The position numbers were made by a program, and so were the translations under genes. Shown here piece after piece: positions 1 through 64,000 of a DNA stretch of 64,000 bases (positions are counted from its first letter, which is position 1; each line of letters begins with the position of its first letter). Source of the DNA: Opitutus sp. GAS368 (GTDB lineage: Bacteria; Verrucomicrobiota; Verrucomicrobiia; Opitutales; Opitutaceae); contig CALSBN010000001.1 of assembly GCA_943373185.1 (NCBI GenBank), positions 1,027 to 65,026 on the forward strand. The letters run 5' to 3'. The notes beneath the pieces were generated by a model. It saw only the letters and a list, made by a program, of their open reading frames with translations. It made no database searches and was not told where the DNA came from.

Positions 1-579
1 GCCGCGGGTGGCGACGATGGGATAGATGCGACCGTCGGAGGAGATGGTGAGCTGCCAGTCGGCGAACCACTCGGACCATTCGGTGTTGGTGTTACCGTCG
101 GTGTAGTCGCCGCCGAACATGACGAAGAGAGGGCGAAGTTTGCTAACGAGGCGGTTGGCGTTTTGGCGGGGCGTGCGGTTGTTGCGCGAATCGCCGCCGG
201 CGATGAACGCGAAGTCCTTGGCGGAGGCGGGGGCGGTGCGGAACCACATGCGGGCGCTGGTGCCCGAGCTGTCGCGCACGACGAAGTAGTAGGCGGTGTC
301 GGGGGTGAGGCCGGTGAGACGGGCGAAGCCATGGGTCATGCCCTTGGCCGTGGTGGTTCGCGCGGTGGTGGCGCTCGACGGGTAGCCGGCGTAGTTGGTG
401 CCCAGATCGGTGGGACCGTAGTGAACGGTGGTGCCGGTGCCGCCGTTTTGGCGCCAACCGACGACCATGGTGGTGGACGGGTCTTCACGCCAGGAGAGGC
501 GGTAGTAATCGGTGGCGGCCGTTAGGGTGGGCGCAAAAGCTCCGGCGAGGAGCGCGAGGGCGAGGAGGATTTTTTTCAT
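1..579 (-). CDS. secreted metallophosphoesterase, purple-acid-phosphatase-like (N-terminal part; gene runs off left edge)
   Basis: Absent from the ORF track because it is open at the window edge. Reverse translation from ATG (comp. 577-579) gives MKKILLALALLAGAFAPTLTAATDYYRLSWREDPSTTMVVGWRQ...LTPDTAYYFVVRDSSG...FAFIAGGDSRNN...FVMFGGDYTDG. That is a signal peptide, a PAP-type N-terminal beta domain, then GDxR / GGD metallophosphatase motifs. Confidence 0.7.
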   Translation of the reverse strand, partial: MKKILLALALLAGAFAPTLTAATDYYRLSWREDPSTTMVVGWRQNGGTGTTVHYGPTDLGTNYAGYPSSATTARTTTAKGMTHGFARLTGLTPDTAYYFVVRDSSGTSARMWFRTAPASAKDFAFIAGGDSRNNRTPRQNANRLVSKLRPLFVMFGGDYTDGNTNTEWSEWFADWQLTISSDGRIYPIVATRG

Positions 580-636
580 GGCGGACGAGCGGATGGGTTG
601 ATCAGGAGGTTGAGGACGGGAAAGCGGGATGATGGT

Positions 637-1587
637 TCAAGCCGACGGCGAAGCGGGGGCGAACGGCCTTGGCGGAACCGAAGCCGGAGCGGGCGCAGGC
701 GCGACCCGATCGATCCCGCTGCGCAGTGCGAAAAACAGGACGAGAGGCACGGTGGCGTGGGGCAGCCGGATGACCGTCTCGTGCAGCCATTGGGTCGTGC
801 TGTCGGAGAAATTTTCCCAACGGACAAACGAGGCGCTGCGGGCGAGGGCGGTCGCGAGGCCCCAGCAAGCGGTATAGACGAGCGCGGGTAGGGCGATCCC
901 GCGCATGGGCGCGAAGATGAGCCCCGCCACGACGAAATCGAGCACACCGGCCGCGCGCACAAATCGGAAAGCGTCGGCGTCACTGAGGCCGGTGAGGGTG
1001 GTCGTCATGGTGATCCACTCGCCCGGGGTCGGATAAAATCCGACGGCGTAGAGACCGTGGCAGGCAAACGTGAGAGCCAGCGCGACGCGGAAAGCGTTGA
1101 GCAATGCGTTGCGGGAAAAGGTGCCGCCGACCCACCAGACGAAAAGGAGCGGCAGGGTGAACTGGGTGGCGTATTCGCCGAATTCGCCAAGGCGGTAGAG
1201 TTTATCGCGGTAGTAACAGTAGGACAAAAACGTGAGTGCGACCGAGCCAAGGAAGAGCAGCGCCCGGGCCCAGCGGCGCGCCGGGGTAAGGAGCAGTGCC
1301 GCGACGCCACAGAGCACGTAGAACATCCCGAAGCCTTGGATAAGACGCGCAATGCCGGCAGCGATGACCGGGCTGGTGGCATAAGTCTGCCAATCGAGCC
1401 CGAGCCATTGGTGCACGACGCCCTCCATGGTGTCTTGGCTCCAAAGCAAGGAACGAAACGGAGCGTCCCAGCGCAGGTGTTGCCACGCACGGCCAAAGAA
1501 AAGGGCGGCACATGACCAGCGTAGCAGCGCGGTCAGGCCGGGCGAAAAATCGGACGAAGGCGAAAGGGGAACCGTGTGGGGCGTCAT
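637..1587 (-). CDS. polytopic membrane protein, unknown function
   Basis: 316-aa ORF with ATG at comp. 1585-1587. Multiple hydrophobic helices (FYVLCGVAALLLT, LLFLGSVALTFLSYCYY, FTLPLLFVWWVGG, VLDFVVAGLIFAP). Same strand as the phosphoesterase gene and 57 nt upstream of it. Confidence 0.55.
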   Translation of the reverse strand: MTPHTVPLSPSSDFSPGLTALLRWSCAALFFGRAWQHLRWDAPFRSLLWSQDTMEGVVHQWLGLDWQTYATSPVIAAGIARLIQGFGMFYVLCGVAALLLTPARRWARALLFLGSVALTFLSYCYYRDKLYRLGEFGEYATQFTLPLLFVWWVGGTFSRNALLNAFRVALALTFACHGLYAVGFYPTPGEWITMTTTLTGLSDADAFRFVRAAGVLDFVVAGLIFAPMRGIALPALVYTACWGLATALARSASFVRWENFSDSTTQWLHETVIRLPHATVPLVLFFALRSGIDRVAPAPAPASVPPRPFAPASPSA

Positions 1588-1757
1588 CGATGCTCGCCCG
1601 AGAGGAAAGCAGGGAATCGTGGCGATTTCGTGGCAGCCCGGTGACGAGTGCGTGTCAATTTCCCGTGAGCCGTTGACGGGGCACGTCTTGTTTCAGGGTG
1701 CAGTCGGCGATGGCAGGACGATCCACGCGGAAACGCAGGGCGACGACGCGGTGCCGG

Positions 1758-3212
1758 TCAGGCGAGCCTGAGTGAGATCGTGGCCTCGAAGCCCCGGGGC
1801 GCGCGGTTGCGGAAGACGACGGTGCCGCGGCAGGCGGCGACGGCGGCGCGCACGATGGCGAGACCGAGGCCGTTGCCGCCAGCTTCGTTCGTGCGCGCGG
1901 CGTCGGGTCGGTAAAACGGTTCGCCGAGCCGGGCCAGCGCTTCGGTGGGCACACCGGGGCCTTCGTCGGCCACGGTGAGAATGGCCGTGGAATCCACGGG
2001 CCGGACCGAAACCGTGATCGCTCCGGATGGAGCATAGCGCAGGGCGTTGCGAATGAGATTGCCCAGAGCGCGGTCGAGCAGAGCGGGCTCGGCCAGCACG
2101 GTGAGTTCGGGCGAAAGATCGGCCGTGACGCGGCGGGTGGGATCCTCGCGGGCGAGCACGCGCCGCACGAGAGGAGTGAGCGGCACGGAAGAAAGCGGGA
2201 CGTCGCGGTCGTGGAGCCCGGCTTTGGTGAAGGCGAGCAGCTCGTTGACGAGCGCGGCCATGTGCTGGACTTCTTCCCGCACGTCGGCGATCTGCGGCTG
2301 GAGCGCGGGATCGGCCCGCGACTCCAAGATTTCGGTGGCGACCTGTAGCCGACCGAGCGGCGAGCCGAGTTCGTGCGCGACGTCGCCGAGGAAGCGTTTC
2401 TGACCGTTGACGAAGGTGTCGAGTTGCTCGGCCATGCGGTTGACCGAGTGACCGAGCTGGCCGATTTCGTCGCGCCGACTAAGCTCCACGCGGGTGGCGA
2501 ATTCTCCTTGGGCGATGCGTTCGGTGGCGCCGTTCAAACGTTTGAGGGCGCCGGTGATGCCGCCGACGAGCGGAAGCCAAAAAAGCAGGGAAAGCAAAAG
2601 CGCGCCGGCAGCGACCGCGAGCCCCGGGCCAAGGCGAAGGAGCCGGGCGAGGGTCCACAGCGAATCGGTGCGAATGATGACCGTGCCGGGCGTGGGTGGG
2701 CCGAAGCCGATCTTGATCGGCACCCGCAGGCCGATCCAAGTCGCGGCGGGAGTCGCGGTGCGCACGAGAAATTTCCCGCCGCCCGGCGGGCGGCGATTGG
2801 ACGACAGCGGGCCGTCGGAAGCGGGAGGGTTTACAGGCGATCTGCCTTCGGGCGAGCGCGGGCCGCGTGGCGGTCGGCCGCGATCGAGTTCTTCGCGGAC
2901 CGCTTTTGGCAGGTCGACGGCGTCGCCGGCGACCTGCCGGCCGTCGTTGGTGAACAGAAAAAAATCCGCGCCGTAGTTGAGGCTACGCGAAGCGATGATG
3001 GCCGGTCGTGCGCTCTCGGGTTCCGCCTGCAGGTCGCTCGCGATCGAATCACCGATGCTCTGCAATTGGTCGCCGAGCACGCCATGGGTCAGCGAAGTCC
3101 AGCCCATGCCGAACTGGCTCACGTAGAAGCCGCCGCCCGCCGCTGCCAGCAGCAGCAAATTGACGAGTAGCCAGAGCGAGACTTTGAGCGAAAGGGGAAA
3201 CGAGACTTTCAT
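1758..3212 (-). CDS. sensor histidine kinase (CpxA/EnvZ-like: TM-periplasmic domain-TM-HAMP-HisKA-HATPase)
   Basis: ORF 1758..3458; start moved to the internal ATG (comp. 3210-3212) giving MKVSFPLSLKVSLWLLVNLLLLAAAGG (TM1). H-box FLGDVAHELGSPL, N-box LIRNALRYAP, G-boxes VADEGPGVP and GGNGLGLAIV. Confidence 0.9.
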   Translation of the reverse strand: MKVSFPLSLKVSLWLLVNLLLLAAAGGGFYVSQFGMGWTSLTHGVLGDQLQSIGDSIASDLQAEPESARPAIIASRSLNYGADFFLFTNDGRQVAGDAVDLPKAVREELDRGRPPRGPRSPEGRSPVNPPASDGPLSSNRRPPGGGKFLVRTATPAATWIGLRVPIKIGFGPPTPGTVIIRTDSLWTLARLLRLGPGLAVAAGALLLSLLFWLPLVGGITGALKRLNGATERIAQGEFATRVELSRRDEIGQLGHSVNRMAEQLDTFVNGQKRFLGDVAHELGSPLGRLQVATEILESRADPALQPQIADVREEVQHMAALVNELLAFTKAGLHDRDVPLSSVPLTPLVRRVLAREDPTRRVTADLSPELTVLAEPALLDRALGNLIRNALRYAPSGAITVSVRPVDSTAILTVADEGPGVPTEALARLGEPFYRPDAARTNEAGGNGLGLAIVRAAVAACRGTVVFRNRAPRGFEATISLRLA

Positions 3213-3266
3213 CGCAGGACCGAGTTGTAGCCTAGTCGGGCGTAAAAATCCGCAACGTTTACGCAC

Positions 3267-3305
3267 GCTTAACAAAAATCCGCTGCCTGCACACATCGGC
3301 TTAAC
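3267..3305 (+). promoter_or_regulatory. 39-nt conserved module GCTTAACAAA-N13-CACA(C/T)ATCGGCTTAAC, copy 1 (between the divergent kinase and YHYH-A genes)
   Basis: GCTTAACAAAAATCCGCTGCCTGCACACATCGGCTTAAC. It matches copy 2 at 6535-6573 at 10/10 left-end positions and 15/16 right-end positions. Ends 38 nt before the YHYH-A ATG. Confidence 0.45.
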
Positions 3306-3342
3306 CGCGTCATGGTTTCCTCTGCTCGCATCCTTCATCTCC

Positions 3343-5676
3343 ATGTCGCCCACAAAACAAATTCCCCAAATTATCGGAGTCGCCGCGTCGCTGGCGATTT
3401 CCTGCGTCTCGACCTTCGCCGCCGATCCCCAGCTCGACTCTTGGCAAACGGCCAACACCCGCCGCTACGCGCGCATCTACCCGACGGAGGCGGCCCGGCT
3501 GGCCGGAACCTCCGTGACGACGTGGACGCGCGGCACGACTTCACAGACCACGCCCAGCTACGGGGGTGTGATCCAAGTTTCCTCCTCGGCGAACTGGGTC
3601 TACCTGCGCACGTCCGGTCTCGGCACCCACGTGATGGGACCGTGGTATCTCAATGCCGCGAAGACGCAGGATTTCCCGAGTTACCCCGCCAACTCGGGCG
3701 CGCTTGTCCGTTTCCCGCGCACGCCGACGATTCCCGCGACAAAGACGCTCACCCCCGCCGGTCCGATCGGTTACTTTGTCGACGGCGTCGCCGCCTACGA
3801 CAACCGCGACACCTTCTCTTACATCAACGCCTCCGGGGCCGACGGTTCGCCCACGGGTGGCGGCCGCGGTGACGGCGTTTGGAACCGTGAGGCCTACGCC
3901 AACGAAGGCGTGACGTTCGACCCGGCCTTCGCGCATCAGGCGATGACCAGCCATCACTATCACGCCAACGCCCCGGCGGTGCGGTTCTCGCTCGGCGACC
4001 ATGTGGACTTCAATCCCGTGACGAAGATATACACCGAGAGCACGGCGCCCGTGACGAAACACTCGCCTATCGTCGCGTGGCTCGCCGACGGCCTGCCCGT
4101 CTACGGCCCGTTCGGTTACTCGTCGCCGATGAACCCGGCGAGCGGCCTGCGCCGGATGACTCCGGGCTTCGTCAAACGCGACGGCACCAACGGCACCACG
4201 AATCTCGTCTCCACGGGCCGCACGACGTTGCCCGCTTGGGCCGCCCGCGTGCAGAACCGCAACGCGACGCTGCCGGGCAACCTCACCGGTCCCGCGGTCG
4301 GGCCGGCGTTCCCGCTCGGCAACTACCTCGAAGACTACGACTACCTCGGCGATTTGGGCAAAACTCACGGGGTCGATTTTGACCTCAACGAATACAATGT
4401 TCGGTTTTGCGTGACGCCCGAGTTTCCCAACGGCACCTGGGCCTACTTCCTCACGATCGAGGCCGACGGCACGCCGAAGTTTCCCAATCTCATCGGCCGG
4501 CAATTCTACGGTAACCCCACCGGGGGCAATGTGAACGCGATCACCGAGACCGTGGTCGAGTATGTCCGCGCCAGCCAGGCCTCGCCGATCAGCGTGAATG
4601 CCAGCCAGGCCGGCGCGGCCGTGGCGATCACTTGGACTTCCGTCGAAGGCGCGACCTACCGCATCGAGACCTCGCCCGATGGCGCGACCTGGTCGGCGCT
4701 CGCCGGTGCGGCCGCAATCACGAGCGCGGGCGGCGACACGACGCGTTTTTCGACCGCGACCGTCGCGGCCCACTATCGCGTGACGCTCACCGCGCTCGCG
4801 ACCTACGATACCCGCGGAGCCGGCGGACTTTCCGGGGTGGGCAACGACGCGACCGCGAGCGTGGCGGTCGGCAGCTCGGGCACCGCGCGCTTGGTTTCGG
4901 TCGCCACGAGGGCTCGGATCGGCGGTGCGGCGGGCACGCCGATCGCGGGTTTCCTTCTCACGGGTGCAGGCACAAAGCCGTTGCTCGCCCGCGCTGTCGG
5001 CCCGGGGCTCACCCCGTTTAGCGTCGCGGGCGTGCTGGTCGATCCGCGGCTGAGCCTCGTGCGCGACGGCGTCACGCTCGGCAGCAACGACAACTGGCTG
5101 GCCGCCGACACCGCCACGATGGCCGCATCGGGCGCGTTCGCTCTCGCAGCGGCAAGCCGGGACGCGGCCCTCGTCACCACGCTCGGCGCGGGGCTCTACA
5201 GCACGCCGATCACCGCGACCGACGGCGGCAGCGGCGTCGTGTTGTTGGAAACCTACGACACGGCGATGGACCGCACGCCCACGCTCGCCGCCGCCTCGAC
5301 GCGCGCTTTTGCGGGCACGGGCGATGATGTGCTCATTCCGGCCTTCAACATCAGCGGCACCGGGGCGTTGCGCGTGCTCATCCGGGGAATCGGACCGACT
5401 TTGACCTCGTTCAACGTGAGCGGGGTGCTCGCCGATCCGACGATAACACTCTACCGCGGCCAGACCGCGCTCGCGACCAACGACAACTGGTCGAGCGGAA
5501 TCAACGCGACCGAGCTCGCGGCGGCGGCGGCGACGGTAGGCACCTTTACGCTGACGACGGGCAGCCGGGACGCGGCGTTGATCGCGACGTTGCCCGCCGG
5601 GGCTTACACGGCGGTGTTGGGCGGTGTCGGTGGCACGACCGGCACCGCACTCGTCGAGATCTACGCGTTGCCGTAA
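3343..5676 (+). CDS. secreted YHYH-domain protein with FN3-like domain and two C-terminal ~125-aa tandem repeats
   Basis: ORF 3160..5676; start set at ATG 3343 (MSPTKQIPQIIGVAASLAISCVSTFAADP signal peptide). Motifs AHQAMTSHHYHANAP, ADGLPVYGPFGYSS, NVRFCVTPEFPNGTWAYFLT. FN3-like ITWTSVEGATYRIETSPDGATW. Repeats at about 4885-5259 and 5281-5673. Confidence 0.8.
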   Translation: MSPTKQIPQIIGVAASLAISCVSTFAADPQLDSWQTANTRRYARIYPTEAARLAGTSVTTWTRGTTSQTTPSYGGVIQVSSSANWVYLRTSGLGTHVMGPWYLNAAKTQDFPSYPANSGALVRFPRTPTIPATKTLTPAGPIGYFVDGVAAYDNRDTFSYINASGADGSPTGGGRGDGVWNREAYANEGVTFDPAFAHQAMTSHHYHANAPAVRFSLGDHVDFNPVTKIYTESTAPVTKHSPIVAWLADGLPVYGPFGYSSPMNPASGLRRMTPGFVKRDGTNGTTNLVSTGRTTLPAWAARVQNRNATLPGNLTGPAVGPAFPLGNYLEDYDYLGDLGKTHGVDFDLNEYNVRFCVTPEFPNGTWAYFLTIEADGTPKFPNLIGRQFYGNPTGGNVNAITETVVEYVRASQASPISVNASQAGAAVAITWTSVEGATYRIETSPDGATWSALAGAAAITSAGGDTTRFSTATVAAHYRVTLTALATYDTRGAGGLSGVGNDATASVAVGSSGTARLVSVATRARIGGAAGTPIAGFLLTGAGTKPLLARAVGPGLTPFSVAGVLVDPRLSLVRDGVTLGSNDNWLAADTATMAASGAFALAAASRDAALVTTLGAGLYSTPITATDGGSGVVLLETYDTAMDRTPTLAAASTRAFAGTGDDVLIPAFNISGTGALRVLIRGIGPTLTSFNVSGVLADPTITLYRGQTALATNDNWSSGINATELAAAAATVGTFTLTTGSRDAALIATLPAGAYTAVLGGVGGTTGTALVEIYALP

Positions 5677-5688
5677 CGGAATAGAATG

Positions 5689-5718
5689 TAGGGCGGGGTG
5701 CGGTGACGCCGCCCTACA
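5689..5718. terminator. hairpin between convergent genes (GTAGGGCGG-N12-CCGCCCTAC), possible bidirectional terminator
   Basis: Perfect 9-bp inverted repeat at 5689-5697 / 5710-5718, lying between the YHYH-A stop (5676) and the regulator stop (5734). No U-tract. Confidence 0.35.
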
Positions 5719-5733
5719 GGGGAGGCGGCCGGT

Positions 5734-6477
5734 CTACTCCGGCGCGACCATCATGTAGCCGGCGGAGCGGACGGTGCGGATGAAGCGGGGCGACTGGGCG
5801 TCGTCGTGGAGTTTTTTGCGCAGTGACGAAATGTGGACGTCGATCGAGCGGTCGAAGACGTCGTAGTTGCGGTCGCGCGCCTCATCGAGGAGGGCCTCGC
5901 GGGATTTGATGCGGCCCTTGGCCTTGGCGAGGCTGGCAAGCAGATCGAACTCGACGGGGGTGAGCACGAGGGCCTCGGCGCCGAGCACGGCGGAGCGGGC
6001 GTCAAGGTTGAGCCGGAGATCACCGACGACGATTTCCTTCGGCGGTGGCTCGGCCGACGACGTGGCCTGACCGGTGCCCAGTGCGCTGCGGCGGAGCACG
6101 GCGCGGAGGCGCGCGAGCAGTTCGCGGGTGGAAAATGTTTTCGGCAGATAGTCATCGGCGCCGACTTCGAGGCCAACGATGCGGTCGGTCTCGTCGCCGC
6201 GCGCGGTGAGCATAAGCACGGGCACGGTGGACTTTTGGCGGATGCGTTTCAGCGCCTCGAAGCCGTCGAGCCCGGGCAACATGACGTCGAGGATTACGAT
6301 GTGCGGCGCTGAGGGCCCGATGGCGGTGGCGCGTTCTACGCCCTCGGGGCCGGTGTGGATCGAGGAGACGGCAAAGCCCAGCGGCTCAAGGTAGGTGGTG
6401 ACGAGTCGGCAGAGTTTTTTGTCGTCATCGATCATCAACACGCGCGTGAGACCGAAGGCGGAGGATTCGGCGGTCAT
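5734..6477 (-). CDS. OmpR/PhoB-family response regulator (CpxR-like)
   Basis: ORF 5734..6495 begins with TTG; the ATG six codons in (comp. 6475-6477) gives MTAESSAFGLTRVLMIDDD. Receiver motifs DVMLPGLDGF and LTARGD..DRIVGLEVGADDYLPK. Winged-helix RSIDVHISSLRKKL...IRTVRSAGY. Confidence 0.9.
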   Translation of the reverse strand: MTAESSAFGLTRVLMIDDDKKLCRLVTTYLEPLGFAVSSIHTGPEGVERATAIGPSAPHIVILDVMLPGLDGFEALKRIRQKSTVPVLMLTARGDETDRIVGLEVGADDYLPKTFSTRELLARLRAVLRRSALGTGQATSSAEPPPKEIVVGDLRLNLDARSAVLGAEALVLTPVEFDLLASLAKAKGRIKSREALLDEARDRNYDVFDRSIDVHISSLRKKLHDDAQSPRFIRTVRSAGYMMVAPE

Positions 6478-6523
6478 TGGAGAGAACTTGGGCAAGGTCC
6501 CGGGCCGGGTGCAATCGCCGAGA

Positions 6524-6573
6524 GCTTAACACCGGCTTAACAAATCGGGTGGGCGGTCACATATCGGCTTAAC
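6524..6573 (+). promoter_or_regulatory. conserved 39-nt module copy 2 (6535-6573) plus an extra GCTTAAC 11 bp upstream (6524-6530)
   Basis: GCTTAACACCGGCTTAACAAATCGGGTGGGCGGTCACATATCGGCTTAAC. Lies between the divergent regulator gene and the MbnP/MbnH-like fusion gene. The last heptamer ends 22 nt before ATG 6596, with AGGA at 6583-6586. Confidence 0.45.
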
Positions 6574-6595
6574 AGCGACCGGTCAGGATGGGCGG

Positions 6596-8344
6596 ATGCG
6601 CTTCGTCTTTTTCGTCCTACTGTTGCTTGCCCAAGCGCCGGCGGCCGAGCTCACGCTGGAGTTTGAATTGCGTTGGCGCGGTGCGCCGTTGGCGGTGCCC
6701 TCGGCGGACTTGGCGGGCGCGGGTGATCGGACGCTGCGCATCACGCGGTTTGCCGCGTTGGTGTCGGGCGTCTCGCTGGCGCGGGCCGACGGTGGTGCGG
6801 TGCGGCTCGACGGTCAGTATGGGTTCATCGACGCTGAATCGGGAAAACTGAACATGACGCTGCGCAATGTGCCGGAGGGTGACTACGTGGGGCTGGAGTT
6901 CCAGCTGGGCTTGCCGGCTTCGGTTAACCATGCCGATCCCGCGCAGTGGGCGGCGGGGCATCCGCTCAACCCGATCGTCAACGGACTCCACTGGGGTTGG
7001 GCGGGCGGGTATGTGTTCGCGGCGATCGAGGGGCGCTGGCGAGCGGCGGGGATGCCGGAGGAGCGTGGTTTTTCCTATCACCTCGCGACGGATGCCCGCG
7101 TCATGTGCGTGGGTTTCGTGGCGCTCGTAAAGGTCGCGGGACCGACGACGGTTTCGCTGGCGCTCGATCTGGGCAAGGCGGTGGGCGGCCACGTGCTCGC
7201 CGCCGACGATGGCAGCGAGACGACGCACTCGGCAGCGGATGACGCGCTGGCCGACAAGTTGGCGAACGCGATGGAGCGGGCGTGGTTTTTTCTGGAAGCC
7301 GGGCCGACGAGTGTAGCGCCCGACGTGGGTAGGCCGGTGGGGATTGGCGAAGATATCCCCGGCCTCGTTACCTCGTCCGCTACGACCCCACGACCCTTCG
7401 TCGTGCCCGCAGGGTTTCCGCAGCCGGAGCTACCGGCGGACAATCCGCTCACCGAAGAGGGCGTGGAACTGGGACGCCGGCTTTTTGGCGACCGCCGACT
7501 ATCGGCGCGCAACACCCAGAGCTGCGCCTCTTGTCATGGCATGGAAACGGCATTTTCCGACGGGCGCGCGCTGAGCATCGGCGCGGACGGGAAGCCGGGC
7601 ACGCGGAATTCGATGCCGCTTTTCAATCTCGCGTGGAGCCCGAGCTACGCGTGGGACGGCTCCCAACCGCGACTGCGGGACCAGGCGCTCGCTGCGATCA
7701 CGAACGAAGTCGAAATGCACGCCGACCCGGCGAAGATTGTCGCGGAGCTTGGCGGGGATCGGCGGGTGCGTGAGGATTTCGCGGCGGCGTTTGGCACGCC
7801 GGAAGTCTCCGTGGAGCGCATCGGTCTCGCGCTCGAGCAGTTCATGCTGACGCTGGTCGCAGCGGACTCGAAGTTTGACCGCTCGCTCCGCGGCACGGAG
7901 CAACTCACCGAGGAAGAGCAACGGGGCTTCGCGCTTTTCGTGACCGAGTATGATCCGGTGCGCGGGAAGCTGGGCGCGGATTGTTTTCACTGCCATGGGG
8001 GAACGCTCTTCACGGATTTTGGGTTTCGCAGCAACGGTCTCGACGTCGCGAGCGTCGATGCCGGTCGCGCTGTCGTGACGGGAAAGCCGACGGATGCGGG
8101 CAAATTCAAGACGCCTTCGCTGCGCAATGTCGCGGTCACCGCGCCCTACATGCACGACGGCCGTTTCGGGACGCTCGAAGAAGTCGTGGCCCACTACGAT
8201 CGCAGCGTGCGGCGGGCGGCGAACCTCGACCCCAATCTCGCGAAACATCCCGACGCGGGTTTGCAGCTCACGACCGACGAACAAAAGGCGCTGCTCGCGT
8301 TTCTGCGCACGTTGACCGATTCAAAGTTAGTTTCTTCACCATGA
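6596..8344 (+). CDS. fusion protein: MbnP-like N-terminal domain + di-haem cytochrome c peroxidase/MauG/MbnH-like C-terminal domain
   Basis: Signal peptide MRFVFFVLLLLAQAPAAE. The N-terminal ~255 aa carry an MbnP-type pattern (ITRFAALVSGVSL, YVGLEFQLGLPASVNHADP, NGLHWGWAGGYVFAAIEGRW, FSYHLATD). The C-terminal half has two CxxCH motifs (CASCH 7523-7537, CFHCH 7982-7996), RNSMPLFNLAW and FKTPSLRNVAVTAPYMHDGRFGTLEEVVAHY. Confidence 0.75.
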   Translation: MRFVFFVLLLLAQAPAAELTLEFELRWRGAPLAVPSADLAGAGDRTLRITRFAALVSGVSLARADGGAVRLDGQYGFIDAESGKLNMTLRNVPEGDYVGLEFQLGLPASVNHADPAQWAAGHPLNPIVNGLHWGWAGGYVFAAIEGRWRAAGMPEERGFSYHLATDARVMCVGFVALVKVAGPTTVSLALDLGKAVGGHVLAADDGSETTHSAADDALADKLANAMERAWFFLEAGPTSVAPDVGRPVGIGEDIPGLVTSSATTPRPFVVPAGFPQPELPADNPLTEEGVELGRRLFGDRRLSARNTQSCASCHGMETAFSDGRALSIGADGKPGTRNSMPLFNLAWSPSYAWDGSQPRLRDQALAAITNEVEMHADPAKIVAELGGDRRVREDFAAAFGTPEVSVERIGLALEQFMLTLVAADSKFDRSLRGTEQLTEEEQRGFALFVTEYDPVRGKLGADCFHCHGGTLFTDFGFRSNGLDVASVDAGRAVVTGKPTDAGKFKTPSLRNVAVTAPYMHDGRFGTLEEVVAHYDRSVRRAANLDPNLAKHPDAGLQLTTDEQKALLAFLRTLTDSKLVSSP

Positions 8345-9222
8345 AATATCCCCGATTGCTTGCCGCCTGTTTACTCGCGTCGTTTGCCCGGCTCGGCGCC
8401 GCCGAGACCGAACCGCAGGTCTCCATCACCGTCGAAGGCGACGTTCGAGTGATTCGCGCCAACGGCCTGCCCGACCACGCGACCGGCGCGTTTCCCGGCA
8501 AAGGAAACCCAAACCGGATCAGTGCGCAGAATCATGTTTACCGCGTGCCGATGAAACCGGTGGCAGCGGCCAGGCCTACGCCGCTCGGGATGCAGCCGTT
8601 TGGGATCGCGGTGAACGGCGTGGTCTTCGACCCCGGCGCCAACGAGTGGTGGAACGACGATCGCGCGACCGGCTGGCAATACGAGGCGCTCGGCGGCGGA
8701 CCGAATCTCGGCATCGATAGCAACCACGCTCACGTGCAGCCGACCGGGGCCTATCATTACCACGGGATTCCGGTGGCCCTGCTCAACCGACTTTCGGAGG
8801 GGAAGCCGGCGGTGGTGTTGCTCGGTTGGGCGGCGGACGGATTTCCGATTTACGGGCCGTGGGGTTACTCGAAAACCGATGAAGCGGCGAGCGCGGTCAA
8901 GGTGCTCACCTCGAGTTATCGGATCAAGACGATCGAGCGCGCCGGCGGGCCGGGCGGAAAACCGGACGGAAAATTTGTGCAAGATTACGAATGTGTCGCC
9001 GGCACCGGCGACCTTGACGAGTGCAACGGACGTTTCGCGGTGACGCCGGAATATCCGCAGGGGATTTACCACTACGTGCTCACGGCGGATTACCCCTTTA
9101 TCCCCCGGTTTTTTCGGGGCACGCCGGACGTTAGTTTTGCGCGAAAGGGTCCGCCGCCCGGAGGTGGACAAGGGCCCGGTCGTGAGAAAGGAAAAAAGAA
9201 ACGCCCGCCGCCGGCGCCGTGA
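8341..9222 (+). CDS. secreted YHYH-domain protein (short paralogue)
   Basis: ORF 7981..9222; start at ATG 8341 overlaps the upstream stop (ATGA). Signal peptide MKYPRLLAACLLASFARLGAAE. Motifs AHVQPTGAYHYHGIP, ADGFPIYGPWGYSK, NGRFAVTPEYPQGIYHYVLT. Gly/Lys/Pro-rich C-terminal tail. Confidence 0.8.
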   Translation: MKYPRLLAACLLASFARLGAAETEPQVSITVEGDVRVIRANGLPDHATGAFPGKGNPNRISAQNHVYRVPMKPVAAARPTPLGMQPFGIAVNGVVFDPGANEWWNDDRATGWQYEALGGGPNLGIDSNHAHVQPTGAYHYHGIPVALLNRLSEGKPAVVLLGWAADGFPIYGPWGYSKTDEAASAVKVLTSSYRIKTIERAGGPGGKPDGKFVQDYECVAGTGDLDECNGRFAVTPEYPQGIYHYVLTADYPFIPRFFRGTPDVSFARKGPPPGGGQGPGREKGKKKRPPPAP

Positions 9223-9292
9223 ACCTGTGGGCGGGAGTGCGCGCAGTTGGGGATTGAAGCGGTGTAAGCGGTGCCTAGACCCGAGACACCCT

Positions 9293-10291
9293 ATGAAAAA
9301 CCTCCTCTGCTTCCTTGCGGTGTTTCCTTTCGCGGCGTTTGCCGCTGCGCCCGGTTCGATGCCAACAGTTGGAACGGTCGAGCGGCTCGATCCGGCGTTC
9401 GACGCGTTGATCGCGGCCGATGCGAAGCTCGAAAGACTCGCCGAAGGTTTCAAGTGGTCCGAGGGGCCGGTTTGGTATGAGGGGGCGATCGTGTTTTCGG
9501 ATGTGCCGCAGAACATCGCGTATCGCTGGAAGGAAGGCATGACGTCCGCCGAGGTGTTTTTGAAGCCGAGCGGACTGTTGAATCCGACGCCGGGATTTCG
9601 CGAGCAAGGCAGCAACGGTCTCGCGCTCGACCCGAAGGGCAAATTGCTCCTCTGCATGCACGGGGAGCGGCAGGTGGCGCGCTACGAAAACGGCAAATTT
9701 ACGCCGCTCGCGACGCGTTTCGAGGGCAAGCGCTTCAACAGCCCCAACGACCTCGCCCTGCGGCGCAACGGCGATATTTATTTTACGGATCCCTCTTACG
9801 GTTTGGAGAAAGGGAACGATTCACCGCTTAAAGAACTGCCGTTCAACGGAGTGTATCGGCTCACCCCGGACGGCAAAGTCACGTTGCTGACGAAGAGCAT
9901 TAATTTTCCCAACGGCATCGCGTTCTCGCCCGACGAGAAGGTGCTCTACGTCGCGGTGAGCGACGGCAAAGCGCCGCGGATCATGGCCTACGATGTGACG
10001 GCGGACGGCGGGATCGGGGGTGAGCGGGTTTTCTTCGATGCGCTCGCGCTCAAGACGGCCGGCGGCAAAGGCTCATGCGACGGTTTGAAGATCGATCGCG
10101 CCGGCAATCTCTGGGCGACCGGGCCGGGCGGGGTGCTGGTGATTTCACCGTCGGGCAAACATCTCGGGACGCTGGCGACCGGCGTGCCCACGGCGAACTG
10201 CGGCTGGGGCGACGACGGCAGCACGCTCTATATCACGGCGAACAACATGCTCCTGCGTGTGAAGACGAAGATTAAGGGCGCGGGGTGGTGA
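9293..10291 (+). CDS. secreted SMP-30/gluconolactonase/LRE-family beta-propeller protein
   Basis: ORF 9137..10291; start at ATG 9293 (MKNLLCFLAVFPFAAFAAAPG signal). Motifs EGPVWYEGAIVFSDV, FNSPNDLALRRNGDIYFTDP, FPNGIAFSPDEKVLYVA, DGLKIDRAGNLW. Confidence 0.8.
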   Translation: MKNLLCFLAVFPFAAFAAAPGSMPTVGTVERLDPAFDALIAADAKLERLAEGFKWSEGPVWYEGAIVFSDVPQNIAYRWKEGMTSAEVFLKPSGLLNPTPGFREQGSNGLALDPKGKLLLCMHGERQVARYENGKFTPLATRFEGKRFNSPNDLALRRNGDIYFTDPSYGLEKGNDSPLKELPFNGVYRLTPDGKVTLLTKSINFPNGIAFSPDEKVLYVAVSDGKAPRIMAYDVTADGGIGGERVFFDALALKTAGGKGSCDGLKIDRAGNLWATGPGGVLVISPSGKHLGTLATGVPTANCGWGDDGSTLYITANNMLLRVKTKIKGAGW

Positions 10292-10376
10292 GGGTGCGGC
10301 CGGGGGGAGGACGGCAGAGTCTTTGGCTCGCCGATGAGGGTTTCGGGACGTGGAAGGGCGGTTCAAAGACCTCGCC

Positions 10377-11399
10377 CTATTCTTCGCCGTCCCAGTAGTC
10401 CGTATCGGTGGCGCGAAAGAACTTCCGCGGCTCGCGCAGGCCCCATTTGTTGGAGTCGGGATAGTGGAAATAATCGACGGCGGGGTTGTCGGTGATGAGG
10501 AGGTAAAGGACATCGTCGAGGCCGGTGTTGGTGAACTGATGGGCTTCGTTGGGCGGGCAGAGGATGACCTCGCCGGGGCCGGCGACGGTATTGCCCGCCG
10601 GAGTGCGGAAGGTCGCGGTGCCGCTCAGGAAGAGATAGAATTCCCATTGGTTTGCATGCGAGTGGTAGGGGCAGCCGCAGTGACCGGGATCGAGTCGGCC
10701 GAGCTCGAGATCGAACGGATGGCCGCCGAGACCGGTGGGTGTGTTGCGTAACGCGCCCACGGCATAGGAGAGATTTTTTCCGGCGGCGCGGAATTTTTGC
10801 TTCGGCGAGGCCCAAGCCTCAAACGAAAGCTCGTCGAGGTGACGGAGGCGGGAAGAAAACGGCGTGAGTGCGGGCGCGGGCGGCGAGCCCGAAGCCTGAT
10901 ACGGCGGGGCGTCGAGCGCGGGTGGTTCCTCGCCTTCGAAGTAGTCGATCGGTGTGGTGCGGAAAAACATCCCGGGAGGGCGCAGGCCCCATTTGTCGGA
11001 GTCGGGGTAGTGGAAGGCGTCGAGCGGCGGATTGTCGGCGACGATGAGGACTTCGAGATCGGTGGGGCCGGTGTTGGTAAGCTGATGCGGCTCGCCGGGC
11101 GGATGGACAAAGAAATCGCCGGCTTTGATGGCGTGGGTTTCGCCGCCGGCGCGCACGCTGCCGGTGCCCGTGCGGACGAGAAAAAATTCCCACTGGGCGA
11201 GGTGCGAGTGAAACGGACAGACCGCTGCACCCGGCGGAATCTTTCTGATTTGCACATCGAACGGATGCCCGCCGTGCGAGAGTCCGGCGTTGCGCGGCGA
11301 TCCGAGGGCGACGGAGATGTTTTGCGCGAACGAGTGAAACTTGCCCGACGGCGAACGCTGTTCGACCCAAGGGACGCTGGAGAGATGAAGTCGAGGCAT
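10377..11399 (-). CDS. bicupin protein (two tandem cupin domains), unknown function
   Basis: ORF 10377..11540; start at internal ATG (comp. 11397-11399). Duplicated blocks GGHPFD(V/L)...CP(F/Y)HSH..QWEF(F/Y)L...G....R and P.EPHQ(L/F)TNTG..DL(E/Y)(V/L)L.(V/I).DNP..D.FHYPDS(D/N)KWGLR. Confidence 0.7.
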   Translation of the reverse strand: MPRLHLSSVPWVEQRSPSGKFHSFAQNISVALGSPRNAGLSHGGHPFDVQIRKIPPGAAVCPFHSHLAQWEFFLVRTGTGSVRAGGETHAIKAGDFFVHPPGEPHQLTNTGPTDLEVLIVADNPPLDAFHYPDSDKWGLRPPGMFFRTTPIDYFEGEEPPALDAPPYQASGSPPAPALTPFSSRLRHLDELSFEAWASPKQKFRAAGKNLSYAVGALRNTPTGLGGHPFDLELGRLDPGHCGCPYHSHANQWEFYLFLSGTATFRTPAGNTVAGPGEVILCPPNEAHQFTNTGLDDVLYLLITDNPAVDYFHYPDSNKWGLREPRKFFRATDTDYWDGEE

Positions 11400-11433
11400 G
11401 GTGGGAAAAGCGGAGCGAACCCGTGGGCAGATT

Positions 11434-12834
11434 TCAACGCCACGTCCGCCGCCACGTATCGAACTCGGCGGGGCGCACGCGGTAGCGCGCGAAGTTGCCT
11501 TCGTGCAGGCTCGTGAGCTCGGTCTCGGCGAGGGTGGCAAAGTGGGCGCTTTCGCCGGGCTCGGGCAGTTTGCCGGCCTCCCGCCGGATAAACGCGGAGG
11601 CGGCCGGCTTGTCGAAGCCCTGGCGCACGACGTCGCCCACGACTTGTTTCAGCCGATCGCGGTGGCGCAGGCGAAACGCATCGGGCTCGCCCAGCACCTG
11701 CCGCACGGCGGCGTAGCGCGCACACGAACGCTCATACGCCCACTCGAAGACATCGCGCAGGTAGTCGACGCGGTTCAACTCGTAGACGCCGAGGATCGCA
11801 TGCGTGTAGTCGGCCTGCGGCACATCGACGAAGGACAGCGGCCCGAGGTTGCGCTGCACCAGCGGGATGTTGGCGGCTAGCCGCGACACGCGCTTGTTCA
11901 CATCCTCGAACGGTTGGAGGTAGGGCAGCTGCACCATCGCGAAAAACGCCTGCTCGAACGGATCGTGGATCGCGGCCGCGGTGGCGAGAATCTGGTCGAA
12001 GCATTCCTCGATGAACGTCGGCACCTCGGGCGGATGATAGACCGAAGCGCCAATCCCGACGGCGTGGGCGCGCAGCCGCCCGCCGGCGGCCGCCTCGGGC
12101 AGCAGGTTCTCCGACAACAACGCATGGAGATTGCAGAGCGTGTAGCGGTTGAAGCCGATCTCGCCCGCGTGCTCCGCGAGCAGCTCGATCGCGGCTTTGT
12201 GGTTGAGGATCATCTGCGTCTCGTGGGCGGCGCGACCGACTGCGGCCTCGCCTGCTTCGAGCAGACGCTGCGTCTCCAGCAACGAGTAGGTGTTGCCCTC
12301 CAGCCGGCTCGAGTTCCACGACAGATCGATCAAGAGCCGGTCCATCACCTTGCGCAGGTGCGTGCCGGCCGGCAACGCCTCGCCGGTCGTGCGACCGAGG
12401 GCGGAGAGCTTTTTGCGGAGCGCGGGCGAAAGGTATGCGGATACGTTGGGCCGATAGCCGTCGAGAAATGAGAATACATAACCCACCGGCTTGCGGCGGG
12501 TGAGCGGCAGCATGACCAGCTTTTGGGTTTGTTGAGCGCCCCGGGACAAACGGATGCGATCATACTCGGCGGGCAGTTCAGCGACGGCCCACGGCTCTAT
12601 CGCGGGTGCGGCCGGCGATGTCGGATCGGCCACGAAATAACGGCGGCCGCGGCCCTCACCGACGGGCGCGATGCGACCTTGTTTAACGAGCAGTGCGAGC
12701 CAGCGCTGCACGCTGCGGCGGGGCGGCAATGGTTTGAGCGCTTGATGAATCGCATCCACGGCGGCGCCCGACGGCTGCCGGGAAAGGAAGCTGACCAAGG
12801 CGTCGAGTTGGGCGGAAGGAGACGGAAGTGGCAT
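11434..12834 (-). CDS. Fic/DOC-family protein with N-terminal winged-helix domain and a degenerate Fic motif
   Basis: ORF 11434..12870 (GTG); ATG at comp. 12832-12834 gives MPLPSPSAQLD. The Fic core position reads QPFEDVNKRVSR (comp. 11881-11916) rather than HxFx(D/E)GNGRxxR. Confidence 0.7.
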   Translation of the reverse strand: MPLPSPSAQLDALVSFLSRQPSGAAVDAIHQALKPLPPRRSVQRWLALLVKQGRIAPVGEGRGRRYFVADPTSPAAPAIEPWAVAELPAEYDRIRLSRGAQQTQKLVMLPLTRRKPVGYVFSFLDGYRPNVSAYLSPALRKKLSALGRTTGEALPAGTHLRKVMDRLLIDLSWNSSRLEGNTYSLLETQRLLEAGEAAVGRAAHETQMILNHKAAIELLAEHAGEIGFNRYTLCNLHALLSENLLPEAAAGGRLRAHAVGIGASVYHPPEVPTFIEECFDQILATAAAIHDPFEQAFFAMVQLPYLQPFEDVNKRVSRLAANIPLVQRNLGPLSFVDVPQADYTHAILGVYELNRVDYLRDVFEWAYERSCARYAAVRQVLGEPDAFRLRHRDRLKQVVGDVVRQGFDKPAASAFIRREAGKLPEPGESAHFATLAETELTSLHEGNFARYRVRPAEFDTWRRTWR

Positions 12835-12840
12835 ATTGAA

Positions 12841-12994
12841 GAAGTGGCGCGATTTGGATAACCGCGCCACTTCTCGCCCCTTATTTGGCGCATTTTGGGT
12901 TATTGCGCCACTAAAATCGCCTATGGGAAACCAGAAATTAGCTTAATTGCGCCACAATAAATGACGTTGTGGCGCGAAAGCTGAATCGCGCCAC
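12841..12994. promoter_or_regulatory. cluster of six GCGCCAC/GTGGCGC heptamers, including two perfect palindromes, upstream of the Fic gene
   Basis: GAAGTGGCGCG-N11-CGCGCCACTTC (12841-12873). GCGCCACAA-N9-TTGTGGCGC (12949-12975). Further copies at 12905-12911 and 12988-12994, and a variant TTGGCGC at 12886-12892. Confidence 0.45.
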
Positions 12995-13040
12995 TCGCTC
13001 ACGCTCGCGGCTACGGAAGGGTGGGCGCGAGCGAGGCGAC

Positions 13041-14429
13041 TTAGAGTCCGGCGATTTCCCAGCCCTTGCGGTAGGTGCGGCGGACGTGGGCGTTGGCGGC
13101 CTTTTCGTTTTCGAACTGGAGCTTGGCGGCGTTCCACTTGAGGTCGGTGTGCGGGAAGCGCACGGCGACGCTGCCGAGTAGGACGGCTTCGGTGAGTGGG
13201 CCGGAGTAGTCGAACGGTGCGAGCGGTTTGGCGGGGCCGCCGACGATGGCCTCGGCCCAGTCGCTCCAATGGTGGGAGCCGGCGATCTCGGGAATCTTGT
13301 AGTCGGCGAATTTCACCTCGGGGAAAAGTTTCGGCGTCGCGATGTGGGGCACGAGCAATACGCCCTCGGTGCCGATGATGATCGAACCCTGGTCGGGCTC
13401 GGCCTGACGCTTGGCTTGGCCGGGGCGGCCGACGTCGTCGACGGTGGTCATCGTCGTTGCGTTCTTCGTGGCCACAAGGGCGCGGATCTCGGCGGGCGGA
13501 CGTTGGTCGCCGTCATACCACGTGACCGCGACGGTTTTTTCCGCAGTGAATTTCGTGCCGGGAAAAACGTAGCGGATAATGGCATCGGTCGACCAGTTCC
13601 ACGCGTCGGGCGCGGGTCCCTCGGAGCGCACGGTGAGCGGGGCGCTGAGGGCGAGCGCTTCGAAGACCGGGTCAAAAATGTGGCAGCCCATGTCGCCAAA
13701 CGTGCCGGTGCCGAAGTCCAGGCGCTTGCGCCAGTTGTTGGGATGGTAGTGGCCGGGGACATAAGGCCGGGTGGAAGCGTTGCCGAGCCAGAGGTCCCAG
13801 TTGAAATCGACCGACGGTGGCGTGGTGGGAGCCGGCGGAGCGCCGAGGTCGCCCCACTTTTTACTGCTCCACGTGTGGACCTCCTTCACTTTGCCGATGA
13901 CACCGCCGTGCACGATGGCGACGGCCTGACGGTAAACCTTTTGCGAGTGAATCTGGATGCCCATTTGCGTCGTGAGTTTCTTTTCGCGGGCGAGTTCGGT
14001 GAGGACGCGCGTCTCGTGGATGTCGTGGGCGAGGGGCTTTTGGCAGTAGACGTGTTTGCCGAGCTGCATCGCGGAGTAGGCGATGGGCGCGTGCATGTGG
14101 TCGGGCGTGGAGACGTTGCACGAGTCGAAGTTGCGGCCCTCTTGGTCGAGGAGCTGGCGCCAATCCTGATATACACGGACCTCGGGAAAACGGGCCTTTA
14201 CCTGGCCGATCCGGCTGAGATCCACGTCGGCGACGGCGACGAGCTGGACGAAGGGATTGCTGGCGATCGCCTGGATGTCGGCCCACGCCATGCCCGAGGC
14301 GCCGAAGCTGGCGTGACGGAGAATCTTGCTCGGTTGGGCGGCGAGGAGGCTGCGCGAGATGAACGGAAAGGCGAGGCCGGCGGTGCCGACGGTTTTGAGG
14401 AACCTGCGGCGGGGGAGGGGAGTTTTCAT
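13041..14429 (-). CDS. Gfo/Idh/MocA-family oxidoreductase with TAT signal
   Basis: MKTPLPRRRFLKTVGTAGLAFPF twin-arginine leader. Rossmann-type N-terminus (ASFGASGMAWADI...LVAVADVD) and DSCNVSTPDHMHAP. Confidence 0.85.
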   Translation of the reverse strand: MKTPLPRRRFLKTVGTAGLAFPFISRSLLAAQPSKILRHASFGASGMAWADIQAIASNPFVQLVAVADVDLSRIGQVKARFPEVRVYQDWRQLLDQEGRNFDSCNVSTPDHMHAPIAYSAMQLGKHVYCQKPLAHDIHETRVLTELAREKKLTTQMGIQIHSQKVYRQAVAIVHGGVIGKVKEVHTWSSKKWGDLGAPPAPTTPPSVDFNWDLWLGNASTRPYVPGHYHPNNWRKRLDFGTGTFGDMGCHIFDPVFEALALSAPLTVRSEGPAPDAWNWSTDAIIRYVFPGTKFTAEKTVAVTWYDGDQRPPAEIRALVATKNATTMTTVDDVGRPGQAKRQAEPDQGSIIIGTEGVLLVPHIATPKLFPEVKFADYKIPEIAGSHHWSDWAEAIVGGPAKPLAPFDYSGPLTEAVLLGSVAVRFPHTDLKWNAAKLQFENEKAANAHVRRTYRKGWEIAGL

Positions 14430-14503
14430 GGGGAAGGAGTAAACGGAAAAAGTGAGAAGTTTCTAAGCGGGGGAGAGGCGAAGGGAGGCGAAAAGAAACG
14501 CGA

Positions 14504-15307
14504 TCAGACGGGCTCGTTGATAACCGGGTTGGTGAGCGTGCCGATCTTTTCGATTTCGATGCTCACGGTGTCGCCCGCTTTGAGGAACACGGGCGGGTTG
14601 CGGGCGAAGCCGACACCGTGCGGGGTGCCCGTGAGAATCACGGTGCCCGGCAGAAGGGTGGTGCTGGCGCTGAGAAACTCGATGATCGCGGGCACATCGA
14701 AGATCATGTCATCGGTGCTCCAGTCCTGCATCGTCTCGCCGTTGAGAACCGTGCGGATGCGCAGGGCGTTCGGATTTGGAATCTCGTCACGTGTGACGAG
14801 GACCGGGCCGAGCGGGGCGAAGGTGTCGAAACTCTTGCCGCGGCACCATTGGCCGCCGCCGGCGTTGCGTTGCCAGTCGCGGGCGGAGACGTCGTTGGCG
14901 CAGGTGTAGCCAAGCACAAAGTCGAGGGCGGTGGCGCGGGAGACGTTCTTGCAACGCCGGCCGATGACCACGGCGAGCTCGCACTCGTAGTCGACGGAGA
15001 CGCTGGGGAGCTTTTGCGGGAGCTCGATGGGATCGCCGGGGTTTTGGGTGTTGGCGGGGTTTTTGACAAAGAGCACGGGGTGGGGCGGGAGCGGGCTGTT
15101 GCTTTCGGCGGCGTGCTTTTTGTAGTTGAGGCCGATGCACGGCAGGTAGACGGGCTGGACCGGGGCGAGAAGTTTGCCGGGGACAACAACCTGTTCGGTG
15201 ACGCGGAAGTCGCCGAAGATATCGCCGGTGACCGCGCGGGCGGATCCGTCGGATTGGAGTGAGGCGTAGGCGGGGCCGGCCGGGGTGAGGTGGCGGATGA
15301 GGCGCAT
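14504..15307 (-). CDS. fumarylacetoacetate hydrolase (FAH)-family protein
   Basis: 267 aa. Motifs CIGLNYKKHAAES, DYECELAVVIG, FDTFAPLGP, LLPGTVILTGTPHGVG. Confidence 0.85.
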   Translation of the reverse strand: MRLIRHLTPAGPAYASLQSDGSARAVTGDIFGDFRVTEQVVVPGKLLAPVQPVYLPCIGLNYKKHAAESNSPLPPHPVLFVKNPANTQNPGDPIELPQKLPSVSVDYECELAVVIGRRCKNVSRATALDFVLGYTCANDVSARDWQRNAGGGQWCRGKSFDTFAPLGPVLVTRDEIPNPNALRIRTVLNGETMQDWSTDDMIFDVPAIIEFLSASTTLLPGTVILTGTPHGVGFARNPPVFLKAGDTVSIEIEKIGTLTNPVINEPV

Positions 15308-15430
15308 AGAGGTGGAGAGACGGAAGTTGAAAGGTGAGCCTTGGACGAGGGAAGGAGGAAATACCGATCCCGTGGTGCATCGCGCGGGTTTAGGCCTTAA
15401 GAACGGCGCAAGTGTTCCGATTCAATCATT

Positions 15431-16009
15431 GTGATCCGACGAGTCCGGAACTACCCCGATAGAACGTGCGGTCCGGCCCAAGGTCGGCTCGTTCAGCTGT
15501 GTTTTGTGATCTGGGGCGGGGCAGCGCTGGGTTTGGTGGTTTGGTTGGGCCGCGCTGGCTGTGAAGCGGCGATCGCCCGGAGCGATCAGGCGGGGGAATG
15601 GGCGACCTCCACGGCGGGTTGGGAGGTGCGGCATTGGCTGCCGGCGGATCCGGCGCTGGCGGGCCTGATTGCGGATCAGCTCGCAAAGCGCGGCCCCCGA
15701 CCCGGGGTGCGGGAAGAAATCTTTATCGCGGGCCGGGCCGGAATGATGGGCGAGCAATTGCGGCGGGCGGGCTGGACGGTGTCGCGGGCGGAAACGGTCG
15801 GCGAGCCGCGCATCGAGATGTTTTCGCCGGAGCGCCGGTTGGTCTGGAGCGGTCGTTTTCGGGCGGAGGATTTTCGCGGCGAGGAGATCGTGCTTCTGGA
15901 TACGGTGGTCTTGGACAAGGTTGCGCGCGGTGAAGTCGTCGCGCCCTTCGCGCCGGTGGGTTGTGTAAGCGAACTGCCGCGGCGGCAGTCGGCGGCGTGG
16001 GCGCTGTGA
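15431..16009 (+). CDS. hypothetical membrane-anchored protein
   Basis: 192-aa ORF with GTG start and one TM helix ([21 protein letters not shown]). Non-repetitive, balanced composition, unlike the overlapping Arg/Pro-rich ORFs. No recognisable family. Confidence 0.4.
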
Positions 16010-16031
16010 TCGGCGGCAGATCTCTTTAAAA

Positions 16032-17363
16032 ATGAACTACGAACAAAAACACATCGCCGGCATGAGTCGCTGGTTTCTCATCGCTTATTGGGTCCACGTG
16101 CCGGTTTTTGCGGCGATCGCGTTCTTTAGATCCACAAGCCTGGTCGAGGCGCTTGTGATCGGTCTCGTCGCGGTGGCGGGGCCGACCGTCCTGCACTTCA
16201 TGAGTCCAGGCAGCCGTTTGACCAGCGTGGCGATGGGCGTGGGCGGGATGGCGCTCAGTGCGGGACTGATCCACCTCGGCGGAGGCAGCATCGAGATGCA
16301 CTTTCATGTTTTCGTTTTGATTCCGATGCTGGCGGTATTCGGTCAGCCGATCGTCGTGCTCGCGGCGGCGGCGGTGATCGCGGTTCACCATGTGGCCTTT
16401 TTCTTTTTCCTGCCGAAGAGCCTCTTTTATTACGAAGCGTCGCTGTGGGTCGTGGTGCTTCACGCGGTCTTCGTGATTCTCGCGGCCGTGCCGGGATGTT
16501 TCATCGCCCAGATATTTGGCCGTTACGTCGTCGGCGCGCGCAAAGTGATGGGCGAGCTGGGCGGAGCCGGGGCGTCGTTGGCGAATTCGGCGGACGAGCT
16601 GACGGCCGCGAGCACGTCGCTCGCCGGTGAAGCAAGTGTGCAGGCGGCGGCGGTGGAGGAGATCAGTGCGACGCTGCACGAGTTCTCGTCGCAGGCCCGG
16701 CTGAGCAACGACCGGTTGACGACGGTGAAGACGAAGCAACTGGAGCAGATGCGCGCGGCGCTCGGCGCGATCGAGACCTCGGGGGCCAAGCTGAACACGG
16801 CGATGACCGGCATCGGCGAATCGAGCCAGGCGATCACGAAGATCGTGAAGACGATCGAGGAGATCGCGTTTCAGACGAATATCTTGGCGCTTAACGCGGC
16901 GGTGGAAGCGGCGCGGGCCGGCGAAGTCGGCGCGGGTTTTGCGGTCGTCGCCGGGGAAGTGCGGACGTTGGCGGGCCGTGCGGCGCAGGCGGCGCAGGAG
17001 ACGGGCGGACTGGTCACGTTGGCCGCCGAGAGGGGCAGCGAAGGCGCGCGGGTGAACGCGGAAGTTTCGGGCCGGTTGTCGGTCGTGCAGGTGGCGTTCC
17101 GTGAGCTCGACGGTTTGGTCGGCGAAGTGGCGCAATCGCTGGGCCAACAGGTCGCGGGCGTGGACCAGATCACTTCGGCGATGGAGAGCATCGACAAGAA
17201 CGCGCAGGCGGGAAGCGCGCGCTCGGAAGAGCTGTCGGCGACGGCGATCACGTTGCGCGAGCAGGCGGGGCTGGTCTCGGGTGCGATCGGAGAACTTGAG
17301 CGGTTGACGGGGAAGCCGAACGCCGAAACCGACGCCAAGTCGAAGCTGGGGCTGGCGGCGTAG
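16032..17363 (+). CDS. methyl-accepting chemotaxis protein with an all-membrane 6-TM His-rich N-terminal domain
   Basis: Signalling hairpin [48 protein letters not shown]. The N-terminal ~165 aa are six hydrophobic helices. I recognise no periplasmic domain and no HAMP. Confidence 0.9.
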
Positions 17364-17556
17364 GGGGCAACGCTAGTGTGGGCTTGATCTGATGGCTTTT
17401 TCATCGGGCGTGAACATGGCCAACCGCCCTAGGTTCTGCTGCACGCTCATGAGGCGAGGGCTAATTGTAGGCGTATTGTCGGCTACGGCGTCTTGATTGA
17501 TGTTGGCACGCAAACCGGGACTTGCGACGGGCGGGGACCGCCGTAGGTTTTTTCGC

Positions 17557-17757
17557 ATGAGTAAAGCTGAAATTCTCGCTGAGTTGCCCAGATTATCCGT
17601 GGGCGAACGTGACGAGGTGAGGTGTCGGCTTGCGGAATTAGACGAAGAGAACGCCGATATGGTGGCGCTGGCCCGCGCTGAGGAGTTGGCCTCGGGATCG
17701 GTGCAGCCGAAGACGCAGGCAGAAGTCTTTCGTAACGCGCGCGCTGCGCTCTCGTGA
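17557..17757 (+). CDS. putative addiction-module antitoxin (short helical 'addiction module component' type)
   Basis: ORF 17497..17757; ATG 17557 gives MSKAEILAELPRLSVGERDEVRCRLAELDEEN. Its stop overlaps the toxin start (GTGA at 17754-17757). Confidence 0.6.
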   Translation: MSKAEILAELPRLSVGERDEVRCRLAELDEENADMVALARAEELASGSVQPKTQAEVFRNARAALS

Positions 17758-18047
17758 AACGTTGGTTTCACCCGGCGTTCGAACTCGAGCTGATTGAGGC
17801 GGCGCGTTACCTTGAGCAGCAGCGCAGTGATTTTGGCCGGCAGTTTCTCGACGAAGTCGAAGCGGGGATTGAAACCATCATGCACGCGCCGGCAACGTGG
17901 CGGCCTTGGCGTGAGGACATCCGGCGTTTCGTGCTTTCCCGATTCCGCTACACGATTCGCTACCGCCTACGCCGCGACGAAGCCTTGGTGGAATTTCTGA
18001 GTGTGATCCACTCCTCGCGTCATCCTGACGCGGGTATGGACCGCTAA
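17754..18047 (+). CDS. ParE/RelE-superfamily toxin
   Basis: 97 aa. AFELELIEAARYLEQQ...FRYTIRYRLRRDEALVEFLSVIHSSRHP matches the ParE-like pattern, and the gene is translationally coupled to the upstream small ORF. Confidence 0.7.
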   Translation: MKRWFHPAFELELIEAARYLEQQRSDFGRQFLDEVEAGIETIMHAPATWRPWREDIRRFVLSRFRYTIRYRLRRDEALVEFLSVIHSSRHPDAGMDR

Positions 18048-18098
18048 GCTCGGCGGCGACGAAGGGGTCGCGGCGCGAAGCCGCTCCTGCAGTTTAGC

Positions 18099-20990
<2,892 letters not shown>

Positions 20991-21097
20991 GGGGCGGAAC
21001 CGTAGAAGCGGAGAACATTCACGCAACCGTGATTTGGAGAAAGGCCGGGCAATTAGGGTTTGTTTTTGGCGTGGAAGCGCGGCTGTTTTGGCGCGAA

Positions 21098-21787
21098 ATG
21101 CCGCCGACCCGAAGCGCCGACGTAGCCAAACCGTTTTGCACGCGGGCGGAGCGCGCGGCGTTTGTGGACCGGAGGCTGGCGGAGCTTTATCCCGAGACGC
21201 CCGTGCCGCTCGACCACTCGGATGCCTATACGTTGCTCATCGCGGTGTTGTTGTCGGCCCAGTGCACGGACAAACGCGTAAATCTCGTGACGCCGGCGCT
21301 TTTCAAAATGGCCGACAACCCCGCCGCAATGGCGCGGCGATCGGTGGCGGAGATCGACGCAATCGTGCGTCCGTGCGGGCTCGCCCCGCGAAAAGCGCGG
21401 GCGATCCGGGACCTGTCGCGACTCTTGATCGAGCGTCACGGCGGAGAGGTGCCGCGGACGTTTGCGGAACTGGAGGCTTTGCCCGGGGTGGGGCACAAGA
21501 CGGCGAGCGTGGTGATGGCGCAGGCGTTCGGTGTGCCAGCGTTTCCGGTAGACACCCACATCCACCGGCTGGCCCAGCGGTGGAAACTAACGAACGGGAA
21601 AAACGTGGAGCAAACCGAGGCGGATTTGAAGAAGCTGTTTCCGCGCGAGCATTGGAACGCGTTGCACCTGCGGATCATATTTTATGGCCGGGAGCACTGT
21701 TCGGCGTTCGGCTGCGACGGGACGGTATGCGAGATTTGCCGGACAGTAGTGCCCGGACGGAAGCGCGCGGTCGTGACGAGGAAATAG
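21098..21787 (+). CDS. nth: endonuclease III
   Basis: ORF 21029..21787; ATG 21098 preferred because it leaves about 100 bp of divergent promoter with gcvP. Motifs [33 protein letters not shown], and a C-terminal Cys cluster [14 protein letters not shown]. Confidence 0.9.
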
Positions 21788-21858
21788 CGGGAAAGCACCG
21801 ATTCGAAAACAGGATTGATTCGGCCGCAGCAGGGCTCCACGGTGCGCGCTCGGTTGAG

Positions 21859-21935
21859 GGACGCTTAGCTCAGTTGGTTAGAGCACCTGCTTCACACGCA
21901 GGGGGTCGGCGGTTCGAGTCCGTTAGCGTCCACCA
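21859..21935 (+). tRNA. tRNA-Val (anticodon CAC), CCA encoded
   Basis: GGACGCT-TA-GCTC-AGTTGGTTA-GAGC-A-CCTGC-TTCACAC-GCAGG-GGGTC-GGCGG-TTCGAGT-CCGTT-AGCGTCC-A-CCA. 7/7 acceptor pairs and a canonical D/T-loop. Confidence 0.9.
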
Positions 21936-22420
21936 TTTTTTGGCGATTTTTTCCTGAGGCTGACGCCGCCAACTGATGCTATAGTTTTTCGCGACTCGAC
22001 TTGGTTTAGGCCGGCCCCGTTCGACCAAGGTGGTTCTCGGCATTCGAGGATGAACCGCGAGGTTCAAGTTTCGATTGTCGACCGCAGGTTTAATCGAGGG
22101 GTTATGACAGGAACGGATAACTGGCTTCGGCGCTTGGTCGGCGTTTTGCAGCAGCCATTTATGGGCGGGGCTCGTGGTGTTCGGCAAAACCCTCTCTTGG
22201 CGGCTGGTGCGGTTTTGGCCCAGCACACAAGGTAAACTCGAACCAGCGGTATCGGCCGCCGTCCAGTATGCTTCGGTTTTCGGTCAGCATAGCCTCAGCG
22301 AGGTAAAAGTTAGTCGTCAATTGACTCACGCAGGGCTCGCCGTTTTACTCAAACAATCATGTCGTCCCAAGCTGAGGATTTCTCCCGTTCCCTTTTAGGC
22401 CAACGCCCGCTGCATTTTTT

Positions 22421-23365
22421 ATGATCAAACCAATTGTCGGTTTTCATCGGTTGTTTCTTTTGTGGGTAGCAGCCAGTGTCGGACTCGCTTCGGGAGTTTT
22501 CGGGCAAACGATATTGGTCTCCTATTCCAACAACGGGGTGATCCAGAAGTTTTCCCCGGCGGGAACAGATTTGGGCTCATTCACGAGCACGGTTCTTTAT
22601 AATCCCACGGGCATAGCGTTTGACAGCAGTGGCAACGTTTACGTGGCCAATTCGGGTGCCAACTCCATCCAGAAGCTGTCGCCGACGGGCGCCGATCTTG
22701 GGATTTTTGCCAGCACGGGCATGAATCAGCCGCACGGGCTGGTATTCGATTCGAGCGGAAACCTCTACGTGGCCAACGCCGGCTCGAATACGATCGCGAA
22801 GTTTTCTAGCGGGGGTGGGCTGGACGCGACCTTTTCCACCGGCTTGAGCAGCCCGTATGGCTTGGCGATCAACGCGGGTGTTTTGTTTGCGGTCAATTCG
22901 GGCGGCGGTGGGAGCATTCAGAAGTTTTCACTTGCCGGAGCCGATGCCGGGTCCATCACGTCGGCGTTTTTGAATGGTCCGACGGGCTTGGCCTTCGGAA
23001 ATGACGGTAACCTTTACGTCGCCAATTCAGGCAACGGATTCATCCACAAGTTTTCGCCGTCGGGAACCTATGTCGGGCAGTTCGCCGAAACCGGTCTGGG
23101 GAGCTTGGGCGGAATTTCGTTTGATATGGCCCAAAATATTTATGTCACGTCCGACACCAACGATTCGACGGGGAAGTATTCTTTTGCGGGAGCCAATCTT
23201 GGGCAACTGACTTCGGCCGGAAATGCGGGTCCGCGGTTCGTGGTTAATAGCGCGATCCCGGAGCCTGGAACGACGGCGGCAATTTTTGGCGGACTGGCGG
23301 CCATCTTCGCCTTCTTCTATCGGGGCCGGCGGATTTCAAAACGTCGTCTTCGGGCCAAGATTTGA
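22421..23365 (+). CDS. NHL-repeat beta-propeller protein with C-terminal PEP-CTERM sorting signal
   Basis: Signal peptide LFLLWVAASVGLASGVFG. Repeats SGNVYVANSGANSIQKLSP, SGNLYVANAGSNTIAKFS, DGNLYVANSGNGFIHKFSP. C-terminus IPEPGTTAAIFGGLAAIFAFFYRGRRISKRR. Confidence 0.85.
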   Translation: MIKPIVGFHRLFLLWVAASVGLASGVFGQTILVSYSNNGVIQKFSPAGTDLGSFTSTVLYNPTGIAFDSSGNVYVANSGANSIQKLSPTGADLGIFASTGMNQPHGLVFDSSGNLYVANAGSNTIAKFSSGGGLDATFSTGLSSPYGLAINAGVLFAVNSGGGGSIQKFSLAGADAGSITSAFLNGPTGLAFGNDGNLYVANSGNGFIHKFSPSGTYVGQFAETGLGSLGGISFDMAQNIYVTSDTNDSTGKYSFAGANLGQLTSAGNAGPRFVVNSAIPEPGTTAAIFGGLAAIFAFFYRGRRISKRRLRAKI

Positions 23366-23444
23366 CCGAGCTGGTCCGCAATCTGGGGCGCGAGGCAGTC
23401 GACATTGGGTTTGGTTCTTTGCCCGAGGTAGAAACGCCTTCGGG

Positions 23445-26400
23445 CTAGAAGCTCATCAAGGTGATCCGGTAGGCGGCCGAAGCGGGATCGATGGCCGCGG
23501 TGGTCACGTTGGAGGCCCGCACGGTGACGGTGTTCGGTGCGGTCACAATTGCCCGGAGCACGATGCCGGCAGGGATGAATGAGCCGCTGGCCTCCACGAT
23601 GTTCACGGAGTCGCCCAAATTGGCGCCGGTCAGGGTCACGGCGAGATCCTGAATGCCACCGTTTGCGCCGACCGATGGGAAGTCCAACACGGAGATGACC
23701 GTGAGAATCAGATCGAGCGCCGCGCCGTTGCCGACACTCAGCGTCTTGGTGCTGGTGCGGCCGTTGACTCCGATGCCGCCGCCAAAGGTGGCGCTTCCCG
23801 TGGTTTGAGAAATCGACGCCGTGGTGGCTGTGACGTTGAGCGGCACGCCTTGCAAGGTTGCCGCGTTGGTCCCGAGGGTGAGGAAATTGGTGTTGGCGAT
23901 GCGAAGATTGACCGTGCCCCCGCTCGGGCCGTTGAGGATGGTGGCGGTGGAACTTCCTGAAAGCGCGGCGTTGCTAGCGGTGGGTGCGCCGCCATCACGA
24001 AACCAGATGCCCGGGACATCGGTCACGGCCGTGCCGCTGAGTCGCACCGTGGCCGCGGTCGAGCCCGTGGGCATGAGCACCAGATCGTCGCCGAGGGAGG
24101 TTCGCTTCTGAACGGCAATTCCGCCGCCGACCACGAGCGCTCCGGTGGAGGTTGACGTGGAGTTGGCCGTGGCGTCGACGGTGAGCGTTCCGGCAGTGCT
24201 GACCGGACCGGCGAGAACAACGACGCCGGAGCCGGAAGGCGTGAGGGAGATGTTTTGGTTGGTGCCGCCTGCCGTGAGGGCGAGCGAGCCCGAGGCCCCT
24301 GTGAGCACTCCGCCGCCGGAGAGATTGAGGGAACCGCCGAGGAATTGATCGCCGGCTAGACCGAAGCCGCCCGCCACGACCAACGCGCCGGTCGAGGTCG
24401 AGGTGCTGCCGGTGGTCGCGGACGTGCTGATCGCGCCTCCGGCAGCGAAGGCGGCGGGTGTGCCAAGCATGCCGGTGCCGCTGGGCGCGAGCGTGATGCT
24501 CTGATTGCTTCCGCCTGCGTTCAAATTCAAACTGCCGGCAGAGCCGGTGAGCGTTCCACCCCCGGGGAGAGTCAATGTGCCGTTGAGGGTTTGGTTGCCT
24601 GAAAACGTGGAAGGCCCGCCGAAAACTACCCGGCCGGCGCCGCTGGGAGTGAGGACAATATCCCGGTCAAGACCGCCCGCTGTAAAGGCAAGTGCGCCGG
24701 CGGAGCCGCCGACGATCCCGCCGCCGGGCATGTTTAGCGAGCCGCCAAGGAATTGACTGCCGGCAACGACGAATTGCCCCCCGAGGTGAAGGTTGCCCCC
24801 GATGCCCGCGCCCCCGGCCACCCGCAGGGTGCCGGTGCCGGTGCTGGTTGCGGCGGTCGTTCCGCTAAGGGTCAGCACGCCGGTGCCGTTGAGCGTCATC
24901 CACTCTTCACCCAAGGTATTCACTGCATTTCCCGTCCGGAAACGAATCATTGAGCCGTCGCTTAATTTGGTATGGATAGAGATTTCTGCATGGTATCCAG
25001 AGGGGTCGACGAACGTTCCCGTGATTGGATTGCGGTTTCCCGCGAGTTGGATGTCGCGCCCGCCTGATGAGTGCAGGAAGCCAATAAGTGCAGAGGTGGA
25101 ATTACCGCCAAAAGAGAGTTGTGGGTTGCCGCTATTATGACTCACGAGCCCGCCAGCGGAAGTGATCGCGCCATTCGCAAAGACGTTGCCGGCACCGCCG
25201 ACGGCGAAGTTCGAATTGACGATGAGTGCTCCCGTGGCGGCGTCGGTGCTTGCGGTTTGGCTGTAGAAACGAGCGGATCGGTCGCCGCTGAGAATAAGAC
25301 TGTCGCGATCCATGCCATTGATATCGGTCGTCAGGAATGTGATCGGTTTAAGACTTCCGGTGCCCGAAAATAACTGTAGCCCTCCGGTCCCACCCCGTAA
25401 GTTTCCGTCCGCGAGCGTCAGGGTATTGGATATCTCAGCGGCCCCCCCCCAGAAAAGCTGAGGTGTCGTAGGGACAAAATTGAGAAAGAACCCGGTTTCC
25501 CCGAATGCACCGCCAGGCAGAATGGTGAATTTGTTGGCTGCAAACGAGGTTTGGGTAAAACCAGCCGGTAGTGCGGCATCGTAGCCCGGTCCCCAACTAC
25601 TGTTGATTTGGAATGGTCGGTTCGAGCCGACTTCGCCTGGCATCACCCCCGACCAAGCGTAGTAGAATTCTGTAGAATAGTTCCCTGCGTCGTCCTTAAA
25701 TGCATGTTCAAACGCCAGGCCGAAAGAAACATCGCCCGGAGCCTTTTGAGTATTGTAAATTATCCCGGATGAGTGGTCCATCACTCCGTTGAAGAGCGTC
25801 GACCCGGTCCTGATAGCGTAACGATTCCCACCGCCCCACCGAAGTGGCGCGACAAAATAGGTTTCAGGTAGATTCGATACCAGGTCGACATAGCCTTCTT
25901 GGTAAAATCCGGGGGCACCCTGGCCTGGAATGAGTTTGATGACTCCATTAACTCCGTTTTCGACAATTATTTTCGCACCTCCGTTTCCTCCCCCATCTCC
26001 CGTTAAGGTTAAATGCGTATCTGCTGGCGCCGAAAGTATAGAGGTTATGGGGGCAATCAGGGTTTTCCCGGATAAAATTTGATTGCCGCTGGTGAGAACC
26101 ACCGTGGTCGGGAAATTCACGTTTGCGGCGCTCAGATCCACCGTGCTCCCGGCGGCGGCGGTGAAGGTAGCTCCGCTTTGCAGGGTGAGGGTTGAGCCTG
26201 CAAGCAATCGGTTGTCGGGGCCGTCCAGCTTCAAATCCTTGAGCGTGAGTGAATCGGGCAGGGCAACGGTCGCGTGAAACAAATCAATTACACTCCCGCT
26301 CGCCGCCGTGAAGGTGCCACCGCTCAGGACGGTCAGTTCAGCCGCGGACGCGATTTGGTTGTTCGTCCCGGCGAGTTGAATGTCCGTATAAACGGTCTGG

Positions 26401-26459
26401 GCGCGGGTGAGGGGCAGAGCAAAAATGCCGAGGCCCAAGACGATCAAGGAAAGTCTCAA
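23445..26459 (-). CDS. ~1000-aa secreted repetitive beta-helix/fibre-like surface protein
   Basis: ORF 23445..26735. Preferred start is TTG at comp. 26457-26459 with GGAG 7 nt upstream, giving (M)RLSLIVLGLGIFALPLTRA|QT; the alternative ATG is at 26576. Gly/Thr/Ser/Ala-rich with reiterated units GGxLxLxGGGxLTGxxGSLxLxAGGxNQxIxLxPSGxG and STSTGALVV(A/G)GG. The protein ends with Phe. Confidence 0.75.
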   Translation of the reverse strand: MRLSLIVLGLGIFALPLTRAQTVYTDIQLAGTNNQIASAAELTVLSGGTFTAASGSVIDLFHATVALPDSLTLKDLKLDGPDNRLLAGSTLTLQSGATFTAAAGSTVDLSAANVNFPTTVVLTSGNQILSGKTLIAPITSILSAPADTHLTLTGDGGGNGGAKIIVENGVNGVIKLIPGQGAPGFYQEGYVDLVSNLPETYFVAPLRWGGGNRYAIRTGSTLFNGVMDHSSGIIYNTQKAPGDVSFGLAFEHAFKDDAGNYSTEFYYAWSGVMPGEVGSNRPFQINSSWGPGYDAALPAGFTQTSFAANKFTILPGGAFGETGFFLNFVPTTPQLFWGGAAEISNTLTLADGNLRGGTGGLQLFSGTGSLKPITFLTTDINGMDRDSLILSGDRSARFYSQTASTDAATGALIVNSNFAVGGAGNVFANGAITSAGGLVSHNSGNPQLSFGGNSTSALIGFLHSSGGRDIQLAGNRNPITGTFVDPSGYHAEISIHTKLSDGSMIRFRTGNAVNTLGEEWMTLNGTGVLTLSGTTAATSTGTGTLRVAGGAGIGGNLHLGGQFVVAGSQFLGGSLNMPGGGIVGGSAGALAFTAGGLDRDIVLTPSGAGRVVFGGPSTFSGNQTLNGTLTLPGGGTLTGSAGSLNLNAGGSNQSITLAPSGTGMLGTPAAFAAGGAISTSATTGSTSTSTGALVVAGGFGLAGDQFLGGSLNLSGGGVLTGASGSLALTAGGTNQNISLTPSGSGVVVLAGPVSTAGTLTVDATANSTSTSTGALVVGGGIAVQKRTSLGDDLVLMPTGSTAATVRLSGTAVTDVPGIWFRDGGAPTASNAALSGSSTATILNGPSGGTVNLRIANTNFLTLGTNAATLQGVPLNVTATTASISQTTGSATFGGGIGVNGRTSTKTLSVGNGAALDLILTVISVLDFPSVGANGGIQDLAVTLTGANLGDSVNIVEASGSFIPAGIVLRAIVTAPNTVTVRASNVTTAAIDPASAAYRITLMSF

Positions 26460-26777
26460 TCTATCACTCCGGTTGGGGCGCTGGCGCGTCCAATCGGAAA
26501 TAGGCACAGGGCTACAGGAGTTTAGACCCGATTGCCTCGGGAAGAATTTGATGGAACGGGCGAAAACAAAAATCATCTGGAATAGGTGCTGCAGTGGGTG
26601 ATTTTTTTCGAGGAATGCCAATTTATTTGCAATAAAGCAGCAACTTGAAGTCTGGGTGAAAAACGAAGCTTGGTGACTCCAAACGGAACGGCGCACATCG
26701 GACCCGAAATTTCCCTTTGTGATCCTGAAGTTCATTTAGGATTGAACAAAAGAACGGGTCAAGTTGGTCTGGGGGGC

Positions 26778-27302
26778 ATGTCTAAATCAACCGCTGCTTT
26801 GGTCCGGGCCGGCGGTCGTGCGGTCGATGTGGTGGATTTCGAAGCGGCGGTCGTGGATTTTTTCGTCGATACGGCGGAGGTGATCGGCCTGCCCAAATCT
26901 GTCGCCGCGATTTATGGGATCGTTTTTGCCGCGCCTGCTCCGCTAAGCTTCGCCGAAATCAGTGAGCGGTTGCATTTGAGCAAGGGCTCGGTGAGCCAAG
27001 GTTTGAAGGTGTTGCGGGAAATCGGTGCACTGAAGGAAGTATCGGCGTCGGTCGATCGATCCGAACGCTTCGCCCCGGACTTGGAACTACGGGCCTTGGT
27101 GACCGGATTTCTGAGGGCCAAGGTTCAACCCCACTTGAAGGAGGGCGGTGGTCGTCTTCAGGCCCTGAGAGCCAAGGCCGAGAAAGTTGATTCCCTCCCC
27201 CTCGAACACTGTCGGGCACTCCGGGGTCGCATGGACAAGCTCGCGGCTTGGCATCGCAAAGGCCGCTCGGTGATTCCGCTGATCACGAAATTTTTCGGCT
27301 AG
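26778..27302 (+). CDS. GbsR/MarR-like winged-helix transcriptional regulator
   Basis: ORF 26670..27302; ATG 26778 (MSKSTAAL). FFVDTAEVIGLPKSVAAIYGIVFAAPAPLSFAEISERLHLSKGSVSQGLKVLREIGALKEV. Divergent from the giant surface-protein gene. Confidence 0.65.
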   Translation: MSKSTAALVRAGGRAVDVVDFEAAVVDFFVDTAEVIGLPKSVAAIYGIVFAAPAPLSFAEISERLHLSKGSVSQGLKVLREIGALKEVSASVDRSERFAPDLELRALVTGFLRAKVQPHLKEGGGRLQALRAKAEKVDSLPLEHCRALRGRMDKLAAWHRKGRSVIPLITKFFG

Positions 27303-27412
27303 TTTACCCCCGCCGCCAATGTGGCGTCGCCAGCCCAGTTTATTTTTCGCCGGTTGCGTTTTCCAGACGCGACGGGGCGAAGCTCGGCTGGAAAACAGCA
27401 GCTTATCTCAAT

Positions 27413-27524
27413 CGCCCGATGCATTTACCCGTAGGGCCGGACCTTGGTCCGCGCCGCGCTCGCTGGCCCGCGACGTAGGCATCGACCAAGGTCGAGCCCT
27501 ACAAAGATGCAAAGAAATCGGGCG
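27413..27524. repeat. long imperfect inverted repeat (about 29 paired positions, 34-nt loop) in the leader of the polysaccharide locus
   Basis: Left arm CGCCCGATGCATTTACCCGTAGGGCCGGACCTTGGTC (27413-27449). Right arm GACCAAGGTCGAGCCCTACAAAGATGCAAAGAAATCGGGCG (27484-27524). Paired blocks are CGCCCGAT, GCAT, GTAGGGC and GACCTTGGTC. Confidence 0.5.
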
Positions 27525-27683
27525 ATTGGTATTTGAGCTTAGAACTGAGAGTCGAGTGCTGAAAGTCCGATCCTCGGAGCGCAAGCGGGAGCGAGTTTGC
27601 CGGGCGGCGGTGGGAACCGTTGGGCCTCGCGCGCACGGCTTGGGTGGAGCGGTTCGACGTTGTGAGGCAGGGTCAGTCTAGAT

Positions 27684-28727
27684 ATGGACAAAAATGCTCA
27701 TGGCCGTGACGCCCGCCTCAGACCGGCGCGAATCTCGATCGTGCTTCCGACATATAACGGAGCCCGGTTCCTGCGGGAGGCGTTGGATTCGATTGCCGCG
27801 CAAAGTGTCTTCGACTGGGAATTGATTTTGGGGGACGACGGATCCTCCGACGAAACGGTGGCGGTAGCGGAATCTTGGGCGCGCAGCGACCCGAGGGTTC
27901 GACTCATCCGGCACCCGCGGCGTTTGGGGATTTTTGGAAACTTGAACGCGCTGTTTGCGGAGGCCCGGGCTCCATTGGTGAAAATTTACTGCCAAGACGA
28001 TGTCATGCAACCCACCTGCTTGGAGCGGCAGGCGGCATTTATGGAACGGCGGCCGGGGATTGGCTTTTCGCGCGTGCTGCAGACGAAGGGCGAAACGGCT
28101 TCCTTTGCGGAGCAAGATGCGGGCTTGCTGGGGCTGCCCGAGGTGATCCCACCGGAAGCCGCCGCTTTGGTGTTTTTTCTGCACGGCAATGTGCCGGGGA
28201 ACCTCTCCAATGTCATGGTGCGCCGGGCTGCTTGGGCCGAGGCTGGGGGATTCCGCGAGGACTTGCCGTATGCCGGTGACATGGAATTTTGGTTTCGGCT
28301 CGGCCGGACGGCGCCTTTCGGGATCGTGCCTGAGCGCCTCAACTACGTGCGGTCGCACGACGGCCAAGCCTCCGTGCATTTGAACCTCAAGAACGAACTG
28401 GTGCGGGAGGGCGACGTCGTGCTGAGTGCCATCTACCAAGCCTTGCCCGCTCACACGCGGGCCCGGGCGGCAACGCGGCTCTGGGGTTCGGCGAATTTTC
28501 TCGTGCAGGCCCTGCACCGGGGCGTGCGACTGCTATTGGTCGGGCGCGACCCGGGCCTGCGGTGGCTTTGGCGGCGGCGTGACTATGCGTTTGGCCTAGG
28601 GCCGACCCTGCTGCTTTACGTGTGCACCGGCAACCGGCGTTGGGGGCTGGCCGCACTGCAAGCCGCGATGAAGCACGACCTGCAAAGCGTCCTCGCCGCT
28701 CAGCCCACGGCTGGCGCTCCACCATGA
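27684..28727 (+). CDS. glycosyltransferase family 2
   Basis: ISIVLPTYNGARFLREALDSIAAQSVFDWELILGDDGSSDET, and QDD in YCQDDVM. Confidence 0.85.
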   Translation: MDKNAHGRDARLRPARISIVLPTYNGARFLREALDSIAAQSVFDWELILGDDGSSDETVAVAESWARSDPRVRLIRHPRRLGIFGNLNALFAEARAPLVKIYCQDDVMQPTCLERQAAFMERRPGIGFSRVLQTKGETASFAEQDAGLLGLPEVIPPEAAALVFFLHGNVPGNLSNVMVRRAAWAEAGGFREDLPYAGDMEFWFRLGRTAPFGIVPERLNYVRSHDGQASVHLNLKNELVREGDVVLSAIYQALPAHTRARAATRLWGSANFLVQALHRGVRLLLVGRDPGLRWLWRRRDYAFGLGPTLLLYVCTGNRRWGLAALQAAMKHDLQSVLAAQPTAGAPP

Positions 28728-29875
28728 AAATCGTGCTCGGCTGCATCGGCCGCTTTCATCACTTCGACCTCGCTCGTCAATTGCAGGAGCGCGGAGCGCT
28801 TGAGCGAATCTTCAGCGGATATCCCCGCTGGAAGCTGCGAGATGAAGGATTGCCGCCGGCGAAGATCGCAACGTTTCCCTGGCTGCAAACCCTTTACATG
28901 GCCCGGGGGCGGTTGAGATTGAATTCGCTGACTTTAGAGCGGGAACTTGCTTGGTGGTGCAATTCCACTTTCGACCGACACCTCGCTCGAAATCTACCCG
29001 AGTGCGACGTGCTCGTGACATTGTCCGGCTGCGGCTTGGCGGCAGGTCGTGAGCAAAAACGACGGGGCGGACGTTGGGTGTGTGACCGAGGTTCAAGCCA
29101 TATTGCATTTCAGCACGAAATTCTGGTCGAGGAGTATGCCCGATGGGGGCAGGTCTTTCGCGGGGTCGATCCGCGGGTCCTAACCAAGGAAGCGGCGGAG
29201 TATGCGGATGCCGATCTCGTCACGGTGCCTTCGTCCTTCGCCCATCGCTCATTCATCGCAAAGGGAGTTCCGGCCGAAAAGGTGAGATTGGTTCCCTACG
29301 GTGTGGATCTCCAGCGATTCCGCCCGCTGGCCGAGCCGGCGAAGGATGTTTTCCAAGTTCTATTCGTCGGACAGGTTTCATTGCGCAAAGGAGTGCCCTA
29401 CCTCCTGGAGGCGTTCCGGGCGCTTCAGCACCCGCGAAAGCAACTTACGATCATTGGAAGTGTGCAGCCGGAAATTCAGCCCTTTTTGCACAATTTGGAG
29501 GGCGAAATCGTGGTGCTCGGGCCTCGTCCCCAAGAAGAAGTGAAGCAGTGGATGAGTCGAAGCCACGTTATGGTCCTGCCCAGCATCGAAGAGGGGCTGG
29601 CCACGGTCCAAGGTCAGGCAATGGCCTGTGGCTGTCCGGTGATCGGCACCGACCACAGCGGCGCGGAGGACCTGTTTACCGACAACGTGGAGGGATTCAT
29701 CGTGCCGATCCGTAACGCCGAGGCCATCCGGGACAAACTGGAGCGACTCGCGGGAGACCCGGGACTTCGGGCCCGGATGTCTGAGGCCGGTCTCCTTAGA
29801 GTGAGCACTTTAGGCGGTTGGCGTAAGTATGGAGATGACTATATTGAGGTAATCACACGCATGGCTCGTTCCTGA
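28724..29875 (+). CDS. glycosyltransferase family 4 (GT-B)
   Basis: ORF 28622..29875; ATG 28724 overlaps the upstream stop (ATGA). FVGQVSLRKGVPYLLEAF and PSIEEGLATVQGQAMACGCPVIGTDHSGAEDL. Confidence 0.85.
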   Translation: MKIVLGCIGRFHHFDLARQLQERGALERIFSGYPRWKLRDEGLPPAKIATFPWLQTLYMARGRLRLNSLTLERELAWWCNSTFDRHLARNLPECDVLVTLSGCGLAAGREQKRRGGRWVCDRGSSHIAFQHEILVEEYARWGQVFRGVDPRVLTKEAAEYADADLVTVPSSFAHRSFIAKGVPAEKVRLVPYGVDLQRFRPLAEPAKDVFQVLFVGQVSLRKGVPYLLEAFRALQHPRKQLTIIGSVQPEIQPFLHNLEGEIVVLGPRPQEEVKQWMSRSHVMVLPSIEEGLATVQGQAMACGCPVIGTDHSGAEDLFTDNVEGFIVPIRNAEAIRDKLERLAGDPGLRARMSEAGLLRVSTLGGWRKYGDDYIEVITRMARS

Positions 29876-29889
29876 TTTTTAAGAGTAAA

Positions 29890-30150
29890 TTGTCACCGCC
29901 AACACCAAACCTAAACGAGATCGCGCTCGTGATCTTGGAGTCGCATCCCGTGCAATATCGTGTTCGTTCTATCGCGAGCCGGCGGGGTTTTGTTCGGACC
30001 GGATTATGGTGCTGTATGCTTCCGATTGCTCGGTGCGCGGTGGAATTCAGCCGTTTCTCACGAGTGGTGAAGGTCGCGCTCAGGTCAGCACCATCGGTTA
30101 CGAGGGCCACCGTGCAACGATTGGAGAAGTCTCGTGATTTTAATTGGGCT
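29890..30150 (+). pseudogene. possible decayed N-terminal fragment of a GT4 glycosyltransferase
   Basis: Frame 1 gives IALVILESHPVQYR. An adjacent frame gives FYREPAG...DRIMVLYASDCSVRGG. Together these resemble the conserved (D/E)SHP(I/V)QY.AP.(F/Y)R.LA....V.Y.SD.SV.G N-terminus of a GT4 subfamily, but they need at least one frameshift and are truncated by stops. Confidence 0.3.
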
Positions 30151-30192
30151 CGACCCTTGATGGGAGTTGTTTGAACTTAGGGAAGGAGTTTT

Positions 30193-31221
30193 GTGACGAT
30201 TCTTTACCTTGGCGATGTGACTGAGCATGAGGGTTCCACCAGCCGTGCCGTGACGCTGCGGGCACTCGGTCATGAGGTGTTTCATATTGACCCAGAGCAA
30301 CCGTTAGTGGGCGGGCGTTGGCAAAGTGCGTTTCACTATCGCACCGGCTATTGGTGGCTTCGGCGAAGAACCGAGTCTTGGTTGCGGTCAAGAATCGGCG
30401 ATCGCAACTTCGACGTTGTGTGGGTCAACGGGGGGCCGACCATTGATCGACGCACTTTGGTTTGGTTGCGCGGACGGGCCCGGTATCTTGTGAATTACAA
30501 CAACGACGATCCGACGGGACGTCGCGACTGGTGCCGGTGGGGCACCTTCCGCGAGGCCGTCCCTGGGTATGATGTTCTCCTCGCCATGCGATCCGTGGCA
30601 GTTGGCGAACTACAAGCTCTAGGGGCGCAGCGGGTGAAGCAGGTGTATATGAGCTATGACGACACGGTGATGCGCCCGCAGGAGATGAGTTCCGTCGAAG
30701 CCGGACACTGGAGATCTAAAGTGCTCTTCGTTGGCACTTGGATGCCGGAACGCGGGCCATTTTTAGCGGAACTCGTCAGGCTAGGAGTTCCACTGACGAT
30801 TTATGGCAACCGCTGGCACAAGGCGCCGGAGTGGGAGGTTTTGCGGGCGGTTGTGCGTGGCCCTGCGCTCTCAGGGTTGGATTACGTCAAAGCGATCCAA
30901 TCGGCCGACGTGTGTCTCGGGCTGCTTTCGAAGGGCAACCGTGATTTGCACACGATTCGATCGAGTGAGATACCGGCGGTTGGTTCGCTGCTTTGTGCGG
31001 AGCGAACCGTGGAGCACACGGCAATGTATCGCGAGAATATCGAGGCGGTGTTTTGGGCCGATGCCGCCGAGTGTGCCGCCCGTTGCCGGGAAATGTTGGC
31101 CGAGCCGGTCAAGCGTCGGGCTATCGCTGAAGCCGGCAGGAGGCGTGTGTTGGAACTGAGAATGACCCATGCATGTGTGCTCCAAGATGTGCTCGCCGAG
31201 TTGGACGGAGGTGCCCGATGA
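30193..31221 (+). CDS. CgeB-like / Glyco_trans_1_2-type glycosyltransferase
   Basis: GTG start. VLFVGTWMPERGPFLAELV...IYGNRW...DYVKAIQSADVCLGLLSKGNRDLHTIRSSEIPAVGSLLCAERT. Confidence 0.6.
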   Translation: MTILYLGDVTEHEGSTSRAVTLRALGHEVFHIDPEQPLVGGRWQSAFHYRTGYWWLRRRTESWLRSRIGDRNFDVVWVNGGPTIDRRTLVWLRGRARYLVNYNNDDPTGRRDWCRWGTFREAVPGYDVLLAMRSVAVGELQALGAQRVKQVYMSYDDTVMRPQEMSSVEAGHWRSKVLFVGTWMPERGPFLAELVRLGVPLTIYGNRWHKAPEWEVLRAVVRGPALSGLDYVKAIQSADVCLGLLSKGNRDLHTIRSSEIPAVGSLLCAERTVEHTAMYRENIEAVFWADAAECAARCREMLAEPVKRRAIAEAGRRRVLELRMTHACVLQDVLAELDGGAR

Positions 31222-31886
31222 AGCGTTGGCTGCGGGCTTGGCTTGACTTTGTCTTGGTGCAACCGACCGAAGGCATTGAACGCGTCGGATCGGAGGCGAC
31301 TTGGAACGTGGTGACCGCACCGGGGGCCTTCACCGGTTGGGTGATATCCGGAGGAGCGGGCAATGACATTAGTTTTGAGCTGGAGTTGATCCGGCGTTTT
31401 GGCGCCCGCGTGCATCTATTTGATCCGTCGCCCACGGGTGCGGCCACGGTCCAGCGTATGAGACCGGCCGAGGGGCTCTGGTATTATCCGATTGGTTTGG
31501 CCGGGCAGGAGGGAAAGATTGCATTTGATCGACCGGCTGAGGCAACCGAGGGTTCCTACCGGTTGGCTTCGGGCGCAAACGCTGATCTAAGTTTTCCCTG
31601 TCGAAAACTAAGCTCATGGCTTCCGGAGCAATTGATCAGTGAAATCAGTTTGCTCAAAATCGACATTGAAGGTTTCGAGTATGAAGTGCTGCCCGATGTG
31701 ATAAAAGCCGGATTCCGGCCCCGACAAATCGCGGTCGAGTTCCACCATTTTATGCCGGAATTTTCACGATGGCGGACATATTTGGCAGTCTGGCCGCTCT
31801 ATGCCGCGGGTTACCGGCTAGCGGCCAAACATCGCCAAGATTATTTGTTCGTCCACGGATCTGAAGCCGGTGGTCGCTTAGTATAA
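31218..31886 (+). CDS. FkbM-family methyltransferase (1 of 3)
   Basis: ORF 31173..31886; ATG 31218 overlaps the upstream stop (ATGA). GGAGNDISFE and LLKIDIEGFEYEVL. Confidence 0.7.
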   Translation: MKRWLRAWLDFVLVQPTEGIERVGSEATWNVVTAPGAFTGWVISGGAGNDISFELELIRRFGARVHLFDPSPTGAATVQRMRPAEGLWYYPIGLAGQEGKIAFDRPAEATEGSYRLASGANADLSFPCRKLSSWLPEQLISEISLLKIDIEGFEYEVLPDVIKAGFRPRQIAVEFHHFMPEFSRWRTYLAVWPLYAAGYRLAAKHRQDYLFVHGSEAGGRLV

Positions 31887-31902
31887 ACACAATCTGCTTT
31901 TT

Positions 31903-32736
31903 ATGGAAAACAAAACAAAAGAACTGTATCTATATATTCTGAAGAGCGCGCTCAGTTTCTCATTGTGGAAAGAGCCACCTGTGCCTCTCAAGAGTTTTGC
32001 CAATCGGAAAAATCATATTAGGCGTCTTCTCATTACTATCGTTTCAAAGGTATCAGAGCGTTTTGGGTATCAGATTGGACGAACACCGGTTTATTCGGAA
32101 GAAGACCGTGAAAATGGGCTCATCTGGCCGGGGTATGCCGACACCATGATTGGCTCAAAGCGGCTTGATAACCTGCGGAGCTGTATAGAATCCGTGGTTG
32201 CGGACAAAGTTGAAGGTGACTTGATCGAAACGGGAGTGTGGCGTGGAGGAGCCTGCATCTATATGAAGGGCGTGCTCGTGGCAAATGAGGATTCGACCCG
32301 CAAAGTATATGTCGCCGATTCATTTAGCGGTCTGCCTCCGCCCGACGCGAAGGCTTACCCGGCCGATGCCGGCGACAGACATCATGAAGTTGAATTTCTT
32401 GCTGTTAGTAAACAGCAAGTGATGGATAACTTCAGGCGTTATGGTTTATTGGATGAAAGAGTAATATTTCTCGAAGGATGGTTCAATGAAACTCTGCCTA
32501 AAGCTCCAATCGCCAAGCTTTCGGTGCTTCGATTGGACGGCGATATGTATGGTTCAACAATTGAGGCATTGAATGCGCTTTATCCGCGTCTGAGTCCAGG
32601 TGGCTACTGTATCATCGACGATTATGGTCTACAGGGTTGCAAAAAAGCGGTGTCCGACTACCGCAAAGCCCATCGGGTTGAAGAAGAAATAATCGCGATC
32701 GATCAAAGCAGTGTTTATTGGCGTAAACGGCGTTAG
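31903..32736 (+). CDS. TylF/MycF/NovP-type (macrocin-O-methyltransferase-like) sugar O-methyltransferase
   Basis: GDLIETGVWRGGACIYM, ADSFSGLPPPD, LRLDGDMYGSTIEALNALYPRLSPGGYCIIDDY. AT-rich codon usage. Confidence 0.8.
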   Translation: MENKTKELYLYILKSALSFSLWKEPPVPLKSFANRKNHIRRLLITIVSKVSERFGYQIGRTPVYSEEDRENGLIWPGYADTMIGSKRLDNLRSCIESVVADKVEGDLIETGVWRGGACIYMKGVLVANEDSTRKVYVADSFSGLPPPDAKAYPADAGDRHHEVEFLAVSKQQVMDNFRRYGLLDERVIFLEGWFNETLPKAPIAKLSVLRLDGDMYGSTIEALNALYPRLSPGGYCIIDDYGLQGCKKAVSDYRKAHRVEEEIIAIDQSSVYWRKRR

Positions 32737-32825
32737 ATTCGGGTGTCACAAAAATGTATGCTTGAGTATGTGGATTGATATACTCGCAAAATTCGGGGTG
32801 ATTTATACCGTCTATTTTTTTTCAG

Positions 32826-34370
32826 GTGGCACTTGAACTACGTTTACTCAAGAGTGCTTTGCCGGGTGGGATATTGTTCGGTATTGCGTTGCTTCAACCA
32901 ATCATTCTTGTCCCCGTTTTGCTCAATCATTGGGGGCAAGACGGGTATGGATTGTGGGTTTTGCTCGGCAGTTTTCTGGCGATACAGCAAAGTCTTGACG
33001 GGGGGTTTCAATCCTATGTTGGAAATGAATTGAATCATGTGGCGGCTCGTGGGCTGCAAGGTATGCGTTTGGCTGTGGCGTCGGCTTTTCGCGTTAGCTA
33101 CGTGCTTGCTGTGACTCAAGTTGTTTTCATTATAGCTCTTTTCTATTTTGACCTAGTATCAAATTTTTTCCCAGGGCCGCTTGATGAAAAAGTTCGCCGG
33201 GACGTGGCTCTCGCGTTGGTGGTGATGTCGATCTATTCTGCTATAGTGGGTTCGGTGATGGGAGTTGCAGTAAGAATATATCCTTCTTTTGGCTCATATG
33301 CTCGTGGGCAATGGTGGGGCATTGCGGTTCGTTTGGGGTTTTTTGCGTGTGTTCTGTTGACGAGTTTAGCCGGCGGCAAGATGGCTGCCGCCTGGATTGC
33401 GATCGCGATTGCCGGATTGGTTATCCATCTCTTGGTCGCAGTCGATATACAGCGTCATTTTGGTCGATACATTAGCTGGTGGAGAGGCGGCTCGTTTCGT
33501 TTCGGTTTTGGGCTCTTTAACCGTTCACTCGTGCTGGGAGCTGTTGGTATTTTGGAGGGGTTGATTGCTTCTGGAACTCTTGTCTTTCTGGGGAGCATTG
33601 TTCACGCAGCCGGTCTCGCGCTTTTCGTTACCATGCGAACCATGACCGGTCTTCTTGGGCAGGCTTCGATGACCTTAATCGCACCGATCATGCCCGATCT
33701 GGTGCGGTTGGTTGTTCAAAAAGAAGGGGAAAAATTTCGAGACGTGATGGCGACTATGCGGCTGCTTCTGCTAACGGGCAGCGGTGTGTGCGTCTTGCTC
33801 ATGGCGGCCATTGCCAAGCCCGTTTTCGATCTCTGGACCCGCGGGGTCCTGAGTTTTGATCCGATGGCCTTCGCCTTTCTGAGTTGGGCGGCGTTTGTGC
33901 GTCTCGCGGGTTTGCCTGAATCCGTTGCTTTGCGGGCATTGAACAAGAACGGAGTTCTGTTGTTGATCACGATTGTCCAAATGGCGGTTTTGCTTTTGGG
34001 ACTGAGCCTCGTCAGGAGTTTTCCTCACCTCTGGTGTGCGGCGGCTTGTTTGGCTACGGCAGATTTGCTCTCGGGTCTCTTTCTTCCCCGTTTTTTCCTT
34101 TCAAAAGAGTTGAGGGTCCAAGGGATCAATATTTCCTACGGGACCTTGGACTATCTAGTGGTTTTTGGGGTCGGAACTGCGCTGGTGATCGGAGCCACGA
34201 GTTGGGGAACTTGGCTGATGCTGGGTCCATGCCTAGTCGGCATCGCACTTTTTAGCAGAGAAGCGTGGAGGAATTTGTCGTCCATGGCGCAGGAGAGATT
34301 GCTCAGTTTAGTCATGCAGATAAGGGATCGATTGATTTCGATGGGATCTTCGCAGACCTCTAGGCGATGA
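32826..34370 (+). CDS. Wzx-like polysaccharide flippase (MOP superfamily)
   Basis: 514 aa, GTG start, about 12-14 TM helices. N-terminal LLNHWGQDGYGLWVLLGSF is typical of oligosaccharide flippases. Confidence 0.65.
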   Translation: MALELRLLKSALPGGILFGIALLQPIILVPVLLNHWGQDGYGLWVLLGSFLAIQQSLDGGFQSYVGNELNHVAARGLQGMRLAVASAFRVSYVLAVTQVVFIIALFYFDLVSNFFPGPLDEKVRRDVALALVVMSIYSAIVGSVMGVAVRIYPSFGSYARGQWWGIAVRLGFFACVLLTSLAGGKMAAAWIAIAIAGLVIHLLVAVDIQRHFGRYISWWRGGSFRFGFGLFNRSLVLGAVGILEGLIASGTLVFLGSIVHAAGLALFVTMRTMTGLLGQASMTLIAPIMPDLVRLVVQKEGEKFRDVMATMRLLLLTGSGVCVLLMAAIAKPVFDLWTRGVLSFDPMAFAFLSWAAFVRLAGLPESVALRALNKNGVLLLITIVQMAVLLLGLSLVRSFPHLWCAAACLATADLLSGLFLPRFFLSKELRVQGINISYGTLDYLVVFGVGTALVIGATSWGTWLMLGPCLVGIALFSREAWRNLSSMAQERLLSLVMQIRDRLISMGSSQTSRR

Positions 34371-35323
34371 GAATTTCGTCCTTCAAATGCCGATGGTGCA
34401 GTGCATCGGATATGTCACGTCACTGGCAGTTAGCCGAACGCATGTTCGGCGACGGCGGCATCCATCGGTATGAGGAGTGCGCGGCATGCGGTTCGCTGCA
34501 ACTCGCTGAAGTGCCCGCCGACATGTCGCCGCATTATCCGGCCCATTACATGGCGTATACGTCGACGACCATGACGATGTGGAAACGATGGGGGCGAAGG
34601 GTGCGGTCGCGCCTCGTAACCCAGTTACCGTCGGCACTCGGTCCAAAATTGGGGGCCCCATGGATTCTCCAGGCACTGCACGGGCGGTTTCCGCCTCGAA
34701 ATACCCCTATCTTGGACGTGGGTTGCGGCACCGGTGCGGTGCTCGACCATTTGGCGGACGCCGGATTTACCGATCTCACCGGGTTGGAGCCTTATTTGGA
34801 CGCTGATCGCCATTTGCCAAGTGGAGTGGTCATCCGGCGAGGCACGCTGGAATCGATGGCGGGACACTTTGCGTTTATTATGTCGCATCATTCGATGGAG
34901 CACATGGAAGATCCGGTGTCCGCATTGAAGCATTTGCGGCGATTGTTGAGCCCGGGCGGAAAAATCTGGGTGCGAGTGCCGCTGACGGGCGGTGCCGCCT
35001 GGCGAAAGTATGGGCCTGACTGGGTGCAACTCGACCCGCCGCGGCACTTGTGTATCCCCTCGATCGCCGGAATGACGGCGGCCGTGAAACGGGCCGGTTT
35101 GCGGATCACCGATGTTGATTTTGATTCAAGCGGCTTCCAGTTTTGGGGTAGTGAGCTCGCCCGTCGGAAAATTCCCCTGGTTGACCCGTTCTCACGGCAA
35201 AACGTGGACTTGGCGAAGCACTTCAGCCCGGACGAGTTGAAGCGATGGACGACCGAGGCTGAAGAGTTGAACTTGCAAGGCCAAGGCGACCAAGTCGGAT
35301 TCTGGCTCAGCGATGCAACGTAG
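34367..35323 (+). CDS. class I SAM-dependent methyltransferase with N-terminal Cys4 zinc-ribbon
   Basis: ATGA overlap with the flippase stop. CRWC...CAAC, and SAM motif ILDVGCGTGAVLDHLADAGF. Confidence 0.8.
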   Translation: MRISSFKCRWCSASDMSRHWQLAERMFGDGGIHRYEECAACGSLQLAEVPADMSPHYPAHYMAYTSTTMTMWKRWGRRVRSRLVTQLPSALGPKLGAPWILQALHGRFPPRNTPILDVGCGTGAVLDHLADAGFTDLTGLEPYLDADRHLPSGVVIRRGTLESMAGHFAFIMSHHSMEHMEDPVSALKHLRRLLSPGGKIWVRVPLTGGAAWRKYGPDWVQLDPPRHLCIPSIAGMTAAVKRAGLRITDVDFDSSGFQFWGSELARRKIPLVDPFSRQNVDLAKHFSPDELKRWTTEAEELNLQGQGDQVGFWLSDAT

Positions 35324-36872
35324 CCACCAGCCGAAACCGTTTATGCCCGAATCACCCCTGCGGTGGGATCGGCGCGCGCTGGGGATCGCGGGTGTGGGCA
35401 CCTTCCTACTCATTGCGGCAGGATTGGCCGAAAATGAAATCTTGCTGGTGCTGGGCTTGTTTTTCACGGGAGCCGCCGGGTTGATGGTGGCGCTACCGAT
35501 CTTGGAGGATTTTGCGATGCACTTTCATCCCCTTAGGCTCTTGGCTGGCTCTACCATAGGTGCTTACGGTTTTGGGGGCGTTCTGTCTTGGCTCGCCGCT
35601 CAGGACCCGAGTGTAGGCGGGTTTTCGTTTATTCTCTCTCACTACCAAATCGGTATCCAAGACCTCGTGATCGCTCAGATCGCAGCGGTAGTATTTGCGG
35701 CGCTGTTAACACTTATGGTTCGGTCCTCCTCTGCTTCGGCAATAGAAAGAAGGTTGTCACTTTATCTCTCAGCGGAAGTTGGAAATCCATCGGTGGTGCG
35801 GATCATTGTGGCTGTCTTGATTGGAACCGCGATTTTGCAACTGCTCTCCTTGGTCTTGGGTGTCGTGGGATATCGCAGTATAACCGCCAGCGATAGGGTT
35901 GGCGCGGTTTCTCTGCTGATGGTAACGCTCACTCCGATATCTCCTTTTTTGACTGGAGCATTGGTCGCGCATAAGCCGTCCTGGGGCTCCCGTTTTGTGG
36001 GTGCGTGGGTTGTCATTGCAGCCAGCTTGATCAATGCCGTGTGGTATTTTGCGCAGGGCCGCGGAGCATTCGTGTTCGCCTGCATTATTGGAGCGATAGG
36101 ATATGCGTCCGTTCGGCGAATTACCCTTGGGGTGAGCCTATTCAAAAATTTCGTGCTATTTGTGCCCTTGATCGCCTTGGTTTTCGTTGCTTCGCAACGA
36201 ATCCGTTATTTCGAGTGGGTTGAGGAAACACAAAAAGTGAACGTGCTGGAGGCATTGCATTTGGCGGCGACGGAAGCTTCCAAGTTGGGTGAGGCTGAGC
36301 TTTCTGAGTCGAATCGCAATAACCGGATCAATTTGGCGGTGCGACCGATAACGCTAAATTATCCCGCAGAAGTTATCAGCCTGCGTCGGAACGGCCGTAG
36401 TGATTGGGTTGGCTTCGAAGAGGTATGGAACAGCCTGCTCATGGCTCTCCCGCGGCAACTCTACCCGAACAAAGGTAGTTTAGCGCTGGCCGAAGGGCTT
36501 TTCTCCGAACGGTTGGGCACTTCGGGTTTCGACAATGCCGAAAGCATCTTTTTTTCGGCCATAGCGGGGTTTTCGTATCTAGGAATTCCGATATTTGCCG
36601 TGTTGATGTGGGGAATGGTCAAAGGCATCTCCAGTCTTTTTCTGCTCAGCCGGTCTTGGCTTCTCGTTTCGTTAGGGACCGCAAGTGTCATTGTTTTGGC
36701 CATGTCCGGCGGTGAAGGCGCATTTATTGCTTGGGTTGTGAACATGCGTAGCGTTGCGATCGCGGCGCCTTTTGTCATCGCGCTCAACGCCTGGCTGCAA
36801 CCGAGGGTGGCGGGGGCGCCGAGTGGTTCCCCGGGAGTGCGTCGGTTTGTCGGGATGCCGAGAAAATCATGA
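35313..36872 (+). CDS. polytopic membrane protein, candidate Wzy-type repeat-unit polymerase
   Basis: 519 aa with about 10 TM helices and a large central loop (RIRYFEWVEETQKVN...). Positioned between a methyltransferase and an FkbM gene in the EPS operon. No diagnostic motif recognised. Confidence 0.4.
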   Translation: MQRSHQPKPFMPESPLRWDRRALGIAGVGTFLLIAAGLAENEILLVLGLFFTGAAGLMVALPILEDFAMHFHPLRLLAGSTIGAYGFGGVLSWLAAQDPSVGGFSFILSHYQIGIQDLVIAQIAAVVFAALLTLMVRSSSASAIERRLSLYLSAEVGNPSVVRIIVAVLIGTAILQLLSLVLGVVGYRSITASDRVGAVSLLMVTLTPISPFLTGALVAHKPSWGSRFVGAWVVIAASLINAVWYFAQGRGAFVFACIIGAIGYASVRRITLGVSLFKNFVLFVPLIALVFVASQRIRYFEWVEETQKVNVLEALHLAATEASKLGEAELSESNRNNRINLAVRPITLNYPAEVISLRRNGRSDWVGFEEVWNSLLMALPRQLYPNKGSLALAEGLFSERLGTSGFDNAESIFFSAIAGFSYLGIPIFAVLMWGMVKGISSLFLLSRSWLLVSLGTASVIVLAMSGGEGAFIAWVVNMRSVAIAAPFVIALNAWLQPRVAGAPSGSPGVRRFVGMPRKS

Positions 36873-37672
36873 AGAAACAGTTGCAAGGACTGCGAAACAA
36901 GTGGCTCGGATTTGGGGAGGTGCTGCAATTCTCCAACTGGCCGGAGTTGTTGCTGGGCTTGACCCTATTTCGAAAGACCGGGGTGAAGATCTATCGCTTT
37001 GGTCGGTTTCAGTTTTTGTGCGACCAGGAGCAGGGTGACGAGAATTCTATCCGCGCGGCGGTGGCGACGCCGATGTATCGGGAACTGATCTCAGACCTGC
37101 CCTTGGACCAGGACCTCTCGGTGCTTGATTTGGGTGCCAATGCGGGGGGATTTGTCGCGCTACTGCTCGCGCGTGGCCACCGGCTTCGGCAGGTTTGGGC
37201 GGTCGAGATGAACCCATTTACGTGCCAACGTTTGGCTTTCAATCTGGGCCATAATCTAGGGTCGGCGGGCAAAGCCTGTAACTTGGCCCTTTCGGGTCAG
37301 GACACCCGTTTTGAAGTCGAGTTGGGCCGCGGCTCGACCAGTGATTCGCTCTATGGCGCGGCGCGGGGCGGGGAACGGATTGGGGTGCAAGGACTGACCT
37401 TTGACTCGTTTTGGAAGGAGTATGTTCGGCTGGAACACGTGGACCTTTGCAAAATCGACATCGAGGGGGCCGAATTTGAAATGCTGCTGGAGGGAAAGGC
37501 CGAGTGCTTGGCGCGATGCCGTCGATGCATCATCGAAGTCCATCCGCGAACGGGGCGAACCCGCGAAGAGTTGAAGGCGGTCTTCAAGCGGCAGGGTTTT
37601 GTGCAGGTGAACGAAGTGGACGAGCCGGCCGAAGGCACGGTGGTCTGGTCTTGGAAAAACGAGCGGATGTAG
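36869..37672 (+). CDS. FkbM-family methyltransferase (2 of 3)
   Basis: ATGA overlap with the upstream stop. VLDLGANAGGFVALLL and LCKIDIEGAEFEML. Confidence 0.75.
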   Translation: MKKQLQGLRNKWLGFGEVLQFSNWPELLLGLTLFRKTGVKIYRFGRFQFLCDQEQGDENSIRAAVATPMYRELISDLPLDQDLSVLDLGANAGGFVALLLARGHRLRQVWAVEMNPFTCQRLAFNLGHNLGSAGKACNLALSGQDTRFEVELGRGSTSDSLYGAARGGERIGVQGLTFDSFWKEYVRLEHVDLCKIDIEGAEFEMLLEGKAECLARCRRCIIEVHPRTGRTREELKAVFKRQGFVQVNEVDEPAEGTVVWSWKNERM

Positions 37673-37683
37673 GCGGTTTTCGG

Positions 37684-38757
37684 ATGGAAAACGTGTTGAT
37701 CTATCGGCTGGGCAGCCTGGGAGACACCTTGCTGGCGCTGCCGGCGCTTCATGCGGTGAAACGGCGATATCCCCGGAGCCGGGTGACGTTGCTCACGAAC
37801 CGGCCGGTGCATGTGAAGGCGCCGCCGATGTTGGCCGTGTTGGAGCATTCCGGGCTGGTCGACGACGTGATCGATTACGATCTCGGGCTCAGAAGCTGGG
37901 AAAAGCTCCAGCAGCTGCGGCGCACGATCCGCGGGCGCAACTTCTCACTGGCGATCAATCTGGCCGAAGCGCGGGGTTGGGCAAAGAGCTTTCGTGACTT
38001 CTGGTTTCTGAGAAGTTGCGGGATCAGCAAAGTGATCGGCACCGCTTGGCGCGGGCGCGATCTGCGCTGCCAAGCCGACCCGCGATCGGGTCTTTATGAG
38101 TGGGAGGCGGATCGCCTCGCCCGGCGCGTCCGCAAGCTTGGCGAGGTTCGTTCGGCCGACCCGGAATTATGGGATTTGCGCTTGAGCGAGACGGAATTGG
38201 TTCAAGCCCGGGAGACGTTGAGGGCCGGCGGTATCGGTGGCGGATTTCTGGCGCTCAGCGTCGGAACGAAAGTTGAGGTGAAGGATTGGACGGAGCCGAA
38301 CTGGCTGGGCTTGATGCAAAATCTGCGTGCGACTCACCCCAACCTGCCGATCGTGGCCGTGGGTTCGGCGGAAGAATCGGACCGTTCCAAGCGTTGCCTG
38401 GCGCTTTGGCCCGGGCCGACGTTGAATCTGTGCGGGCAAATTTCGGTGCGGGCCGTGGCTGCGGTGTTGGACCGCGCCCGGCTCTTCATCGGTCACGATA
38501 GCGGGCCGATGCATTTGGCGGCGACCATGGGGGTCCCGTGTGTGGCGATTTTTGCGGCAAGGAATTTGCCCGGTCAGTGGTTTCCGCGGGGGCACCGGAA
38601 TGCGGTCATCTACCACCAGACGGAGTGCTTCGGTTGCGGCCTTGAAGTATGCACGGCGCATCAAAAAAAGTGTATTTTGGGGATTTCAGTCGACGAAGTC
38701 GCCGCTGCCGTGAGGCAGCGGCTACCGGCGTTAAAGATTCCGGTGGGAACGCTCTGA
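37684..38757 (+). CDS. glycosyltransferase family 9 (heptosyltransferase-like)
   Basis: ORF 37504..38757; ATG 37684 gives MENVLIYRLGSLGDTLLALPALHAVKRRYP. LFIGHDSGPMHLAATMGVPCVAIF. Confidence 0.8.
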   Translation: MENVLIYRLGSLGDTLLALPALHAVKRRYPRSRVTLLTNRPVHVKAPPMLAVLEHSGLVDDVIDYDLGLRSWEKLQQLRRTIRGRNFSLAINLAEARGWAKSFRDFWFLRSCGISKVIGTAWRGRDLRCQADPRSGLYEWEADRLARRVRKLGEVRSADPELWDLRLSETELVQARETLRAGGIGGGFLALSVGTKVEVKDWTEPNWLGLMQNLRATHPNLPIVAVGSAEESDRSKRCLALWPGPTLNLCGQISVRAVAAVLDRARLFIGHDSGPMHLAATMGVPCVAIFAARNLPGQWFPRGHRNAVIYHQTECFGCGLEVCTAHQKKCILGISVDEVAAAVRQRLPALKIPVGTL

Positions 38758-38761
38758 TCGG

Positions 38762-40576
38762 ATGTGCGGTATCTTCGGTCTCTTCGGTAAGAACGCGTCG
38801 TCGATCCCGGCTCCGCTCGACTTGCTGTCGCATCGTGGTCCCGACGGGCGAGGGGAGTGGCGTTCCGCCGACGGTTCGACGCTGCTGGCGCATACCCGAT
38901 TGGCCATCATCGATCTTTCTGCGGCGGGAGCCCAGCCGATGGAGGATGCCGAGACCGGGAACGTGATCGTGTTTAACGGTGAAATTTACAACCATCAGCA
39001 CTTGAGGGAAGAGTTGGCCGGGGCAGGTATTGCTTGGCGGGGAAACTCCGACACCGAGACCATACTGAAGGCTTACGCTGTGCTGGGGCGGGAGGTGGTA
39101 TCACGGCTCAAGGGGATGTTTGCGTTCATTTTGTATGACGCGAAGACGCGCGGGATTGTGGCGGTGCGGGACCGGCTGGGGATCAAGCCGCTCTACCTCG
39201 TCCGCTACGCCGGCGGCCTCGCCCTCTCCTCGGAGGTGCGTCCGTTGCAGCGCTTTTTCCCCCAGCAACCCACACCGGCCACGCTGTCGGCTTATTTGAG
39301 TCTCGGCGCGTGCCCGGAAGAGGAGATTCTTTTTCCGGCCGTTGAAAGCGTGCCGGCCGGACATTGGCTGATCGCACAAAGCGACGGAACGACCAAGCTG
39401 GAGCGCTACTGGCGACCGGGTTACAGGCCCCAAGTCGCGGGAGTGAGCGCGCATCGACGGGTGCGGGAGCTGCTCGACCGGTCGGTGCAGGAACACCTCT
39501 TGGCGGATGTCCCGGTGGCGTCGTTCCTCAGCGGCGGAATCGACTCGTCGATCGTGACCGCGCTGGCGGCGCAACACATGACGGGCCCCGTCGCGACCTA
39601 CTCCGTGGGATTTGCGCAGGCGCGTTTCGACGAGACTTCCACCGCGCTTGAGGTTGCCCGGCGTTATCGCACCCAGCACACCCGCATCGAGCTCTCCGAG
39701 CCCGAGGTGATCGAACTGGTGCGCAAAGCGGTCGCGTTGATGGACCTGCCTTCGGTCGATGCGATCAACACATTTGTCGTCAGCCGCGCGGTGGCGGATG
39801 CGGGGATAAAGGTCGCGCTCAGCGGACTTGGGGGGGATGAGTTGTTCGGCGGTTATCCAAGCTTCAAAGACGCGCCGCGGTTGAGGCGGATCGCACGGGT
39901 GCCGGCGTCGGTGCGCCGATGGCTCGTGACGTTGGGCGGGGCGACGGCGCGCCGCTTGGCCGACTTGCCGGATACGCTTGATATTGCCACGCTCGCGGCG
40001 TGGCGGCGGGTTTTTTGGACCGCGGATCGGTTGCGAGCGGCGGGATTGCCGTTGAGGGAGTATGCGGTGGACCAGTTGGCCCCGGAATTCGACGATTTTG
40101 CGCGGATCAGCTGGGCGGAGTTGAGCCGCTACATGCGGCACCTGCTGTTGCGCGATTCGGACCAGATGAGCATGGCGGCGAGTCTCGAACTGCGGGTTCC
40201 GTTCCTCGACCATGACTTGGTCGAGTATGTGTTGTCGCTCCCGGCGGACGAAAAAACGCGCTATGGCGGAGTGAAAGGACTGCTGGTGGAGAGTTGTCGG
40301 GATTTATTGCCGGAAGCGGTCTACGAGCGGCCCAAGATGGGCTTTGCCCTGCCGATGGATGATTGGATACGCGGGCCGCTCGCCGAGTTTTCGGCGGAGG
40401 GCTTGCGGCTCGCAGAAGCCGCGGGGCTGCTTCCGCGAGCCGCACTGGATGATTTGCAGCGAGACTTCCGTGTGCGGGCTTTGCATTGGACGCGGCTTTG
40501 GTCGGTGGTGGTGCTCGGCCACTACGTGAGCCGGCGCAACCAACCGAAAAAGGACGTTCCTGTTTTTGCGCGTTGA
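38762..40576 (+). CDS. asnB: asparagine synthase (glutamine-hydrolysing) family amidotransferase, EPS/exosortase-locus type
   Basis: MCGIFGLFG Ntn nucleophile. FLSGGIDSS PP-loop. SGLGGDELFGGY. Confidence 0.9.
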   Translation: MCGIFGLFGKNASSIPAPLDLLSHRGPDGRGEWRSADGSTLLAHTRLAIIDLSAAGAQPMEDAETGNVIVFNGEIYNHQHLREELAGAGIAWRGNSDTETILKAYAVLGREVVSRLKGMFAFILYDAKTRGIVAVRDRLGIKPLYLVRYAGGLALSSEVRPLQRFFPQQPTPATLSAYLSLGACPEEEILFPAVESVPAGHWLIAQSDGTTKLERYWRPGYRPQVAGVSAHRRVRELLDRSVQEHLLADVPVASFLSGGIDSSIVTALAAQHMTGPVATYSVGFAQARFDETSTALEVARRYRTQHTRIELSEPEVIELVRKAVALMDLPSVDAINTFVVSRAVADAGIKVALSGLGGDELFGGYPSFKDAPRLRRIARVPASVRRWLVTLGGATARRLADLPDTLDIATLAAWRRVFWTADRLRAAGLPLREYAVDQLAPEFDDFARISWAELSRYMRHLLLRDSDQMSMAASLELRVPFLDHDLVEYVLSLPADEKTRYGGVKGLLVESCRDLLPEAVYERPKMGFALPMDDWIRGPLAEFSAEGLRLAEAAGLLPRAALDDLQRDFRVRALHWTRLWSVVVLGHYVSRRNQPKKDVPVFAR

Positions 40577-40578
40577 GG

Positions 40579-41292
40579 ATGACGACAGCGCCAAAAAAAC
40601 CAGGGCTGCGAGCGGAGAATAGGGCTGCTCGGGCACTGGGCTTGGGTCTCGCCGCGAGCTTGTTGCTGGCGGTTTGGTGGCAGTTCCGCCCAACGATTGC
40701 AGCGGAGGCGCACCCACGGACATCGTCGCTCGCCGAGCTCCTTCCCGGGGCAGTGCCCGGTTGGGAGACCGCGGATGAAGCGGTGGCAGACACCGAGGAA
40801 ATGAAGCGAGCCGTGGTCGAGATGCTAAATTACGATGAGGCGATCCTGCGGACCTACCGGCAGAAAGACCTAACGGTATCGGTTTACATCGCTTATTGGC
40901 GCCCGGCCAAGTTCCACCCCCGCTTGGTGGCCCAGCATACGCCGGATGTTTGCTGGACGGGAGCCGGCTGGCGGATGAGCGATGCTGCCCAGTTGATCGT
41001 GCCGCTGGGTCTCAGCGGGAAAACGGTTCCGGGTGAGTCCCGTGTGTTCGAACAAGGCGGCCAGCGGTTAAAGGTGGTTTATTGGCACTTGGTAGGTGGG
41101 CGCGTCTATCACGCCGAGAATGCCCAGGGCGTGACGTTTCTTCGATATCTGTTCGACGATTTGCGGCGGGGTCAAAGGGAGCAGTATTTTATCCGCGTCT
41201 CACATAATCTGACGGCCGAACAAGCTTCCTCCGAGCCATTGTTCTCGAAAATTTGGCAGGCATTGAGTCCTTTAGGCCTGAAAGATGCATAG
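40579..41292 (+). CDS. epsI: EpsI-family (exosortase-associated) protein
   Basis: ORF 40486..41292; ATG 40579. N-terminal TM (LGLGLAASLLLAVWW), then LPGAVPGWETAD...YDEAILRTY...VSVYIAYW...HTPDVCWTGAGW, matching the EpsI pattern (HsPe.C.pG.GW). Confidence 0.65.
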   Translation: MTTAPKKPGLRAENRAARALGLGLAASLLLAVWWQFRPTIAAEAHPRTSSLAELLPGAVPGWETADEAVADTEEMKRAVVEMLNYDEAILRTYRQKDLTVSVYIAYWRPAKFHPRLVAQHTPDVCWTGAGWRMSDAAQLIVPLGLSGKTVPGESRVFEQGGQRLKVVYWHLVGGRVYHAENAQGVTFLRYLFDDLRRGQREQYFIRVSHNLTAEQASSEPLFSKIWQALSPLGLKDA

Positions 41293-41487
41293 AATCTCAA
41301 GTATCTCGGGTCTGCCCGATGAAAAGTTGGAGGGCTGGCCCGGGGGTGCGGGTGGAGGCCGCTCATTTTTTTTCCGCCTGCGTCTCCGGGTAGTTGACCA
41401 GTTGGGATCGTGTTTGGCGGGCGCTGGAGGTCGGCAAGTTACTTGTCCGTCGGTGCTGACATCGGCCGATCTACACGGAGGGATTTG

Positions 41488-42660
41488 ATGTCGAAGGTGC
41501 TCCATGTGATCGCCGGAGTGAGTGTGGCCAGCGGAGGTCCGACGTCGGCTTTACGGGCGATTTTGCAAATGTTGCAGGGCACCGAGGTTCGGAGTTCGGT
41601 GGTCGTGGGCGTCACCGATCCGGCCGACGGCAAAGTGCTCGCCGAAATCGGCGGCGCGGCGGCGGAATTGACGGCATTTCCTCGGGAGTTTTTCAGCCGG
41701 TTCTCCTGCTCGCTTGCCTATACGCGTCGCTTGCGCCGAATCGTCCGAAATCATGATCTCGTGCATATCCACAGCATGTGGAATTGGCCGACTTTTTGGG
41801 CCGCCCGAGTGGCGAAACAAGAGGGCGTGCCGGTGGTTTTCCGCCCGGCGGGAGCGCTGGACCAATTCGATGTGCGCAAACATCGGCGAATGAAAACACT
41901 GCTCGGGCCTGTTTTCCTGCGGCGGCTGTTCGAAGCACCGAATGTCTTTCATTGCACGGCGCGGCGCGAGGCCGAGCAACTGGTGACGTATGGCGGGCAG
42001 GCCAGACGTGAACTACTGCCGCTGCCTGTGCTCGGGCTCAGGCCGGAGGCAGACGCCGGTGCCGAACTGCGTCGGAGGTTGGGAATCCCGGCGGAGGCGC
42101 CGGTGGTAGGGTTCCTCTCGAGGTTGAACTACAAGAAAGGACTCGAGTTGTTGTTGCCCGCATTGGCCCGAGCGCGGGTTCGATTTTCAGGGCTGCATTT
42201 TTTGTTGGCCGGTGCCGGGGAGGCGGAGATTGAAACCATGGTCAGCGATTTGATCGCGACCCATGGACTCGCGGATTGCACGCACCGGCTTGGTTTTGTC
42301 GAGGGCGCCGAAAAGGCGGCGGTTTTGGCGGCCTCGGATGTGTTCGCACTGCCTTCGCAGAACGAGAATTTCGGGATGAGCGTGATTGAGGCGTTGTCAG
42401 CCGGCCGGCCGGTCCTGGTCTCGCCCGAAGTGTATATCACCGGCGAAATCGGGCCCAGTCCCGCGCTGGTCGTGTCCGCGCGGTCGGTCGAAGCAATCAC
42501 GCGCGATCTTGAGGTTCTTTTGGCGAGGGTCCGATCCGGCCGCGGCGAACTGGAGGTCGAGGCCCGGGCGCTCTGGGCCACCAACTTTGCGCCGGAGATT
42601 TTGCGCCCTCGCTACCTCGACTTTTATCGGCGTGTGATCCGCCAAGCCCAAATCCAATGA
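41488..42660 (+). CDS. glycosyltransferase family 4
   Basis: ORF 41410..42660; ATG 41488 (MSKVLHVIAGVSVASGGPTS). LSRLNYKKGLELLL and PSQNENFGMSVIEALSAGRPVLVS. Confidence 0.85.
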   Translation: MSKVLHVIAGVSVASGGPTSALRAILQMLQGTEVRSSVVVGVTDPADGKVLAEIGGAAAELTAFPREFFSRFSCSLAYTRRLRRIVRNHDLVHIHSMWNWPTFWAARVAKQEGVPVVFRPAGALDQFDVRKHRRMKTLLGPVFLRRLFEAPNVFHCTARREAEQLVTYGGQARRELLPLPVLGLRPEADAGAELRRRLGIPAEAPVVGFLSRLNYKKGLELLLPALARARVRFSGLHFLLAGAGEAEIETMVSDLIATHGLADCTHRLGFVEGAEKAAVLAASDVFALPSQNENFGMSVIEALSAGRPVLVSPEVYITGEIGPSPALVVSARSVEAITRDLEVLLARVRSGRGELEVEARALWATNFAPEILRPRYLDFYRRVIRQAQIQ

Positions 42661-43418
42661 ACGAAGCCACCAAGCGGATGCTCCGCGCCTTTCTGCCCAG
42701 CACGCACAAAACGCACCGGATACTAGCCGGACAATTGGCCGGGGCCAAGATCGTCACCTCGTGGCGTGACTATCCCGCCGCAATCATGGGCTATGGAGAG
42801 AAAGAACTGATCTCTTGGCTGTTGCGCAACGTCAGGCCGGGCGAAACCTGGCTCGATGTAGGGGCGCATTATGGCTACACCAGCTTGGCGATGTGTCGGG
42901 CGACCGGGGAAAAGGGAAGGGTTTTTGCCTTTGAGCCAAGTTTGTCCAGTGCCGGCTGCATCGCGCGAACTCGGCTGGCGAACCGGTATTGGTGGTGGAC
43001 GGTTTGCCCGTTTGGGCTTGATGACTCGCCGGCGCTGGCAGTGCACGAATTGCCTTGGGTGCGCGGGATGATTGATTCCCAAGTTCCGCTGGAATCGGCG
43101 GACGGAACCGAGCGCTTCATGAGTGTCGCGTTTGATGCCGTTTGGGGGGGGCTTAGCCGTGAGGAAACCCGGGTCCACGGAATCAAGATGGACGTGCAGG
43201 GCATGGAGATTTCCGCCCTCATGGGTATGCAGCAAATGCTTGCCAGTCACCGGCCGACTCTCGTCTTGGAGATTCATCCTGGCGTGGACCGCAGTCAGGT
43301 GGTGGCAATATTGGCCAAAGTGGGCTATTCATCCAACCCGGAGCCGATCGAGAAAGAATCGACCGACTTTTTTGATCCCAACTCGAACTACAGTTTCGTT
43401 TTCAGGCCTTCTCTGTGA
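42657..43418 (+). CDS. FkbM-family methyltransferase (3 of 3)
   Basis: ATGA overlap. WLDVGAHYGYTSLAM and IKMDVQGMEISAL. Contains a G8 run at 43144-43151. Confidence 0.75.
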   Translation: MNEATKRMLRAFLPSTHKTHRILAGQLAGAKIVTSWRDYPAAIMGYGEKELISWLLRNVRPGETWLDVGAHYGYTSLAMCRATGEKGRVFAFEPSLSSAGCIARTRLANRYWWWTVCPFGLDDSPALAVHELPWVRGMIDSQVPLESADGTERFMSVAFDAVWGGLSREETRVHGIKMDVQGMEISALMGMQQMLASHRPTLVLEIHPGVDRSQVVAILAKVGYSSNPEPIEKESTDFFDPNSNYSFVFRPSL

Positions 43419-44257
43419 TCTCTGCGCTCATACTCACCAGTAACGAGGCCCAGGATCTTCCGGGTTGTCTCGATTCCCTAGCGTGGTGCGACGATGTGCA
43501 CGTGTTTGATTCCGGCAGCACGGACCAGACCGTTGAAATAGCGAAAGCGCGGGGCGCGCGGGTTTCGGTGAGGGCTTTCGACGGCTACGCCTCGCAGCGA
43601 AACTCCGCGCTCCATGGTCTGCCTTTTAGGCACGAATGGGTGCTTTCATTGGACGCAGACGAACGACTGCCTCCCGCCGCCTGCCAAGAGATTCAGTCGT
43701 TCGTCCGTGCTGCGCCTCCGGGTGCGGTGGCAGCGAGGTTACGGCGGAGGGACTTCCTTTATGGACGCTGGCTCAAACATGCGCAAATTTCGCCGTTTTA
43801 CGTGAGGCTGGTGCGTCCGAAGCGCGTTCACTACGAGCGGGAGGTAAACGAAGTTCTGGTCGCAGACGGTCAAATCATCGATCTGGTCGAGCCATTCGAC
43901 CACTTTCCATTTTCGAAAGGGCTGTCGCATTGGGTGGCCAAGCACAATGTGTATTCCACCATGGAAGCGAAGCGTTCATGGGAAGAACGCGCCGGGGGAA
44001 TTGCGTTCAGTTGGCGTGAGGCGGTGCTCAATCGGGATTTCAACGTGAGACGCTTTCATCAGAAGGGCCTTTATTACCGCATGCCCGGTCGCCCTTTGTT
44101 GAAATGGTGCTATATGATGATTGCGCGGAGGGCTTTCCTGGATGGCAGGGCAGGCGTTACGTATGCTGCGTTGCAGACCATTTATGAGTTTCTTATTGTG
44201 CAGAAGGAATTCGAACTCAGCGAACAGGCTCGCTCAATTTCGAGACGTGATTTGTGA
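43415..44257 (+). CDS. glycosyltransferase family 2
   Basis: GTGA overlap. ISALILTSNEAQDLPGCLDSLAWCDDVHVFDSGSTDQTVEIA and LDADE. Confidence 0.8.
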   Translation: MISALILTSNEAQDLPGCLDSLAWCDDVHVFDSGSTDQTVEIAKARGARVSVRAFDGYASQRNSALHGLPFRHEWVLSLDADERLPPAACQEIQSFVRAAPPGAVAARLRRRDFLYGRWLKHAQISPFYVRLVRPKRVHYEREVNEVLVADGQIIDLVEPFDHFPFSKGLSHWVAKHNVYSTMEAKRSWEERAGGIAFSWREAVLNRDFNVRRFHQKGLYYRMPGRPLLKWCYMMIARRAFLDGRAGVTYAALQTIYEFLIVQKEFELSEQARSISRRDL

Positions 44258-44261
44258 CGCG

Positions 44262-46367
44262 ATGAGGTCGACGATCGGTAGGAGCCTCCTGATTCTCCTT
44301 GGGCTGTTGCCCTCTTTCGTGGTGATGCACGCGCGCGAAGCGGGTTGGGGGGTCGACGCATGCCTATCGACGCACGTGGGTCGGGCCGAAGGCAGCCAAT
44401 TTCTTTCCTTACTGGAGCAGAGCGGCGTGGGTTGGGTGCGGGAACGAGAGGTGGGTTCGGTATCGGGAACCAGCGCGATTCCGGGGCCTTGGCTGGTTGA
44501 TCACCGACCCTTTTATCGGGAGATCAAGCGTCGTGGTTTCCGAATCGCAGCCTTCGCGACCCTGCCTTTTCAAGGTGTGCGACCTCAACCCGGAAATCAT
44601 TTATTGGAAGATCTCCATGAGGTTTACGCTCAAGGGCGGTTTTTGGGCCGAGAGCTTCATGGATTGGTTGATGCGTGGGAAATGGTGTGCGAACCTGATG
44701 TGGGCTATTGCACCGATTTGCCGGACCGCCTTGCTGCTTATCAGAAGGCGCTCTACCTCGGAATAAAGCAGGGCTCGAGAGAAGCCGTTTCGACTCAAAT
44801 TGCCGGGGGAGATTGGGGTTCCGTTGAACTTCAGGAATCCCAAGTAGGCGTAAAAGCTGCACAAGCCTCGGGACCACGGAACGCCGCGAAAATTCCTGCA
44901 TCGGAACGCCTAAGTCCGTTTGTAGCCATGGGCGCGTTGGCTTTACCTCCCGGGCCTTGGTTGGAGCGGGCGATTCGCAACGATTTGTTGAGCTACACCG
45001 ATGCCTATAATTTTCATTTTTACGGGCACGTCGCCGACCTGACCGGAGTGATTGCAGCGCATGAGCGAGTCACGCGGGAGTTTGAATCAACGAGGAACAA
45101 CGAAGGCCAAGAATCTGCCTCGCGTGAGTTTCCTTCCAATCCGCCCGGGTCTCCGGTGGACGCTCGCGGCGGTGGGTTACCTCTCTGGATTACCGAATGC
45201 GGCGTGAACGCCACCCGCCCATCGGACTTCCTAAATCCGGAGCGTCGAACGTTGCAGGCCGAGTTCGCCGTGAGCACGGCACGCCAGGCGCTCGCATCGC
45301 ATTCAGTCTCCCTGTTTATGCCGTTTATCTTGGTGAACAAAGGCGATCCCCACGCGATGGCTCTATCGGCAACCGAACCACTTCCAGCCTGGAATGCTTT
45401 TGCAGACTACACGCGGGTTCATCCCTGGCCGAAGCGGCCTTTGGTGCGGCCACCGGAGTCGCCCAATCCTGTGGTGGTGCAATGGTTGCCCGACAACTCT
45501 ACGACGGTCCCGCACAAAGTCTCGGGCACCTACCGATTCTTGGGTGACCAACCGATCCGAGGTGTGCTCCGGATCTATAATTTCTCCGCAGAATCCAAGA
45601 CGGGATATTTGAATCCTAAGCCGGCGGTCGAGGTGCGGGAGCAGGGGCTGACTTCTCAGCCGATCGTCATTCCGGCGCAAGGGGAGGTAAGCATCCCGGT
45701 AGAATTCCATCGAACTCAAACGAACGGCTACTTTCGTGCCGATTGGGCTGCGGACTTTGTTGAAGTCAGTGGTCGTAGATCCAAGGTCGCCTTTGGCTTG
45801 GAGACGATACCTGAAGCCCGCGACTTTACCGTCGCTCCTTTGCCGTTCGCGCCCGATTCAACAGGCTCCATCAAGCACCCTATTCAGCCCCGTTATGAAT
45901 CGGGTGAGCGTGCTATAGGATGGATGACTATAAACGGGTTGCGTTTGGAAACGATGACCGGCGAAAGTAACGCATCGGGTTTGCGGGTGTGGACTACGGG
46001 AGAGACAAATGACCCACTTCGTCCAACCATGGCGGTCGCAGCGCTCAAGGGCCTGCCCGGCGAAGGATTTCTTCGCGTGACCCTTGATCGCCCGATGTCG
46101 AAAAACGCGAAGCTCCGGGTCGATCTTGTGGACAGCGCGGGGCAACGCTTTACGGTGTGGGAAAACTTTGGCGTGAGCTACTTTCGTCCGTCAAATGAGG
46201 TTTGGCTCAACCTTAAGGATTTCGGGATCTATTTTTGGGGGCGTTGCGCTGAAAATCCGGTGTTTCGCCCCGAGCTCGTGGAAGAAATCCAGTTGCGGGT
46301 ATACCTCGCCGAACCCGAGGTTCCAATGACTCTGGCGCTCTCGGTCATGAGCCCAAAACGAAACTGA
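44262..46367 (+). CDS. secreted protein with clan-A (TIM-barrel) glycoside-hydrolase-like N-terminal half and beta-rich C-terminal half
   Basis: ORF 44121..46367; ATG 44262 (MRSTIGRSLLILLGLLPSFVVMHA signal). Candidate acid/base WEMVCEPD and nucleophile LPLWITECGVN. The C-terminal ~330 aa are unassigned. Confidence 0.45.
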   Translation: MRSTIGRSLLILLGLLPSFVVMHAREAGWGVDACLSTHVGRAEGSQFLSLLEQSGVGWVREREVGSVSGTSAIPGPWLVDHRPFYREIKRRGFRIAAFATLPFQGVRPQPGNHLLEDLHEVYAQGRFLGRELHGLVDAWEMVCEPDVGYCTDLPDRLAAYQKALYLGIKQGSREAVSTQIAGGDWGSVELQESQVGVKAAQASGPRNAAKIPASERLSPFVAMGALALPPGPWLERAIRNDLLSYTDAYNFHFYGHVADLTGVIAAHERVTREFESTRNNEGQESASREFPSNPPGSPVDARGGGLPLWITECGVNATRPSDFLNPERRTLQAEFAVSTARQALASHSVSLFMPFILVNKGDPHAMALSATEPLPAWNAFADYTRVHPWPKRPLVRPPESPNPVVVQWLPDNSTTVPHKVSGTYRFLGDQPIRGVLRIYNFSAESKTGYLNPKPAVEVREQGLTSQPIVIPAQGEVSIPVEFHRTQTNGYFRADWAADFVEVSGRRSKVAFGLETIPEARDFTVAPLPFAPDSTGSIKHPIQPRYESGERAIGWMTINGLRLETMTGESNASGLRVWTTGETNDPLRPTMAVAALKGLPGEGFLRVTLDRPMSKNAKLRVDLVDSAGQRFTVWENFGVSYFRPSNEVWLNLKDFGIYFWGRCAENPVFRPELVEEIQLRVYLAEPEVPMTLALSVMSPKRN

Positions 46368-46469
46368 GCGGGGGCGCGTAGAGCAAAGGCGACCACAGGG
46401 ATTGCCCTGTTCTCATAGAGAATCGTTCGGTTGCGTTTTCCGCCGGAATCGACTGCTCGAACGGGGTCT

Positions 46470-48113
46470 TTATATCGGCGCTCTTGCCTCTTCCAGCTCG
46501 GTCCAGCGAATCAATATGGGCCAAAGCGTGCACCATGTGATGAGGATGGCCGGATTGTAGAAATTGAAATCTACCCAGCAATGAGCGAGCGTCTGGAGGA
46601 GGCCAAGGGTGATGAGAAGCGACGCCGGGTTTTTCCAAAACCGAACCCTAATCATGGCGACGCCCGCCGCAAACAGGGCAACAATCAGGAGGCCCGTGCC
46701 GATTAAACCGAGTTCAGCCCAAAGTTCGAGGTAGTCGTTGTGGGCGTGTTCCCAAAACAACATGCGATTATCCACGATAAAGATTGAAGGATACTTTTGT
46801 TGATACTTGGGGAAGTGGAACCGAAAAGATCCGGCACCCGAGCCCAAAAACGGGCGATCTTTGATCATGTCCGTCGTCGCAGAAGCGGCGAGCGCACGAC
46901 TTCGGCCGGTTTGTTCCAGGCCGTCGGTAAACACAACTTGAATGCGCGAAGAGACGTTGACGTTGTTGAGGGCGTAGCCGACCAAGCCGACGGAGGCTCC
47001 GATCCCGAAAACCAAGATGCCGGTTGTGAATGAGTTTCGATGTTCGACTTTCGAAAAAATGATTTCCCGGAGGAAGAAAACGAGGAAGGAAACAATCAGG
47101 AAGACCAGCATCAAAAAGGTGGCGGTGCGCGAATAGGAGAACATCACAATCAACGTGACGACGGCGGCGAAGAACATGAACAGGCCGCCCGGCGTCGATT
47201 TATCCAGCCGACGTTGGCCGCGCGAGTAGTGCCAATAGGCGAGGCCGGCGCAAAGCGACAGCATGAGATTGAAGTAAGCGCCGGCGTGGTTTTTGTAGAT
47301 AAAGCTCGCGACGAAATAGTGGGCCGGCGGCTGCCAAAAGCCAAAGATCTTCTCAAGCCCAAGACCGCGTTGCGCGAAGCCCAGCAGAGCGAGAACCACG
47401 GCGTTGACCGCGAGCACCGTCAAGAGAGTCAGGAGCGATTTGCGCCGGGTAATTCCTACCCAGACGGCACAAACCATTAGCCAGACTGAGCCGTAAATCA
47501 CCAGTGATCGCCAAGCGTTGGCCTTCGCGAACGGAGTGTCCATGCCGGTAGGCAGCCAGGTAATGTGAGAGATCGGACTCATGAACCATCCGCGTTGATC
47601 GGGAGTCAGGGTGTAACGGAACGAGGGATTTAGCGCTTGGCTAAGGATGTAACCAAGAAACAGGAGACCGAGCCAGAAGATCGGAAAGCGAATCAACTTC
47701 GGCCAAGTCAATAGGCGGAATGGAGCAGAATTGCCGCTGCTTTCCCCGTCGTAAGTTCGGGGCAAAAGAGCGACCGAAAAACATAGAATGCTAAAACCGA
47801 GGCTTACGAACTGGCTCCAGACGTGCATGGTGCCGAGTGCCCACGGCAAAAACACCAGATGAAGTGAGGTTACCGTTACCAGCAGTTGCTCAACCGGGTG
47901 AATACGGATCCGGCGGGTCGGTGCCCGAAAAGCGTCGAGTGAACGGTGCGGGGAAATCGGGGAATCGGAAGGCGGGTTCGGCACCTGAGTAAGCAAATTT
48001 GAATTCGATGGGACGGAAAGAGGAAACTCTCTCGGAATCGTCGGTTGGCTCCGAAACGCCCGGAATCCGGAGGACCGTAGTCGAGGGCGGGTTTCTGCCG
48101 CGTTCGGTCCCAA
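46470..48113 (-). CDS. O-antigen ligase/polymerase (Wzy_C) family membrane protein
   Basis: 547 aa with 10 or more TM helices. YSRTATFLMLVFLIV and WEHAHNDYLELWAELGLIG. The ORF starts with TTG and the start is uncertain. It is the only minus-strand gene inside the locus. Confidence 0.75.
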   Translation of the reverse strand: MGPNAAETRPRLRSSGFRAFRSQPTIPREFPLSVPSNSNLLTQVPNPPSDSPISPHRSLDAFRAPTRRIRIHPVEQLLVTVTSLHLVFLPWALGTMHVWSQFVSLGFSILCFSVALLPRTYDGESSGNSAPFRLLTWPKLIRFPIFWLGLLFLGYILSQALNPSFRYTLTPDQRGWFMSPISHITWLPTGMDTPFAKANAWRSLVIYGSVWLMVCAVWVGITRRKSLLTLLTVLAVNAVVLALLGFAQRGLGLEKIFGFWQPPAHYFVASFIYKNHAGAYFNLMLSLCAGLAYWHYSRGQRRLDKSTPGGLFMFFAAVVTLIVMFSYSRTATFLMLVFLIVSFLVFFLREIIFSKVEHRNSFTTGILVFGIGASVGLVGYALNNVNVSSRIQVVFTDGLEQTGRSRALAASATTDMIKDRPFLGSGAGSFRFHFPKYQQKYPSIFIVDNRMLFWEHAHNDYLELWAELGLIGTGLLIVALFAAGVAMIRVRFWKNPASLLITLGLLQTLAHCWVDFNFYNPAILITWCTLWPILIRWTELEEARAPI

Positions 48114-48182
48114 CGGCCTGAAAGTTGGTCGCTATACGTCTTGCCGTCGGCGGAATCGCGAACGTAGTTCTCGGGGCGAGCC

Positions 48183-49448
48183 ATGCGGATCATTGTTTGG
48201 GGAATAAATTATACGCCCGAGGTCACCGGGATCGCGCCTTTTAACCGCGGGCTCTGCGAGTTTTTGCGAGCGACCGGGCATGATGTGCGCATGGTTAGCG
48301 CGTTTGCCTATTATCCTGCTTGGCGTAAGGCGGCGGCTGATTCCGGGCGGCTCTTTCGGACGGATGTTTTGGCGGGAGTGCCGGTGCATCGTTGCTGGCA
48401 CTTTGTGCCGTCAAAAGTTACGGCTTTGAAACGCATTGTCCATGAATTGAGTTTTGCGCTGACGTCGACGCTGAGAATTTTGGGCCTTAAGAGAGCCGAA
48501 GTTTATGTGGTAGTAAGCCCGCCCCTGTTGTTGGGACCCTGCGCATGGTTGGTCAGCCGTTTGAAGCGCAGCCGATACGTGTTTCATGTGCAGGACTTGC
48601 AGCCGGACGCGGCTCTCGGCTTGGGCATGCTGGAGCCCGGCCTTTTTTCGCGGATACTCTATGGGCTCGAAGCATGGGCATACCGCGGAGCGTTTGCAAT
48701 TTCTGGGATCTCTGCCGGCATGCTGTCGGCGTTCGAAAAAAAGGGGGTGCCCACGGGCAAGCGCTGGTATTTTCCGAACTGGACCGATGGCGCGCCGTTG
48801 AACGTGCCCGAGGGTTCGGCCGAGCGATTTCGCGCCTGTCATGGAATTCCGCGAGAGGCATTGTTGGTGATCTATTCGGGAAATATCGGCAACAAGCAGG
48901 GCCTGGAAATTGTGGTAGAAGCCGCCAAATTTCTTCGGGCTTGGGCCGGTGAGCTGGATTTGGCACCGGTGAGGATTCTGATCATCGGCGATGGAGCCGC
49001 GAGATCGTCGTTAGCGGCCGAACTCGAACGAGACGGAGTCTCGTGTGTGCGGCTCTTGCCGCTGTTGGAGTCCGTTGAATATCAGGCCGCACTTTCGGCG
49101 ATGGATGTTGGGTTGATCACGCAGGCTGCCGGCACGGGGCAATATTTTTTCCCCAGCAAGTTGCTTTCGATTCTGTCGGCGGGGCGACCGGTAGTCACCG
49201 TCGCGGACGAAACCAGCGAATTGGCGAAGGCGGTGGCGGACGGCGGTTTTGGACTCAATGTTTTGCCCGGGCACGCTGCGGAGCTGGCAGAGGCTCTCCG
49301 ACTGCTAGCGGCAGATCGTGGCCGGCTGATCAAGCTGGCTGCTGAAACCGTCTGGGTTCGCCAATTTTTACGTGAACGCGTCTTGGCCGAATACGCCGGT
49401 CGGTTGCGGGAAATCACCTTGCCCGAAATCTCGCGGGCTCCCTATTGA
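48183..49448 (+). CDS. wcaI: WcaI-type glycosyltransferase (GT4)
   Basis: MRIIVWGINYTPEVTGIAPFNRGLCEFLRATGHDVRMVSAFAYYPAW and FFPSKLLSILSAGRPVV. Confidence 0.8.
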   Translation: MRIIVWGINYTPEVTGIAPFNRGLCEFLRATGHDVRMVSAFAYYPAWRKAAADSGRLFRTDVLAGVPVHRCWHFVPSKVTALKRIVHELSFALTSTLRILGLKRAEVYVVVSPPLLLGPCAWLVSRLKRSRYVFHVQDLQPDAALGLGMLEPGLFSRILYGLEAWAYRGAFAISGISAGMLSAFEKKGVPTGKRWYFPNWTDGAPLNVPEGSAERFRACHGIPREALLVIYSGNIGNKQGLEIVVEAAKFLRAWAGELDLAPVRILIIGDGAARSSLAAELERDGVSCVRLLPLLESVEYQAALSAMDVGLITQAAGTGQYFFPSKLLSILSAGRPVVTVADETSELAKAVADGGFGLNVLPGHAAELAEALRLLAADRGRLIKLAAETVWVRQFLRERVLAEYAGRLREITLPEISRAPY

Positions 49449-49490
49449 ACTGTAAAAATCCGATATGTCTTACTTGCCGGTTCTAAAGCA

Positions 49491-50915
49491 ATGACAACCC
49501 GCCGACTTCGAGGCCTTGTCAGTCTTCACGCTGCCGCAAGCACGTTGATTGCAGGTTCTTTTTTCCTGTTATGTGTCTTCGTTACGAAGCTGTATCCTTG
49601 GGTGGAGTTGTCGGCGAACGCCGATCTTGGGCATTACTTTGTCGCCGTTTTGGCCGGCATGATTTTCGGCACCCGATTTATCGCGATAATGGGATCGCGC
49701 TTTCACCGTTTTAGTGTGGTAGATGCCGCCGCGCTGGCATTTAGGCAGATCACGATCGTGACGTTGGTGGTGTTTACACTGATCGTGGCAACGAAGGACC
49801 AAAACGTTAGCCGTCTCTTTCTTGCGTCGTATCTCGCCCTCACTTGGGGGCTGCTCTTTGCCGTCAATCACTTCCTGCCGAGGTTATTGTCCAAAATTGC
49901 TTTCAGCGGCCATCATCTTCTACCGACCCTCTTTATCGGACGCTCACGGGCGCGGGTGCGATTGGAGAGCTGGCTCGCACAAAACGAATATCTGGGTATC
50001 CGACCCCTAGGTTATTTGTCCGACGAACCTGAATCCTCGCCACGAGCGGAGGGACGTGATGGGGCCGGCCGGTTGGGTCCGATCAGTGCTTTGGCCTCGA
50101 TCATTGAGGAGAGGAATGTAGGGCAGGTTATCCTTTTGGACCTGCGGTTGGGGCCTGGCGCGACCGAGTCCATTCTTGAAATTTGTCAATCGGCGGGCTG
50201 CCGCTTCCTGATCCACAATCAAATAGAAGATGAAGTTTCTGTTCCGCTTTTGCCGGTTGTCGAAGATGGCCACTATTTCTTCACAACCCATGAGGAGCCT
50301 CTGGAAGATCCGATGAATCGGGCCGTAAAGCGGTTATTCGACATCGGGGTGTCATTACCGGTGGTCCTATTCGTGCTTCCTGTATTGAGTTTGCTGGTCT
50401 TGTTGATGCAACGCTGGCAAGCACCCGGGCCGTTGATGTTTTCGAGGATCAGAGGGGGGCACCGAGGATCGGCGTTCACGATGCTGAAGTATCGGTCGAT
50501 GAAGTTCGAGGCACCCGATGCAAACCGCGAAGCTAAACAAGCCACGCCTGGAGATTCGCGGATCTATCCTTTTGGACGATTTCTTCGGAAGACCAGTCTC
50601 GATGAATTCCCGCAGTTCTATAATGTCCTGCGAGGTGACATGAGCATCGTTGGGCCAAGGCCGCATTTGCCGCAACACGACGAAGAGTTCGGGCGGATCG
50701 CAAAAGCCTACCGCTCGCGTCAGCTCGTCAAGCCCGGCATCACCGGGTTGGCCCAGACCAAGGGTTACCGAGGAGAGATTACCGATCCCGCAGTGCTCCA
50801 CCAGCGGGTGGCTCTTGATGTTTACTACATCACGCATTGGTCTATCTGGCTCGATGTGGTGATCACAGTTAACACACTGCGGCACGTTTTTATTCCGCCA
50901 AAGAACGCGGTTTAG
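49491..50915 (+). CDS. undecaprenyl-phosphate hexose-1-phosphate transferase (priming sugar transferase, WcaJ/EpsB type)
   Basis: N-terminal TM block plus C-terminal bacterial sugar-transferase domain: KRLFDIGVSLPVVLFVLPV, FTMLKYRSM, DEFPQFYNVLRGDMSIVGPRP. Confidence 0.9.
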   Translation: MTTRRLRGLVSLHAAASTLIAGSFFLLCVFVTKLYPWVELSANADLGHYFVAVLAGMIFGTRFIAIMGSRFHRFSVVDAAALAFRQITIVTLVVFTLIVATKDQNVSRLFLASYLALTWGLLFAVNHFLPRLLSKIAFSGHHLLPTLFIGRSRARVRLESWLAQNEYLGIRPLGYLSDEPESSPRAEGRDGAGRLGPISALASIIEERNVGQVILLDLRLGPGATESILEICQSAGCRFLIHNQIEDEVSVPLLPVVEDGHYFFTTHEEPLEDPMNRAVKRLFDIGVSLPVVLFVLPVLSLLVLLMQRWQAPGPLMFSRIRGGHRGSAFTMLKYRSMKFEAPDANREAKQATPGDSRIYPFGRFLRKTSLDEFPQFYNVLRGDMSIVGPRPHLPQHDEEFGRIAKAYRSRQLVKPGITGLAQTKGYRGEITDPAVLHQRVALDVYYITHWSIWLDVVITVNTLRHVFIPPKNAV

Positions 50916-51126
50916 CCATGGTTGATGTGCTTGAGTTGGGAATCTAGATTATCGGAAGAGGGAGACGAGGGTGCTGGTAGGTTCGAAGAAGGTTGAATGC
51001 CGGGCGAGTTCGTCGCTCCAACTGGGCCTTGGCTTGCTCCTGCGCCTCCCTTGACCTGGCGGCTTTTACCGGTCGTAACTCTTCTTTTCTCCCCTTGGCC
51101 CCCTTGTTGCTAGCGCTCTTTTCCTG

Positions 51127-52143
51127 ATGCGGGATTACTTCATCCGTCGGTTTCTGCTGATTCCGCCCACGTTGCTGGGAATCACTCTCATTGTTTTTTT
51201 GATCACGCGGATCGTGCCCGGCGGGCCGTTGGAGCGGGCGATGATGGAGATGCAGGAGGTCGACGCCGCGGGGCGCGGGGCCTCGGCGGGGCAGGGGATG
51301 GCGCTCTCCCAAGCTCAACTCGACCAGCTGAAAGCCTACTACGGTTTCGATAAACCCGTCCTCGTGAGCTACGGCTTGTGGCTCGGCAAGGTCGTAACGG
51401 GCGATCTCGGCACCTCCTACCGCTACAACGAACCGGTCTGGAACGTCATCAAACAGCGCTTCCCGGTTTCGTTGTTCTACGGGTTGCTCACGCTTGTCAT
51501 CACTTACTCCGTCTGCATCCCGCTCGGCATTCTCAAGGCCATCCGCCACCGCTCTCTGATGGACAACGCCACTTCGGTGCTCGTGTTCATGGGCTACGCG
51601 GTGCCCGGCTATGTGCTCGGCGCGCTGCTTCTGCTGTTTTTCTCGGCCCGGCTGGCGTGGTTTCCGATGGGCGGTTTCACGAGTTACAACTTCGACGACC
51701 TCACGCTCGGCGGGAAGATCGGCGATCTCTTTCACCATGCGGTCCTGCCGCTGGCGTGCTACTTGGTCGGGAGTTTTGCGGTGACGACGCTCCTCATGAA
51801 AAACCATCTGATGGACAATCTCTCCGCCGATTACGTGCGCACCGCGTTGGCGAAGGGCGTGTCGTTTCACCAGGCGGTGCTAAAGCACGCGCTCCGTAAT
51901 TCGCTCATCCCCATCGCCACCACCTTCGGGCAAAACATCACACTCGTCGTTTCCGGCTCGTTTCTGATCGAGACGGTTTTTGACATCAATGGCTTCGGTC
52001 TGCTCGGGCTCACCTCGATTTTTGACCGCGATTATCCGGTGGTGATGGGCGTGATCTTCCTCGCAAGTCTGCTGCTGCTGCTCGGCAACATCTTGTCCGA
52101 CGTGCTGGTGGCCTTGATCGATCCGCGCATCCGCTTCAAGTAA
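51127..52143 (+). CDS. peptide ABC transporter permease (OppB/YejB-like)
   Basis: MRDYFIRRFLLIPPTLLGITLIVFLITRIVPGGP and DYVRTALAKGVSFHQAVLKHALRNSLIPI (EAA loop). Confidence 0.9.
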   Translation: MRDYFIRRFLLIPPTLLGITLIVFLITRIVPGGPLERAMMEMQEVDAAGRGASAGQGMALSQAQLDQLKAYYGFDKPVLVSYGLWLGKVVTGDLGTSYRYNEPVWNVIKQRFPVSLFYGLLTLVITYSVCIPLGILKAIRHRSLMDNATSVLVFMGYAVPGYVLGALLLLFFSARLAWFPMGGFTSYNFDDLTLGGKIGDLFHHAVLPLACYLVGSFAVTTLLMKNHLMDNLSADYVRTALAKGVSFHQAVLKHALRNSLIPIATTFGQNITLVVSGSFLIETVFDINGFGLLGLTSIFDRDYPVVMGVIFLASLLLLLGNILSDVLVALIDPRIRFK

Positions 52144-52150
52144 AACGCCG

Positions 52151-53224
52151 ATGGCCCTGAATCCGCTCACCGTCAAAAAGCTCCGGCGTTTCCGCTCGAT
52201 CCGGCGCGGTTACGTTTCGTTTTTGGTGCTCGCCGGGCTCATCGTGCTGTCCCTTTTCGGTGAACTTTTGGTCAACAGCCGCGCGCTCGCGGTGAGTTAC
52301 GAGGGCCGGCTCCATTTTCCAACCTACGGCGCCAATCTGCCCGGCACGGCGTTCGGTCTCGGTTACTCCTACGAGACCAACTACCGCGAGTTGAAGAAAA
52401 AGTTCGGGGCCGAGGGCTCCAAAAACTGGGTGCTCATGCCCCCGTTTCAGTTCAACGCCTTCGAAAACACGCCCTATCAAAACGTGTTCAAGCCCGCGCC
52501 GCCGTCCTTCATGGGCGGGCCCGAGGGACACCTGCTCGGGACCGACACCACGGGCCGGGACATTTTTGCCCGGCTGTTTTTCGGATTTCGCGTGGCCATC
52601 TTTTTCGCGCTGGCGTTCATGGCGCTCACTTATCTCGTCGGAATTTCGGTCGGGTGCATGATGGGCTATTTCGGCGGCGTGTTCGACCTGATCGTGCAAC
52701 GCCTGATCGAAGTGTGGTCCAACATCCCGTTTCTCTACATGGTCATCATTATTTTTTCGGTGATTCCGTCCACGCTAAGCATCCCGGCGCGGGTGGGGAT
52801 TCTGCTCGTGGTGATGGTGCTCTTCTCGTGGACCTCGATGACTTATTACATGCGGACCGCGACTTACCGGGAGAAGGCGCGGGACTACACCTCGGCGGCG
52901 ATCGTGATCGGAGCGGGCACGGGCCGGATCATCTTCAACCACATTTTGCCGAACACGATTTCGACCGTCGTCACGTTTATGCCGTTTACGATCGTCTCGG
53001 CCATCACGGCGGTCACGGCGCTTGATTTTCTCGGCTTCGGCCTGCCGGCACCGACGCCGAGCATGGGCGAACTGCTCAAGCAGGGCACGCAGACCCTGAC
53101 CACCGCGCCCTGGATCGTGTCGTCGGCCTTCGTGGCCCTCGTTTTTATCCTCACGCTCGTGACGTTCATCGGCGAGGCGGTGCGCGAGGCCTTTGATCCC
53201 AAAAAATTCACCACTTACGAATAA
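52151..53224 (+). CDS. peptide ABC transporter permease (OppC/YejE-like)
   Basis: HLLGTDTTGRDIFARLFFG and DYTSAAIVIGAGTGRIIFNHILPN. Confidence 0.9.
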   Translation: MALNPLTVKKLRRFRSIRRGYVSFLVLAGLIVLSLFGELLVNSRALAVSYEGRLHFPTYGANLPGTAFGLGYSYETNYRELKKKFGAEGSKNWVLMPPFQFNAFENTPYQNVFKPAPPSFMGGPEGHLLGTDTTGRDIFARLFFGFRVAIFFALAFMALTYLVGISVGCMMGYFGGVFDLIVQRLIEVWSNIPFLYMVIIIFSVIPSTLSIPARVGILLVVMVLFSWTSMTYYMRTATYREKARDYTSAAIVIGAGTGRIIFNHILPNTISTVVTFMPFTIVSAITAVTALDFLGFGLPAPTPSMGELLKQGTQTLTTAPWIVSSAFVALVFILTLVTFIGEAVREAFDPKKFTTYE

Positions 53225-53231
53225 TACTCCC

Positions 53232-55220
53232 ATGAACCAAGTTCTCCCCCCTCTCCGTTTGTCCGGCCGTTGGCTGCTGGCGCTGGCCGGCGTGTTTTTC
53301 CTCGTTGGTTGCGGCAAGAAAAAGGAAGCCGTCGTCGAGCGCGACAACACCGCCGAGGTGAAGGCCTATTACGCGGCCAATCCCAATTTTTTCCGGTTCG
53401 CGACCCCGGCCGATCTGCCCAAGGACCTTGAGTGGGAAAACGGCGCCGACCTGCCGGAGATCGGCTCCCCGGCAGCCAAGAAGGGCGGGACGGTTTACAC
53501 GTTTCTCCCGGATTTTCCGCGCACGCTGCGGCACCTCGGGCCCGATTCCAACGGTGGCTTCCGCCCTTGGATTCTCGACGACGTGACCGTGCAGTGGGCG
53601 TGGCGCCATCCGAATCAGACCGAAGTGGGACCGAAGGGATTTCGTTTTTTCGGCGGGCTGGCTTCGGAGTGGGCGATCGACAAGGCGCGCAAGACCGTCT
53701 GGGTGCGGATCGAGCGCAACGCCCGCTGGAGCGACGGCGTGCCGATCACGTCGGACGATATGTTGTTCGCGTTCTTTCTCTGGCGTTCGAAATACGTCCA
53801 GGCCCCGTGGTATAACAATTTCTACACGACGAATTTTGCCGGGATCACGCGCTACGACAGCCACACCTTCTCGATCACGCTGCCCGAAGATCGGCCCGAT
53901 ATGTCGTCGCGCGTGCTCGAACTTTATCCGCAACCCGCGCACTTCTACAAAGAACTCGGTGACGACTATCTGGAGCGCTACCAGTGGCGCGTGGTGCCCA
54001 CGCCCGGCGCTTACACGATCTTGCCGGAGGATATAGACAAGGGCCGCTCGATCACGCTCACGCGCGTCAAGGACTGGTGGGCGAAGGATAAGAAAAATTG
54101 GCGCTACCGGTTTAACCCCGACAAAATCCGCTTCTCGATCATCCGCGATACGCCGAAGAGTTTTGAGGCCTTCAAGAAAGGGGAGATCGATTTCTTCGGC
54201 CTCAGTCTCGCCGAGTATTGGTATGACAAGCTGCCTGACTCGGACCCGCTGGTGCAGTCCGGCCTCGTGCAGAAAAACAAGTTTTACAACGATTTCCCCC
54301 GCCCGACCTTTGGCCTGTGGATGAACACCAGCCGGCCGTTGCTCGACAACCGCGAGGTGAGGGTCGGCATCCAATACGCGACGAATTGGCAACTCGTGAT
54401 CGACAAGTTCGCCCGCGGCGACTGGCAGCGGATGCAGACGGGCTCCGATGGCTACGGCGAATTTTCCCATCCCACGCTGCGCTCCCGGCCGTTTTCGATC
54501 GAGAAGGCGCTGGAGAGTTTCTCGAAAGCGGGCTTTTCGACGCGCGGGCCCGACGGCGTGCTCGTCAACGCCAAGGGCGAGCGGCTTTCGTTCCAGCTGA
54601 CCACGGGGTATGAAATGCTCAAGGATGTTCTGACGATTTTGAGAGAAGAGGCCTTGAAAGCCGGGGTTGAGTTCCGGATCGAGGTGTTGGACCAGACCAC
54701 GGCGTTTAAGAAGCTCCAGGAAAAGCAGCACGATATCTCCTACACAGCCTTCAGCGTTTCTCCAGAGATGTATCCGCGCTATTGGGAGGATTCTCATTCG
54801 GCCAACGCCTACGACACTGCATTCCTGCCCGATGGAACGGTGAATCCCGAGCGGAAGCTGAAGACCCAGACCAACAATGTGACGTCCACCGCGATTCACG
54901 TCCTCGACCAAAAAATCATCGCCTACGACCGATCAAGCAGCGCGGAAGAGATGAAGAAACTCGCATTCGAAATGGAGGAGATGCTCTTTGAACACGCGGC
55001 GTTCTCGCCGGGTCAAGTGGTCCCGTTTATGCGAATCGGGAGCTGGCGCTGGATCGGCTATCCCGAAGATTTCCACGTCAAACTCGGCCGGAACTTCACC
55101 GAGTGGATGCTCTTCTGGGTCGATGAGGACAAAAAGAAGGAAACCCTCGATGCCCGTCGCACGGGCGCGACCTTCCCGCCGGTGATCCGCACCTACGAGC
55201 AATACAAGCGCAAGGATTGA
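53232..55220 (+). CDS. family-5 extracellular solute-binding lipoprotein (YejA-like)
   Basis: ORF 53193..55220; ATG 53232. Lipobox LVGC in [32 protein letters not shown]. About 660 aa of SBP_bac_5-like sequence. Confidence 0.85.
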
Positions 55221-55233
55221 ACCGAACCCGACC

Positions 55234-56247
55234 TTGCCCGTGGCCGACCCTACTCAACCTCTGCTCGAAGTCCGGGATCTCGTCACCGCGTTTGACACCG
55301 ACGCCGGCCAAGTCCGCGCCGTCGATGGCGTGAGCTTCGTGGTGCACAAGGGCAAGACCCTCGGTATCGTCGGTGAGTCGGGCTGCGGGAAGAGTGTGAC
55401 GGCGCTTTCCATCAATCGCCTGCTGCCGAAACCGATGGGAAAAATTCTCGGCGGTCAGGTGCTGTTCGAAGGTCAGGACCTGACAAAGCTTCCGCCCGAG
55501 CAGATGCTGAAAGTGCGGGGCGCCCGGATCGGGATGATATTCCAAGAGCCGATGACTGCGCTCAATCCGCTCCACCGCATCGGCCGGCAGCTCTCCGAGA
55601 TTTTCCTGCTGCACAAAACCAAAGACCCGCGTGAGGCGCTCGCGATGAGCGTCGAAATGCTTCGGCTGGTCGGCATCCCGTCGCCGGATATCCGGGTGTC
55701 GGAGTATCCGCATCAGCTCTCCGGCGGGATGCGCCAACGCGTGGTCATCGCGATCGCGCTCGCCTGCAAGCCGGCGCTGGTCATCGCGGATGAGCCGACC
55801 ACCGCGCTCGATGTCACGATTCAGGCGCAGATCTTGGAGCTCATGAAGACCCTCCAGCGCGAGATGGGCATGTCGATTGTCCTCATCACGCACGATCTTG
55901 GGGTGATCGCCGAAGTGTGCGACGAAGTCGTCGTGATGTATGCGGGCCGCATCGCGGAGCGTGGGCCCGTGCTCGAAATTTTCGAGAACCCGAAGCATCC
56001 TTACACGCGCGGTCTGTTGCAGTCGATTCCGCGCCTCGACAGTCCGCGGAAGGTGAAGTTGAACACGATCGAAGGCATGGTGCCCGGTCTGCTCGATCTG
56101 CCGACGGGGTGCCGGTTTCAGAATCGCTGTCCGCACAAGATCGCCCGCTGTGCCGAGGTCCAGCCGCCCGTCGAAAGCGTGGTTGAGTTCCACGACGTGG
56201 CGTGCCATCGCTGGCGGGAATTGTCACCGTTGGAGGTCCGGTCATGA
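55234..56247 (+). CDS. peptide ABC transporter ATP-binding protein (OppD-like)
   Basis: TTG start (GTG at 55240 is the alternative). Walker A GESGCGKS, signature LSGGMRQR, Walker [13 protein letters not shown]. Confidence 0.9.
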
Positions 56248-57248
56248 GTGAAAAGTCTGCCGATCAACCGGGCCTGCCGCTGCTCGAGATTCGGAATCTC
56301 AAGATGTATTTCCCGGTCAAGGGCGGGGTTTTCATGACCGCCAAAGCGCAGTGCAAGGCGGTCGACGGGGTGTCGCTCGTGATTCGGGCCGGCGAGACCC
56401 TCGGCCTCGTCGGTGAGTCGGGCTGCGGCAAGTCCACCCTCGGGAAATGCATCGTGCGCCTCAACCAGCCGACCTCGGGCGAGATTCTCTTCGACGGCGC
56501 GGACCTCGCCAAAATGAGCCGCTCGGAGATGAAACCGCACCGGCGAAACATTCAGATGATCTTCCAGGATCCGGCGGATTCGCTCAATTCGCGGCATACG
56601 GTGGGAAACATTTTGGAGGAACCGTTTATCGTCCACGGCATCGGCAATGAAGCGGAACGTCGCGCGCGCGTGAGTGAATTGCTGCGCACGGTGGGGCTAC
56701 CGGCGGGAGCGGCGGAGCGGTTTCCTTTTGAATTCTCCGGCGGTCAACGCCAGCGCATCGGCATCGCGCGGGCGATCGCGCTGAACCCGAGGCTGGTCGT
56801 CTGCGACGAGCCGGTCTCGGCCCTCGATGTGTCGATCCAGAGCCAGGTGTTGAACCTTATGCTCGATCTCCAGCGGGAGCTGAAGCTTTCCTATCTCTTC
56901 ATCGCGCACGATCTCGCCGTGGTGAAACATATCTCCGACCGCATCGTCGTGATGTATCTCGGCCACGTGGTCGAAACCGCCTCGGCGGAAGAGATTTATC
57001 GGAGCCCGCGCCATCCTTACACGCGGGCGCTGATTTCGGCGATTCCGGTGCCGAATCCCCGGAAGCATCGGGATCGAATCATTCTGCAAGGTGACGTGCC
57101 GTCGCCGATCAATCCGCCATCGGGGTGTCCGTTTCATACCCGTTGTCCCCACGTGCAGGAACGTTGTCGGTCGGAGAAACCCGCGCTGAGAACGGTGGCC
57201 ACGACGGCGGGGATCGAGCAACAGGTGGCGTGTCATTTCGATCTGTGA
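56244..57248 (+). CDS. peptide ABC transporter ATP-binding protein (OppF-like)
   Basis: ORF 56202..57248; ATG 56244 overlaps the upstream stop (ATGA). [35 protein letters not shown]. Confidence 0.9.
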
Positions 57249-57445
57249 GCGGCGGGGCTGATTCTTTGTTTTGGCTTGTTCAAAATCATAGGGCCTTTGG
57301 TCCAAGCCGGACGCGGAACGCGACGCGGGCATCGCGTCGCCGTAGAAGTGAGCCTGAAATGAAAGGCCCTGCGGCGGGGAAGGGTTGACCTGAGCGCTTG
57401 CGTGCGGGCGAACGATGTCCTCTCTTGGCGGAGTTCTTTTTAGCG

Positions 57446-57747
57446 GGGCCTATAGCTCAATGGTTAGAGCAGAGGACTTAATTATCGGGTCGGCGGCGGG
57501 GAAACCCGCCGTTAGTCAGGTGTAACTTCGGTGAACGGCCTGCTCGCTTCGGCGGGCGACCCAACGCCGAGCCAAGCCCGCGCTTCACGGCGCGGTAAGG
57601 TGTAGAGACCATAATCACCCACCTTCGCCCTCAAGGCATGGTGAAGGCATGGTCCAGACTACGAATTCCGCGAAGGCGGGAGCGGCGAAAGCCGAAGTGG
57701 TAAGCATAATCCTTTGGTTCAGGGTTCGAATCCCTGTGGGCCCACCA
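57446..57747 (+). tRNA. tRNA with anticodon CAT (elongator Met or Ile2/lysidine type) interrupted by a group I intron; exons 57446-57478 and 57705-57747
   Basis: Joined exons give GGGCCTA-TA-GCTC-AATGGTTA-GAGC-A-GAGGA-CTCATAA-TCCTT-TGGTT-CAGGG-TTCGAAT-CCCTG-TGGGCCC-A-CCA. This is a 76-nt cloverleaf with all stems paired (G-U pairs at 6-67 in the acceptor stem and at 27-43 in the anticodon stem). G1-C72 is paired and there is no GGG/CCC anticodon stem, so it is not an initiator. Confidence 0.8.
57479..57704 (+). ncRNA. group I intron (IC3-like, Azoarcus tRNA-Ile intron-like core), 226 nt, no ORF
   Basis: Follows U57478 and ends in G57704. GAAA-capped hairpins GGCGGG-GAAA-CCCGCC (57495-57510) and CGGC-GAAA-GCCG (57683-57694). 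Core blocks CAACGCCGAGCCAAGC (57562-57577), AAGGTGTAGAGAC (57597-57609) and CACCCACCT (57616-57624). P1 is possible between exon GACU and intron GGUC (57488-57491). P10 is possible between intron AUUAU (57481-57485) and exon-2 AUAAU (57706-57710). Confidence 0.75.
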
Positions 57748-57839
57748 TTTTCCCAAGCGGGACGGCGCGGGCGTCCCGCTCGGGTTCCAAAAGAACGGGT
57801 GGCGCCCCGGCGCTGCTTTCGATTCACCCGCCGCACTTC

Positions 57840-58400
57840 ATGAACGTTTTTCTTCCGCAGATTTTCATTTCGCCCGGCCATAATTTTTTCGGCCGACAGC
57901 GCGCACCTGCTGGCGATCATCCGACGCACGAGGTGGCGACGGTCAACTGCCGCGCGGGTTGGGGCATCGAAGGGGATCGGTTTTACGGTTATCGTCCCGG
58001 CTACAAAGGACAGATCACGTTTTTCGCCGCGGAAGTGTTTGAGGCTCTGAAAGCGGAGTTTCGATTGCCCGGGATTTCGGCCGGAGTTTTGCGCCGGAAT
58101 GTGCTGATCGGCGGGGCGGATCTGGTGGCGCTGATCGGGAGAAAGTTTTCGATTGGCAGCGTGGCGTTTGAAGGCACGGGCGAGGCGCGGCCCTGCCACT
58201 GGATGAATCACGCGGTAGCGCCGGGTGCCGAAGACTGGCTCAAGGGTCGGGGCGGTCTCCGCGCGCGAGTCCTGAGCGATGGCGAGCTGCAGACCGGCGC
58301 GGCGGAATTGTTATTTTTGGACAAAAGCCCTCAGCCAATCGGCGCCGCCGGCGTCATCGGTGAACGCGCCATCGAGCTGCGCCTCGAAAGCGGCGTCTAG
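57840..58400 (+). CDS. MOSC-domain protein
   Basis: ORF 57714..58400 overlaps the tRNA; ATG 57840 gives MNVFLPQIFISPGHNFFG. GWGIEGDRFYG and GTGEARPCHWMN. The last ~90 nt overlap the convergent cca gene. Confidence 0.7.
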   Translation: MNVFLPQIFISPGHNFFGRQRAPAGDHPTHEVATVNCRAGWGIEGDRFYGYRPGYKGQITFFAAEVFEALKAEFRLPGISAGVLRRNVLIGGADLVALIGRKFSIGSVAFEGTGEARPCHWMNHAVAPGAEDWLKGRGGLRARVLSDGELQTGAAELLFLDKSPQPIGAAGVIGERAIELRLESGV

Positions 58401-59708
58401 GATGCGTTTGAATTCGGGCCCGGGCGCGTGCCCGAGCGCGACCAAATGACGGCCGAGCACCAACGGCTGCGGTGCGAGTCGGGCGAGCGCGAGACCTCGG
58501 GCCTGCGCGGCGAGGGCTTCGATGCGCGCGTCGGTTTCCGGCGACCAAAGTGGTGGGCGGCCGGCGTTGTCGGCGCGCATGACGGCGCATAGATCGTCGA
58601 TCGTGGCAGGTTGGAGCCGGCGGGCCAATCGGCGCACGGCCGAGTCGGAGAGCTTGGGGTTCTGCCGGTCGTGAACGTGGTGGTTCGCCACCAAAGCCCG
58701 CACCGGTGGCGTGAAACGGATCGGGGCACCGATACGTTGGAGAAAACTCTCGGCGACCGGTCCTCCGGCAGCGGCGTGACCGGGACTGAGCCAGCGCATC
58801 ACGCCGTTTTTCTCGGCGCGCGCGGTGGTCGCGGGTTTGCCGAAATCGTGGGCGAGCACCGCCAGCATCAGCACCGGATTGTTGGCGGACGCCGGCCAGT
58901 CGGTGAGCGAGACGAGCCCGTCCAAACACCGTTGCGTATGCGTGAACACATCGCCCTCGGGGTGCCATTCCGGCTCTTGGAGAGTGCCGCGCAGGGCGGC
59001 GACTTCGGGAAAATGTGCGAGCCAGCCAGTCTGTTTGAGCACATCGAGTCCGCGTGACGGGCGAATGGATCGGGTGGCCCATTTTTCCCATTCACCCCAA
59101 ATGCGCTCGACGGGCAACTCGGCGAACGAGGGTGCAATCGACCGCGCGAGTGCCGCCGTTTCGGGGGCCAGATCAAAGTCAAAACGCGCGGCAAACTGGA
59201 ACGCCCGCAAGACGCGCAACGGGTCCTCGGCGAAGGCGGTGCTGGTGTGGCGGAGAATCCGCGCCCGCAAATCGGCGGTGCCGTGGTGCGGGTCGATCAA
59301 TGCACCCGTAAACGGATCGTAGGCGATCGCGTTGATGGTAAAATCGCGGCGCGCGGCGGACTCGGCGTCGGTGAGCGAGGGATCGGGTTCGACCGCGAAG
59401 CCGCGGTGGCCCCGCCCGGTTTTCGATTCACGGCGAGGAAGACTGAAATCGTAGTCGGCGCCGGTGGCGTGACCACGAACCTTGATGACGCCGAAACTGC
59501 GGCCCACGACATCAGTCGCGCCGAAAGGCGCGAGAGCGGTGTGCAACGTTTCGAAATCCACGCCACCGACCTCGACATCGAAGTCATGAGGCGCCTTGCC
59601 CAGAAGCCAATCCCGCACGCCGCCGCCGACCAGCCGCGGCCGGCCGATCCGCCGGGCGGCGTCGAGCAGGGCGCGAAGTTCGTCGGGGATGAAAAGAACG
59701 CCGGTCAT
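58311..59708 (-). CDS. cca: CCA-adding enzyme / tRNA nucleotidyltransferase with HD domain
   Basis: ORF 58311..60092; ATG at comp. 59706-59708 (MTGVLFIPDELRALLD). GGGVRDWLLGKAPHDFDVEV, RRDFTINAIAY, and the HD region LAVLAHDFGKP. Confidence 0.85.
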   Translation of the reverse strand: MTGVLFIPDELRALLDAARRIGRPRLVGGGVRDWLLGKAPHDFDVEVGGVDFETLHTALAPFGATDVVGRSFGVIKVRGHATGADYDFSLPRRESKTGRGHRGFAVEPDPSLTDAESAARRDFTINAIAYDPFTGALIDPHHGTADLRARILRHTSTAFAEDPLRVLRAFQFAARFDFDLAPETAALARSIAPSFAELPVERIWGEWEKWATRSIRPSRGLDVLKQTGWLAHFPEVAALRGTLQEPEWHPEGDVFTHTQRCLDGLVSLTDWPASANNPVLMLAVLAHDFGKPATTARAEKNGVMRWLSPGHAAAGGPVAESFLQRIGAPIRFTPPVRALVANHHVHDRQNPKLSDSAVRRLARRLQPATIDDLCAVMRADNAGRPPLWSPETDARIEALAAQARGLALARLAPQPLVLGRHLVALGHAPGPEFKRILDAAFEAQLDGAFTDDAGGADWLRAFVQK

Positions 59709-60112
59709 TTTGGCGGCGGGGCCTCCGTTTTGAAACCCGCCGCCACCACGCACGCCCATCCGATCATGAATGAAAGTCCGCCCAAAGGTGCCGCCGATGC
59801 GCCCAGCCAACCGGGGGCCGCTTTCAGTGCGAGAAGGTAGAGCGATCCGGAGAACAGGACGATGCCCAGAATCCACCAGCGGGCCGCCCAGCCCAAGCTC
59901 GCGGCGGCGGTGCCGCTGCCGAGGCGGAGCCACGCTGCCGCGGCAAAGATCGCGCTCGTGTGAATCAAATGATACTGCACCCCCGTTTCCCAGCGATCGC
60001 GGGTGCCGAGTTCGGCGAGCCTTGCTTGTAAGGCGTGGGCGCCAAACGCTCCCAAGGCGACCCCGGTGAGACCCAGAATACCGGCGGCCCAAAGCGCATG
60101 TGAAGACTTCAT
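59705..60112 (-). CDS. DUF423-family small membrane protein
   Basis: ORF 59705..60142; ATG at comp. 60110-60112 (MKSSHALWAAGILGLTGVALGAFGAHAL). Four TM helices. Its stop overlaps the cca start (ATGA on the minus strand). Confidence 0.75.
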   Translation of the reverse strand: MKSSHALWAAGILGLTGVALGAFGAHALQARLAELGTRDRWETGVQYHLIHTSAIFAAAAWLRLGSGTAAASLGWAARWWILGIVLFSGSLYLLALKAAPGWLGASAAPLGGLSFMIGWACVVAAGFKTEAPPPK

Positions 60113-60208
60113 GGCTGCGAAGTTTGCATAAACGGGCCTCAAAACAAGTTTCGGCTTTTCATGCGGCCACGCGGTTTCATGGTCCCGCTTTTCAGATGAA
60201 ATGAGGCA

Positions 60209-60236
60209 TTGACACCGCCTTCCTCAGACCTAGTTA
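60209..60236 (+). promoter_or_regulatory. sigma70-like promoter candidate for rplM-rpsI
   Basis: TTGACA (60209-60214), a 16-nt spacer, then TAGTTA (60231-60236), ending 15 nt upstream of the rplM ATG. Confidence 0.3.
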
Positions 60237-60251
60237 TCAACCTCTTTTCCC

Positions 60252-60680
60252 ATGAAAACGTTCCTCGCCAAGAAGGAGACAGTGCAGCCCAAGTGGCACC
60301 TTATCGATGCCGAAGGCGTGCCTCTCGGCCGTCTCGCCGTCAAAGCCGCCAATATCATCCGTGGCCGCCACAAAGCGTCTTACACCCCCAGCGTCGACAA
60401 CGGCGATTTCGTGGTCGTGATCAATGCCGAGAAGATCGTGCTCACGGGTAAAAAAGAGACGCAAAACGAATACATGTTTTTCTCCGGTTTCGTCGGTGGC
60501 GAGAGTTACCGCAGCCTCAAGCTCATGCGTGAGCGTCACCCCGAGTTCATTATCGAGCACGCCGTCAAAGGCATGTTGCCGAGGAACCGGATCGCGGCCA
60601 AGATGTTGACCAAGCTCCGCGTGTTCGCCGGGCCGAAGCACTCGCACGAGGTTAACAATCCCGCCAAAATTTCCGTTTGA
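60252..60680 (+). CDS. rplM: 50S ribosomal protein L13
   Basis: [46 protein letters not shown]...[13 protein letters not shown]. Confidence 0.95.
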
Positions 60681-60688
60681 TTCCGCCC

Positions 60689-61087
60689 ATGAGCACTCCC
60701 GCGAACGTTTTCACCGCCACCGGCCGCCGCAAGACCTCCACCGCCCGCATCCGTCTCACGGAAGGCACGGGCAAGCTGACCGTTAACGGTCGCAGCTTCG
60801 AGACCTATTTCGTGCCCGAGAGCTTTGCCAAACAAGCCGCCCTGCCTCTCACAACGGTTTCCTTGGCGGACAAATACGATGTTTCCGTGAACGCCTCGGG
60901 TGGCGGTCTGGCCGGCCAAGCTGGCGCCGTGTCTCTCGGGATCGCCCGGGCCCTGCAAAAATTGAACGCCGAGCTTCGCCCCGCGCTCAAGAAGGCCGGG
61001 CATATGAAGCGCGATCCACGCGCCAAGGAACGTAAGAAAGCCGGTCAACCCGGCGCTCGTAAGCGTTTCCAATTCTCGAAACGTTAA
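60689..61087 (+). CDS. rpsI: 30S ribosomal protein S9
   Basis: ORF 60677..61087; ATG 60689. [14 protein letters not shown]...[19 protein letters not shown]...[25 protein letters not shown]. Confidence 0.95.
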
Positions 61088-61268
61088 TCTCTGGCTCCGC
61101 CGGTGGCGGAGCAGGCGACCAAGACCGGCGACCCCTTTGGGTTTCGCCGGTTTTTTTGTCATAATATTTCCGGGTTTTCGGGTCGAGGGGAACATGGCAG
61201 GACTCCTGCTGTTCTATCCCGTCGCCCGGTCATTCGGGCTGTTAGCACACCAAACCATAAAACAGAAA

Positions 61269-62060
61269 ATGAACAAAACCTCCCTTGCACTCCTCAGTGC
61301 TCTCACCGTCGGCGCGCTCTCTGTGACCGCGCAGACTGCTCCGGCCCCGGCTCCCGCGGCCCCCGCCGTCGCGATCACCGTGACGCCTGCGATCGTCTCG
61401 CAATACATGTTCCGCGGCCAACGACTCGGCGGTGCATCGTTCCAACCTGCGGTTGAGGCGAGCTACGGCAGCTTCGTCGGCGGCCTTTGGAGCAACTTCC
61501 CGGTCAAGGACAAGGTCCCCGGAACCTCCGATCCGGAGTTCGATTTCTACGGTTCCTATACTGCTGCGATTTCCGATACCCTGAGCGTGGTTCCTGGCTT
61601 CACGGCCTACTACTATCCCGATGCGGACACGAAAGCGGGTTTCTACAAATTTACCTTCGAGCCAAGCCTCGCGGTGAATTACACAACCTCCGGCATCAAG
61701 TTCACGCCGAAGATCTTTTATGATTTCGTCCTCGATGGTCCTACCTTTGAGCTGGGTGCGGGCTATGCTCTTCCCCTTAAGGATCTCGGCACCGAGCTGG
61801 GCTTCTCGGCGTCGATCGGCACTTATCTCCTGAATGACTTCGCGAAGGACTCTTCGCCACGCACAAAGGCTTGGGGTGATTACTGGTCCGTCGGTGTGGC
61901 GGCTCCGTTTCAGCTCACCAAGGAGTCGAAGCTCACCGTGGGTTTCGCCTACACCAAAGGTGACGGCGCTTACACCAAGGTCGGCAGCTCGCCGAAGTCT
62001 GAGAACTCATTGGCCGTCGGCCGCGGTGTGGTCACGGTCAGCTACTCTTTTGCGTTCTAA
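61269..62060 (+). CDS. outer-membrane beta-barrel protein (TorF/Gcw_chp-like porin family)
   Basis: ORF 61137..62060; ATG 61269 (MNKTSLALLSALTVGALSVTAQ signal). VSQYMFRGQRLGGASFQPAVEASYGSFVGGLWSNF. Alternating beta-strand pattern and a C-terminal ...VTVSYSFAF. Confidence 0.6.
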   Translation: MNKTSLALLSALTVGALSVTAQTAPAPAPAAPAVAITVTPAIVSQYMFRGQRLGGASFQPAVEASYGSFVGGLWSNFPVKDKVPGTSDPEFDFYGSYTAAISDTLSVVPGFTAYYYPDADTKAGFYKFTFEPSLAVNYTTSGIKFTPKIFYDFVLDGPTFELGAGYALPLKDLGTELGFSASIGTYLLNDFAKDSSPRTKAWGDYWSVGVAAPFQLTKESKLTVGFAYTKGDGAYTKVGSSPKSENSLAVGRGVVTVSYSFAF

Positions 62061-62091
62061 GCGAACGGGCGCAGTCCGTCGTTTGATTCAG

Positions 62092-62119
62092 GCCCGCGCA
62101 ACAAAGCGCGGGCTTTTTT
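62092..62119 (+). terminator. rho-independent terminator
   Basis: GCCCGCGC-AACAAA-GCGCGGGC followed by TTTTTT, 32 nt after the OMP stop. Confidence 0.75.
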
Positions 62120-62386
62120 GTGCCCGGATGCATTCGCGAAGAGTTGCCTGCGGCGGCTCCGGTGGCGGAGCCGAGCGCTCCCCCACGGTGCACGCGCCGT
62201 GGCCGGGGAAGCTTCCTTTGTCGGCTAAGGACTCATACCGCCGCCTTTTGAGTTTTGGAGGTTATGCTGGCGGCGACGAACGTCCAATTGTCATGTGACG
62301 TTGGGATCACGCTCGACTACGCCTGAGGGTCTAAAACTCAAAAGTCGCCGGTATCACTTGAAGCCCCGATTCGGCTGGCTTGAAGG

Positions 62387-63379
62387 TCAAAATAGCACTT
62401 GGGCCGCGACGCCAACGGCGGTGATCGGACCCGTATCGCCCAAGCCGTCGATCGCGCGGTCGGCTTTCTTGAGCGTGCTCTGCATTCCGCGATAGAGGCT
62501 GTCGTCGCTGAGCAGTTTGCCGAGGGTGCCTTCGCCTTTCGCGATTTTTTGCGATAGTTCGCGGAGATTGGAGGCGACCACTTTGATGTCATTGCCGGTG
62601 GTTTCGTCAAATATGAGAGCGCCGAGGGTGCCTTTGCCGGTCTTCACTTGGTCGACGATGGCTTGGGCATTTGCGACGAAGGTTTTTGCCTCGGCGGCAG
62701 CGCCCTTGATCTCGACGACGGTGGCGACAAGCTGGTCGTGGATGGTCGGGTCGTTGATCAGCCGGCCGAGAGTGCCTTCGCCCTTGTTTAGTTTCTCGGT
62801 GACGGCCGAAAGATTGGTCATCGTGGAATCGAACTTCGCGGAGTTATCCGTTACGAGCCGGTCAAGCTTCTGGAAAAAGCCGGGGTTCTTGCCGTCGCCG
62901 CTGATGCTGCTAGTGATCGAGCTGAGGGCTCCGTCGAGCTTTTGACCAAGGTTGCCGAGGTCGGCCATGATGGCGTTGAGGTCGGGGGTAACCTTGGTGC
63001 GGAGCTCGGCGCCGTCGGAGAGGATGGGTGCGCCGGGTGTCCCGAGGTCGAGTCCGATGTAGTTGGTGCCGATCAGGCCGGCCATGACGATGCTGGCGGT
63101 GGCGTCCGAGGCGATTTGAACGCTGGGGTCGATGCGGAGGATGGCTTCGGCGCGGCGGCCGGCGAGACGCGTCCTCTCAACGGCACCGATCTTCACTCCG
63201 GCCATTCGGACTTCGTCGCCCTGTTTGAGCTCCCTTAGGTTCTCGAAGCCGGCGATGAGGTTATATCCGTTTTTCTTGAAGAGTTTACCGTCGCTGAGCG
63301 TCTCCCAAGTGACCCAAGTGAGGGCGAGACCGAGGAGGAAGAAGAGGCCGACGCGGGCGGATTGTTGGGCGGTATTCAT
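62387..63379 (-). CDS. mlaD: MlaD/MCE-domain protein
   Basis: N-terminal TM RVGLFFLLGLALTWV. MCE core YNLIAGFENLRELKQGDEVRMAGVKIGAV. Extended helical C-terminus with repeated GEGTLGxL motifs. Confidence 0.85.
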   Translation of the reverse strand: MNTAQQSARVGLFFLLGLALTWVTWETLSDGKLFKKNGYNLIAGFENLRELKQGDEVRMAGVKIGAVERTRLAGRRAEAILRIDPSVQIASDATASIVMAGLIGTNYIGLDLGTPGAPILSDGAELRTKVTPDLNAIMADLGNLGQKLDGALSSITSSISGDGKNPGFFQKLDRLVTDNSAKFDSTMTNLSAVTEKLNKGEGTLGRLINDPTIHDQLVATVVEIKGAAAEAKTFVANAQAIVDQVKTGKGTLGALIFDETTGNDIKVVASNLRELSQKIAKGEGTLGKLLSDDSLYRGMQSTLKKADRAIDGLGDTGPITAVGVAAQVLF

Positions 63380-63436
63380 AGTAGTATCGTGATTCGGAAG
63401 TGAAGATCGAAGGGCGGGTGCGGGATGATGGGCGGC

Positions 63437-64000
63437 TCAGGCTTCCAGGCTCTTGAAGCGCGGGTTCTTGAGATCGATTTTGGGATGGAAAAAATTGGCG
63501 ATGCGCGGGTCTTTGGGCGCGTGCAATTCGGCGGGGCGACCGAGGAAGACGAGGTCGCCGTCCATCAGAATGCCGACGCGGTCGGCGATCCCGAGGGCGA
63601 GTTCCCGGTCGTGGGAGACGACGAGACTGGTGACATGGTATTCGTCCTTTAGCGTCGCGATGATTTCGCTGATGGTCGCGCTCATGATGGGGTCGAGCTC
63701 GCTGGTGGGTTCGTCGTAGAGCATGAGCTGGGGCTCCATGACGAGTGCGCGGGCGATGGCGACACGTTTCTTCATGCCGCCGGAGAGTTCCGAGGGAAAC
63801 TTATGGGCGGTGTTCTCAAGCGAAAGAATCTGCAGGGCGCGCATGACTTTCTCGCGGATGCCGGCTTCGGTGCCGAGGCGGTGCTCGCGCGGGTAGAGCG
63901 CGAGATTGTCGTAGACACTGAGCGAGTTGAAGAGCGCCCCGGCTTGAAAAACCATGGCGATGCGGACGTTTTCCAACGTGCCTTCGGCCGTGGCGTCGCG
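63437..64000 (-). CDS. mlaF: ABC transporter ATP-binding protein, MlaF-like (C-terminal part; gene starts beyond right edge)
   Basis: Signature LSGGMKKRVAIARAL, Walker B LMLYDEPTSELD, H-loop VVSHD. The reading frame stays open to the window end. Confidence 0.85.
   Translation of the reverse strand, partial: RDATAEGTLENVRIAMVFQAGALFNSLSVYDNLALYPREHRLGTEAGIREKVMRALQILSLENTAHKFPSELSGGMKKRVAIARALVMEPQLMLYDEPTSELDPIMSATISEIIATLKDEYHVTSLVVSHDRELALGIADRVGILMDGDLVFLGRPAELHAPKDPRIANFFHPKIDLKNPRFKSLEA

Follow-up and report, generated by a model that had tools for sequence, protein, structure and literature searches.

Two YHYH proteins, members of a family without an experimentally assigned function, are encoded in Opitutus sp. 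GAS368 among the genes of a two-component system and of a protein that joins an MbnP-like domain to a di-haem peroxidase-like domain. The question raised by this locus is whether these genes form a functional unit and, if so, whether that unit handles metal in the cell envelope. The window, i.e. the whole 64,000-nucleotide stretch of DNA that was analysed, contains all six genes in the order and on the strands given by the first-pass annotation; this was read on the sequence, from which the starts were also refined (Table 1). The regulator ORF reaches further, to a TTG at 6495. The proposed ATGA coupling is real, because the ATG of YHYH-B overlaps the TGA of the fusion gene. Signal peptides had been claimed for all four plus-strand products and are supported by visual judgement of the N-termini, which are hydrophobic and lead into Ala-rich cleavage-like sites. 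The profile assignments (YHYH, MbnP, CCP/MauG, OmpR-type two-component system and SMP-30) are all above the Pfam thresholds. An arrangement kept in so many loci goes far beyond what chance would give.

Table 1. Genes and cis elements of the locus, in window coordinates
Feature	Position	Strand	Remarks
Sensor histidine kinase (HK), 484 aa	1758-3212	-	Pfam HAMP, HisKA, HATPase_c
Cis element 1	3258-3305	+	TTTAC-N5-CTTAAC; second CTTAAC starts 32 nt after first
YHYH-A, long-type YHYH protein, 777 aa	3343-5676	+	Pfam PF14240
OmpR/PhoB-type response regulator (RR)	5734-6477	-	Pfam Response_reg and Trans_reg_C
Cis element 2	6526-6573	+	TTAAC-N5-CTTAAC; second CTTAAC starts 32 nt after first
MbnP::MbnH fusion, 582 aa	6596-8344	+	Pfam MbnP PF20243 and CCP_MauG
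YHYH-B, short-type YHYH protein, 293 aa	8341-9222	+	Pfam PF14240
SGL, SMP-30/gluconolactonase-like propeller, predicted secreted	9293-10291	+	Pfam PF08450

Co-localisation in related genomes had been named beforehand as the refuting test for the module. It holds for YHYH-A, the MbnP::MbnH fusion and the two-component system, but not in general for YHYH-B and the SMP-30 propeller. The conserved unit is narrower than first proposed, with three components: a long protein of the YHYH-A type, an MbnP::MbnH fusion in a single ORF, and a two-component system of the OmpR type. Upstream sequence of 2.5 kb or more was available for 51 MbnP-anchored metagenome loci; in 42 of them a YHYH-A-type gene lies on the same strand no more than 3.5 kb ahead of MbnP, and 7 more have a YHYH-A-type match elsewhere in the locus; the regulator is present in 40 and the kinase in 31. 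Look-ups anchored on YHYH-A found the YHYH gene followed directly by an MbnP plus CCP_MauG protein in 8 of 10 relatives, and a two-component system also in 8 of 10. Of 71 related loci, 70 encode MbnP and MbnH in a single ORF, and Pfam places both domains in one product in eight loci. The pairing of YHYH-A with the fusion is kept where MbnP identity has dropped to 33-40%, where genes have been rearranged (regulator gene between the two genes, two-component system on either strand, duplicated YHYH) and also where the regulator family changes. Stop and start codons often overlap or nearly abut, as in two relatives and at the ATGA of the window. The organism names recovered for fusions of this subfamily are, with few exceptions, verrucomicrobial (Opitutaceae, Limisphaerales, Prosthecobacter/Verrucomicrobiales). 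No description of a link between YHYH and MbnP/MbnH was found in the searchable literature, in agreement with the earlier statement that none was known.

YHYH-B belongs to the cassette as an accessory. It lies 3' of the fusion in 5 of 53 MbnP-anchored loci, and the fusion adjoins YHYH-B in 8 of 80 YHYH-B loci, the other 72 being without MbnP/MbnH. As YHYH-B-type proteins mostly occur without them, YHYH has no general need of an MbnP/MbnH partner. The SMP-30 propeller (157 bits to PF08450) was found downstream by tblastn only in the two closest relatives; it is therefore not a conserved cassette member and is a lineage-specific neighbour. Sulfatase genes recur in the operon (seven loci) and EF-hand neighbours recur too, which points to Ca2+ or other chemistry that a copper model does not explain. 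Other neighbours, e.g. a bicupin, look like plain synteny. The conserved neighbours that were checked include no copper transporter, CopC/D, PCuAC or TonB receptor.

The two divergent spacers had been said to carry the same 39-nt element. They do, in the same orientation, and the shared element as delimited here is 48 nt long. It has the form TTWAC-N5-CTTAAC followed by a second CTTAAC, stands ahead of both YHYH-A and the fusion, and ends 38 nt and 23 nt upstream of their respective starts; an extra GCTTAAC is present at 6524, beside the second copy. The window has two instances of the core TTWAC-N5-CTTAACA where 0.07 would be expected, and 0 of 100 shuffles gave as many. Cis element 1 recurs at the equivalent position in eleven listed relatives and in others. 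Altogether, 44 full copies were found in 2.19 Mb of loci, every one on the gene strand; for matched downstream genes, the element is about 50-370 nt upstream of a YHYH or fusion match, and one copy precedes YHYH-B. The element tracks the regulator type across loci: of 36 loci whose regulator is at least 60% identical, 29 have it, versus 0 of 20 whose regulator is below 45%. Where the regulator gene lies between YHYH-A and the fusion, as in the window and five relatives, there is one copy per unit.

The regulator matches the Pfam receiver and Trans_reg_C domains at 89.3 and 84.3 bits, which places it in the OmpR/PhoB family, and orthologues of 62-91% identity occupy the same position in related loci. 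The kinase has two transmembrane segments and a Pro/Gly/Arg-rich periplasmic region, followed by HAMP-HisKA-HATPase_c. Its best NCBIfam matches, CpxA, BaeS and CusS-like, are all below cut-off, and the regulator is below the cut-off of every NCBIfam equivalog; best matches of the pair include CpxA/CpxR and OmpR, with scores far below the cut-offs. The pair resembles CusRS/CopRS in that an OmpR-family regulator and a HAMP-HisKA kinase are divergent from genes of secreted metal proteins, and in having direct-repeat boxes about one helical turn apart. It differs in that the kinase scores 140.9 bits against the 292.55 needed for the heavy-metal sensor TIGR01386 (CztS/SilS/CopS) and the regulator 151.1 bits against 279.2 for TIGR01387 (CztR/SilR/CopR), and in its Pro/Gly-rich sensor region, which shows no conserved His, Met or Cys among 30 orthologues. 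The separation of kinase and regulator genes holds in the window but is not general, since the two are adjacent in six more distant loci; it is an Opitutaceae-type, lineage-specific rearrangement of an adjacent regulator-kinase pair.

The fusion protein is laid out as a signal peptide (by eye), an MbnP domain (residues ~17-195), a linker of ~70 aa and a di-haem domain (~280-582). Its assignment as MbnP-like stands as far as Pfam and the WxW motif are concerned: PF20243 matches residues 17-195 at 97.0 bits (gathering threshold 27), and W133-G-W135 is invariant in alignments of 15 and of 40 sequences and aligns with the WNW of MbnP 7L6G. It does not extend to the MbnP equivalog TIGR04052 ('MbnP_like_WxW'), which scores 45.4 bits against 140 and matches only residues 88-163 around the WxW, or to the four-Cys motif (so named from PDB entry 7L6G), as there is just one Cys in the MbnP region of 270 aa. 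Across 40 diverse MbnP-family sequences two His are also invariant, and no Cys or Met is. These profile scores and motifs mark the MbnP domain as a divergent subfamily. Because it falls short of the TIGR04052 score and has no four-Cys motif, copper binding is something that we infer, and copper handling by the fusion is putative. In Sphaerotilus, a fused MbnP::MbnH adjoins a secreted protein with a lysyl-oxidase domain, a copper enzyme family; this neighbour fits a fusion that serves a secreted metalloenzyme.

The di-haem half (171 bits to CCP_MauG) carries the haem motifs CASCH and CFHCH, and its best PDB match is MbnH, 6E1C (8e-56). It scores 233.2 bits against a cut-off of 362.85 for the MbnH equivalog TIGR04039, which is still its best NCBIfam model, above MauG TIGR03791 (165 bits, cut-off 444). 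Tyr534 aligns with Met275 of the Pseudomonas aeruginosa CCP chain, which we take to be a haem ligand, and 6E1C likewise has Tyr there. With two CxxCH motifs and a Tyr predicted to replace Met as the distal ligand of the second haem, the domain is MauG/MbnH-like. MauG belongs to the same di-haem superfamily, also has Tyr at the Met-ligand position, and in TTQ biogenesis performs long-range Trp oxidation in its partner protein, pre-methylamine dehydrogenase; MADH subunits are absent here. The substrate of the haem domain is likely the fused MbnP domain or YHYH.

The closest known arrangement is that of the MbnP/MbnH pairs (Methylosinus trichosporium OB3b; 7L6G, 6E1C), in which a periplasmic WxW partner is likewise found beside a MauG-like di-haem enzyme. 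In those 'metallo-mystery pair' operons there are two proteins, whereas here there is one polypeptide, with both halves under the NCBIfam cut-offs. Neither methanobactin genes nor a conserved MbnT-like TonB transporter neighbour was seen here, and the obligate neighbours are the long YHYH and a two-component system instead of the sigma/anti-sigma factors MbnI/MbnR described for MbnP/MbnH operons (PMC3621798). Copper binding by MbnP requires kynurenine made from the WxW Trp (PMC11951088). MopE/SACCP of Methylococcus capsulatus and CorA/CorB of Methylomicrobium album are surface copper proteins with a Trp-derived kynurenine in the site; they are copper-regulated and encoded beside a MauG-like di-haem peroxidase (PMC3621798, PMC11951088). 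However, the folds of MopE and CorA are unlike MbnP, their peroxidase is separate and they have no YHYH partner. They are also methanotroph-specific, whereas the cassette hosts are Verrucomicrobiota of heterotrophic type, a lifestyle judged from organism names only.

Both YHYH proteins pass the PF14240 threshold of 25 bits (YHYH-A 92.5, YHYH-B 237.5). Their paralogy and shared sequence blocks, as proposed, are visible in their alignment (22% identity over 330 columns, E 5e-13). YHYH-A, with 1868 relatives, has its YHYH core between an N-terminal extension and 337 C-terminal residues that match nothing in Pfam; long YHYH proteins bear Ig-like or beta-sandwich modules at this end. YHYH-B has a tail rich in Gly, Pro and Lys and more than 5800 relatives of 55-85% identity across phyla. 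Both paralogue types have an invariant triad of His residues, accompanied by Asp, Gln and Tyr. In YHYH-A the triad is H198/H205/H207, and in trimmed YHYH-B numbering H110/H118/H120 together with D76, D105 and D145 are invariant in 116 sequences. Eight residues (W34, Y42, W61, W101, Y102, H240, W299 and C356) are invariant in the long type only and absent in the short type. PF14240, a family for which no structure has been solved, also has members in diatoms, giant viruses and the baseplates of phages. The AF2 model of YHYH-B (pLDDT 94.1) has no structural neighbour in the PDB; with Foldseek against BFVD, its only neighbours are YHYH proteins of cyanophages and giant viruses, of structural or baseplate type (TM up to 0.81). 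The viral proteins share Pfam family, fold and His triad, but are joined to modules of the tail or baseplate, whereas YHYH here is a stand-alone predicted periplasmic protein in an operon with MbnP::MbnH. The earlier statement that YHYH proteins lack an assigned function is right experimentally, but Iyer et al. 2021 (PMC7824862) had already predicted that the His triad and Asp form a Zn site and that YHYH is a tail-associated hydrolase.

We hypothesize that the module handles metal. Tentatively, and with slightly less than even confidence, we read it as an inducible envelope cassette in which the neighbouring OmpR-type two-component system drives a long YHYH and a single-chain MbnP::MbnH. The kinase would detect a periplasmic cue and phosphorylate the regulator, which would bind the tandem TTWAC-N5-CTTAAC boxes, placed by spacings of 11 nt and 32 nt on a single face of the DNA, and activate YHYH-A and the fusion. 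With the element placed between divergent genes, the regulator may act on its own gene and on that of the kinase as well. With peroxide or O2, the MauG-type di-haem domain would then oxidise the WxW Trp in its own MbnP domain to kynurenine, creating a copper site as MbnH does in MbnP. The MbnP domain could exchange metal with the His3/Asp site of YHYH, which would be the real effector of the cassette, as a metalloprotein or metalloenzyme. It is more doubtful that the long YHYH is a dedicated client, whose His3/Asp centre is loaded with metal by MbnP::MbnH or which is oxidatively matured by it.

The predicted Zn site (PMC7824862) could instead mean that YHYH is a secreted Zn hydrolase acting on envelope or extracellular polymers, with the two-component system as a Cpx/OmpR-like stress or substrate sensor and MbnP::MbnH as an auxiliary redox or metal buffer, not a copper donor. 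The purely viral set of structural neighbours, the C-terminal Ig-like or beta-sandwich modules, the sulfatase genes and the Cpx and OmpR matches would all suit such an enzyme. We consider it unlikely: those matches score far under the cut-offs, neither a hydrolase fold nor a hydrolase motif was detected for YHYH, and it would leave unexplained why long YHYH is paired, near-obligately, with a Trp-oxidising enzyme of the MauG type that is joined to a copper-protein scaffold. YHYH-A might also itself be the substrate of the di-haem domain, acquiring a Trp/Tyr-derived cofactor or cross-link, in the way that MauG modifies pre-methylamine dehydrogenase, while the MbnP domain docks or relays electrons. 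The strict conservation of WxW in the fused MbnP domain makes this quite improbable, since a cis substrate for the haem domain already exists, and no YHYH::MbnP::MbnH triple fusion occurs among 8 long representatives, even though the haem domain is of the MauG/MbnH type with Tyr at the Met-ligand position, the long type has its extra invariant aromatic or redox-capable residues, and the association is specific to that type (8/10 look-ups vs 8/80 short-type loci). That the genes are neighbours by inherited synteny within Verrucomicrobiota, without a shared function, would fit the organism names and the bicupin-like neighbours but is very hard to reconcile with a pairing that outlasts sequence divergence, rearrangement and change of regulator family, a common oriented cis element ahead of both units and frequent tight gene junctions.

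The inducible cassette with its YHYH effector is the reading that we prefer. That the trio of YHYH, MbnP–MbnH and a two-component switch recurs in dozens of further genomes offers the first clue to the role of YHYH that can be tested. If the more doubtful proposal of a dedicated YHYH client is true, the cassette would be a new periplasmic metalloenzyme-maturation system and would provide the first function for PF14240.

Genes in the window were identified by ORF listing and profile searches, and their starts were refined by reading the spacers. All six genes described in the first-pass annotation were borne out, with Pfam scores for MbnP, CCP_MauG, YHYH and SGL all well over threshold. The two YHYH proteins, the long-type YHYH-A and the short-type YHYH-B, are true paralogues as claimed, but distant ones (22% identity, E 5e-13). 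The nearest relatives of the region are the Opitutaceae MAG loci L001 and L085 (82-95% amino-acid identity), which places the window in a verrucomicrobial genome of this family. Convergent to the cassette is a bicupin gene. At least 14 related loci (L003, L009, L013, L016, L082, L098, L104, L109, L113 and L124 among them) have a homologue directly 3' of the fusion or of YHYH-B; this could reflect no more than Opitutaceae synteny, or the bicupin could be a further metal-protein member. The region is also flanked by genes for a Fic-domain protein and a multi-pass membrane protein, for neither of which a link to the cassette was seen.

Coordinates of cassette genes, element copies and neighbouring features in the window and in related loci
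Feature	Sequence	Position	Strand	Basis
Multi-pass membrane protein, 316 aa	window	637-1587	-	no Pfam or NCBIfam match
Sensor histidine kinase	window	1758-3212	-	ORF listing, profiles
Kinase sensor region	window	2350-3212	-	Pro/Gly/Arg-rich stretches
Element copies	window	3258-3305; 6526-6573	oriented	both divergent spacers
YHYH-A	window	3343-5676	+	PF14240, 92.5 bits
YHYH-A C-terminal 337 aa	window	4663-5676	+	no Pfam match even at E = 1
OmpR-type response regulator	window	5734-6477	-	ORF listing, profiles
MbnP::di-haem peroxidase fusion	window	6596-8344	+	Pfam MbnP 97 bits, CCP_MauG 171 bits
YHYH-B	window	8341-9222	+	Pfam YHYH 237.5 bits; ATG overlaps TGA of fusion
YHYH-B tail	window	9130-9222		low complexity
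SMP-30-like propeller	window	9293-10291	+	SGL 157 bits
Bicupin	window	10377-11540	-	Cupin_2 twice, 108 bits
Fic-domain protein	window	11434-12870	-	40 bits
EF-hand proteins, L120-L163 group (examples)	L148; L129; L160	10290-10862; 10354-10908; 4131-4670
EF-hand proteins elsewhere	L169; L171	5669-6004; 128-532
Sulfatase-family genes	L165; L170; L150; L009	10491-12005; 7848-9368; 2175-3833; 5182-7260		PF00884
Sulfatase-family genes	L013; L015; L018	5098-7179; 1329-3035; 1196-2806		PF00884
ECF-sigma-like genes	L098; L111; L130; L148; L150	276-974; 1717-2400; 11976-12668; 12285-12962; 1011-1775		by eye
Tandem long YHYH genes, with fusion	L171; L086; L095	3142-7707; 458-4334; 2081-7776
Tandem long YHYH genes, without fusion	L166	7001-10289
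Sphaerotilus MbnP::MbnH fusion	L168	6282-7847	-	annotated 'MbnP family protein'
Secreted lysyl-oxidase-domain protein	L168	8001-9806	+	PF01186

Synteny searches were anchored on three genes: YHYH-B, the MbnP domain and YHYH-A. YHYH-B adjoins MbnP/MbnH in just 8 of the 80 genome loci anchored on it, and in L004, L005 and L018 it stands beside the same regulator-kinase pair without the fusion. The MbnP-anchored set comprised 80 metagenome loci, 51 of them with at least 2.5 kb of upstream DNA. A YHYH-A-type gene lies no more than 3.5 kb upstream of MbnP on the same strand in 42 of these 51, in a further seven a YHYH-A-type match turned up at another place in the locus, and only L143 and L150 lack one; the regulator is found in 40 and the kinase in 31. 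MbnP and MbnH form one ORF in 70/71 MbnP-anchored loci, and YHYH-B lies 3' of the fusion in just 5/53. Ten YHYH-A relatives (56-67% identity) lie on long contigs that we examined: a protein with MbnP and CCP_MauG directly follows in eight, and a two-component system accompanies eight. Because of these counts from all three anchors, the conserved core is a long YHYH protein, the MbnP::MbnH fusion and the two-component system. The module proposed in the first-pass annotation therefore stands in part: the neighbourhood survey found these three to co-occur in relatives, whereas YHYH-B is an accessory and the SMP-30 propeller, seen at the cassette in L001 and L085 only, lies outside the core. Long YHYH genes are tandemly duplicated in a few loci, with or without the fusion. 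Crude ORF-based clustering of neighbours was disturbed by antisense ORFs in this high-GC DNA.

The kinase and regulator genes are indeed not adjacent in the window, and the same split is seen in Opitutaceae-like loci (e.g., L001, L003, L009, L013, L082, L085, L089-L091, L098, L104 and L172), whereas more distant loci have the two side by side (L007, L015, L081, L118, L165, L167 and L169). A rearrangement specific to this lineage thus produced the split, by moving the regulator gene between YHYH-A and the fusion.

Both divergent spacers carry the same element, as had been reported. It consists of TTWAC-N5-CTTAACAA, then CACA, then a second CTTAAC starting 32 nt after the first; with spacings of 11 nt and 32 nt, the boxes share one face of the DNA. 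Two copies of the core were counted in the window, where 0.07 would be expected, and the full element was found 44 times in 2.19 Mb of fetched loci, on the gene strand every time. Where the downstream gene was matched, the element lies about 50-370 nt upstream of a YHYH-A-type or fusion match; one copy, in L018, stands before YHYH-B. Two copies are found in loci where the regulator gene parts the YHYH-A unit from the fusion unit, and just one in several contiguous operons (L015, L146, L147 and L167). Of 36 loci with a regulator sharing 60% identity or more with that of the window, 29 have the element; of 20 with a regulator below 45% identity, none has it. This placement and the tracking with regulator type are strong indirect evidence for a predicted binding site of the cognate regulator, with YHYH-A and the fusion as one putative regulon. 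A sixth GCTTAAC in the window (16889) was ruled out as a site, as it lies inside a chemoreceptor-like coding region. Scans of the window for sigma-70 and terminator consensus sequences gave counts equal to those of shuffles.

The C-terminal half of the fusion has two CxxCH motifs and, in the alignment, a Tyr where the P. aeruginosa peroxidase has Met275, the haem ligand; judged by sequence, this is a MauG/MbnH signature. Its closest solved structure is MbnH (6E1C, 8e-56), and it scores 233 bits, below the 363 of TIGR04039. The N-terminal half is above the Pfam MbnP threshold and retains WxW as W133-G-W135, which aligns with the WNW of MbnP 7L6G; this motif, H162 and H211 are invariant across 40 diverse MbnP-family members. 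In MbnP, the Trp of WxW is converted to kynurenine by MbnH, a step required for copper binding (PMC11951088). 7L6G was reached solely by the broader 40-sequence profile of the domain, and weakly (E 0.012); neither the single sequence nor a 15-sequence profile found it. The domain scores 45 bits, below the 140-bit cut-off of TIGR04052, has one Cys against the 'four-Cys motif protein' of the PDB name, and its family has no invariant Met. By these sequence features it is assigned to a divergent subfamily. An exhaustive search yielded 2501 MbnP-family representatives. About 20 of the top 150 are of fusion length and those checked carry both domains; no YHYH::MbnP::MbnH triple fusion was found among eight long representatives. 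Such two-domain proteins are publicly annotated as 'cytochrome c peroxidase' or 'MbnP family protein', so that databases already contain the fusion architecture itself; named hosts are Verrucomicrobiota (Limisphaerales, Prosthecobacter) and one Sphaerotilus. In Sphaerotilus the fusion lacks a YHYH neighbour and is divergent from a gene for a secreted protein of the lysyl-oxidase-domain family, which are copper/quinone-cofactor enzymes; this single case fits fusions serving secreted metalloenzymes.

The YHYH-B family is large and strongly conserved, with 55-85% identity across Verrucomicrobiota, Planctomycetota, Obscuribacterales, Alphaproteobacteria and others. In loci L001-L080, orthologues are 49-69% identical (best tblastn segment) over very distant phyla (Planctomycetota, Obscuribacterales, Alphaproteobacteria, Nitrospirales, Armatimonadota and Omnitrophota) and have no conserved neighbours, which suggests strong constraint, horizontal spread or both. 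The AlphaFold2 model of YHYH-B is confident and mostly beta (pLDDT 94.1, pTM 0.92) with a 116-sequence alignment of both subfamilies; with 20 close homologues pLDDT was 43. In the PDB, Foldseek of this model brought up nothing better than E = 1, and YHYH sequence and profile searches yielded noise alone; among viral models, Foldseek matched solely the YHYH domains that structural proteins of cyanophages and giant viruses contain. Invariant in both subfamilies are several Asp, together with Gln, Tyr and Trp residues and a His triad, which is H198/H205/H207 in YHYH-A and H110/H118/H120 in YHYH-B (trimmed numbering). The C-terminal region of YHYH-A shows, by eye, a pair of similar modules, each about 130 aa long and terminating in ...DP.(L/I).L....(L/A)..ND(N)W; some homologues have Ig-like matches (PF07679, PF13927), and part of the region is absent from shorter relatives (480-600 aa). 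The YHYH-B tail is the Pro/Gly/Arg-rich GPPPGGGQGPGREKGKKKRPPPAP, and such stretches, also found in the kinase sensor region and the N-termini of EF-hand proteins, could be a common trait linked to interaction or disorder.

Small secreted EF-hand proteins, which have two to four such loops and N-termini rich in Gly/Pro or in His, occur at the cassette in 14 metagenome loci, L169 and L171; in many distant cassettes they lie directly 3' of the fusion, before YHYH or after the kinase. They hint at a Ca2+ link. A few YHYH-B homologues bear C-terminal EF-hands (P0092, P0111), and a general YHYH-B/EF-hand linkage was ruled out (2/80 loci). Sulfatase-family genes take operon positions beside the fusion, YHYH or kinase, at times with 4-nt overlaps, and the YHYH homologue P0192 has a sulfatase C-terminal domain match. 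Since sulfatases are very abundant in these phyla, this placement may be due to chance. ECF-sigma-like genes lie near some cassettes; in L150, which lacks YHYH and the two-component system, one lies with a possible anti-sigma gene divergently upstream of a sulfatase-fusion pair.

As the likeliest reading we tentatively propose a mechanism that we consider quite possible. The two-component system would switch on YHYH-A and the fusion via the conserved boxes, the MauG-type domain would oxidise one Trp of the WxW motif in its own MbnP part to kynurenine, making a metal site, and this site would exchange metal with the His3/Asp centre of YHYH, the effector. Metal and chemistry are what we infer here; by analogy with MbnP, copper is the likely metal. 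Several points stand against copper: the MbnP domain belongs to a divergent subfamily, no copper transporter or chaperone came up as a conserved neighbour in the fetched loci, the kinase is unlike a metal sensor, and the recurring EF-hand proteins and operon-placed sulfatases are unaccounted for by the model. By sequence the two-component system is generic: its best models are CpxA/CpxR, OmpR, BaeS and CusS-like, all with scores far below cut-offs, as for heavy-metal sensor families. On its periplasmic side the kinase has a variable stretch rich in Pro, Gly and Arg, and no conserved His, Met or Cys ligand motifs were found in its sensor domain.

The sole functional statement on YHYH found in the literature is that the His triad and Asp are a predicted Zn2+ site, phage YHYH domains being predicted tail-associated hydrolases (PMC7824862). 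That YHYH is a Zn-dependent hydrolase of the envelope or of polymers, controlled by a sensor of the envelope-stress type, strikes us as unlikely. The long type has invariant residues absent in the short type (W34, Y42, W61, M98, W101, H240, M272, W299 and C356); by analogy with MauG, YHYH-A might itself be the oxidative substrate of the di-haem domain, which we hold to be decidedly doubtful. Mere inherited synteny is highly improbable, as the pairing outlasts rearrangements and a change of regulator family and comes with a shared cis element.

Compared with the MbnP/MbnH 'metallo-mystery pair', the cassette is related and would work similarly, but is not an equivalog: its pair is fused, scores under the curated cut-offs, lacks the four-Cys motif and methanobactin genes, and has other obligate partners. 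The claim that a YHYH-MbnP/MbnH link is undescribed held in the literature searched, which lies outside the key MbnP/MbnH operon surveys: no paper tying the two was found. Kenney 2019 JBC, Manesis 2021 PNAS and Manesis 2023 reportedly give copper genes and TonB transporters as neighbours, not YHYH.

MbnP/MbnH pairs also occur in many bacteria outside methanobactin operons, where their physiological role is unsettled, and YHYH (PF14240), without solved structure or tested function, has many members in organisms as different as bacteria, phages and diatoms. A conserved, probably co-regulated cassette of YHYH, MbnP::MbnH and a two-component system with its cis element joins the two problems and makes both testable: there is a single regulator with a single DNA box for footprinting, a single fusion protein in which to look for kynurenine and copper, and a single partner whose metal content or modification can be assayed. 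The survey shows that single-chain MbnP::MbnH is the normal form in a whole clade, and it could be a convenient, tractable model of MauG-type intramolecular Trp oxidation. For the large uncharacterised YHYH family, the cassette provides a first genomic context, putative regulon and candidate cis element.

What the first reader, a model, noticed from the sequence alone, without database searches (positions are those of the whole stretch)
57446..57747. Self-splicing-type group I intron interrupting a tRNA(CAU) gene
Two tRNA halves lie 226 nt apart: 57446-57478 (GGGCCTATAGCTCAATGGTTAGAGCAGAGGACT) and 57705-57747 (CATAATCCTTTGGTTCAGGGTTCGAATCCCTGTGGGCCCACCA). Joined, they form a complete 76-nt cloverleaf with anticodon loop CUCAUAA and an encoded CCA.

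The intervening sequence has these group I features:
- It starts after a U and ends with G, the hallmarks of the group I 5' splice site and omega-G.
- It can form P1 (exon GACU with intron GGUC 57488-57491, giving a U-G wobble at the splice site).
- It can form a 5-bp P10 (57481-57485 with 57706-57710).
- It has two GAAA-tetraloop hairpins (57495-57510 and 57683-57694).
- It contains CAACGCCGAGCCAAGC, AAGGTGTAGAGAC and CACCCACCT. As I recall the sequence, these are identical to core blocks of the Azoarcus tRNA-Ile(CAU) IC3 intron. It also has GGTGTAACTTCGGTGAAC where Azoarcus has GGUGUCAAAUUCGGCGAAAC.
- It has no ORF, so no homing endonuclease.

Bacterial tRNA group I introns are known from cyanobacteria (tRNA-Leu, tRNA-fMet) and a few proteobacteria (tRNA-Ile, tRNA-Arg). 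I am not aware of one in this kind of genome. My inferred insertion point (U33|C34, 5' of the anticodon) differs from the Azoarcus site, which is 3' of the CAU anticodon. If this is the only gene for this tRNA species, splicing is essential.
Basis: partly seen in the sequence, partly recalled or inferred. Interest (0 to 1): 0.85.

Follow-up and report, generated by a model that had tools for sequence, protein, structure and literature searches.

The report
Group I intron in tRNA-Ile2 gene
A 226-base group I (self-splicing type) intron splits the CAU-anticodon isoleucine tRNA gene of a Verrucomicrobial (Opitutaceae) genome; it is real and conserved, but this intron position in this tRNA was already catalogued and is common in environmental bacteria.

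Summary
Window 57446-57478 and 57705-57747 join into a perfect 76-nt cloverleaf with anticodon CAU and an encoded CCA. The 226 nt between them (57479-57704) are a subgroup-IC3-type group I intron.

- A covariance model built only from 22 other bacterial tRNA introns hits 57474-57710 end to end (140 bits, E~1e-41) and nothing else in the 64 kb.
- A hand-drawn P1-P9 fold, including the P3/P7 pseudoknot, is 97.4% paired across 45 distinct relatives, with 28 compensatory pairs.
- The two exon halves covary as one tRNA, including pairs that span the intron, so the gene is in use and must be spliced.

The tRNA is tRNA-Ile2 (the lysidine type), not tRNA-Met. The host is an Opitutaceae bacterium.

The novelty claim does not hold. 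Insertion after U33 is the classical cyanobacterial tRNA-fMet site. An "Ile2.2Ug" class is already listed in Williams 2020 (bioRxiv). I found the same split gene in 5 reference Verrucomicrobial genomes and in more than 120 metagenome contigs.

Rfam and default ARAGORN miss it, and I show the Rfam miss is a sensitivity problem. Self-splicing itself is inferred, not shown.

Verdict: a new member of a known kind, of modest interest.

The parts
57446..57478 (+). 5' exon of tRNA-Ile2(CAU), tRNA positions 1-33, ending at U33
   Evidence: ARAGORN on the joined and on the genomic sequence. Exon covariation in 21 distinct relatives.
57479..57704 (+). Group I intron (IC3-like), 226 nt, no ORF, ending in omega-G 57704
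   Evidence: Covariance model R1, 140.4 bits, E~1e-41, full length. nhmmer E=1e-29. Covariation. No internal ORF longer than 24 aa.
57705..57747 (+). 3' exon of tRNA-Ile2(CAU), positions 34-76, starting with anticodon CAU and ending with encoded CCA
57475..57491 (+). P1: exon GACU 57475-57478 pairs with the internal guide GGUC 57488-57491. U57478-G57488 is the splice-site wobble pair. A further U57479-G57487 wobble is possible.
   Evidence: All four pairs are kept in 44-45 of 45 relatives. They do not vary, so this is conservation, not covariation.
57481..57485 (+). Candidate P10 strand AUUAU, complementary to AUAAU 57706-57710 in the 3' exon
   Evidence: Present in the window and its near-identical relatives L192 and L207 only. 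Absent in most relatives, which have the short loop UUCAC.
57492..57513 (+). P2 hairpin, 9 bp, with GAAA tetraloop L2 (57501-57504)
   Evidence: 8 of 9 pairs show compensatory changes.
57519..57522 (+). P3 5' strand GGUG, pairing with CACC 57616-57619 (pseudoknotted with P7)
   Evidence: 4 bp, invariant in the clade. Shorter than Azoarcus GGUGUC/GGCACC, with one nucleotide fewer on each strand.
57528..57570 (+). P4 (57528-57533 with 57565-57570), P5 (57537-57538 with 57560-57561) and P5a hairpin (57542-57547 with 57552-57557, UUCG loop)
   Evidence: P4 and P5 are 100% paired. All 5 counted P5a pairs show compensatory changes.
57571..57601 (+). P6 (GCC 57571-57573 with GGU 57599-57601) and P6a hairpin (57578-57583 with 57590-57595)
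   Evidence: All 6 P6a pairs show compensatory changes.
57605..57611 (+). P7 5' strand G[A]GACCA with bulged A57606, pairing with UGGUCC 57650-57655. G57607:C57654 corresponds to the guanosine-binding pair.
   Evidence: 100% paired in 45 relatives. Across families the helix covaries: GACCA/UGGUC, GAGCA/UGCUC, GACUA/UAGUC, GACUG/CAGUC. The assignment of the G-binding pair is by homology to Azoarcus, from my own knowledge.
57616..57619 (+). P3 3' strand CACC
57620..57643 (+). P8 (CACC 57620-57623 with GGUG 57640-57643) with an internal motif CCUUCG...CAUGG where several relatives have the canonical GAAA-receptor CCUAAG...UAUGG
   Evidence: P8 is 99.4% paired, with 2 covarying pairs. Receptor variants are read from the alignment.
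57650..57655 (+). P7 3' strand UGGUCC
57658..57701 (+). P9 (ACUAC 57658-57662 with GUGGU 57697-57701), enclosing P9a (57666-57671 with 57676-57681) and P9b (57683-57686 with 57691-57694, GAAA loop 57687-57690)
   Evidence: P9 and P9b are 100% paired, and all 5 counted P9a pairs covary. The P9b and P9 3' strand sequences were part of the metagenome search pattern, so their invariance there is by construction.
57704..57704 (+). omega-G, the last intron nucleotide
   Evidence: Present in all 5 relatives that were found through the core 16-mer alone.

Best explanation
Window 57446-57747 is the gene for tRNA-Ile2, the CAU-anticodon isoleucine tRNA whose C34 is converted to lysidine. The host is an Opitutaceae (Verrucomicrobiota) bacterium. 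The gene is split between U33 and C34 by a 226-nt ORF-less group I intron of the bacterial tRNA (IC3) kind.

Inferred mechanism:
1. The precursor is transcribed as one RNA.
2. The intron folds into P1-P9 with the P3/P7 pseudoknot.
3. The exon end GACU pairs with the internal guide GGUC (P1), placing U33 in a U-G wobble.
4. An external guanosine bound at the P7 G:C pair next to the bulged A attacks after U33.
5. omega-G57704 then takes the same site, and the free 3'-OH of U33 attacks after it. This joins U33 to C34 and yields a normal 7-nt anticodon loop CUCAUAA.
6. C34 modification by TilS and RNase P processing then give the mature tRNA.

Shown here: sequence and structure homology to established tRNA group I introns; conservation and covariation of every helix; covariation of the two exon halves as one tRNA.

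Inferred: the chemistry, protein-independence, and the choice of U33 rather than the adjacent U57479 as the splice site.
For: - Exons: ARAGORN calls tRNA(cat) i(34,226), and the joined exons form a perfect cloverleaf.
- Covariance model: model R1 was built only from tRNA-Leu(UAA) and Azoarcus-type tRNA-Ile2 introns, with no site-2 sequences. It matches 57474-57710 over model positions 1-236 at 140.4 bits, E~1e-41. The only other match in the window scores 5 bits.
- Sequence profile: nhmmer gives E=1e-29, and E=2.7e-23 without the 16-mer used for fishing.
- Fold: on 45 distinct same-site relatives the named P1-P9 fold is 97.4% paired, with 28 pairs changed on both sides. 0 of 500 shuffles reach this, and slid controls reach 26-41%.
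- P7 covaries across intron families.
- Exons as one tRNA: the halves are 99.8% paired, with compensatory changes at 4:69, 7:66 and 28:42, all of which join the two halves.
- Isoacceptor: the best E. coli match to the spliced tRNA is the annotated tRNA-Ile with anticodon CAU, 77.6% over the full length. C4:G69, C5:G68 and G27-U43 are shared with it.
- Host: GcvP homologues carry the names Opitutus, Opitutaceae or Verrucomicrobia at 83-86% identity. The five reference genomes with the same split gene are all Verrucomicrobiota.
- Precedent: the Ile2.2Ug, Met.2Ug and fMet.2Ug classes are in Williams 2020.
Against: - No Rfam RF00028 hit, even at E<=10. This is weak evidence: the same model gives only 36.8 bits (below its cut-off of 50) on an Azoarcus-type intron and nothing on tRNA-Leu or other site-2 introns. 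According to Williams 2020 its seed sequences are non-bacterial.
- P3 is only 4 bp (GGUG/CACC) and never varies in the clade, so it has no covariation support.
- The P8 motif in the window (CCUUCG/CAUGG) departs from the canonical GAAA receptor seen in relatives.
- Two consecutive U-G wobbles (U33-G57488 and U57479-G57487) leave the exact 5' cleavage point formally ambiguous.
- No RNA data and no splicing assay are available.
- Much of the relative set was fished with patterns from the intron itself, so some invariance is by construction.
Confidence: 0.9

Rival explanations
1. The intron is a genuine group I descendant but no longer self-splices. It needs a host protein (a chaperone or maturase-like factor), or it splices so poorly that the gene is effectively regulated or crippled.
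For: P3 is reduced to 4 bp, with a nucleotide missing on each strand relative to Azoarcus. The P8 receptor is non-canonical in the window. P10 is not conserved. There is no experimental data.
Against: Every helix and the core junction sequences are conserved, and the variable hairpins covary strongly in 45 relatives. The exons stay under tRNA-type selection. Short P3 helices and absent P10 occur in other bacterial tRNA introns in the Williams seed alignment. No maturase ORF is present.
Confidence: 0.12
2. The two tRNA halves are remnants of a disrupted pseudogene, and a separate intact tRNA-Ile2 gene does the work.
For: Only 64 kb of the genome can be inspected, so another copy elsewhere cannot be excluded. 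Default tRNA finders do not call this gene.
Against: The same split arrangement is kept in 5 reference genomes and more than 120 metagenome contigs. The exon halves show compensatory changes across the intron. The intron helices covary. [quoted passage not shown]
Confidence: 0.03
3. The interrupted gene encodes elongator tRNA-Met rather than tRNA-Ile2.
For: The anticodon is CAU, ARAGORN labels it Met, and a Met.2Ug class exists.
Against: The best E. coli match is tRNA-Ile(CAU) over the full length, and most genomes give only that place. C4:G69 and C5:G68 are shared with E. coli tRNA-Ile2; they are reported TilS determinants (from my own knowledge). G27-U43 is also shared. The exons are near-identical to those of the Azoarcus-type tRNA-Ile2 genes L021 and L061.
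Confidence: 0.05

Closest known systems
Ile2.2Ug / Met.2Ug / fMet.2Ug classes of bacterial tRNA group I introns (Williams 2020, bioRxiv 10.1101/2020.01.27.920355); the fMet.2Ug class is the classical cyanobacterial tRNA-fMet intron
   Same: Same insertion point (after U33, before C34 of a CAU anticodon), U at -1 and omega-G, an ORF-less IC3-type core, and the P9/P9a/P9b(GAAA)...GGUAAG 3' architecture shared with Tpc1.fMet.2Ug and Sba135.Met.2Ug.
   Different: The one Ile2.2Ug seed sequence (Gba28) is AT-rich, with a clearly different P4-P6 and P9 sequence. The window belongs to a GC-rich Opitutales clade. I could not read the preprint's phylum table, which is an image, so I cannot say whether Verrucomicrobia were already counted.
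Azoarcus pre-tRNA-Ile(CAU) IC3 intron (Ile2.5Ug), the structurally and biochemically characterised model
   Same: Same host tRNA species, with near-identical exons. Identical core blocks CAACGCCGAGCCAAGC, AAGGUGUAGAGAC and CACCCACCU. L2 is a GAAA loop in both. Same helix order.
   Different: Azoarcus is inserted after U36, the window after U33. P1 and the guide sequence differ (CAU/GUG against GACU/GGUC). P3 is 6 bp in Azoarcus and 4 bp here. The P9 region is a single short hairpin in Azoarcus but three helices here. Overall intron identity is only 52-55%.
[quoted passage not shown]
   Same: These are the closest non-site-2 relatives by sequence: 56-68% over the whole intron and 78% over a 187-nt blastn match. 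The P9 domain and the 3' end ...GGCGGCGAAAGCCGAAGUGGUAAG are the same.
   Different: A different tRNA, inserted one nucleotide further 3' (after U34). P1 is CUU/GAG. P3 is 7 bp.

Membership tests
Group I intron | Conserved core helices P3-P9 in the canonical order, with the P3/P7 pseudoknot | tested here: met
   Full-length match to covariance model R1. The named structure is 97.4% paired in 45 relatives and P7 is 100% paired. P7 covaries across families.
Group I intron | P1 helix with a U-G wobble at the 5' splice site | tested here: met
   U57478-G57488. The pair is U-G in 45 of 45 relatives. An adjacent second U-G wobble leaves a formal one-nucleotide ambiguity.
Group I intron | omega-G as the last intron nucleotide | tested here: met
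   G57704. Also present in the 5 relatives found independently of this position.
Group I intron | Guanosine-binding G:C pair in P7 next to a bulged nucleotide | tested here: met
   G[A]GACCA/UGGUCC, with A57606 bulged and G57607:C57654 invariant. The function is assigned by homology only.
Group I intron | Guanosine-dependent self-splicing | not testable with these tools
   Needs an in-vitro transcript with GTP and Mg2+, or RNA-seq.
Group I intron | Match to Rfam RF00028 at the gathering score | tested here: not met
   No hit even at E<=10. The model also fails on accepted relatives: 36.8 bits against a cut-off of 50 on an Azoarcus-type intron, and nothing on Leu.3 introns. This is a limit of the model, not a defining biological feature.
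IC3 subgroup (bacterial tRNA introns) | Compact ORF-less intron in a tRNA anticodon loop, with GAAA L2 and L9 tetraloops docking to receptors in P8 and P5 | tested here: inconclusive
   Both GAAA loops are present (57501-57504 and 57687-57690). Some relatives have the canonical CCUAAG/UAUGG receptor in P8, whereas the window has CCUUCG/CAUGG. Docking cannot be tested here.
tRNA-Ile2 (lysidine tRNA) | CAU anticodon with an Ile2-type rather than Met or fMet body | tested here: met
   The best E. coli match is the annotated tRNA-Ile with CAU. The G1:C72 pair and the GAGGA anticodon stem argue against an initiator. C4:G69, C5:G68 and G27-U43 are shared with E. coli tRNA-Ile2.
tRNA-Ile2 (lysidine tRNA) | C34 converted to lysidine by TilS; isoleucine charging | not testable with these tools
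   Needs mass spectrometry. No tilS search of the genome was possible because only 64 kb are available.

The most novel reading that the evidence does not exclude
In Opitutaceae the split gene may be the only tRNA-Ile2 gene. Ribozyme splicing would then be obligatory for decoding AUA. Because the intron sits immediately 5' of C34, splicing would also gate lysidine formation. In addition, the clade-wide leader motif GUUCUUUGGA just upstream of the tRNA (window 57433-57442) might be a co-transcriptional element that controls folding or splicing of the precursor, for example by transient pairing with the anticodon-stem strand GAGGA.
Probability: 0.15. Interest if true: 0.5.

Novelty: new member of a known kind. 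Interest (0 to 1): 0.3.

Why it matters
Practically, standard annotation misses this gene. [quoted passage not shown] Genomes of this clade will therefore appear to lack tRNA-Ile2, and intron-mode ARAGORN can mislabel relatives as tRNA-Glu or tRNA-Ser.

Biologically, it adds a well-populated Verrucomicrobial clade to the bacterial tRNA introns. Its many natural variants could be useful for ribozyme structure and function work alongside Azoarcus. Together with the Burkholderiales-like loci noted in passing, it shows that the same tRNA can carry related introns at two different anticodon-loop sites.

It does not change what is known about how such introns work.

Tried and rejected
- Rfam at gathering and E-value thresholds gave no RF00028 hit. 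I rejected this as evidence of absence after showing that the model under-scores accepted relatives.
- Default ARAGORN misses the gene. Intron mode is needed.
- Exact-protein look-ups to name the organism: two failed. One found only unnamed Logan contigs. Taxonomy came instead from GcvP homologue names and from the relatives.
- Synteny with relatives: none at the DNA or protein level.
- P10 as a conserved feature: rejected. It is present only in the window, L192 and L207.
- Sigma-70 promoter and intrinsic terminator scan around the gene: nothing useful.
- Leader-trailer pairing as the explanation for the conserved GTTCTTTGGA leader motif: only about 15 of 48 loci have 7 or more complementary bases, so it is not general.
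- MFE folding alone (z = -2.99) does not recover the group I fold, as expected for a pseudoknotted ribozyme.
- The 1994 and 1997 papers on the tRNA-fMet intron are not held in the library. The site assignment therefore rests on the nomenclature and seed alignment of Williams 2020.
- A shifted-splice-site reading giving anticodon UAU or UAA was considered and rejected. It would need an intron ending in C or A, and the tRNA has a short variable arm, so it is not a tRNA-Leu.

Full report
**1. The observation**

The sequence is as described.
- 57446-57478 (GGGCCTATAGCTCAATGGTTAGAGCAGAGGACT) and 57705-57747 (CATAATCC...GGGCCCACCA) lie 226 nt apart.
- Joined, they give a 76-nt tRNA that ARAGORN calls tRNA(cat). 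On the genomic DNA in intron mode it calls tRNA(cat) i(34,226).
- Default ARAGORN finds only a tRNA-Val at 21859.
- Rfam finds nothing here, either at gathering scores or at E<=10 on the 600-nt region.

Shifting the boundaries by one nucleotide either way destroys either U33 or the terminal G. The short variable arm rules out a tRNA-Leu reading. The only boundary pair that gives U(-1), omega-G and a 7-nt loop is therefore 57478|57479 and 57704|57705.

**2. Is it a group I intron?**

I scanned one genome per species for the core block CAACGCCGAGCCAAGC.
- About 65 loci carry the GUAGAGA block downstream and sit inside tRNA genes.
- Most are tRNA-Leu(UAA) genes split after nt 34. Several are Azoarcus-type tRNA(CAU) genes split after nt 36. 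Single cases are Arg, Lys and Asn.

From 22 of these, none with the window's insertion site, I built two independent tests:
- A sequence profile. nhmmer hits the window once, at 57475-57706, with E=1e-29. With the fishing 16-mer deleted from both sides it still gives E=2.7e-23.
- A covariance model. It matches 57474-57710 over its full length with 140.4 bits, E~1e-41. The next match in the 64 kb scores 5 bits.

The Rfam miss is a sensitivity problem. RF00028 gives 36.8 bits (cut-off 50) on an Azoarcus-type intron and nothing on a tRNA-Leu intron or on two site-2 relatives. Williams 2020 notes that none of its seed sequences is bacterial.

**3. Anatomy**

By homology and direct pairing (coordinates):

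| Element | Coordinates | Notes |
|---|---|---|
| P1 | 57475-57478 / 57488-57491 | U33-G wobble |
| P2 | 57492-57513 | L2 is GAAA |
| P3 | 57519-57522 / 57616-57619 | 4 bp |
| P4 | 57528-57533 / 57565-57570 | |
| P5 + P5a | 57537-57561 | |
| P6 + P6a | 57571-57601 | |
| P7 | 57605-57611 / 57650-57655 | A57606 bulged |
| P8 | 57620-57643 | |
| P9 + P9a + P9b | 57658-57701 | L9b is GAAA |
| omega-G | 57704 | |

There is no ORF of any size inside the intron.

**4. Relatives and covariation**

Five reference genomes carry the same split gene at the same site, all Verrucomicrobiota:
- L037, Opitutia
- L039, Opitutus sp. GAS368
- L044, Opitutaceae D2-102
- L047, Verrucomicrobiota
- L049, Opitutaceae LF-bin-497 (87% identical to the window)

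ARAGORN miscalls two of them as tRNA-Glu and tRNA-Ser.

It yielded 90 distinct introns.

On 45 distinct introns of the window's type (alignment A3), my named structure behaves as follows:
- 97.4% of cells are paired.
- 28 pairs have changes on both sides.
- 0 of 500 shuffles reach the observed values.
- Slid controls reach only 26-41%.
- P2, P5a, P6a and P9a covary heavily.
- P1, P3, P4, P5 and P9b are conserved rather than covarying.

Caveats: the structure was derived from one of the sequences, and P9b, the P9 3' strand and omega-G were part of the search pattern.

P7 covaries between intron families (GACCA/UGGUC, GAGCA/UGCUC, GACUA/UAGUC, GACUG/CAGUC).

**5. The gene is in use**

Twenty-one distinct spliced tRNAs from this clade are 99.8% paired in the cloverleaf. 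They show compensatory changes at 4:69, 7:66 and 28:42, pairs whose partners lie on opposite sides of the intron, as well as in the T stem. This is hard to reconcile with a pseudogene and implies accurate splicing in vivo.

**6. Which tRNA, which organism**

- The spliced sequence best matches the E. coli gene annotated tRNA-Ile whose anticodon is CAU: 77.6% over all 76 nt, and usually the only place matched per genome.
- It shares C4:G69, C5:G68 and G27-U43 with that gene, and it lacks initiator features.
- Its exons are nearly those of Azoarcus-type tRNA-Ile2 genes. It is tRNA-Ile2.
- The window's GcvP has homologues named Opitutus sp., Opitutaceae bacterium and Verrucomicrobia bacterium at 83-86% identity, and unnamed ones at 96%. 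Together with the relatives, this places the window in Opitutaceae.

**7. Mechanism**

Inferred from the established group I pathway (my own knowledge of the family):
- An exogenous guanosine, bound at the P7 G57607:C57654 pair, cleaves after U33.
- omega-G57704 then replaces it, and U33 is ligated to C34.
- TilS can act on C34 only after ligation.

Open points:
- P3 is short (4 bp) and has one nucleotide fewer on each strand than in Azoarcus.
- The P8 receptor is non-canonical in the window.
- P10 is not conserved.
- A second U-G wobble (U57479-G57487) lies next to the splice-site wobble.

**8. Comparison with what is known**

- Williams 2020 maps 5292 group-I-split bacterial tRNA genes into 21 site classes.
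- The classical four are Leu.3Ug, Arg.5Ug, fMet.2Ug and Ile2.5Ug.
- The seed alignment contains Gba28.Ile2.2Ug and Sba135.Met.2Ug. Insertion after U33, including in tRNA-Ile2, is therefore already catalogued.
- The tRNAscan-SE 2.0 paper reports that apparently missing fMet or Ile2 genes in 36 genomes are due to group I introns.
- I found no paper in the library that describes such introns in Verrucomicrobia.
- By sequence the window's intron is nearer to proteobacterial tRNA-Leu introns (56-68%) than to Azoarcus-type introns (52-55%).

**9. Verdict**

This is a real, conserved and almost certainly functional IC3-type group I intron in the tRNA-Ile2 gene of an Opitutaceae genome. It is a new member of a known and already catalogued kind. 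Its main value is for annotation and as a source of natural ribozyme variants. Self-splicing remains to be shown.

Noticed in passing
window 57433-57442 (GTTCTTTTTA); equivalent positions in L037, L039, L044, L047 and about 40 metagenome loci: A motif GTTCTTTGGA lies 4-12 nt upstream of the mature 5' end of the split tRNA-Ile2 in nearly all Opitutales-type loci. It is absent upstream of the window's tRNA-Val. Leader-trailer complementarity explains only about 15 of 48 loci; in the window it is 57433-57440 with 57789-57796. The function is unknown. It could be a conserved leader or start region, or an element that pairs with the anticodon-stem strand GAGGA.
   Followed up: partly
L067 and L073 versus L131, L147, L150, L182, L216: An identical 77-nt mature tRNA-Ile2 is split after nt 36 by an Azoarcus-type intron in L067 (an uncultured-bacterium MAG) and L073 (a Rubrivivax MAG). 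In five metagenome contigs it is split after U33 by a site-2 intron. So the same tRNA has been colonised at two different sites.
   Followed up: partly
L123, L126, L131, L137 and similar loci (alignment A2 columns 10-65): A second lineage of site-2 tRNA-Ile2 introns carries an extra hairpin of about 45 nt inserted in the P1 loop, containing CCUAAAC...GCAUGG (like a tetraloop receptor). P3 and P8 are different and shorter. A further set of site-2 introns is 289 nt long.
   Followed up: no
L037:5382-5608 and L047:4075-4340: ARAGORN in intron mode places the boundaries 3 nt off and calls these site-2 tRNA-Ile2 genes tRNA-Glu(ttc) and tRNA-Ser(tga). This is an annotation pitfall.
   Followed up: yes
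window 57610-57616 and 57705-57711: The heptamer CAUAAUC occurs both inside the intron (P7 3' end, J7/3, start of P3) and at the start of the 3' exon. The intron copy (UAAUCACC) is invariant in 45 relatives. It may be coincidence or an exon mimic. Not tested.
   Followed up: no
window 57757-57779: A GC-rich hairpin (GCGGGACG ... CGUCCCGC) lies 10 nt after the encoded CCA with no T-run. It was not called a terminator. It could be a 3' processing or termination structure. L192 and L207 keep a similar one.
   Followed up: no
window 58311-60092 (- strand): An ORF with poly(A) polymerase / CCA-adding enzyme head and RNA-binding domains lies about 560 nt downstream of the tRNA gene on the opposite strand. 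The tRNA already encodes its CCA. This is probably coincidental.
   Followed up: no
loci L001-L120: [quoted passage not shown] Bacterial tRNA introns are far more widespread than the 'cyanobacteria and a few proteobacteria' picture given in reviews.
   Followed up: partly
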